NCBI GenBank assembly: GCA_026387835.1
Contig: JAPLKZ010000004.1
Coordinates: 41,928 to 73,927 of the forward strand
Direction: 5' to 3'
Source of the DNA: Candidatus Saganbacteria bacterium
GTDB lineage: Bacteria > Margulisbacteria > WOR-1 > JAKLHX01
Length of the DNA stretch: 32,000 nucleotides
Under the pieces are notes generated by a model. That model was given only the letters and a program-made list of their open reading frames with translations, ran no database searches and had not been told where the DNA came from. This document shows positions 1-32,000 of the stretch, piece after piece. The position numbers and the translations under genes are program-made. The stretch's first letter is position 1. Every line of letters starts with the position of its first letter.

Positions 1-171
1 GCGCAGGCCATCTTGTATCATGACGGGCAATTCATTGAAGCAAATCACGAAGTCGCACACAAAGAAGAGCCATTGACCCTTCTTTTGCAATTTGCTGATA
101 GTTGGACTGCGCATATTTACGAGGATGGTCGGATGATATCAGAAGATAAGAACTACTATAAAAGAAAATAA
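1..171 (+). CDS. 3' end of an unidentified ORF entering from the left window edge (56 codons, ends ...EDKNYYKRK*)
   Basis: Frame 1 is open from nt 1 to TAA at 169-171. It is absent from the supplied track because it has no in-window start. No family recognised. Confidence 0.3.
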   Translation, partial: AQAILYHDGQFIEANHEVAHKEEPLTLLLQFADSWTAHIYEDGRMISEDKNYYKRK

Positions 172-212
172 TCAGGTTTCCCGCCAAGACTAACTATTAA
201 ATCGGTGAGCAA

Positions 213-326
213 ATGTCTACATCTGAGCTCATCTTTGGTTGGGTAATCGTGATAATAGGTTATGTGGTCACTCCCCTGTTGGTCGCAGTTGTAGTGTTTT
301 GGCTTTCGTTGAAGTCTGGAAAATAA
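213..326 (+). CDS. possible 37-aa single-pass hydrophobic peptide (MSTSELIFGWVIVIIGYVVTPLLVAVVVFWLSLKSGK)
   Basis: ATG at 213 is preceded by GGTGA 5 nt upstream. One uninterrupted hydrophobic stretch is followed by a basic tail. It is too short for the ORF track. Its 3' end runs into the leuA-like fragment. A competing antisense ORF (156-416) also exists. Confidence 0.25.
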   Translation: MSTSELIFGWVIVIIGYVVTPLLVAVVVFWLSLKSGK

Positions 327-410
327 CATTTCCACACCACTCTCCGCGATGGCGAGCAGGCGCCGGGTTTCAGCCTTAACACCGAGGAAAAGCTGGAGAT
401 AGCAAAACAG
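319..410 (+). pseudogene. orphan fragment of a 2-isopropylmalate synthase (leuA) 5' end
   Basis: nt 336-410 align without gaps to leuA nt 1070-1144 (75 nt, 7 mismatches by hand alignment). The fragment encodes [25 protein letters not shown] versus [25 protein letters not shown]. Weaker similarity extends back to about 319. There is no ATG or SD, and the frame stops at TAG two codons after nt 410. Confidence 0.8.
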
Positions 411-429
411 ATCCATTAGTTTTGGCTTA

Positions 430-438
430 TGATATAAT
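430..438 (+). promoter_or_regulatory. extended -10 promoter element (TGaTATAAT) upstream of the antitoxin gene
   Basis: TGATATAAT at 430-438, 48 nt upstream of the antitoxin ATG. No good -35 was seen. The same TGnTATAAT architecture recurs upstream of several other genes in this window. Confidence 0.4.
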
Positions 439-485
439 AAACTTCAATAGATCCCCAATTCTAAGTATTAAAATAAGGAGACGTT

Positions 486-722
486 ATGAATCCAAAAACA
501 ATGATAAAAGAGATCATAAACGGAGTAAAAACGCTTCCCGAAAGGCAGATGAGATCGGTGGTTGATTTCATTACATATATACGTGAAAAGGAAACAGAAG
601 AAAACATTTTGAACTCAAAGACTATAATCAATGCTGTAAAAAGATCAAAAAAAGCCTGGGATAATGGGAAAACCGCTGATTTTACTTCTTGGGAACAAAT
701 AAAGAAAAAGAACAATATCTGA
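486..722 (+). CDS. type II antitoxin (DUF2281-like N-terminus), partner of the downstream RelE/ParE toxin
   Basis: 78-aa ORF with AAGGAG SD 5 nt upstream. The small, charged protein ends in TGA overlapping the toxin ATG (cTGATG). The N-terminal ...LPERQMRSVVDFITYIREKE resembles DUF2281-type antitoxins. Family assignment is tentative. Confidence 0.65.
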   Translation: MNPKTMIKEIINGVKTLPERQMRSVVDFITYIREKETEENILNSKTIINAVKRSKKAWDNGKTADFTSWEQIKKKNNI

Positions 723-973
723 TGTTCAGGATCTTATTCCATAAGACCGCGGAAAAGAAATTCTCTAGACTGGATAAGCCGACGCAGAACCGCATTGCAA
801 AAGCGATAGATGCGATCTCGATAAATCCTAAACTCGGTACTGCCTTGCACGGCGCTCTTAAGGGAAGTTATCGTATCAGAATAGGCGATTTCCGGGTGAT
901 CTACGAAATAATCGAGAAGGAACAGATTGTTCTTGTCCATGCCATCGGCAGCCGCGGCGACATCTATAAATAG
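722..973 (+). CDS. RelE/ParE-family type II toxin (mRNA interferase RelE/StbE-like)
   Basis: The sequence MFRILFHKTAEKKFSRLDKPTQNRIAKAIDAISINPKLG...GSYRIRIGDFRVIYEIIEKEQIVLVHAIGSRGDIYK matches the RelE/StbE consensus (RIGDYRVIY, ..IG.R..iY). I prefer the ATG at 722 over the track start at 689, because it gives the family-typical N-terminus and a 1-nt stop/start overlap. Confidence 0.85.
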   Translation: MFRILFHKTAEKKFSRLDKPTQNRIAKAIDAISINPKLGTALHGALKGSYRIRIGDFRVIYEIIEKEQIVLVHAIGSRGDIYK

Positions 974-1009
974 TTATATTCCTCTGCCGCAATACTCGCG
1001 TTTTAGCTA

Positions 1010-1018
1010 TGTTATAAT
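1010..1018 (+). promoter_or_regulatory. extended -10 promoter element (TGtTATAAT) upstream of leuA
   Basis: TGTTATAAT at 1010-1018, 25 nt upstream of the leuA ATG. The surrounding sequence gttttagctatgttataata resembles gttttggcttatgatataata at 420-440. Confidence 0.4.
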
Positions 1019-1042
1019 ATTTTTCATAAAGAGGTAGCAATA

Positions 1043-2551
1043 ATGACCAAGAAAATATTAATATTCGATACCACCCTCCGCGATGGCGAACAGGCGCCGG
1101 GGTGCAGCCTGAACACCGAGGAAAAACTTGAGATAGCAAAACAGCTTGCGAAGCTGAACGTGGATGCGATAGAAGCCGGCTTTGCGATATCATCCCCCGG
1201 CGATTTTGAGGCCGTGGCGGCAATTGCAAAGAACATCAAGGGACCGGTTATCGCTTCCCTTGCGCGCGCGAAGAAAGAAGACATAAAAGCGGCGTATGAC
1301 GCTATAAAAGCGGCAAAAAGACACCGCATACATATATTTTTGGCGACATCGCCGATCCACATGGAGAAAAAGCTGCGCATGAGCCCCGAAGAAGTGCTTG
1401 CCACAAGCGCGTCCATGGTGAAGTACGCAAGGACGCTTTGCGATGACGTGGAGTTCTCCTGCGAGGACGCAGGAAGATCAGAGCCCGCTTTTCTTTATAA
1501 GGTGATAGAAGCTGTGATCGACGCGGGCGCTTCGACGATAAACCTGCCCGATACCGTCGGCTATAAGATCCCGGCCGAATTCGGGAAGATGTTCGCTGAG
1601 GTGAGAAAGAACGTGCCAAACATAGATAAGATCATCCTGAGTACGCACTGCCATAACGACCTCGGACTTGCTGTCGCCAATTCAATAGCAGCAATCGAGA
1701 ATGGCGTCACTCAGATAGAATGCACGATCAACGGCCTGGGAGAGCGCGCTGGTAATGCCTCTCTTGAAGAAGTAGTGATGGCTATCAAGACGAGGAAAGA
1801 CTTTCTTGATGCCGAAACTTCTATAAACACAAAGGAAATATACAGGACAAGCCGCCTTGTGAGCAACCTGACGGGCATGATAGTCCAGGCCAACAAAGCC
1901 GTTGTCGGAGCGAACGCTTTCGCGCACGAAGCGGGCATCCACCAGGCAGGCGTCATGCGCGCGAGGGAGACATACGAGATAATGGATCCCGCTGAGCTCG
2001 GTATCGGCGAAAGCAAGCTGGTGCTCGGCAAGCATTCAGGCAGGAACGCTTTCATAAAAAAACTGAAGGAGCTGGGCTTTGACCTGAAGGATGAAGAAAC
2101 AGAAAAAGCTTTTAATGCGTTCAAGGTCCTATCTGACAAGAAAAAAGAGATATCCGACAAGGACATAGAATCTCTCATAAGCGACGAGATCTATGTGACG
2201 CCGGAAACATACAAGCTTGAGTTCCTGAAGGTATCTTCGGGGACAAAGCTGAAGCCTACTGCAGAGGTCTCTCTAATGTATAAGGGAAAAGCCTGCAAGG
2301 TCAAAGGTTTCGGCGACGGACCTGTGGATGCCGTATATAAGGTAATAGATAAAATAGTAAAAAGGCCCGTCAAGCTGGTGGATTATATAATCCAGGCTAT
2401 CACCGGAGGCACTGACGCCATGGGCGAGGTCATGGTGAGGATAAAAGAGAAAGAGCAGATATTTTCAGGCCACGGCTCCGATACTGACATCATAATCGCA
2501 AGCGCGAAAGCCTATATTAACGCTATCAACAAGATGGTGAACGAAAAATAA
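1043..2551 (+). CDS. leuA: 2-isopropylmalate synthase
   Basis: 502 aa. The N-terminal [13 protein letters not shown], the [13 protein letters not shown] metal-site region and a C-terminal LeuA regulatory/dimerisation-type region are all present. AGAGG SD upstream. Confidence 0.95.
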
Positions 2552-2785
2552 TTATTGATCCACTGTGATGCAGGTCAGCGTCCTTGATACATACCCCGTT
2601 GACTGGATGTTCTTAATAAGTACGTCACCAAGCTGCTTCAGGTCAGGCACTTCGACAAAAGCTATCACGTCATAAGGCCCTGTTACAAAATGCACCTGTT
2701 TTATGACGGGAAGGTGCGCTATCGCCTTTGAAAGCTCCTGTCCTTTTCCCGGATGGCATTCGATCAATATATAGGCTTGTGTCAT
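2552..2785 (-). CDS. stand-alone Lrp/AsnC ligand-binding (RAM) domain protein, no HTH
   Basis: 77 aa. The whole length (AYILIECHPGK...VHFVTGPYDVIAFVEVPDLKQLGDVL...I..TLTCI) resembles the AsnC_trans_reg/RAM domain. AAGGAG SD upstream. Its last base abuts the leuA stop codon. Confidence 0.8.
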   Translation of the reverse strand: MTQAYILIECHPGKGQELSKAIAHLPVIKQVHFVTGPYDVIAFVEVPDLKQLGDVLIKNIQSTGYVSRTLTCITVDQ

Positions 2786-2809
2786 GTTTGTTATACTCCT
2801 TTTCGAAAT

Positions 2810-2863
2810 ATTATAACATACAGCCGTAAATTGTTTGCAAACACCGCTCTTTGATGTTATTAT
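2810..2863. promoter_or_regulatory. divergent promoter region sharing a palindromic TTGCAA -35-like hexamer
   Basis: Minus strand: TGtTATAAT (complement of 2810-2818) for the RAM-domain gene. Plus strand: TTGCAA (2835-2840), 17 nt, then TGtTATTAT (2855-2863) for the DUF502 operon. TTGCAA is its own reverse complement. Confidence 0.4.
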
Positions 2864-2881
2864 TTCTCTTGAGAAAATATC

Positions 2882-3481
2882 ATGTGGGCAAAACTAAGCA
2901 GCTTGTTCTTCAGAGGGGTAATAATATTACTCCCGTTATTCATCACGATATGGCTTTTGTGGTTCATGTTCTCGTTCATGGACGGCATCCTGGGTGGCAT
3001 TCTTTCCTTGATATTCGGACATCCGATGCCGGGACTCGGTTTTATTATAACGATCTCCCTGATACTGTTCACCGGGTATCTTGCAAATTACCTTATCGGC
3101 GAAAGATTCTTTCACTTTATCGATAATCTGCTCATAAAAGTGCCGATAGTAAAGACGATCTACTCTTCTGCCAAGCAGGTCAATGACGCGCTTTTCCAGA
3201 CAGGGGCTTCAAAGGGATTTACAAAAGCATGCCTCATTGAATATCCGAGGACCGGCGTCTATTCAATAGGTTTTCTGACAAGCAGGACATCAAAGGAAAT
3301 ATCCAAAAAGACAGGCCACGATGACCTTGTCAACGTTTTTATCCCGAACACCCCTACCCCTGCAACGGGATTCCTGGTCCTTGTACCGCAGAAGGACGTC
3401 ATCATGCTTGATATCAAGACCGAGGATGCGGTAAAGATGATCGTATCCGCGGGCGTGCTCCAGCCAAAAGAAAGAAAATAA
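2882..3481 (+). CDS. DUF502 (COG2928) family membrane protein
   Basis: 199 aa with two N-terminal hydrophobic helices, then a conserved soluble part with ...PNTPTPATGFLVLVP..., typical of DUF502. I prefer this frame over the overlapping 2851-3126 ORF. Confidence 0.8.
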   Translation: MWAKLSSLFFRGVIILLPLFITIWLLWFMFSFMDGILGGILSLIFGHPMPGLGFIITISLILFTGYLANYLIGERFFHFIDNLLIKVPIVKTIYSSAKQVNDALFQTGASKGFTKACLIEYPRTGVYSIGFLTSRTSKEISKKTGHDDLVNVFIPNTPTPATGFLVLVPQKDVIMLDIKTEDAVKMIVSAGVLQPKERK

Positions 3482-3482
3482 A

Positions 3483-4673
3483 ATGGAATTTTCTCATCTT
3501 CTTCTGACACTGATCGTCATCCTTATCACAGCAAAGCTTTTCGGCGAGCTCGCACAGAGGCTGGGACAAAGCCCTGTGATCGGCGAGCTTATCGGCGGCG
3601 TGATAATAGGCGGAAGCGTGCTGGGGCTTGTGCATGATTCTCAGATGATCCAGGTCTTTGCAGAGATCGGCGCGATACTGCTCTTGTTCGAGATCGGCAT
3701 CCAGACTAACCTTTATGACTTTTTAAAGGTAGGCGGCTGGGCTTTTGTCGTTGCCTGCGTGGGTGTCTTTTTTCCCTTTCTCTTCGGTTATTATATAAGT
3801 ACGTTCTTCGGCCTTGACATGGTCCATTCGATATTCATTGGAGCCATCCTCACAGCTACATCAGTAGGTATTACAGCCAGGGTCTTTTCAGACCTCCATG
3901 CGCTTGCGTCCAAAGAAGCAAGGATCGTCCTCGGCGCCGCTGTGATCGACGATGTTATCGGCCTTGCGATACTCGCTGTCGTCACGAGACTGGTCCTGAA
4001 CGGGAATGTTTCTTTTTCGTCGGTAGCAAATATTACTATGATCGCGGTGGTATTCCTCTCTGTCTCGCTCATAGCCGGCGTCCTGATCATGCCGTTACTT
4101 TTCGGACTTTTAAGAAAGATGCGTGTAAGGGGAATATTATTTGTTAGCGCGTTCTGTTTCTGCCTTTTGCTTGCGTATGTCGCCTCCGCCGACATGCACC
4201 TTCCTTATATAGGCTATTTCAAGGTCGGGCTGGCGCCTATTGTCGGCGCTTTCATCGCGGGCCTGATACTTTCGATCACAAGAGAAAGGGTCTTCATCGA
4301 GGAACAGATAAAACCTCTTGCGGATATTTTCGTGCCGGTGTTTTTCGTCCTTATGGGAGCTCTTGTTGATATAAAAGTCTTCAATCCGTATGTCCCCTCC
4401 AATGCGATGATACTCCAGATAGCCCTGTGGCTGTTCATTGCCGCTGTGATCGGAAAGGTGATTGCAGGATTTTCCGTGCTTGACCGTACATCCAACAAGC
4501 TTCTCATCGGGGTCGGGATGATCCCGAGAGGCGAAGTCGGCCTTATCTTTGCGAGCATGGGGCTTACAAAGCATATAATCACCCAGCCCATCTATTCCGC
4601 CGCGGTCGTAGTGATAATGGCGACGACCTTCGTGACGCCGTTCCTTTTAAAGCTGCTGTTAAAAAAGAAATGA
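3483..4673 (+). CDS. cation:proton antiporter (Na+/H+ exchanger family, CPA2/Kef-like membrane domain, no RCK domain)
   Basis: 396 aa and polytopic. The N-terminus ...ITAKLFGELAQRLGQSPVIGELIGGVIIG... and ...MIPRGEVGLIFA... are typical of the family. It starts 1 nt after the DUF502 stop. Confidence 0.85.
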   Translation: MEFSHLLLTLIVILITAKLFGELAQRLGQSPVIGELIGGVIIGGSVLGLVHDSQMIQVFAEIGAILLLFEIGIQTNLYDFLKVGGWAFVVACVGVFFPFLFGYYISTFFGLDMVHSIFIGAILTATSVGITARVFSDLHALASKEARIVLGAAVIDDVIGLAILAVVTRLVLNGNVSFSSVANITMIAVVFLSVSLIAGVLIMPLLFGLLRKMRVRGILFVSAFCFCLLLAYVASADMHLPYIGYFKVGLAPIVGAFIAGLILSITRERVFIEEQIKPLADIFVPVFFVLMGALVDIKVFNPYVPSNAMILQIALWLFIAAVIGKVIAGFSVLDRTSNKLLIGVGMIPRGEVGLIFASMGLTKHIITQPIYSAAVVVIMATTFVTPFLLKLLLKKK

Positions 4674-4903
4674 AACCGAATATCCTGATCAGGACATTGC
4701 TTGTCAACGCGGCTTTCAATCTCATCCTTATGATCGCCGGGATCGGACTTGTCTATTACGGCGCTAAAGCAAAAGCAAACAATCTGATGATAGCGGGCTT
4801 CATCCTGGTCGCATTCTCTTATTTAAGGAACAGGGTACTGAGCAGGACTTACAGCCTGCCGAACCTGAAGCGGATACAAAAAGAGAGACAAAAAGGTCTT
4901 TAG
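4670..4903 (+). CDS. small two-helix membrane protein, unknown function
   Basis: 77 aa. ATGA start/stop overlap with the antiporter gene. Two hydrophobic segments and a basic C-terminus. No family recognised. Confidence 0.5.
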   Translation: MKPNILIRTLLVNAAFNLILMIAGIGLVYYGAKAKANNLMIAGFILVAFSYLRNRVLSRTYSLPNLKRIQKERQKGL

Positions 4904-5970
4904 AATTTAGAGCCTTTGCTCCACTTAATGTTTATGGCATTTCCGCAATTAAGGCATTTATTTTCTGCATCTATCTCGTATGAGACGATATTGTAGCCTT
5001 CCCTCTCTATTACCACGGAATGGCACTTTGGACAGTAAGTGTTATCGTATTCATGGTTCGACACGTTCCCGAGATATACATACTGAAGGCCTTCCTTGAG
5101 CCCTATCGAGCGCGCTTTTTCAAGCGTCTCTATGGGTGTCGGCATGACAGAGCTGAACTCCAGGTACGGGAAGAACCTTGTCACGTGCCACGGGGTATCC
5201 GGCCCGAGCTCTTTGCTTATCCACGAAGCGATCCCGTTGAGCTGGGCATCGTCATCGTTCATGCCCGGTATGATATTCGTCACTATCTCCACATGCATCT
5301 TGTGCTTGTTCTTTGCAAGCGAGGCTGACGTGAGTATGGGTTTCATGTCTGGGACCTTTGCCACATCCCGGTAAAAATCATTATTGAACGCTTTTACATC
5401 CACCCTGAACGCATCGAGGTACGGCGCTATCATCTCGAGCGGTTCCGGATTTATATACCCGTTCGTCACGTATACTGTGTAAAGCCCTTTCTGTTTTGCG
5501 AGCTTCGCGCTATCAAGAGTGTATTCGAACCAGACGGTCGGTTCATTGTATGTCCAGGCTATCCCGTCGCAGTCGTTCTTGAGCGCGAGTTCAACGGACT
5601 GCTCGGGCGTTATTATCTCTGTGGAGCGTTCTTTTGCGACCTCGTATATCTTGCTGCCGTCAAAGCTTTCCGCGAGTATCACGTGCGATATCTCCCAGTT
5701 CTGGCAGTGGCTGCAGTGCATGTTACAGCCCAGTGTCCCCATGGAGAACACCAGGGTTGAAGGGTTGAAATTATAAAGCGGCTTTTTTTCTATAGGATCG
5801 ACGGCTTTTGAAGAGACCTTGTTGTATACCATCGACTCGAGTACGGCGTTCCTGTTCACCCTGACCCCGCAGAACCCGGCTTTGCCGTCGGGGATGACGC
5901 AAAAATGGGGGCACAGGTCGCACCTGATATAGCCGTCCTTTAATTTTTTGTAGAAAAGCGCTTCTTTCAT
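4900..5970 (-). CDS. AmmeMemoRadiSam-system-type radical SAM enzyme (AmrS-like, PFL-activase related)
   Basis: 356 aa. It has the N-terminal Cys cluster CDLCPHFCVIPDGKAGFCGVR, the DPIEKKPLYNF motif, the radical SAM motif CNMHCSHCQNW, and a C-terminal zinc-ribbon-like CPKC...CLNC. Confidence 0.85.
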   Translation of the reverse strand: MKEALFYKKLKDGYIRCDLCPHFCVIPDGKAGFCGVRVNRNAVLESMVYNKVSSKAVDPIEKKPLYNFNPSTLVFSMGTLGCNMHCSHCQNWEISHVILAESFDGSKIYEVAKERSTEIITPEQSVELALKNDCDGIAWTYNEPTVWFEYTLDSAKLAKQKGLYTVYVTNGYINPEPLEMIAPYLDAFRVDVKAFNNDFYRDVAKVPDMKPILTSASLAKNKHKMHVEIVTNIIPGMNDDDAQLNGIASWISKELGPDTPWHVTRFFPYLEFSSVMPTPIETLEKARSIGLKEGLQYVYLGNVSNHEYDNTYCPKCHSVVIEREGYNIVSYEIDAENKCLNCGNAINIKWSKGSKF

Positions 5971-5987
5971 TAAGAAGATTTTAGCAT

Positions 5988-6713
5988 TTATTTCACTGTT
6001 TTTACAAAAAATGCGCCGGACAGCACATCTGCCAGATGACGGAAAGCGAGGTCTTTTACTGCCAGAGAAGCAAGATCTGTCGAAGAAGCCCTGTATCCTT
6101 CTATACTGAACTTTTTCTTTAACAGATCAGCCGTATTGTCCGGAATGCCGTTTACCGCGACAGTCCCCTGCTGAATGAGCCTGTCCCTGCCCCTTTTCTG
6201 CGCGCTGCCTACCAGCTTGCGTCCGCCTACCGTGATCTCGTACTCAAGAGGGTCCAGAAAGCAGATGTTTGAACCCTTTTGTCTGTTCTTTAAAGAGGTT
6301 TTCTTTATCTCCGCTTTTATCCCCAGCGTAAAAAGGGCTTTAGCTATTATATTTGATATATACATATATGATGCCATGAGCCCCTTCGGAAGAGCTTCTA
6401 AAGGAGCGACAACGGTATATGAGATGTCATCCTTGGAATGGAAAGCTATTCCTCCGCCTGTCGGCCTTTTTGCAATATCGACCCCTTTTTCTTTTGCTTT
6501 ATCAGTATCTATCTCTTTGTCAATATCCAGGAAATAGCCGACGGTTATCGACGGGCTTTTCCAGCCAAATATACGGAGTGTCGGGGAAATGCTGTTCTTA
6601 TACAGATCTGCATCGATATCCATATTCTCCTGTGCAGTACGCTTTTCATCAATAATGACGTTCCATTGGGGATCATATTTTGTAATGTCTTCAGATAAAG
6701 ATTGTCTGTCCAT
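5988..6713 (-). CDS. lipoate-protein ligase / octanoyltransferase family protein (BPL_LplA_LipB domain only)
   Basis: 241 aa. RPTGGGIAFH and GRKLVGSAQKRGRDRLIQQGTV resemble the lipoyl-AMP binding motifs and the catalytic-Lys region. It lies directly downstream of gcvPB with a 1-nt overlap. Confidence 0.75.
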   Translation of the reverse strand: MDRQSLSEDITKYDPQWNVIIDEKRTAQENMDIDADLYKNSISPTLRIFGWKSPSITVGYFLDIDKEIDTDKAKEKGVDIAKRPTGGGIAFHSKDDISYTVVAPLEALPKGLMASYMYISNIIAKALFTLGIKAEIKKTSLKNRQKGSNICFLDPLEYEITVGGRKLVGSAQKRGRDRLIQQGTVAVNGIPDNTADLLKKKFSIEGYRASSTDLASLAVKDLAFRHLADVLSGAFFVKTVK

Positions 6714-8161
6714 CAGCCTTTATAGCGGACGTTGAGGTCTTTTACTGCTTTTACTTCATCGAGCCTGCCGACCACTGTCGAGTGCGGAGCGCTTTTTACT
6801 AGCTCAGGGTCATTCTCGCATTCCTTCGCGATCGAGATCATCGCATCGATGAATTTATCAAGCGTCTCTTTGCTTTCCGTCTCTGTCGGCTCGATCATCA
6901 TTGCTTCTTCCACAATAAGGGGAAAATAGATCGTCGGCGGATGGAACCCGTAGTCTATCAGCCTTTTTGCGATGTCCAGGGCTTTTATACCGTGTTTTTC
7001 CTTCTGCCATTTCGCCGAGATGACGAATTCGTGCTGGCAGGTCCTTTCATATGGCAGGAAATAATATTTTTTCAGTGCGTTCATTATATAGTTCGCGTTT
7101 AGGACAGCGTTCTCCGAGACCGCCTTTAATCCTTCGCCCCCGAGCGAGCGGATGTACGCGTATGCCTTGATGATGACCCCAACGTTGCCGTAAAAAGCTG
7201 ACACTTTACCTATGGACGGATCAAAACCTTTTTCTTTGATGATGAATTTATCTTTATCCTTCATTATCCTCGGGACCGGAAGGAACGGTTCGAGTTCCTT
7301 CGTGACGCCGACCGGACCTGAACCCGGGCCTCCGCCGCCATGCGGCGTTGAAAATGTCTTGTGAAGATTTATATGCGCCATATCGAATCCCAAAGATGTC
7401 GGTTTCACTTTGCCAAGTATTGCGTTCGCATTAGCGCCGTCCATGTAGAACAATGCGCCCGCTTTGTGGACGATATCCGCTATCTCGAGTATATTCCTGT
7501 CAAAAAGCCCGAGCGTGTTCGGGTTCGTCAGCATCATCAGCGCGGTATCCGGGCCCGCAAGTCTTTTTAGTTCTGTGATATCCACACCGCCGTTCTTATC
7601 AGACTTTACGCTCACTACCTCAAATCCCGCCAGCCCCGCGCTCGAAGGGTTCGTGCCGTGCGCTGAATCGGGGATAAGGACTTTATTTCTCCGGAGCTGT
7701 CCTTTTTTCCTGAAATACTTTTTTGCCATGAGGACCGCTGTCAGCTCTCCGTGTGCCCCGGCAGCCGGAGCAAGGGTGAAAGCGTCAAAGCCGAATATGG
7801 AACACATGTATTTTTCGAAATTATAAAGGAGCTCCAGCGTGCCCTGCACTCTGCTTTCATCTTCAAGAGGATGAATATCCGAGAAACCTTCGAGGCTGGC
7901 CACTTCTTCATTTATCTTAGGGTTGTATTTCATCGTACAGGAGCCAAGGGGATAAAAACCCGTGTCCACTCCGAAGTTCCTCCTTGAAAGGTTCGTGAAA
8001 TGCCTGACAAGGTCGACTTCGCTTATTTCAGGGAGCAAGGGCGGTTTTTCCCGGAGGAACTTTTGCGGTATGCTCTGAGAGGCTTTATCTGATATTTCCG
8101 GCAGCAGATCCGACGATCTTCCTCCGGAACTTAGCTCGAATATCAACGGTTCGTTTTGCAT
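6713..8161 (-). CDS. gcvPB: glycine dehydrogenase (aminomethyl-transferring) subunit 2
   Basis: 482 aa. PLGSCTMKYNP and the PLP-lysine region HINLHKTFSTPHGGGGPG are typical of the P-protein beta subunit. Confidence 0.93.
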   Translation of the reverse strand: MQNEPLIFELSSGGRSSDLLPEISDKASQSIPQKFLREKPPLLPEISEVDLVRHFTNLSRRNFGVDTGFYPLGSCTMKYNPKINEEVASLEGFSDIHPLEDESRVQGTLELLYNFEKYMCSIFGFDAFTLAPAAGAHGELTAVLMAKKYFRKKGQLRRNKVLIPDSAHGTNPSSAGLAGFEVVSVKSDKNGGVDITELKRLAGPDTALMMLTNPNTLGLFDRNILEIADIVHKAGALFYMDGANANAILGKVKPTSLGFDMAHINLHKTFSTPHGGGGPGSGPVGVTKELEPFLPVPRIMKDKDKFIIKEKGFDPSIGKVSAFYGNVGVIIKAYAYIRSLGGEGLKAVSENAVLNANYIMNALKKYYFLPYERTCQHEFVISAKWQKEKHGIKALDIAKRLIDYGFHPPTIYFPLIVEEAMMIEPTETESKETLDKFIDAMISIAKECENDPELVKSAPHSTVVGRLDEVKAVKDLNVRYKG

Positions 8162-9258
8162 CAGATGATGGATCTTTGCCTGTCCGTATCAAAGACATGC
8201 ATCTTTTTAAGATTGAGATAGACACAATACTGGCTTCCCGGTTTTGTATCGGTCAGGGAATCCACCCTGGCAGTAAGAGGCGTCTTTCCGATCTTCAGGT
8301 AAAGATATGTCTCCGATCCCATGAGCTCCCTGAAATCTACTTTTGCCTCGAGCTGGCACTGTTGTTTTGTCTCAGGCAGAGGATGGCTCAGTATATCCTC
8401 AGGCCTGATACCGAAGGTGACATCATGACTTACGTGAGGCCTTAATATGTCATTGAAATCCGACGGCATGACGATCTTGAGGTCCTCGGAATCGAAAAAG
8501 ATGTGTTCTCCGGCCTGGTCAAGCTTTCCCTTGATAAAGTTCATCGCGGGACTGCCGATGAAGCCTGCGACAAATTTATTTATCGGGTATCCGTAAACTT
8601 GAAGCGGAACATCTACCTGCTGGAGCTGGCCGTTAAGGATGACCGCTATTCTTGTCCCGAGGGTCATCGCTTCTACCTGGTCATGCGTCACGTATATTAT
8701 CGTCGCTTTTAGTTTATTATAGATCCTCTGGAGCTCCGCTCTCATCTGCACGCGTAGTTTCGCGTCAAGATTGCTCAGGGGCTCGTCCATGAGAAATACG
8801 GCTGGTTCCCTTACGATGGCCCGTCCGACGGCTACCCTCTGCCTCTGCCCTCCGGAAAGCTGCTTCGGAAGCCGGTCCAGCATCGTCTCAAGATCGAGGA
8901 CGTTCGCGGCTTCTTTGACCCTTCTGTCGATGTCTTTTTTTGGTATCTTCCTCAATTTAAGGCCGAAAGCCATATTGTCATAGACATTCATGTGGGGATA
9001 AAGCGCATAGTTCTGGAATATCATCGCGATATTCCTGTCTTTGGGAGGGACATCGTTGACCATCTTGTCGCCTATATAGATCTTTCCTTCGGTGACCTCT
9101 TCAAGTCCTGCCGCCATCCTGAGAGCAGTTGTCTTTCCGCATCCCGAGGGGCCCACAAGCACCAAAAACTCCCTGTCCTTTACTTCAAGGCTCATATCCT
9201 TGACAGCGACAAAATTATCGAACTTCTTTGTCACATTCTCAAAATATACCCTTACCAC
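8161..9258 (-). CDS. sugar-type ABC transporter ATP-binding protein (MalK/UgpC/MsmX-like), no permease or binding protein adjacent
   Basis: 365 aa. Walker A GPSGCGKTT, signature LSGGQRQR, Walker B FLMDEPLS and a C-terminal MalK-type regulatory domain are present. GTG start with GGAG 6 nt upstream. Confidence 0.9.
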   Translation of the reverse strand: MVRVYFENVTKKFDNFVAVKDMSLEVKDREFLVLVGPSGCGKTTALRMAAGLEEVTEGKIYIGDKMVNDVPPKDRNIAMIFQNYALYPHMNVYDNMAFGLKLRKIPKKDIDRRVKEAANVLDLETMLDRLPKQLSGGQRQRVAVGRAIVREPAVFLMDEPLSNLDAKLRVQMRAELQRIYNKLKATIIYVTHDQVEAMTLGTRIAVILNGQLQQVDVPLQVYGYPINKFVAGFIGSPAMNFIKGKLDQAGEHIFFDSEDLKIVMPSDFNDILRPHVSHDVTFGIRPEDILSHPLPETKQQCQLEAKVDFRELMGSETYLYLKIGKTPLTARVDSLTDTKPGSQYCVYLNLKKMHVFDTDRQRSII

Positions 9259-9285
9259 ATTATTCTCCAGTCTTTACCAAAAAGC

Positions 9286-9747
9286 CTATATTTGTTTCAA
9301 TAAATTCGCGGATTCGATGGCTGACAGCGCGGCCGCCCATCCTTTGTTACCGGGTTTGCCTCCCGCGCGTTCCAGGGCCTGTTCCAGATTATCAGTTGTA
9401 AGCACGCCGAATATCACAGGGATCTCCGTATCTAAAGATACTTTTGCTATCCCTTTGGACACTTCGGACGCTACATAGTCAAAATGGGAAGTCCCTCCCC
9501 TTATCACGGCTCCCAGGCATATCACCGCGTTCGGCTTGGACTTTTCCGCGACTTTTTTTGCCACGAGCGGCATCTCAAAAGCCCCCGGCACCCACACGAC
9601 TTCGATGGATGCTTCAGTTGCACCGTGCCTTTTCAGGCAGTCAAGAGCCCCCTCAAGCAGGCCTTTTGAAATGAACTCATTGAAACGGCTCACGATTATC
9701 GAGAACTTCAGCCCCTTTGCTTCCAGCGCGCCTTCTTTTACCTTCAT
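9286..9747 (-). CDS. ribH: 6,7-dimethyl-8-ribityllumazine synthase
   Basis: 153 aa. ...[18 protein letters not shown]...[11 protein letters not shown]...THFDYV... is typical of RibH. AAGGAG SD upstream. Confidence 0.95.
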
Positions 9748-9762
9748 GGTCTTTCTCCTTTC

Positions 9763-11004
9763 TTAATTTGTGATACTTGAGCTTACATTTTTATATTTGT
9801 TCAGGATATGGCCCAGCTTTTTAGATTTTACCATAAGATACTTTCTATTATACCTGTTCGGCTTGATCTCTATCGGGATCCTTTTTATAACTTCCAGTCC
9901 GTAACCCTCTATTCCCACTATCTTTTTCGGATTATTGGTCAAAAGCCTTATTGTGGAAAGCCCGAGGTCCCTCAGTATCTGAGCCCCTATACCATAATCC
10001 CTTAGATCAGCCTCAAAACCGAGAGCTTCGTTCGCTTCTACGGTATCTTTTCCAAGGTCCTGAAGCTCGTATGCCTTAAGTTTGTTCATCAGCCCGATAC
10101 CGCGGCCTTCCTGTTTCATATATAATATCACGCCCTGACCCTCAGATTCGACCATCTCCATCGATCTTTCAAGCTGCTCCCCGCAGTCGCACCTGCAGCT
10201 TTTGAACACGTCTCCTGTCAGGCATTCGGAATGGACCCTTACAAGCACGTTCTTTTTCCCTTTTACGATGCCTTTTACAAGCGCGATATGATGTTCGCCG
10301 TTCAGTATATTTTCATAACCCGATATCGTGAACTCCCCGTATCCGGTCGGGAGCCTGGCCTCGCTTACTTTTTTTATCAGGTTCTCTTTTTTTAAGCGGT
10401 ATTTGATGAGGTCCGCTATGGATATCACGGTAAGGCCGTATTTTTTCGCGAACTTTATGATATCTTCGCCTCTTGCCATCTCGCCGTCGGGCATTATTAT
10501 CTCGCATATCACAGCCGCCTCTGTCAGGCCCGACATGCGCGCGATATCAACGCCCGCCTCTGTGTGGCCCGCTCTTTTCAGCACGCCGCCATTCTTTGCC
10601 ATCAGCGGGAACACATGGCCCGGCCTTGTAAGGTCGGACGGCTTTGAACTCTTGCCGATAAGCACTTTGATCGTGCGGCACCTGTCAGCAGGTGAAATGC
10701 CGGTCGTCGTGCCGAATTTTTTCGCGGCGTCCACGGATACCGTGAACGCGGTCGTCATCGATTCGGTGTTCATTCCGGTCATCTGGTCTATTTCCAGCGT
10801 TTTAAGTCTTTCCTCGGTCATCGGGACACATACTAGCCCCTTCCCGTGGGAGATCATGAAATTTATTGATTCCGGCGTCGCTTTTTCCGCGGCTATCACC
10901 AGGTCGCCTTCGTTCTCCCTGTCCTTGTCATCGACGACGATGATCATATTACCGTTTTTGAAAGCTTTCAGGGCATTATCGACAGGATCGAATTTTAATT
11001 GCAT
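9763..11004 (-). CDS. ribBA: bifunctional 3,4-dihydroxy-2-butanone-4-phosphate synthase / GTP cyclohydrolase II
   Basis: 413 aa. The DHBP synthase motif DDKDRENEGDLV is N-terminal. The GCH-II zinc site HSECLTGDVF..CRCDCGEQL is C-terminal. Confidence 0.95.
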   Translation of the reverse strand: MQLKFDPVDNALKAFKNGNMIIVVDDKDRENEGDLVIAAEKATPESINFMISHGKGLVCVPMTEERLKTLEIDQMTGMNTESMTTAFTVSVDAAKKFGTTTGISPADRCRTIKVLIGKSSKPSDLTRPGHVFPLMAKNGGVLKRAGHTEAGVDIARMSGLTEAAVICEIIMPDGEMARGEDIIKFAKKYGLTVISIADLIKYRLKKENLIKKVSEARLPTGYGEFTISGYENILNGEHHIALVKGIVKGKKNVLVRVHSECLTGDVFKSCRCDCGEQLERSMEMVESEGQGVILYMKQEGRGIGLMNKLKAYELQDLGKDTVEANEALGFEADLRDYGIGAQILRDLGLSTIRLLTNNPKKIVGIEGYGLEVIKRIPIEIKPNRYNRKYLMVKSKKLGHILNKYKNVSSSITN

Positions 11005-11672
11005 TCGTATTGGCTCCCGGTACGCCCTATCATATCTTTCAGCATCAAACCCAGACTGACGCCGCTTTCAACTTCATCATCAGGTTTTTTCTTCATGGCT
11101 TTGGACGCATACTTCCCGACAAGATCTGTCTCAATATTGACTTTATCCCCTATCCTGAGTTTTGCCAGCGTGGTGTTTTTCATTGTAAAAGGAATTATGA
11201 CGACTGAAAACGAATCCCTGAAGATCTCCGCCACAGTAAGGCTTATGCCGTTAATAGAGACAGATCCTTTTTTTATAATGCCGGACAGGATATTCCGGCC
11301 GGAAGAAAAGACCATCTTCACAGAACCTGACGTCCTTATGACTTCCTTTACAGTTGCGGTCCCGTCGACATGACCCGAAACGATGTGGCCTGAAAGCCGG
11401 TCCGAGGCTTTCAACGCCCTTTCAAGGTTCACTTCATCGCCCGTCTTAAGCAGATCTAATGTCGTGTCTGAAAGTGTCGGGGATACCGCTTCGACAATAA
11501 ATGATCTCCGTTTTTTATTGACGACAGTCAGGCATACGCCGTTGACCGCGATGCTGTCGCCTTTTTTCAGATCGGACAGTACTGTCTTTGCGCCGACCTC
11601 AAATGATTTTAACCCGGCAGCCGCCTTGGTATTTTTGATACTACCGATCTCTTCTATTATTCCGGTAAACAT
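10995..11672 (-). CDS. ribE: riboflavin synthase alpha chain
   Basis: 225 aa. It starts MFTGIIEEIG and has two internal lumazine-binding repeats (VNGVCLTV / INGISLTV). It overlaps ribBA by 10 nt. Confidence 0.9.
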   Translation of the reverse strand: MFTGIIEEIGSIKNTKAAAGLKSFEVGAKTVLSDLKKGDSIAVNGVCLTVVNKKRRSFIVEAVSPTLSDTTLDLLKTGDEVNLERALKASDRLSGHIVSGHVDGTATVKEVIRTSGSVKMVFSSGRNILSGIIKKGSVSINGISLTVAEIFRDSFSVVIIPFTMKNTTLAKLRIGDKVNIETDLVGKYASKAMKKKPDDEVESGVSLGLMLKDMIGRTGSQYECN

Positions 11673-11694
11673 ATTTTTATCTTAACCAATTTTA

Positions 11695-12108
11695 TCATTT
11701 TACGACTTTTGATACATCTTTTATAAGAGAGCCCAATATACCGTTTATGAACTTCGCGGACCTGGCGGTCCCGTATTTTTTTGCAAGTTCCACCGCTTCA
11801 TCTGCCGCGACTGCTTCCGGTGTCCCTTTTTCCGATGTTATCTCATAGAAAGCAAGCCTTAAGATGTTCCTGTCGATCACGCTCATGCGGCTGACGGGCC
11901 AGTCTTTTGAATATTTTGCTATGTCCGCGTCGATCTTTTTTATATCGCCGACAGTGCCTTGCACCAGTTCCGCGGAAAATTTCCTGGTCTCATCTGAAAT
12001 GCCGTCTTCGAACAGATTTTCCAGCGCTTCTTCGGGCTTTGCTCCGGAGATGTCTATCTGGTACAGTGCCTGCATCGCTATCCGTCTTGAAGTTGAGCGT
12101 TTTCCCAT
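11695..12108 (-). CDS. nusB: transcription antitermination factor NusB
   Basis: 137 aa. RRIAMQALYQ...DRNILRLAFYE... is typical of NusB. Confidence 0.9.
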   Translation of the reverse strand: MGKRSTSRRIAMQALYQIDISGAKPEEALENLFEDGISDETRKFSAELVQGTVGDIKKIDADIAKYSKDWPVSRMSVIDRNILRLAFYEITSEKGTPEAVAADEAVELAKKYGTARSAKFINGILGSLIKDVSKVVK

Positions 12109-12111
12109 GTT

Positions 12112-13455
12112 TTAAGGCTCTAAGTTGGCGGAGATGAAATCAGTGTAGACTTCGCCTCTTTTGAACGCCTCATTATCCATGACTTTTTTGTGGAAGGGTA
12201 TAGTGGTCTTGATGCCCGTTATTATGAATTCGTCCAGGCAGCGCTTTGCGCGTGCTATCGCCTCGTCCCTGCTCGGCGCCCAGACGATAAGTTTTGCTAT
12301 CAACGAATCATAATTAGGCAGTATCCTGCATCCCGCATAGGCGAGGCTGTCGATCCTTACTCCGGGGCCGCCCGGGATAATATACTCTTTTATCTGGCCG
12401 GGCGAAGGCATGAAATTCTTATCGGGATCTTCCGCGTTTATCCTCAGTTCTATCGCGTGGCCTCTTATTTTAATATCGGACTGCCTCAGGCGCATCTTCT
12501 CAAGAGCGGCTATCGATATCTGTTCTTTCAGGATATCGACCGAGGTTACCATTTCTGTGACCGGATGCTCCACCTGCACCCTTGTATTCATTTCCATGAA
12601 ATAATAATTCCCGTTTTTGTCCAGCAAATATTCCACCGTTCCCGCGCTGCAGTACTTGACTGCTTTTGCCAGCCGGACGGCAGCTTCGCCCATCTTTTTT
12701 CTTGTCTTCTCGTTCAGGACCGCGCACGGCGATTCTTCCACGAGTTTTTGATGCCTTCTCTGCACGGAGCAGTCCCTTTCTCCCAGATAGACCACATTGC
12801 CGAAAGCATCGGCCAGTATCTGTATCTCGACGTGCTTGGGCTGTTCGATAAATTTTTCTACGTAAATATCGGAATTGCCGAAAGCGGCTCCCGCCTCTGT
12901 CTGCGCCGTGCTCATAAGAGCAAGAAAATCCGCTTCTGCCTTGACAACCCTCATCCCTCTGCCGCCGCCTCCCGCGGTTGCTTTTATCACAACGGGAAAC
13001 CCGATCTTTTTCGCGATCCTCAGGGCTTCGTTAGGGTCTTTTATAATTCCTTCCGAACCCGGGACAGTAGGCACTCCGGACCTCATAGCGCATTGTTTTG
13101 CCGTGGCTTTATCACCCATCGATTCTATTGAAGAAGGGCTTGGTCCTATGAAGACTATATTGTGTGCCGCGCATATCTCGGCGAACTTTGCATTTTCGGC
13201 AAGGAACCCGTATCCCGGATGTATCGCCTGCGCTCCGCACACTTCTGCGGTAGAGATTATCCTCGGGATATTGAGATAGCTTGAAGCCGGTACCGCCGGG
13301 CCGATGCAGTAAGATTCATCGGCTAGTCTTGCGTGGAGCGAGTCTTTATCGGCTTCGCTGTACACTGCAACGGATTTTATTCCCATTTCCCTGCATGCAC
13401 GGATGACGCGGATCGCGATCTCACCCCTGTTGGCCACCAGTATTTTTTCGAACAA
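12112..13455 (-). CDS. accC: biotin carboxylase (acetyl-CoA carboxylase subunit AccC; a two-subunit pyruvate carboxylase A subunit cannot be excluded)
   Basis: 447 aa. KILVANRGEIAIRVIRACREMG, the ATP-grasp region GGGGRGMRVV and EMNTRVQVEHPVTE are present. TTG start with AAGGAG 6 nt upstream. No accB is adjacent. Confidence 0.88.
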   Translation of the reverse strand: MFEKILVANRGEIAIRVIRACREMGIKSVAVYSEADKDSLHARLADESYCIGPAVPASSYLNIPRIISTAEVCGAQAIHPGYGFLAENAKFAEICAAHNIVFIGPSPSSIESMGDKATAKQCAMRSGVPTVPGSEGIIKDPNEALRIAKKIGFPVVIKATAGGGGRGMRVVKAEADFLALMSTAQTEAGAAFGNSDIYVEKFIEQPKHVEIQILADAFGNVVYLGERDCSVQRRHQKLVEESPCAVLNEKTRKKMGEAAVRLAKAVKYCSAGTVEYLLDKNGNYYFMEMNTRVQVEHPVTEMVTSVDILKEQISIAALEKMRLRQSDIKIRGHAIELRINAEDPDKNFMPSPGQIKEYIIPGGPGVRIDSLAYAGCRILPNYDSLIAKLIVWAPSRDEAIARAKRCLDEFIITGIKTTIPFHKKVMDNEAFKRGEVYTDFISANLEP

Positions 13456-13481
13456 AACTTGCTCCTTGCTCTAAAACGCAG

Positions 13482-13516
13482 TTGACACCGTGAAAATATG
13501 CTCTATAATTATAACA
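13482..13516. promoter_or_regulatory. back-to-back promoters with overlapping -10 hexamers
   Basis: Plus strand: TTGACA (13482-13487), 16 nt, TATAAT (13504-13509). Minus strand: TGtTATAAT (complement of 13508-13516), facing accC. The two -10 boxes overlap in the palindrome TATAATTATA. Confidence 0.5.
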
Positions 13517-13571
13517 TAAATCGGTCATTTTAAGAGTGGTCGATAAACAGACAAAAAGGAGGTGAGTTTAA

Positions 13572-13730
13572 ATGGCAAGAGGCGGATTATCAAAAATGAG
13601 AGTGGATTTCAAAGGACAGACGGATACATTGGAAGATGTCTTCGGAAAAAAGGCGATCCCGGTCACGTCAATGACAAAGATCATCTGGGGTGTGATCAAG
13701 AGAAAAAAATTGATGAAAAAGGTCAGCTGA
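13572..13730 (+). CDS. 52-aa basic protein with a SWIB/MDM2-like motif (tentative)
   Basis: Too short for the ORF track. ATG at 13572 follows AGGAGGTGA (13557-13565). A consensus promoter lies upstream and a hairpin terminator lies downstream. The sequence is MARGGLSKMRVDFKGQTDTLEDVFGKKAIPVTSMTKIIWGVIKRKKLMKKVS. The pattern L..VFGKK.IP.T.MTK.IW..IK resembles one half of a SWIB domain. Confidence 0.6.
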   Translation: MARGGLSKMRVDFKGQTDTLEDVFGKKAIPVTSMTKIIWGVIKRKKLMKKVS

Positions 13731-13753
13731 TCATTTCTTAGTCTGAATTGTAT

Positions 13754-13787
13754 AAAAGCCCCTGTACTAGGCAGGGGTTTTTATTTT
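13754..13787. terminator. bidirectional rho-independent terminator
   Basis: Stem CCCCTG (13759-13764) pairs with CAGGGG (13772-13777) around a 7-nt loop. It is flanked by AAAA on the left and TTTTTATTTT on the right. It sits between the convergent 52-aa ORF and the NRAMP gene. Confidence 0.6.
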
Positions 13788-13805
13788 GTTCATCCGGCGG
13801 AATTT

Positions 13806-15071
13806 TTAGAATACGTTCAGGTACAGCATCAATGAAGCGATGACGGTGAAACTCGCGATCGTTATCCATGCCAGGATATTCGAGAACCTGTTGTTCACAT
13901 AGGGGCCCATCAGTTTTTTGTCATTAATAAGTTTCAGGATGACGAAGAAGATGAACGGCAGAAGCACGGTGTTGAGCGCCTGTGAAGCCGTGAGCACGAA
14001 TATCATCGGAAAGTTCGGCAGGAAAACGAGCAGCGTGCTCGCGAAAAGACAGAACCCTATTATTGTATAAAATAACGGGGCCTCTTTGAACGATGAGTTC
14101 ACCTTCCTCTCCGTACCCAGGATCTCGGTGATCGCATAAGCCGTCCCCATCGATATGACGCTGACGCCCAGCAGAGACGCGTTAAGAAGTCCCCACGCGA
14201 AAAGATGCTTTGAGAACGCCCCGAGCATGGGTTCGAGCGCCATCGCCGCGTCAGCCGCGTTCTCTATCCTGATACCTTTTGCAAAAAGAGTGGCTGCTGC
14301 CGAGATGATTATAAAATAAGCCACGAAATCGGTCCAGAATGCACCGAAAAGGACGTCCATCCTTGCGGTCTTAAGATGTTTCTTGTCCACTCCCTTGTCG
14401 ACAAAATACGACTGCACAAAAAACTGCCCCCACACTGTTAACGTCGTTCCTATCAGTGCCGTCGCCGTAAATATGAATTCCCGGTTAAATTTGATGACCG
14501 GGACCAGGCTTCCCTGCACCATCGCGGGGATATCCGGCCTTGCGATGAAACCGTTGACGATATAACAGAAAAAAAGTATGCAGGAGGTCATAAAAATATT
14601 CTGGACAAAGTTGAAGCTGCCTTTAAGGATGATATACCAGATGAAGAACACGAACACGGGCACAAATATCATCCTGGGAATATGGTAGATGTCGGCCACA
14701 GAAGCTATTCCCGCCACGTCCGCAAGGATGTTCGAAAAATTGGCTATAAAGACCAGGCACAGTATCAACACCGCAGTGTGGAGTCCGATACGCTCTCTTA
14801 TGAGGTCGCCCAGGCCCTTTCCCGTTACGACACCCAGCCTTGCACCCATCTCCTGTGTTATATAGAGCATGAAGGTTATGACTATCAATATCCAAAGCAT
14901 CGAGTAGCCGAAATGCGCTCCTGCCACTGAATATGTCGCCACGCCTCCCGCATCATTATCGGCTGTGCCGGTTATTATCCCCGGACCTATCACGGAGAAC
15001 ATTATCAGAAGCCTTAATCTCCAATAATTCCAGTTTTTATTCTTGTTCTTTTTTTTAAAAAGCATCAGCAT
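13806..15071 (-). CDS. NRAMP (SLC11) family divalent cation transporter with a non-canonical metal site
   Basis: 421 aa and polytopic. GPGIITGTADNDAGGVATYSVAGAHFGYSMLW aligns to the MntH TM1 region [32 protein letters not shown]. The TM6 region is IGTTLTVWGQFF versus LGATIMPHVIYL. Confidence 0.9.
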   Translation of the reverse strand: MLMLFKKKNKNKNWNYWRLRLLIMFSVIGPGIITGTADNDAGGVATYSVAGAHFGYSMLWILIVITFMLYITQEMGARLGVVTGKGLGDLIRERIGLHTAVLILCLVFIANFSNILADVAGIASVADIYHIPRMIFVPVFVFFIWYIILKGSFNFVQNIFMTSCILFFCYIVNGFIARPDIPAMVQGSLVPVIKFNREFIFTATALIGTTLTVWGQFFVQSYFVDKGVDKKHLKTARMDVLFGAFWTDFVAYFIIISAAATLFAKGIRIENAADAAMALEPMLGAFSKHLFAWGLLNASLLGVSVISMGTAYAITEILGTERKVNSSFKEAPLFYTIIGFCLFASTLLVFLPNFPMIFVLTASQALNTVLLPFIFFVILKLINDKKLMGPYVNNRFSNILAWITIASFTVIASLMLYLNVF

Positions 15072-15098
15072 ATTCCACGGAGGGTTTTCAGACGATAC

Positions 15099-16370
15099 TT
15101 ACCCTACCGACATCCTTTTCCTTCGCGCAAGCGGCGGCAGTATGAAATCGATGACATCATCCACCGTCACGATGCCGAGCAGCCTGTTAAGTTTGTCTAC
15201 GACCGGCACGGCAAGGAGATTGTATTTTGATATCACTTCGGCTACCATCTTCTGGCTCATCTCCGGATGCACGGTTATGATCTTGGTCTTCATGATCTCC
15301 GAGACCGGAGCATCGAGTTTTGATATTATCAGGCTCCTTAACGACAGGACCCCGACAAGATGCTGCGCTTCATCGACCACGTAGAGATAATAGACCGTCT
15401 CGCATGAAGGCGCGAGCTCCCGTATCTTTTCGATCGTCTGCTGGGCCGTAAGGTCTTTCGATATAGTTATGAACTCCGTCGTCATGAGCCCTCCGCCGGT
15501 CTCCTCTCCGTGCTTCAAAAGCTCCTGTATCTCTTCCGCTTTTTTCTGCTTCATGAGCCTCAAAAGCTCGGACGCTTTTTCTTCAGGCAGGTCTCCCAGC
15601 ACGTCGGCAGCCTCGTCGCTGGGCATCCTTTCGATTATGGAAAGCGCTTTTTTGGAGTCAAGGATCCCGATCAGGTAAGCCTGGATACGGGGTTCAAGCT
15701 CGTGAAGGGCTTCCGCGGCGGTCTCGGTCGACAATGACGAAAAAATAGCCGTTTTTTCGTCGATATGAACCTGGCTTATTATATTGGCAATATCCGCGGG
15801 GTGGAGCTTTGAGACCCCCTGGTACGGGACGACCAGCTTTAACCGCGCGATATCTGTCTGTAACGGCTCGACAAAATTCCAGCCTATCAGGTCATCCTTG
15901 AGCTGGATATTGAACACGGCCATCAGAGGAAGCAGTATTTTGTCGAGATGCAGTCTTCTAATAATGCCTTTGAACCCGACTTCAGCTGCGATCAGCCTGA
16001 TATCCATTCCTATTTTCGCGAGCTTCAAGTCGTTGACCCTGACGACCTTGGAGCCGTGGATATCCACTATCTGCTTGTCCATAAGGTCGCGCTGCAGAAG
16101 CATCTCGTTCTCTCTGATGGATGCAAAAGCAATATTGTCTTTTGAGGAATTCGCTGAAATAAGCCTTCTTCCGATATGGTTTATCTCTGACAATAATAAT
16201 ATCTTTTCTTTTTTGCCCCGCCCGAATTTTAATAAAAGTCCTATCACTTTAGGGAACTGGTCGCCCGGTTCGATGACGACGTCGATAACACTGCCGATCT
16301 TTTCTTCGGCCCTGTCGATCACTGTCTGACCGATCATCTCTGAAGCATACATTTCGGTAAAATAGATCAT
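15099..16370 (-). CDS. soluble PRC-barrel + MgtE N-terminal domain + CBS-pair protein (MgtE cytosolic module without a membrane domain)
   Basis: 423 aa. PRC-like N-terminal segments (MIGQTVIDRAEEKIGSVIDVVI...; LMDKQIVDIHGSKVVRVNDLKL...). MgtE_N-like helical region (...AAEALHELEP...IIERMPSDEAADVLGDLPEEKASELL..M). A CBS pair follows (GGLMTTEFITISKD...LYVVDEAQHLVGVLSLRSL...IMKTKIITVHPE...LLAVPVVDKLNRLLGIVTVDDVID). The protein ends right after the CBS pair with no hydrophobic segments. AGGAGG SD 6 nt upstream. Confidence 0.85.
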   Translation of the reverse strand: MIYFTEMYASEMIGQTVIDRAEEKIGSVIDVVIEPGDQFPKVIGLLLKFGRGKKEKILLLSEINHIGRRLISANSSKDNIAFASIRENEMLLQRDLMDKQIVDIHGSKVVRVNDLKLAKIGMDIRLIAAEVGFKGIIRRLHLDKILLPLMAVFNIQLKDDLIGWNFVEPLQTDIARLKLVVPYQGVSKLHPADIANIISQVHIDEKTAIFSSLSTETAAEALHELEPRIQAYLIGILDSKKALSIIERMPSDEAADVLGDLPEEKASELLRLMKQKKAEEIQELLKHGEETGGGLMTTEFITISKDLTAQQTIEKIRELAPSCETVYYLYVVDEAQHLVGVLSLRSLIISKLDAPVSEIMKTKIITVHPEMSQKMVAEVISKYNLLAVPVVDKLNRLLGIVTVDDVIDFILPPLARRKRMSVG

Positions 16371-16395
16371 GAGAAACCTCCTCTTGACTAAAAAA

Positions 16396-16424
16396 ATTAT
16401 ACCACAGGAGGCTTTTTATGTCCG
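16396..16424 (-). promoter_or_regulatory. candidate promoter (CGGACA-17-TGgTATAAT) inside the dprA 3' end and intergenic region
   Basis: The minus strand reads cggacataaaaagcctcctgtggtataat. The TATAAT is the complement of 16396-16401, preceded by TGg. It lies about 25 nt upstream of the ATG at 16370. Confidence 0.4.
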
Positions 16425-17498
16425 ATAAAAATATTTACCGGGCAGCTCTTTTGCAGCGCTCTTAAATATTAAATTCGACAGGATGAAAATGATCTCGGGG
16501 ATGGGTCTTGACGATCTTGACGCTATAGCATCGATATGTGCGGGTTCAAACGCGATGATCTCCATTATCAGCTTTTCGTCTTCCGAGAGCCGGTCCATGG
16601 CAACGACCGAGCTGTTATTAGCAGAGACCGGTATTATGTTGAGTTCTTCCAGTATGTCCCCCGCATTTTCCACAAGCTTTGCTCCCTGCTTGATAAGAGC
16701 GTTCGGCGCCCTGCTGAGGTCCCTGTCTATCTGTCCCGGAAGAGCAAATACATCCCTGTCCTGTTCAACGGCAAAACCCGCTGTTATGAGCGACCCGCTG
16801 TCGGATGATCCTTCTATCACGAGAGTTCCCATCGAAAGGCCTGAAATGATCCTGTTCCTTTTCGGGAAAGCCCACTTATCGATCTCCGCGACCTCATAAT
16901 ACTCGCAGACAAGAGCGCCGCTGCTTATTAATTTTTCTGCCAAACCCCTGTTTTGTGAAGGATATATCTTTTTTATCCCTGTGCCAAGGACAGCTATCGT
17001 CCTTCCTCCCGCTTCGACAGCAGCCTGATGCGCAAAGGAATCTATTCCTATTGCCAGGCCGGAGACGATGGTCACCCCCGCCTGCGCGAGGTCCTTTACC
17101 AGAGCCCTTGTCATGTCCCTTCCGTATGATGAGGGATTTCTTGTGCCTACCACGGCGATGCAGACCGAATCTTCAGGCAGTATTTCTCCTTTTATATACA
17201 AGACCGCGGGAGGGTCGTAAATATTGAGGAGTCTTTTTGGATACGAACTGTCCGAAATTGATATCGCTTTTATCCCGCCGTCAAACTCCGTCCTGATACT
17301 GCCCGGGTCTGCCTGCCGGCTTCTCTTGATATGCGAAGCAAGCTTTTCCCCGATCCCTTCGGCCACGGACAATTTTTCGCTTCCTGCTTTCCATATCTCT
17401 TCAGCTGAACCGAAATGTTCCAGCAGTTTTTTTATCCTCGCGGGACCGAGTTCCGGTATGCCGCTTAAAGCGATGAGGTATTGGGTCTCAGAAGGCAT
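16416..17498 (-). CDS. dprA: DNA processing protein DprA (Smf)
   Basis: 360 aa. N-terminal SAM-like LIALSGIPELGPARIKKLLEHFGS. Rossmann-like core ...VVGTRNPSSYG...IVSGLAIGIDSFAHQAA...VLG.G...YP..N. C-terminal winged-helix-like tail. Confidence 0.9.
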   Translation of the reverse strand: MPSETQYLIALSGIPELGPARIKKLLEHFGSAEEIWKAGSEKLSVAEGIGEKLASHIKRSRQADPGSIRTEFDGGIKAISISDSSYPKRLLNIYDPPAVLYIKGEILPEDSVCIAVVGTRNPSSYGRDMTRALVKDLAQAGVTIVSGLAIGIDSFAHQAAVEAGGRTIAVLGTGIKKIYPSQNRGLAEKLISSGALVCEYYEVAEIDKWAFPKRNRIISGLSMGTLVIEGSSDSGSLITAGFAVEQDRDVFALPGQIDRDLSRAPNALIKQGAKLVENAGDILEELNIIPVSANNSSVVAMDRLSEDEKLIMEIIAFEPAHIDAIASRSSRPIPEIIFILSNLIFKSAAKELPGKYFYRT

Positions 17499-18600
17499 GC
17501 TTTCTTAACTTTTCAAGATAAAGCGGTTTGAGGCTGACGCAGTCATAGGAGAACAATGAGACCCCGTAAAGAGACCCATAATACATCATATAGTGCCTTA
17601 CCATTTTGATCTGGCGGACGGTCATGTCCGCGTCCATTTTAAAAGCTGCGAGCCCCGCAACCACCGAATTTTTCTTTTTGGAAAGCGACGCGTCAAGAAG
17701 GACCATATCCTTTATTTTGTCCGGATCATCTGAATAGATCATCGGCACGACAAAATCCACTATGCCGTTATTGAGCCACGAAAGCCAGTCCTGGCCTTTA
17801 TCTTCCCTTGCTTCGACGATGTCCGGATATACGGCCGCGGACAAAGAAATATCCCTGCCCGACCGTTTTAACGCCTCCTTTAACCCGGCTACAAGTCCCG
17901 TCACGTTAGCGCACCTGTAATCAGTCCATTTATCCTTTATTTTCCTGTAACCGTCAGGCCCGTAATTATCTTTTAGACATTGCGGGTTTGTGACCAGATA
18001 TGAAGGGTCGACACCGAACGAATTGAAATATTGCCTCTTAGAATAATTATCAAAACCGGACTTTGAGTCAGGATATCTAATATAATCAAGATGCAACCCG
18101 TCGACATCATATTTTTCCGCGACTTCCAGGCAGACATCTTTCAGATGGTCCCTTACTTCTTTGTATGCCGGGTTCAGGAAAAGCATAGGCCTTGTCTCGA
18201 GTATCCATTCGGGGTGCAGTACGACGATATGGTCCTGCTGTTCCGGAGCCTCGGAAGTTGACCATACAAGGAATGTGTTTATCCATGCATGGACACTTAT
18301 CCCCCGGCTGTGGGATTTTTCGACAGTATATGCCAGGGGGTCAAATCCGGTATCGACGGATGGAAGTATGTCCGACCTGTAAAAAGCAACGCCTCTGCCG
18401 CAGACCTGTACAAAGAGCGTGTTAAAGCCGTTCTCCGCCGCGGCTTTCACGAAATTATCGATCTTTTCTTTTGAATCCATCTTAAACCTTGTCACCCACA
18501 TTGCTTTCACATAAGCGTATGAGCAATCTGCCCGCCATGCGTAAAAGACCGACACAATGACAATGATTAGAAAGAGAAAAAAGAGCCTTTTGGGGTTCAT
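17488..18600 (-). CDS. glycoside hydrolase-like family 10 (DUF187/YngK-type) secreted or membrane-anchored protein
   Basis: I prefer the ATG at 18600 ([22 protein letters not shown]..., a signal/anchor). It forms an ATGA overlap with the folE stop. [22 protein letters not shown] and [10 protein letters not shown] are typical of GHL10. The track start at 18936 would add 112 Arg/His/Pro-rich residues read out of frame through folE. Confidence 0.8.
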
Positions 18601-19160
18601 TTGCTCTTTATGAGGGAAAGGGCTTCTGCCCTGGTTGCGGCATTCCTGCGGAATATGCCCCTGACAGCCGAGGTCGTCGTGATGGCCCCGGGCTTTTTGA
18701 CCCCGCGCATCGACATGCAAAGGTGTTCGGCTTCTATGATCACCAGTACACCGTGGGGGTTCATTTTCTTCATCAGCAGGTCTGCGATCTGGGATGTCAG
18801 CCTTTCCTGCACCTGTGGCCTCTTTGCAAAAGCCTCCACTACCCGCACGAGCTTTGAAAGGCCGGTTATGTGGCCCTTTCGCGGGATATAGACTATATGC
18901 GCCATGCCGATGAAAGGGATAAGATGATGCTCGCACATCGAGTAAAAAGGTATGTCGCGGACCATCACCATCTCTTCGTGGTCTTCATTATGGAACATGG
19001 TCAGCTCTTTGGCAGGATCTTTTGAAAGCCCGGCAAAGAGTTCCGCGTACATCCTTGCGACCCTTGCGGGCGTGCCCTTGATGCCCTCGCGGTCGACATC
19101 CTCGCCTATGGCCTCAAGTATTTCTTTTACTGCTTTTTCTATCTTTTTAAGGTTGATCAT
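18597..19160 (-). CDS. folE: GTP cyclohydrolase I
   Basis: 187 aa. ...[12 protein letters not shown]... and ...RPQVQERLT... are typical of FolE type 1. Confidence 0.95.
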
Positions 19161-19162
19161 CT

Positions 19163-20821
19163 TTAAAATATCCCGCGTACACAGCCTTCATCGTCGATAT
19201 CCATATTTTCCGCTGCCGGATGTTTCGGAAGGCCCGGCATTGTCATTATATCACCGAGGTACGCTATGATGAATCCTGCTCCCGCGGCGATCTTCATTTT
19301 TTTTACTTTTATCGTGAAACCTGCAGGCGCTCCGAGCCTTGTGTGATCATCCGTAAAAGAGAACTGGTTCTTCGCGATACAGACCGGCAGGGATGAATAT
19401 CCTTTTTTCTTTATTATCCCGAGATCTGTTTTTGCCTGTTCCGAAAACTCAACGCCGTCAGCACCGTATATCTTTACCGCGATGCTCCGGATCTTCTCTT
19501 CAATAGAGGCATTGACATCGTACAAGAAAGAAATATCCGCCTTTTTATTATTTATCGGTCCGGCTACTTCCTTAGCGAGCCCTATCCCGCCTTTACCGCC
19601 GTTTTCTCTTACATCGCAGACAACGCACTTTATTCCTATCTCTTTACATCTGTCGCATATCATCTTTATTTCTTCCGGACTGTCAAAATCATATTTATTG
19701 ACCGCCCCGATCACCGGGATCCCGTAATTTCTAAGGCCCGCTACATGTCTATCCATATTTGCAAAGCCTTTTTTCAGCGCCTCCTCGTCCCTGTCCTTGT
19801 ATTTGTCCTTGACAGCTCCGCCCTGCCATTTCAGAGCTTTTGTGGTTATTACCAGGACGATGCAAGAGGGTTTTAAGGCGCCGGTCCTGCATTTAATATC
19901 GAAGAACTTTTCTGCCCCGAGGTCGGATCCGAACCCCGCTTCCGTCACCACATAGTCCGCCAGTTTCAGCGCCAGTTTTGTCGCTATCAGACTATTGCAA
20001 CCGTGGGCGATATTTGCAAAAGGGCCTCCGTGGACGAATGCCGGGACTCCTTCCACCGTCTGGACAAGATTTGGTTTTATCGCTTCTTTAAGCAGAAGCG
20101 CCATCGCGCCCGAGGCTTTTAGGTCACATGCAGTGACCGGCTCACCGCCTTTTGAAAAACCGACGACTATCCTGCCCAGTTTTTCTTTCATCTGCGCGAT
20201 GCTCATAGAAAGACAAATGACTGACATGACCTCGGAAGCGGCCGTGATCTCAAACTGCGCGGTCCTTTCTATTTCTTTGAACTTATAAGTTATGCTGCGG
20301 AGCGCCCTGTCGTTCATGTCGACGACCCTTGTCCATGTAATCCTGTCCTTGTCTATCCCGAGCTCATTTCCGAAATAAAGATGGTTATCGATCATCGCGG
20401 CAAGGAGATTGTGCGCGGCTCCTACCATATACATATCACCGGTAAAATGAAGGTTGATGTCTTCCATCGGGAGCACCTGCGAATACCCGCCTCCCGCTGC
20501 GCCGCCTTTTATTCCCATCGTAGGGCCGAGAGACGGCTCCCTTATACAGACCATGGTTTTCTTTCCTATTTTCTTTAAAGCCTGCGCCAGACCGATCGTC
20601 ACCGTCGTTTTCCCCTCGCCAAAAGGCGTCGGGGATATCGTAGTGACAAGTATCAAACTCCCGTCCTTTTTCTTCACCCTTTTCTTATAAGCCGAAAGAT
20701 AAATCTTTGCGATATGCCGTCCGTAAAGCTCTATCTCGCTCTTTTTCAACCCGAGCGATGCCGCGATCTTTTCTATCGGCAGGAGTTTACACTTCTTCGC
20801 GATCTCTATATCGGAGACCAT
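19163..20821 (-). CDS. fhs: formate--tetrahydrofolate ligase
   Basis: 552 aa. MVSDIEIA...[10 protein letters not shown]...[20 protein letters not shown] is typical of Fhs. Confidence 0.95.
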
Positions 20822-20901
20822 AATACAGGCATTTTATCATAAATCAGTGAAATTTTTGGTTTTTCAAGACGATATAAAAGTAGTATATAGAAATAATAAA
20901 C

Positions 20902-22230
20902 ATGGCATTAATAATAAGAAAAGGACTTCCGCAATTATCTGCGGTCCCACATGCCGTATTCAGCGGTAACCTATATGGTTCCGACCCGAAGTATTCCAGG
21001 CGTATCTTCCCGAAAACTCCGGAACAAAGATTAACTACATTAGATGACGTATTCTCGGTATCGACAGTTTTCGGCCTGAAAGTCATAATCGTGCCAGACC
21101 AGAAAACTGCCGCGTATTTAGGCGCGGGAATAACTCTGAAAGCTTTTGAAGCTTTGGGAAATGAAAAGGCAACACTCGGCGTGTCAGCCGGAGGGACATG
21201 GGAAGAAACTAGATACGCGCTCGGGATGCCTGAATTTTCAAAAAACATATTCGGAATGAGCCTGCCCGTTAACAGGATCCCGTTCGTGGGTTCGATCGAT
21301 GAATATGCCCTGCACAGGTCGCTGTACGACAAGATCACGGATGATATAGGTTCCGAATCCGATTTTATCGCCAACCGCCAGTCGCCCTGGACTTTTATGG
21401 GTGAACATCTTCTCTGGATGAACGCCGCCGGTTTTAATGAAGAGCAGTACATTGGCCCGCCTGTCAGATATGAATATGCGGATATTGAAGCATTAAGGAT
21501 ATTTGAAGATGTTCTAAAAAAGTATTTTGGCTGTTCTCTCGTCCAGTGGCACGGCATAGGGATAAACGGGCATGACGGTCAGTGCGAGCCCGGGGATTAT
21601 GATCCTGTAAAAGAAGGTTTCAGGCTTTCAAGGTTGACCGATGCCACACGGATACAAAATACGGGAGGTTTTGTCCCTTCTTTTAAAACAACAGGATATT
21701 TAAGGGGCACGATGTTCAGGGATGTAGCCGCTGCATACGGGCTTCTGACATTCAATGAAATCATCAGTAAATGTCAGGTGCTTGCCGCGTCTTTTCACGG
21801 CGATAATGTACCTGATGAATTATCGTATGTTGAGCTTGAAGTGTACCGGGATTTTATGAGATCATTTGCTTCTTCCTGGGACAGCGTCCTTAAAACCGCA
21901 AAAAGGGTCCCCGCTTTCGGGCTTACCCGCGGTACCGGAGAGATGGCGCACGCATCAGACCTTCATCTTTTCATGGCCACCGGCGGGCACAAAGCTCTTG
22001 CGATGAAAAATGTCCTTGAGAAGCCGGTCAGTCCAAGATGGCCGTCATCCAGCCTTCAGACATACCCCAGGTCTGTAGTGATAATCGACAGCCTGGCAGC
22101 TCGCTTGTTGAACCGTAACGATATGTATTTTGTATTTGAAGCTGATGAAAGCACCGCTGAAAAGATCAGCCAATTCGATCTCGCATCTTTAAAGGCAAAG
22201 TTCTGGGATAGGCTTGACCGGAAGGGATAA
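20902..22230 (+). CDS. divergent NagB/6-phosphogluconolactonase-superfamily (glucosamine-6-P deaminase-like) protein with an N-terminal extension and a large insertion
   Basis: 442 aa. It aligns by eye to E. coli NagB at several points. LGVSAGGT matches LGLPTGGT. VGSIDEYAL matches FNMDEYVGL. HGIGINGHDGQCEPG matches GGVGNDGHIAFNEPA. VPAFGLTRGTGEMAHASDLHLFMATGGHKALAMKNVLE matches [37 protein letters not shown]. The antisense ORF 20844-21557 is rejected. Confidence 0.7.
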   Translation: MALIIRKGLPQLSAVPHAVFSGNLYGSDPKYSRRIFPKTPEQRLTTLDDVFSVSTVFGLKVIIVPDQKTAAYLGAGITLKAFEALGNEKATLGVSAGGTWEETRYALGMPEFSKNIFGMSLPVNRIPFVGSIDEYALHRSLYDKITDDIGSESDFIANRQSPWTFMGEHLLWMNAAGFNEEQYIGPPVRYEYADIEALRIFEDVLKKYFGCSLVQWHGIGINGHDGQCEPGDYDPVKEGFRLSRLTDATRIQNTGGFVPSFKTTGYLRGTMFRDVAAAYGLLTFNEIISKCQVLAASFHGDNVPDELSYVELEVYRDFMRSFASSWDSVLKTAKRVPAFGLTRGTGEMAHASDLHLFMATGGHKALAMKNVLEKPVSPRWPSSSLQTYPRSVVIIDSLAARLLNRNDMYFVFEADESTAEKISQFDLASLKAKFWDRLDRKG

Positions 22231-22233
22231 AGT

Positions 22234-24141
22234 TCAGGCCTGTGATCTTCTTATCGTCCCGGCGATCCCCTGAGAGTACAATCCGTATTTTTCTAAAATA
22301 AAATCTCTTTTTCCCGCTTCGATGAACTTGTCGGGAAGGCCGATCCTCTTCACCGGTTTTATTATCTTTTCTTCTTCAAGTAGCTCGAGGACCGCGGAGC
22401 CGAAACCACCCTGGAGGCATCCTTCTTCGACGGTGACTATCTGACCGGCTTCTTTCGCTTCTTTCACGATAAGATCCCTGTCAAGAGGTTTTACAAACCG
22501 GGAATTGATGACAGTGGCGCTTACAGCGTCCTTTTCAAGCATCTTTGCCGCTTCTATCGAAGGGTGTACCATTGAACCGATAGATATGATCAAAATCGTT
22601 TCGGATTTCGGATTTCGGATTTCGGATTTATAAACTATCTCTCCTTTTCCTATCTCTATCTTCTTAAGCTCACCGTCCATTTTTACACCGGTAATCTTCG
22701 TTTTCGGGTACCTGAGCGATATCGGACCATCGTGATTTATCGCCGTAAAGATCATGTGCTGCAGTTCATTCTCATCCTTCGGCGCCATCACGACCATGTT
22801 CGGCAGGTGTCTCATATACGCGAGATCGAACACGCCGTTATGCGTAGGCCCGTCATCCCCTACCACCCCCGCCCTGTCCATGCAGAAAACGACATGGAGA
22901 TTCTGCAGGCAGACATCATGGAATATTTGGTCGTAAGACCTCTGCAGAAAAGTCGAGTAGATCGCGCACACCGGGACCATCCCGCCTTTTGCCAGGCCGG
23001 CCGCAAAGATCACCGAGTGCTCCTCCGCTATGCCGACATCGTAAAATCTGTCAGGATAAGCTTTCGCGAACTCGTCAAGTCCGGTACCCTCGACCATCGC
23101 GGCTGTCACTGCCACGATATTTGGATCCTTTAAACCCAGGCGCAGGACAGTCTTCCCGAATATCTCTGTATATGTCGCCGGCAGGCTTTTTACCAGAGGC
23201 TCACCGGTCTTTACATCGAACGCTGCAACACCGTGAAACTTAGTCGGGTTCTTTTCCGCGGGAGGGTATCCTTTCCCTTTCTTTGTAAGGATATGAAGAA
23301 GTATGGGTCTCTGCACCTCTTTTGCAAATGAAAGGGCGCTCATCAGCAGGGTTATATTGTGCCCGTCAATAGGCCCGAGGTATTGTATGCCGAACTCTTC
23401 GACGATCACCTCGGTCTGGAAGTTTATGATAAAGTTTTTCATCCTGTTCTTCAATTTTTCGGCGATCTTGAACATAGGCATCCCGATCTTAGGGATCTTT
23501 TTTACCAATTTTTCTACGCGCGCCTTGGTCTTGGTGTAGATCGGGTTCATCCGCACTTTTGTGAAATATTCGGCAAGGGCCCCGACATTCTTTGATATGG
23601 ACATCTCGTTGTCATTAAGGATGATGACGAGGTTGCTCTTCAGGTTCATCGCGTTATTGATCGCTTCAAGAGAAAGTCCTCCCGACAGCGATCCGTCCCC
23701 TATGGCCGCGACTACTTTATAATCTTTTCCTAAAAGATCTCTCGCCTTGGCAAGCCCTATGGCGGACGAAATGGCAGTGCTGGCGTGCCCGGTCGTGAAC
23801 TGGTCATGCTCGCTTTCCTCCGAAGAGGGGTATCCGCTTATCCCGTCATACAGCCTCAGGGTACCGAACTGCTTTAGCCTTCCGGTCAATATCTTGTGCG
23901 CATATGACTGATGGCCTACGTCCCAGATGATCTTATCGGAGGGGGAATCAAAGATCGTGTGCAGCGCGATCGAAAGCTCGACGGAGCCCAGGTTGGAAGA
24001 CAGGTGGCCGCCGTTCCTTGAAACTGTATCAATTATCACCGTCCTGATGTCTTTCGCAAGCTCATCCAGCTCGGGACCGGACAGTTTTTTTAGGTCGGAC
24101 GGAAGATCAAGTCTGTCAAGCAACAAAGGAGTATACTCCAA
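22234..24141 (-). CDS. dxs: 1-deoxy-D-xylulose-5-phosphate synthase
   Basis: 635 aa. GGHLSSNLGSVELSIALH, WDVGHQSYAHKILTGR and the TPP motif IGDGSLSGG...ILNDNEMSIS are present. TTG start at 24141. An alternative TTG five codons downstream has a GGAG SD. Confidence 0.95.
   Translation of the reverse strand: MEYTPLLLDRLDLPSDLKKLSGPELDELAKDIRTVIIDTVSRNGGHLSSNLGSVELSIALHTIFDSPSDKIIWDVGHQSYAHKILTGRLKQFGTLRLYDGISGYPSSEESEHDQFTTGHASTAISSAIGLAKARDLLGKDYKVVAAIGDGSLSGGLSLEAINNAMNLKSNLVIILNDNEMSISKNVGALAEYFTKVRMNPIYTKTKARVEKLVKKIPKIGMPMFKIAEKLKNRMKNFIINFQTEVIVEEFGIQYLGPIDGHNITLLMSALSFAKEVQRPILLHILTKKGKGYPPAEKNPTKFHGVAAFDVKTGEPLVKSLPATYTEIFGKTVLRLGLKDPNIVAVTAAMVEGTGLDEFAKAYPDRFYDVGIAEEHSVIFAAGLAKGGMVPVCAIYSTFLQRSYDQIFHDVCLQNLHVVFCMDRAGVVGDDGPTHNGVFDLAYMRHLPNMVVMAPKDENELQHMIFTAINHDGPISLRYPKTKITGVKMDGELKKIEIGKGEIVYKSEIRNPKSETILIISIGSMVHPSIEAAKMLEKDAVSATVINSRFVKPLDRDLIVKEAKEAGQIVTVEEGCLQGGFGSAVLELLEEEKIIKPVKRIGLPDKFIEAGKRDFILEKYGLYSQGIAGTIRRSQA
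22599..22629. repeat. perfect heptanucleotide tandem repeat (TCGGATT x4, plus partial flanking units) inside dxs
   Basis: The plus strand reads tt TCGGATT TCGGATT TCGGATT TCGGATT ta. Full units lie at 22601-22628. On the coding strand this encodes KSEIRNPKSE, so the peptide has a 7-aa period. Confidence 0.9.
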
Positions 24142-24583
24142 AATACATAAGCAAAGATATTATCAGACCGAATATCAGGCCGGCAAGGACCTCGAGAGGC
24201 GTATGGCCCATGAACTCATGAAGTTTTTCACTGCTTATCCTGCCTGACTTGTAAAGGTCCTCGAGTATCCTGTTAAGTACTATCGACTGGGCACCGGTCG
24301 CGCGCCTCACTCCCACGGCGTCATACATCACTATGCAGGAAAAAGCCACTGAGATCGCGAACTGCGACGAGCACCAGCCGTTCCAGATGCCGACCGAGAC
24401 GGCGAGAGAAGTTGCCATGGCGGAGTGCGCTGAAGGCATCCCTCCGGATTCTAAAAAATGGCGCCATTCAAGTTTTTTGTCGATCATATAGTAGTAGACG
24501 ATCTTGAACGCCTGGCCAAGGAACATGGCCAGAAGCGAGGACATCAGAGGATAGTTCTTCAGTATCTCAAAAAGCACCTTCAT
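24116..24583 (-). CDS. divergent PAP2 family protein (DUF212, acid phosphatase/vanadium haloperoxidase-related, YuiD-like)
   Basis: 155 aa with 4-5 hydrophobic helices. GGMPSAHSA...MYDA.GVRR..G......L....GHTP.EV..G is typical of DUF212. Its 3' end overlaps the dxs start by 26 nt. Confidence 0.8.
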   Translation of the reverse strand: MKVLFEILKNYPLMSSLLAMFLGQAFKIVYYYMIDKKLEWRHFLESGGMPSAHSAMATSLAVSVGIWNGWCSSQFAISVAFSCIVMYDAVGVRRATGAQSIVLNRILEDLYKSGRISSEKLHEFMGHTPLEVLAGLIFGLIISLLMYFGVYSFVA

Positions 24584-24589
24584 GATGAT

Positions 24590-25486
24590 TTAATTGTTCC
24601 TTTCCGCTGCAAATTTTGCCATTTCCCTCAACGGGTCGGCCGACTTATCGAACTTTTTCAGTGCCTTTAGCGCTGATTCTTTTTCTTTCAGGAGCATTTC
24701 CATGGAGGCCTCAAGTCCGAAGACCGAAGGGAACGTGATCTTCTCCTTCTTTTTGTCGGACATTGAAGGTTTTCCGGTCTCCTGAGGGTCTCCGCTCACA
24801 TCAAGTATATCATCTTTTATCTGGAATGCCATTCCGGTGTGATAGGCATATTTTTTCAGGCATTCTATCTGCCATTTTTTTGCACCGGCCACTTTTGCTC
24901 CCGCATAACAGCTTGCCATCAGGAGTTCCGCGGTCTTTTTTCTGTGGATCTCAAGCAGCCATTCTTTGCCGGGCACGGCACCTTCGCTGATAAGGTCCAG
25001 TGATTGCCCTCCCGTCATGCCGGCGCATCCCGCAGCTTTTGAAATAACGCCGATAATACCGGAAAATTTCTTTACGGCAATATTGACGCTGTACGGAAGC
25101 TTAGCAAGCACTTCGAACGCCCTGATCAAAAGCGCGTCCCCGGCCAGGATCGCCGTCGCCTCGCCGAATTTCTTATGGCAGGAAGGAAGACCTCTTCTAA
25201 GATCGTCATCATCCATCGAAGGGAGATCGTCGTGGACAAGGGAAAAAGCATGTATCATCTCGATGGCGCACGCGGTCGTCATGACGTCCTCTTCTTTTCC
25301 TCCGACAGCCGAGGCGCTGGCAAGCACCAGTATCGGCCTGAAACGCTTTCCCGAAGAGAGAACGCTGTACCTCATGGCCTGTGACAGGACAGAATCATCA
25401 TCCGGAAGCAGATGTTCAAGGCTTTTGTCGATCACCTGTTTTTTGTCGTTCAGATATGCTTTTATATCAAAGAAGAATTCTGTCAT
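24590..25486 (-). CDS. ispA: polyprenyl diphosphate synthase (farnesyl/geranylgeranyl diphosphate synthase, IspA-type)
   Basis: 298 aa. The first Asp-rich motif is [17 protein letters not shown] and the second is FQIKDDILD. Confidence 0.9.
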
Positions 25487-26256
25487 CTGACCGCCACTCC
25501 ATTTTTTGACAGATACTGCTTTATATCCTTGATCCTCAACTGCCCGTAATGCAGCAGAGAAGCGAGCAGAGCGGCATCAGCCCTGCCATCGGTCAAAATA
25601 TCATTGATGTGCTCAAGCGTTCCCGCCCCGCCGGATGCTATCACCGGGATGTTCACGCTTTCAGATACTGCCCTTGTCAGTTCTATATCATATCCGATCT
25701 TTGTCCCATCCCTGTCCATGCTGGTCAGAAGTATCTCGCCAGCCCCAAACTTTTCCGCCTTTTTTGCCCATTCTACGGCATCTATACCGGTCGGCGTCCT
25801 TCCGCCGTGCGTGTACACTTCCCATTTCTTTATGTCTTTCGGTCTGCTGCTAGTGACATGTTTCGCGTCGATAGCGATCACGATACACTGCGAGCCGAAC
25901 CTCGCTGCCGAAGCGGTGATCAATCCGGGATCGTTCACTGCCGCAGTATTTATCGATACTTTGTCGGCACCTGAAGACAGTATCTCTCTTATAGCGTCCA
26001 GATCGCTTATCCCGCCGCCCACCGTGAACGGGATGAACACTTCTTCGGCCACCCTCCTTACAACATCGATCATCACGCCTCTTTTTTCATGAGATGCCGT
26101 GATGTCAAGGAAACACAGTTCGTCCGCGCCTTCTTTGTCGTAAACTTTAGCGAGCGAGACGGGGTCCCCTGCATCGGCAAGGTTCACAAAATTGATGCCT
26201 TTCACCACGCGCCCCTCTTTTACATCAAGGCAGGGGATTATTCTTTTTGCAAGCAT
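25483..26256 (-). CDS. hisF: imidazole glycerol phosphate synthase cyclase subunit
   Basis: 257 aa. [19 protein letters not shown], ...PFTVGGGI... and ...ASGGAG... are typical of HisF. Confidence 0.95.
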
Positions 26257-26964
26257 TTAACTTTTTCCTTTTGACATCATTTTTGATACGGTCACGAACT
26301 CGTAACCTTTTGCCCTCAGGCTTTCGATTATCAACGGGAGCGCCCTGATCGTCTCCTCGCTGCCGTTATGGAAAAGGATGATATCCCCGTTACCCGCTTT
26401 CGCTATCACGCTGTCAGCGAGTTTTCTTCCGGTCTTTTCGTAATCCTCGTCGAGATCAAAATCGCGGGTCATCTTCACGAAGTCGCCGGCGTTGACGGAC
26501 CAGTTTACCTGCCGCAAGCCGCATTTCGACGCGACAGATCTCGTCCTGAAAACAAAATCACCTCCCGGAGGCCTGAAAAGTCCGGGATATTTACCGGTTA
26601 TGTCAAATATCACGGTATTCGTCTTTGTCAGTTCTTTCTTCAGGGCTTCTTCGGGCATGACGGAAATATTCCTATGAGTGTATGTGTGATTTCCTATCTC
26701 GTGGCCTTCGTCGTTCATCCTCATTATTATGTCGGGAAAATCCTTTGCTTCTTTGCCGACGACAAAGAAAGTGGCTTTGACCGTGTATCTTGTCAGGATG
26801 TCCAGCACTTTCTGGGAATATTCCGGCTTGGGCCCGTCATCAAAGGTCAATGCGATCTCTTTTTTATCCGCGGGGCCTTTCCAGATGACTTTTTGCATTA
26901 TAAAAGCCGGCGCATGCTGTGAAAAAATTATCAGCAGTAATAGTATCAGGTATTTTTTTACCAC
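26257..26964 (-). CDS. polysaccharide deacetylase (NodB homology domain) family protein, secreted
   Basis: 235 aa. Signal-like N-terminus KKYLILLLLIIFSQHAPA. ALTFDDGP, ATFFVVG, GNHTYTH and LFRPPGG motifs are present. GTG start. Confidence 0.85.
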   Translation of the reverse strand: MVKKYLILLLLIIFSQHAPAFIMQKVIWKGPADKKEIALTFDDGPKPEYSQKVLDILTRYTVKATFFVVGKEAKDFPDIIMRMNDEGHEIGNHTYTHRNISVMPEEALKKELTKTNTVIFDITGKYPGLFRPPGGDFVFRTRSVASKCGLRQVNWSVNAGDFVKMTRDFDLDEDYEKTGRKLADSVIAKAGNGDIILFHNGSEETIRALPLIIESLRAKGYEFVTVSKMMSKGKS

Positions 26965-27491
26965 AGGCGTCCTTCCGCATTCAACAGTAATCTCTTGTTG
27001 TCCATTCCGTATGAAAACCCGCCGAAGTCCTTCTTGCCCACGACCCTGTGACAGGGTATTACTACCGGAAGCCTGTTCCTTGAAAGCGCCTGGCCCACGG
27101 CCCTTGAGAAATTTGTATCGCCGATAAGGCGCGCTACCCAGCTGTACGAGCGCGTTTGTCCCCTCGGGATAGTCGCCGTTACCGCGAACACTTTTTTGTC
27201 AAAATCCGAGAAACCTTCAAGATCAAGACGATAATTGAACCTGACTCTTTTCTTTGCGAAATACCTTTTTAATTTTTTTTTGAGCCCGCCAAACGAAGCG
27301 GAATATTTCCTTATTTTTTTGAATGTCTTTTTGACCGTTTCTATCAGCTCGGACGGCGTTTTTTTGGGGAGTATTATGGAATACAATCCTTTATATGTCC
27401 TGATAGCGGCCATATACCCCGCGGGCATTTTAAATATCGCGTATGTGAATGTCTTTCGCTGAGTTACTCCCATATCCTGTAATTTTATCAT
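26958..27491 (-). CDS. ogt: methylated-DNA--protein-cysteine methyltransferase
   Basis: 177 aa. The C-terminal domain has ...IPRGQTRSYSWVA...AVGQAL..N...VVIPCHRVV (PCHR active site). Confidence 0.85.
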   Translation of the reverse strand: MIKLQDMGVTQRKTFTYAIFKMPAGYMAAIRTYKGLYSIILPKKTPSELIETVKKTFKKIRKYSASFGGLKKKLKRYFAKKRVRFNYRLDLEGFSDFDKKVFAVTATIPRGQTRSYSWVARLIGDTNFSRAVGQALSRNRLPVVIPCHRVVGKKDFGGFSYGMDNKRLLLNAEGRLW

Positions 27492-29263
27492 GGAAATCGA
27501 GTATCCGGCCCGGTCCTGCTGACCCTGTTATCCAGATACCATTTCAATATGTCGTGCGCTATCCTGGCGGTCACCTGATCGCCGTGCATCCCGTGCTCGA
27601 CGAACGCTGCTATCGCTATTTGCGGTTCGTTATAAGGCGCGTAGCAGACGAACCAGGCGTGCGGAGGTTTTCTCGGGTTCTCGGCTGTCCCGGTCTTCCC
27701 TGCAGCTTCAAAAGTGATTATCCTTGCCGCCCTTCCGGTGCCTCTTGACACGACATCATGCAGAGCTGACCTTACAAGGACAAGGTTTTTTTGCGAGACA
27801 GGCACATCCCCGATCCGTTTTGGTTTATATAAATATATTTCTTCACCTTCCCTGTCTCTGATGTCGGTCACCAGATGCGGTTCAAATCGTGCGATGCCGT
27901 TGGCTATAGACGCGTATACATTCACCATCTGCAAAGGCGTCACCCATAAAAATCCCTGGCCGATGCCGTAGTTTATCGAATCTCCGGGATACCATGGTTC
28001 CTTATAGACCCTCTTTTTCCAAGCCGAGTCAGGGACCACTCCTTTTGCTTCCGACGGCAGATCTATCCCCGTGCGTTCCCCGAGACCGAACCCTTTTGCG
28101 AGATCGGCGAGCCGGTCCGGCCCGGCCCGGAGTCCCATATTGTAAAATACGATGTCGCATGACTGCACTAAGCCTTCCATAAGCGTCAGGGTCCCGTGCC
28201 CCTTTGTCTTCCAGCACTTTGCCGTGCGCTGGCCGAGCTTGAAATATCCCGGACAGAAGAATGTCTCTCCCGGTTTTGCCAGCGCTCTTTCAAGGACCGC
28301 AGAGATAGTTATCGCCTTAAAGATAGATCCAGGCGGATAAACGCTCAGGGCCCTGTTCAAGAACGGATGGTTCCCTCCGGACAGCTGTTTCCAGGTCGAG
28401 GGGGATATGGGACCGGAAAAGATATTAGGATCATAGCTCGGATGCGAAACGAGAGCAAGAACATCGCCGTTTGAAGGATCAAGGACCACCACGGCGCCGT
28501 TACTTGAACCGAGTGCTTTTTCAGCGGTTTTCTGAAGATCGAGATCTATTGTCAGTTTCAGGTTCTTTCCCGGTACGGACTCCTGCGCGTCTTTCATCTG
28601 CCCCGATGACCCGAATATATTTATGCTCGCCCTTTCGCCGCCGTTTGAGCCCCTCAGGTACGCGTCGTATATCTTTTCTATTCCCGCTTTCCCGATAAGG
28701 TCGCCGGAGCCGAGCAGCTTTCCGGAGTCCTTTTCTATATCAAGAGCGGTCACCTCGCCTATATAACCCAGCACGTGCGCCGCGATACTCTTGTTCGGAT
28801 AGACCCTGACGGGCCGCACGCTAACCACTACCCCTTCAAGGCCCGACCGTTCTTCTTCTATCCTTGTCACGGCATCGATAGGCGTGTTCTCCTTTATTAT
28901 GACGGGGTCAAAAGGCCGCGCCTTTTTTTCGTTCAATCTTTTCTCTATCTCTTCGGCCTGCATTGAAAGAAGCGCCGCCAGTTTTTTTATCAGATACTGC
29001 CTGTTCTTTGTCTCGCTCTGAAGCACATATACCGAAAAGACCGGTTTATTGCCGACAAGAAGCTTTCCGTACCTGTCATAGATCACGCCGCGCGGGGCGA
29101 TGACGGGCATCGTGCGGGCTGCGTTTATTTGTGCAAGCCGCCTGTAAGACGCGCTGTCTATCACCTGTACCTGCCACAGCCGCACTACTATTGCGGCCAG
29201 CGCCAGGCCGAGCACCGCACCGATCATAAGCGCCTGGCTTTTCATTTCCTTTATTTCATTCAT
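27488..29263 (-). CDS. mrdA: penicillin-binding protein 2 (elongasome transpeptidase)
   Basis: 591 aa. N-terminal membrane anchor, PBP dimerisation domain, and a transpeptidase domain with GSIFK (SxxK) and GKTGTAE (KTG). It sits in mreBCD context. Confidence 0.9.
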   Translation of the reverse strand: MNEIKEMKSQALMIGAVLGLALAAIVVRLWQVQVIDSASYRRLAQINAARTMPVIAPRGVIYDRYGKLLVGNKPVFSVYVLQSETKNRQYLIKKLAALLSMQAEEIEKRLNEKKARPFDPVIIKENTPIDAVTRIEEERSGLEGVVVSVRPVRVYPNKSIAAHVLGYIGEVTALDIEKDSGKLLGSGDLIGKAGIEKIYDAYLRGSNGGERASINIFGSSGQMKDAQESVPGKNLKLTIDLDLQKTAEKALGSSNGAVVVLDPSNGDVLALVSHPSYDPNIFSGPISPSTWKQLSGGNHPFLNRALSVYPPGSIFKAITISAVLERALAKPGETFFCPGYFKLGQRTAKCWKTKGHGTLTLMEGLVQSCDIVFYNMGLRAGPDRLADLAKGFGLGERTGIDLPSEAKGVVPDSAWKKRVYKEPWYPGDSINYGIGQGFLWVTPLQMVNVYASIANGIARFEPHLVTDIRDREGEEIYLYKPKRIGDVPVSQKNLVLVRSALHDVVSRGTGRAARIITFEAAGKTGTAENPRKPPHAWFVCYAPYNEPQIAIAAFVEHGMHGDQVTARIAHDILKWYLDNRVSRTGPDTRFP

Positions 29264-29726
29264 TTTTACCTATTTTTGCGAGTGACATCTTCATCAGAGG
29301 TACGAATGCCGTGTTAAGCAATGCTGAAATGACCGCCGTTGTCCAAAACCCCGGATTGTTCCTGCCAAAAAATTGAGAGAGCAGAAGTGCTTCCGCAAGA
29401 AAAGTGATCAGGCTGCCCAAAAAGACGACCGCAAATATCACGGTATCTTCATCCCTGAACACGCTTTCCCTTGCGAGACCGCACAGGTAACCGGCCAGCG
29501 GATATGTGACCGTAAAGAACAGGATATTCGCCGCGGAAATATCCATAAGAAAACCTGAAAGAAGCCCTGCAAAAAAACCTTCGACCGTTCCCTTCATAAG
29601 ACCCCAGATGATGACCAGCGCCAGAAGCGGGCAAAAATAGGCGCCGAATAGCCTGATATGGGTCAATACAACGGTCTGCAGGACAAAGATGACAAGGATG
29701 AAAAGGAAAAGTCTGATTATTCGCAT
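29256..29726 (-). CDS. mreD: rod shape-determining protein MreD
   Basis: 156 aa and polytopic. Its position after mreC is consistent with MreD. It overlaps the PBP2 gene by 8 nt. Confidence 0.8.
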   Translation of the reverse strand: MRIIRLFLFILVIFVLQTVVLTHIRLFGAYFCPLLALVIIWGLMKGTVEGFFAGLLSGFLMDISAANILFFTVTYPLAGYLCGLARESVFRDEDTVIFAVVFLGSLITFLAEALLLSQFFGRNNPGFWTTAVISALLNTAFVPLMKMSLAKIGKNE

Positions 29727-29730
29727 CGCT

Positions 29731-30543
29731 TTATCTTAGGATAAAGATCTTTTCTAAGTTTGAAAAATCGACAGCCGTGTCGATCATCACCTGTTGAAAA
29801 AGATCATAATCCTTTTTGCCTGTGCTTGAGACGCGCCCGACTATCAGCCCTTTAGGGAATACGGACGAATTGCCGGATGTGACCACCTCGTCGTTCACTC
29901 TTACATCCGCCGCTGAATCGATGTACCTGATCCTCATCTTTCCTTCCCCGAGCCCTGAAGCGGAGCCAATATTTCCGGTCCTTTTTATCGCGACCGAGAT
30001 GCCGCATCCGGGATCGGTGATCAGCATTATCCTGGAAGAATACTTGTCCGCTTCGATGACGCGGCCGACCAGGCCGCTTTCATTTATTACCGCCTTTTCC
30101 GCATGCACGCCGTCAGCCGTCCCTTTGTCCGCGGTCACGACCTCAAACCAGCTGCTGGCGCTTCTTGAGACCACCTCGGCAGCGAGCAGGCTCATCACAA
30201 AGGGGTCTTTTCTTTTGAAATTCAAAAGTCCGCGCATCTGCCTGTTCTCGCCGATCACGGATTCCAGCAGGCTGTTGACCGCCTTTTCCTGAGAGAGCCT
30301 TTCTCTCAGTCTTTCATTCTCTTTCTGGGCGCCGCGCAATGCGGCCACCGATCCGAGGGAATATTTAGCCCCGGAAACGATCTTGTACGCGGCAAACTGG
30401 AACGGATAGGTAATAAAAGAAATGAAGCTCTTTGTGAACCTTACCGGCGGGATCTCTCTTAAAATTGGTATATTGACTATGACTATCAGTGCGATGACCA
30501 ACACCGATGCTTTAAGAAAATTGTTCCTTGAGCCGTTTCGCAT
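29731..30543 (-). CDS. mreC: rod shape-determining protein MreC
   Basis: 270 aa. N-terminal anchor, coiled-coil LRGAQKENERLRERLSQEKA, and C-terminal beta domains with ...VVTSG....FPKGL.VG.V. Confidence 0.85.
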   Translation of the reverse strand: MRNGSRNNFLKASVLVIALIVIVNIPILREIPPVRFTKSFISFITYPFQFAAYKIVSGAKYSLGSVAALRGAQKENERLRERLSQEKAVNSLLESVIGENRQMRGLLNFKRKDPFVMSLLAAEVVSRSASSWFEVVTADKGTADGVHAEKAVINESGLVGRVIEADKYSSRIMLITDPGCGISVAIKRTGNIGSASGLGEGKMRIRYIDSAADVRVNDEVVTSGNSSVFPKGLIVGRVSSTGKKDYDLFQQVMIDTAVDFSNLEKIFILR

Positions 30544-30561
30544 AGATAATGGCCGCCCGGA

Positions 30562-31608
30562 CTACTGCCAGGATTTCTTGTTGGTGATGAGCATCTTCTT
30601 GAGAGTATCTATCTCTTCAAGTACTTTTCCCGTGCCATAAGCGACACAGGAAAGCGGATCATCGACAACGTACACTGACATATCGGTCTCCTGGCTCAGG
30701 TGTTTATCTAAACCGCGAAGTAGCGACCCGCCTCCCGCCATTACTATGCCCCTGTCCATAATATCCGCGGCAAGTTCCGGCGGTGTCTTTTCAAGTGTCA
30801 TCCGAACAGCGTCAACTACCGTTGCTACAGGTTCGGCAAGCGCATCCCTGATCTCGGCCGATGTGAGCGTTATCGTTTTTGGCAGGCCGGACACAAGGTC
30901 CCTGCCTCTGACCTCGACGGTCCTCTCCTCGCCCAGAGGATAAGCCGATCCGATGTCGATCTTTATCTGCTCCGCGGTCCTTTCCCCGATCAGAAGGTTA
31001 TAATTTTTCCTGCAGTGAGCTACTATGGCTTCGTCCATTTCGTCTCCCGCCACGCGGATCGATTTTGAGACCACGATACCTCCGAGAGCCAGGACCGCGA
31101 CTTCAGTCGTGCCGCCCCCGATATCAACGATCATCGAACCTACCGGTTCCGACACGGGAAGCGAGGCGCCTATAGCCGCAGCCATCGGCTCTTCTATAAG
31201 GTACGCTTCTCTTGCGCCCGCGTGCATCGCCGCGTCGATCACTGCCCGCTTTTCCACCCCTGTTATCCCCGAAGGCACACCTATGACTATCCTCGGCCTT
31301 ACAAAAGCTGTCCTGTTATGGCTTTTTGTTATAAAATGCCTCATCATCATCTCTGTGACCTCGAAATCCGCGATGACCCCGTCCCTTAAAGGTCTTACCG
31401 CGATGATATTTGCCGGCGTCCTGCCGAGCATACCTTTTGCTTCGTTGCCGATCGCAAGGACTTTCCCTGTATCCTTATTTATTGCTACCACGGACGGCTC
31501 GCAGAGTATTATGCCCTCGCCTTTCGCGAACACAAGCGTCGTCGCCGTCCCGAGGTCTATCCCCAGGTCCCTTGAAAAATGTCCGAACACGTAATCGTAT
31601 ATCCCCAC
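30562..31608 (-). CDS. mreB: rod shape-determining protein MreB
   Basis: 348 aa. [23 protein letters not shown] and [11 protein letters not shown] are present. GTG start with AAGGAG 7 nt upstream. Confidence 0.95.
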
Positions 31609-31623
31609 TTTCTTTCTCCTTTC

Positions 31624-32000
31624 TTATTCTCCGTCAGATATTTTTCCGTCGAAACCTTTCGCCTTTAGGTCTTTCACGAGTTTTTCAGCGTTCTCTTTTG
31701 ATTTGAAAGCTCCCGCCTGTATCGAGAATTTCCCGCCCCCGATATCGTGGGCGAATATCTCTTCAAAACCTTTCGCATTGAGGTCTTTTATGATCTTCAC
31801 GGCTTTTTCCTTTGAGGGCGCCACGGCTGCCTGGACTTTAAAAAGGCTGTCCGGCAGTTCTTTTTTAAGCGCCTCTTTTGCTTTTTTAGTCGCTTTTACG
31901 GCCTTCTTTTCCGGAAAGAACGGGTTCTTTTTTATCAATACCTTTTCCGCCGGTTTTTCCTCGGGAGGCAGCGCCCACGATTTCGGTTCTTCTTTTTCCG
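31624..32000 (-). CDS. SPOR domain protein (5' end probably outside the window)
   Basis: The C-terminal ~70 aa (FKVQAAVAPSKEKAVKIIKDLNAKGFE......FSIQAGAFKSKENAEKLVKDLKAKGF) form a SPOR-type repeat. The reading frame stays open upstream of the track's TTG (31938) to the window edge. Confidence 0.7.
   Translation of the reverse strand, partial: EKEEPKSWALPPEEKPAEKVLIKKNPFFPEKKAVKATKKAKEALKKELPDSLFKVQAAVAPSKEKAVKIIKDLNAKGFEEIFAHDIGGGKFSIQAGAFKSKENAEKLVKDLKAKGFDGKISDGE

Follow-up and report, generated by a model that had tools for sequence, protein, structure and literature searches.

A candidate Mg2+-responsive brake: the separate MgtE-like partner protein of an NRMT-type transporter in Candidatus Saganbacteria

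In the 32,000-nucleotide stretch of Candidatus Saganbacteria DNA analysed here (the window), a gene for a soluble protein resembling the cytosolic part of the Mg2+ channel MgtE (gene 1) directly precedes a gene for an NRAMP-fold transporter (gene 2), which raises the question of what such a protein does beside a permease of an unrelated fold. Gene pairs of this type have been known since 2014, when Shin et al. (PLoS Genet 10:e1004429; PMC4072509) reported that most NrmT genes (“most group members”, among them Clostridium acetobutylicum Ca_c0685) adjoin a co-oriented upstream gene for a homologue of the MgtE N and CBS domains, termed these units “mgtE-nramp operons”, described their co-regulation by M-boxes and speculated about [quoted passage not shown]. 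The Saganbacteria locus adds a member from a different phylum, Margulisiibacteriota, to this operon type, and neither the pairing nor the feedback idea is new; an earlier note on this DNA, which knew of no characterisation of the pairing, is corrected by the 2014 study and its co-expression test. Among the papers searched, none later than Shin et al. deals with the partner protein, and the structural study of the Eggerthella lenta transporter EleNRMT (PDB 7QIA, 7QIC, 7QJI, 7QJJ; eLife 11:e74589) does not address it at all.

Layout of the two-gene unit

Both open reading frames were confirmed on the minus strand, in the same frame, at the coordinates collected in Table 1, and gene 2 starts 27 nt downstream of gene 1, as the earlier note had it; relatives have spacers of 1-7 nt or overlapping genes. 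In a consensus scan, the promoter-like site upstream matched at 10 of 12 positions and had the TG in addition; it overlaps the end of dprA. Downstream, the minus-strand stem of the terminator (13777-13759) is followed by CUUUUAU, and its fold energy of -17.3 kcal/mol (z = -2.78) is equalled by 0 of 200 shuffled sequences. With this promoter-like site, co-orientation at a distance of 27 nt and a strong terminator, the two genes look like a single operon. No M-box precedes them, since the leader spans 45 nt and no Rfam family reaches its gathering threshold in the whole window, so that the earlier exclusion of this riboswitch on grounds of leader length holds. A Pfam search of the window also detects no MgtE membrane domain.

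Table 1. Features of the locus (positions in the window)
Feature	Positions	Strand	Length or residues	Basis or remark
Gene 2, NRMT-type SLC11/NRAMP transporter	13806..15071	minus	421 aa	Pfam Nramp
α-helix 1 motif D40-A-G-G43 (DxxG; EleNRMT D55, G58)	14943..14954	minus		sequence, alignment
α-helix 6 motif G208-T209-T-L-T212-V-W214 (TxxA/T)	14430..14450	minus		sequence, alignment
Gene 1, NrmT-associated “MgtE-like fragment”	15099..16370	minus	423 aa	Pfam, NCBIfam
Barrel a, PRC-barrel	16116..16370	minus	residues 1-85	Pfam PRC E = 2.8e-09 to 5.8e-09; AF2 β strands
Barrel b, PRC-like β-barrel	15861..16103	minus	residues 90-170	AF2 strands 100-130 and 161-169
MgtE N domain	15504..15806	minus	residues 189-289	Pfam; mapping onto TtMgtE
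CBS pair	15141..15488	minus	residues 295-410	Pfam; mapping onto TtMgtE
Basic C-terminal tail LPPLARRKRMSVG	15102..15140	minus	residues 411-423	low model confidence
Promoter-like site, CGGACA, 17 nt, TG-n-TATAAT (extended -10)	16396..16424	minus		consensus match only
Leader, dprA stop codon to gene 1 start, GAGGAGG ribosome-binding site	16371..16415	minus	45 nt	sequence
Spacer between genes	15072..15098	minus	27 nt	no obvious Shine-Dalgarno sequence
Bidirectional intrinsic terminator hairpin	13752..13784			terminator scan; closes two-gene unit

The transporter and its partner protein

The product of gene 2 matches the Pfam family Nramp (PF01566) with E = 2e-83 over profile positions 1-356 of 357 and contains 10 clear hydrophobic segments. 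Its best relative among solved structures is EleNRMT (7qia; 289 bits, E = 5.6e-85), to which it aligns in BLASTP gap-free over 398 aa with 37% identity and 61% positives; among the other solved NRAMPs the runner-up reaches 108 bits, with MntH at about 68 bits (E about 1e-18), and the score with the NCBIfam MntH model, whose cut-off is 430, is 117 bits. The NRMT signature, comprising DxxG in α-helix 1 and TxxA/T in α-helix 6 in place of DxxN and A/CxxM (PMC8806188), fits gene 2 exactly, and the functionally tested EleNRMT residues D55, G58, T224 and Q379 are kept as D40, G43, T209 and Q364. T212 occupies the Met position, where the NrmTs of Shin et al. and EleNRMT (Ala227) have Ala, a difference within the published consensus, and V213 stands opposite EleNRMT Pro228. 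On α-helix 6b, W214, equivalent to EleNRMT W229, replaces the His of the MPH motif, the one position of the proton pathway that was compared. A canonical MntH, that is, an Mn2+/Fe2+ NRAMP, was considered and rejected, as DPGN and A/CxxMPH are replaced by DAGG and TTLTVW. By its scores against solved structures and its signature, gene 2 belongs to the NRMT clade and not to MntH, in agreement with the fold, the altered DAGG and GTTLTVW motifs and the NRMT affiliation proposed in the earlier note, whose NRMT substitutions (Asn to Gly, Ala to Thr, Met to Ala) accord with the published signature. EleNRMT imports Mg2+ and Mn2+ without H+ coupling (PMC8806188), and mutation of its T224 abolished Mg2+ but not Mn2+ transport (Ramanadane et al. 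2022, eLife 11:e74589); for the Saganbacteria protein, transport is predicted from its sequence.

The domain content read from gene 1 in the earlier note (PRC, MgtE N, CBS pair and no transmembrane segment) is borne out by Pfam, TIGR00400 and hydrophobicity. Pfam places a PRC domain at residues 5-55 (37.3 bits), MgtE_N at 189-289 (95.2 bits) and, up to approximately residue 410, a CBS pair (76 bits), with no match to the MgtE membrane domain (PF01769), and the mgtE model TIGR00400 gives 193.8 bits, below its cut-off of 232.75, covering profile positions 27-251 of 450. An MgtE channel was therefore rejected as the identity of the protein, the five-helix C-terminal pore domain being absent by both models. 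The chain ends 13 residues past the CBS pair, and its sole borderline hydrophobic stretch (residues 397-415) corresponds to the final CBS strand and helix, homologous to MgtE “LVGIVTVDDVLDVL”. In the PDB, gene 1 matches 2yvy, the cytosolic domain of MgtE (E = 1.8e-38), and MgtE also provides the top Foldseek matches to the AF2 model (pLDDT 78.9); the protein is 100% identical to that of a Ca. Saganbacteria MAG.

Unlike MgtE, gene 1 is a separate polypeptide with two extra N-terminal β-barrels and without a plug helix or transmembrane domain. Barrel a scores 36-37 bits against the Pfam PRC-barrel family (PF05239; cut-off 21.2) and is the region least conserved across phyla (mean identity 22%). 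Barrel b matches the PRC model weakly (13 bits, E = 0.1), is modelled by AF2 as a β-barrel at pLDDT 82-88 and carries a charged motif (L97, D98, Q100, D103, R111, V112, N113, D114, G135, R138, R139 and W164) that is kept across phyla by 85% or more of 59 partner sequences; because this conservation equals that of the MgtE part of the protein, it implies that the motif forms a functional surface. In the C-terminal tail, P412, P413 and R416 are invariant among Margulisiibacteriota partners, and approximately half of the other phyla have a basic tail, while the rest have none.

The N domain and CBS pair are about 34% identical, along some 230 residues, to Thermus thermophilus MgtE (TtMgtE; PDB 2YVY, 2ZY9, 5X9G), which allows the Mg2+ sites defined for the channel (PMC5882242) to be compared. 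E220, D252 and D256 of gene 1 correspond to TtMgtE E59 (Mg7), D91 (Mg4) and D95 (Mg6), D405 and D408 correspond to D247 (Mg4) and D250 (Mg5), and N384 takes the place of D226 (Mg5), so that the acidic ligands of Mg4, Mg6 and Mg7 and half of Mg5 are shared. Across the 59 partner sequences, the acidic ligands where the N domain meets the CBS pair are retained at the D95 position in 57, at D91 in 47 and at D247 in 46, 45 have an acidic residue at the E59 position, and Mg5 is half lost, the D226 position being Asn in 38. The same residue comparison finds the plug-helix sites Mg2 and Mg3 absent from the partner: in gene 1, R416 and R417 of the basic tail stand where MgtE has the ligands E258 and D259. 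In MgtE, Mg2 and Mg3 are required for the conformational change of the whole molecule (PMC5882242).

Recurrence of the pairing

The pairing seen in the earlier note recurs in other genomes. NRMT loci of species representatives were sampled, 80 in all, of which 73, from more than 15 phyla, are informative. Among these 73, 57 have the partner immediately beside the transporter gene, and 65 have it no farther than about 5 kb away; a full PRC+N+CBS reading frame stands immediately upstream on the same strand in 56, a frameshift affects one further partner, and another is adjacent on the downstream side. The partner is 1-5 kb away in seven loci, in one of which (L051) a complete mgtE with its own N and CBS domains lies between it and the NRMT gene, and in eight no partner was found within 6 kb. 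The phyla represented include Margulisiibacteriota, Patescibacteria, Nitrospirota, Desulfobacterota, Acidobacteriota, Chloroflexota, Armatimonadota, Omnitrophota, Zixibacteria, Planctomycetota, Bacillota, Gammaproteobacteria, Actinomycetota and others. Within Margulisbacteria, the pair is also present in loci L001, L083, L084 and L086, and L085 has an intact partner with the Nramp gene missing. An adjacency that recurs in more than 15 phyla and in unrelated neighbourhoods cannot be put down to chance or inherited synteny, and the genomic sequences support the view that the genes are a conserved functional pair.

Almost without exception, the partner is a four-domain protein of about 420 aa, and its two N-terminal barrels, undescribed in Shin et al. 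2014, are nearly universal in the loci surveyed here. An M-box occurs in two of 38 related loci (L044 and L032), directly upstream of the partner gene; this position, also reported by Shin et al. (PMC4072509), ties the pair to Mg2+. The search for natural fusions of partner and transporter gave no reliable case, and the comparison of partnered with partner-less transporters yielded no interface signature.

Possible roles of the partner

The reading that we favour, and regard as probable rather than assured, is that the partner is a cytosolic Mg2+-sensing negative-feedback regulator of NRMT uptake, encoded in a self-contained mgtE-nramp operon. It would bind the cytoplasmic face of the transporter, probably via the conserved barrel b and possibly with a contribution of the basic tail, and would sense the free Mg2+ of the cytosol at the acidic sites that lie between N domain and CBS pair, in the manner of MgtE. 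When Mg2+ suffices, the partner would close and inhibit uptake, by which an uncoupled, membrane-potential-driven uniporter would gain a negative feedback of the kind intrinsic to MgtE and CorA. As there is no M-box in this lineage, such protein-level feedback would be the main Mg2+-specific control.

More specifically, the PRC-PRC-MgtE_N-CBS protein could be a detachable Mg2+ gate that docks by barrel b on the LeuT-fold NRMT uniporter and closes it at sufficient Mg2+, a version that falls somewhat short of probable. The general idea of a gate dates from 2014, and the element of barrel docking appears not to have been described; the suggested role of PRC barrels in docking rests on analogy. As a concept, a separate cytosolic ligand sensor co-transcribed with a permease is shared with the KtrA/TrkA RCK rings and KtrB/TrkH, for which interaction and gating have been demonstrated experimentally. 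The folds and ligands of the two systems are, however, unrelated, and gating by gene 1 is a hypothesis.

Several observations count against a brake. The Mg5 site is half lost and the plug-helix Mg2/Mg3 sites are missing; adjacency is not obligatory, as the eight loci without a partner and L085 without an Nramp gene demonstrate; and neither a reliable fusion nor an interface signature emerged. The only experiment on the pairing, with Acp2976/Acp2977 of Acidobacterium capsulatum, showed no effect of the partner, as co-expression did not improve Mg2+ rescue, and Acp2977 behaved mainly as an Mn2+ importer, fully rescuing an Mn2+-transport mutant and supporting growth on Mg2+ only at millimolar concentrations (PMC4072509). 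Failure to improve rescue is nevertheless what would be expected of an inhibitor.

The Acidobacterium result also bears on the possibility that the Saganbacteria transporter is mainly an Mn2+ importer, with a partner that couples Mn2+ uptake to Mg2+ status or itself senses Mn2+; the pair would then not be a system for Mg2+ uptake. Acp2977 has an adjacent partner and, like gene 2, no M-box, which Shin et al. considered the best marker of Mg2+ specificity, an identifying and not a defining feature of the Mg2+-specific subset (PMC4072509), and EleNRMT carries Mn2+ as well as Mg2+ (PMC8806188). We nonetheless deem this reading unlikely: gene 2 has the full Mg2+-type binding-site signature, including T209, the partner keeps its Mg2+-type acidic sites, and the very similar operons in L044 and L032 are preceded by M-boxes.

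Alternatively, the partner could be a positive factor, either a metal chaperone or delivery protein that receives Mg2+/Mn2+ at the cytoplasmic exit of the transporter, the alternative explicitly proposed by Shin et al. (PMC4072509), or an assembly or stability factor. The conserved acidic metal-binding residues, the additional conserved acidic cluster of barrel b (D98, D103 and D114) and the tight co-transcription in many lineages are in keeping with this. A positive factor is nevertheless quite unlikely, as NRMTs work without a partner: a B. subtilis strain deficient in Mg2+ transport was rescued by Ca_c0685 and by Ca_c3329, each alone, and EleNRMT as a purified protein carries out transport in liposomes (PMC8806188), while co-expression brought no better rescue (PMC4072509 for the cellular assays). 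Moreover, a Mg2+ chaperone is without obvious rationale. Free cytosolic Mg2+ is already millimolar.

Sensing of another ligand, alone or together with Mg2+, has also to be weighed; as for many CBS pairs and for MgtE itself, the signal could be adenine nucleotide or energy charge. Adenosine nucleotides are common ligands of CBS pairs. For MgtE, a response to physiological Mg2+ requires ATP (PMC5529423), and its phosphate contacts Y170 and R187 are kept as Y328 (45 of 59 partner sequences) and R345 (41 of 59). The adenine-recognition residues, however, are not conserved: F227, whose replacement by Ala abolishes ATP binding in MgtE (PMC5529423), is L385 in gene 1 and Leu in 47 of 59 sequences, N203 is K361 at a variable position, and the ribose contact D188 is Ser. 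Judged by these residues, ATP sensing by the partner is unlikely, and since M-box co-regulation also points to Mg2+ as the signal, nucleotide sensing as the role of the partner appears improbable.

Finally, an adjacency without meaning for the transporter, in which the partner serves another protein such as a TM-only MgtE encoded elsewhere (about 2,600 cases of such proteins; preprint 10.1101/2025.05.26.656215), might draw on L085 and on the mgtE gene of L051, but it is highly improbable and close to refuted by the 57 of 73 loci in which the two genes are immediate, co-oriented neighbours, spread over more than 15 phyla and unrelated genomic surroundings, by the lack of an MgtE membrane domain in the window and by the N and CBS domains that the L051 mgtE has of its own.

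NRMTs represent the fourth class of bacterial Mg2+ importers and are apparently uncoupled uniporters, which raises the question of how they avoid overload of the cell. The partner, with its conserved barrel b and acidic residues where N domain and CBS pair meet, is the obvious candidate for controlling NRMT uptake. If the detachable gate proposed here is real, the Mg2+-sensing module of MgtE would have found a new use in trans, on a transporter of unrelated fold, and tandem PRC barrels would stand in for the covalent link through the plug helix.

The two-gene locus and the transporter

Gene 1, which encodes a soluble protein with PRC-barrel, MgtE N and CBS-pair domains (the partner), and gene 2, which encodes a candidate NRAMP-related Mg2+ transporter (NRMT or NrmT), form a newly added Margulisbacterial member of the known family of operons combining NrmT with an MgtE-like fragment. 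The pair very probably represents an NRMT with its cognate partner. Both minus-strand reading frames, the 27-nt gap between them, their domain content and the motifs described in the earlier note were fully confirmed. Its claim that the leader is too short for an M-box also holds, as the leader is 45 nt long and an Rfam search of the whole window returned no family, and hence no M-box. No MgtE membrane domain is encoded anywhere in the window, and the genes flanking the pair are housekeeping ones (dprA, accC, nusB, the riboflavin genes, folE, fhs, dxs and mreB).

Gene 2 belongs to the Nramp family (Pfam, E = 2e-83), and its best solved relative is the Eggerthella lenta NRMT, EleNRMT (7qia; 289 bits, E = 5.6e-85), followed by another NRAMP structure at 108 bits, with MntH at about 68 bits, in agreement with the likeness to NRMTs pointed out in the earlier note. 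The BLASTP alignment with EleNRMT spans 398 residues ungapped, with 37% identity and 61% positives. The signature of the NRMT clade is DxxG-TxxA/T, replacing DxxN-A/CxxM (PMC8806188), and is matched in gene 2 by DAGG and TTLT, within the motifs D40-A-G-G43 and G208-T-T-L-T-V-W214. The Met to Thr replacement, listed earlier among the altered positions, is indeed present; since the signature fits DxxG-TxxA/T, it lies within the family consensus and is no oddity. All functionally tested residues of EleNRMT (D55, G58, T224 and Q379) are kept, as D40, G43, T209 and Q364, and both proteins carry Trp at the alpha-6b His position. The NRMT-like group comprises two subsets, "DAGG ... GTTx(A/T)xW" and "DP(S/A)G ... 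GTTI(S/T)PY", the former containing both EleNRMT and the window protein. Another Nramp relative, P0240, has an acidic N-terminal cytosolic extension of ~180 residues and a binding site that is not of the NRMT type.

That the substrate of the window transporter is mainly Mn2+ is a real possibility, as the A. capsulatum transporter appeared to be mainly a Mn2+ importer (Shin et al. 2014, PMC4072509) and the window lacks an M-box; however, T209 and the full signature point to Mg2+ competence.

Elsewhere in the window, a 52-aa ORF (MARGGLSKMRVDFKGQTDTLEDVFGKKAIPVTSMTKIIWGVIKRKKLMKKVS) convergent to the transporter gene is probably a real small protein. It is found at the same position in three other Margulisbacteria (L083, L085 and L086) with 50-64% identity and 22 invariant residues, and it shows a weak SWIB/MDM2-like match (E = 0.016). 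Two ORFs overlap on opposite strands at 20844-22230, neither with a Pfam match; the GC skew of this segment turns positive, unlike that of the surrounding minus-strand genes, which points to the plus-strand ORF as the real one of the two. A GHL10-family glycosyl-hydrolase-like ORF with a GTG start overlaps folE by about 340 nt, and its initial 100 or so residues are rich in Arg, Pro and Gly; the true start is probably an internal Met ahead of a signal-peptide-like stretch.

Features of the window and of homologous loci (L-numbers) from other genomes
Feature	Position	Strand	Description
Gene 1 (partner)	15099-16370	-	423 aa
Gene 2 (NRMT candidate)	13806-15071	-	421 aa; starts 27 nt past gene 1 stop codon
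Promoter-like site	16424-16396	-	Extended -10; consensus match
Leader	ahead of gene 1		45 nt; GAGGAGG ribosome-binding site, from sequence
Strong terminator hairpin	13777-13759	- (reading)	Terminator scan and folding
52-aa ORF	13572-13730	+	AAGGAGG ribosome-binding site
Promoter of 52-aa ORF	13482-13509	+	12/12 sigma-70 consensus
Bidirectional terminator	13752-13784		Common to 52-aa ORF and transporter
Overlapping ORF	20902-22230	+	442 aa
Overlapping ORF	20844-21557	-	237 aa
GHL10-family ORF	17488-18936	-	GTG start
folE	18597-19160		
Full-length M-boxes	L044 4417-4587; L032 4346-4523		127-133 bits; directly upstream of partner gene
PyrR-site matches	L006 4445-4547; L011 4451-4555; L058 4413-4515	-	54-59 bits
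Three-gene cluster	L051 3210-7200		Partner, complete MgtE, NRMT
Partner lacking Nramp gene	L085 3001-4640		Intact, 423 aa

Architecture of the partner

A Pfam search of gene 1 identified a PRC-barrel (5-55), an MgtE N domain (189-289) and a CBS pair reaching to about 410, with no MgtE membrane domain, and a hydrophobicity check found no transmembrane segment. The domain search and the lack of such segments thus agree with the earlier description of the protein as an MgtE cytosolic module devoid of a membrane part. The NCBIfam mgtE equivalog covers it only at profile positions 27-251 of 450, with a score under the cut-off. Among solved structures it comes closest to the cytosolic domains of MgtE (2yvy, E = 1.8e-38), and the same structures were retrieved by Foldseek with an AlphaFold2 model (pLDDT 78.9). 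In this model two beta-barrels (~1-80 and 97-170) are joined through a disordered linker (172-184) to the helical N domain, which is followed by the CBS pair. An identical protein (100%) is encoded in a Candidatus Saganbacteria MAG, and all close relatives belong to Margulisiibacteriota/WOR-1.

The first barrel can be assigned to the PRC-barrels with confidence and is poorly conserved across phyla. The second matches PRC weakly in sequence (E = 0.1) and carries a charged motif present in at least 85% of partner sequences across phyla (L97, D98, Q100, D103, R111, V112, N113, D114, G135, R138, R139 and W164). PRC-barrels serve as protein-interaction modules, as in the photosynthetic reaction centre, whose cytoplasmic face is capped by one.

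The ligand sites of MgtE that survive in the partner were traced by aligning 59 partner sequences with the Thermus thermophilus channel (TtMgtE), using the Mg2+ sites defined by Maruyama et al. (PMC5882242).

MgtE Mg2+ sites in the partner family
Site	TtMgtE residue	Window residue	State in 59 sequences
Mg6	D95	D256	Kept in 57
Mg4	D91	D252	Kept in 47
Mg4	D247	D405	Kept in 46
Mg7	E59	E220	Acidic in 45
Mg5	D250	D408	Acidic in 38
Mg5	D226	N384	Asn in 38
Mg2/Mg3	E258, D259 (plug helix)	R416, R417	No plug helix

Where MgtE has its plug helix, the Margulisbacterial partners end in a conserved basic tail, LPPxxRRKR, and roughly half of the remaining phyla have a similar one. In MgtE, Y170 and R187 contact the phosphates of ATP, and F227 and N203 the adenine (Tomita et al., PMC5529423). 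Both phosphate contacts are retained in the partner, and the adenine contacts are lost, F227 being replaced by Leu in 47/59 sequences and N203 being variable. Because of this loss, ATP sensing by the partner would be unlikely, and the suggestion that it responds to a different ligand is likewise the less likely one. A role as a chaperone or assembly factor is also less likely, since NRMTs function alone.

Conservation of the pairing

One genome per species (GTDB representatives) was scanned with an alignment of DAGG-type NRMTs, giving 80 loci that represent over 15 phyla, in which every ORF was searched with HMMs built from the family of the window protein. Seven loci were too short to judge. 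In 56 of the 73 counted, all of the DAGG-type subset rather than the "DP(S/A)G ... GTTI(S/T)PY" one, a full PRC, N and CBS ORF of 403-560 aa with no transmembrane domain is the immediate upstream neighbour of the NRMT, in the same orientation; one further locus (L047) has a frameshifted partner ORF in this position, and another (L082) has the partner adjacent on the downstream side. The adjacency, which the earlier note had proposed to check in other genomes, is therefore conserved, and the cross-phylum counts effectively exclude the reading in which it is meaningless.

At seven loci, mainly of Acidobacteriaceae, the partner is 1-5 kb away. In five of these (L013, L015, L018, L025 and L059; Acidobacteriaceae and Rhodanobacteraceae) it is found 1-4.4 kb upstream on the same strand with genes in between, and in a Chloroflexota MAG (L051) the partner (PRC-N-CBS) is followed by a complete MgtE (MgtE_N, CBS and PF01769) and then by the NRMT, which makes a three-gene Mg2+ cluster. 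A 926-aa ORF at this locus was rejected as a single protein, as tblastn frames and Pfam indicate a read-through merging partner and mgtE. At eight loci the NRMT has no partner closer than 6 kb; its identity to partnered NRMTs ranges from 57 to 91%, and these loci look like rearrangements or paralogues, not a separate class. When the 56 partnered NRMTs were compared with the eight partner-less ones, no position set the two groups apart convincingly enough to mark an interface, and no reliable natural fusion was found among ten unusually long NRMT relatives; the sole protein combining CBS and Nramp, P0151, was rejected because its gene call is garbled, showing a low-complexity read-through and a frameshifted end.

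Within Margulisbacteria the entire neighbourhood is syntenic across loci, and PRC-N-CBS proteins lacking a membrane domain have an Nramp neighbour in five distinct loci, including the window. It is missing in one (L085), where a small ORF starts 7 nt past the partner stop codon and synteny with the window extends over deacetylase, partner, small ORF, accC, nusB and rib genes; a partner gene can thus survive where no transporter gene lies beside it. M-boxes were detected in 2 of the 38 loci scanned, those of a Firmicutes MAG (L044) and a Terriglobia MAG (L032), and in none of the other 36. PyrR-binding-site RNA matches, barely over the gathering score, occur directly upstream of the partner gene on the opposite strand in three Smithella/Syntrophales loci, and are presumably those of a pyr gene transcribed divergently.

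A possible role of the partner in trans

MgtE and CorA possess a built-in brake, and a membrane-potential-driven, uncoupled uniporter of divalent cations would need one. Transport by EleNRMT is not proton-coupled (PMC8806188). Of the MgtE sensor, the partner keeps exactly the part in which the N domain closes against the CBS pair once Mg2+ is bound. It is not joined covalently to a pore, and its additions are two barrels plus, in many lineages, a basic tail. For these reasons, a Mg2+-dependent inhibitor acting in trans is the favoured interpretation, with docking that, by analogy with other PRC-barrels, may involve the second barrel, or else the basic tail or both; we would give feedback inhibition an even chance of being correct.

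The pairing was thought in the earlier note to be uncharacterised, which is wrong: both the pair, shown as "mgtE-nramp operons" in Figure S5, and the central hypothesis of regulation in trans were published by Shin et al. 2014 (PMC4072509), so the initial interpretation was reasonable, not new. The same study reported that M-boxes often co-regulate both genes, that co-expression of the A. capsulatum pair did not improve Mg2+ rescue, and mentioned no barrel or PRC domain. This negative result is compatible with a brake, because a brake would not better growth rescue at low Mg2+. The partner is mentioned neither in the EleNRMT study (PMC8806188) nor in a 2023 review of transporter regulation or a 2026 review of Mg2+ transporters, and no follow-up on it since 2014 was found among open-access papers and bioRxiv.

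The present analysis adds, incrementally, the quantified conservation of the pairing, a four-domain partner with a conserved second barrel, the list of surviving MgtE ligand sites and the rereading of the single published negative test. If trans-gating were shown, the locus would gain in interest.
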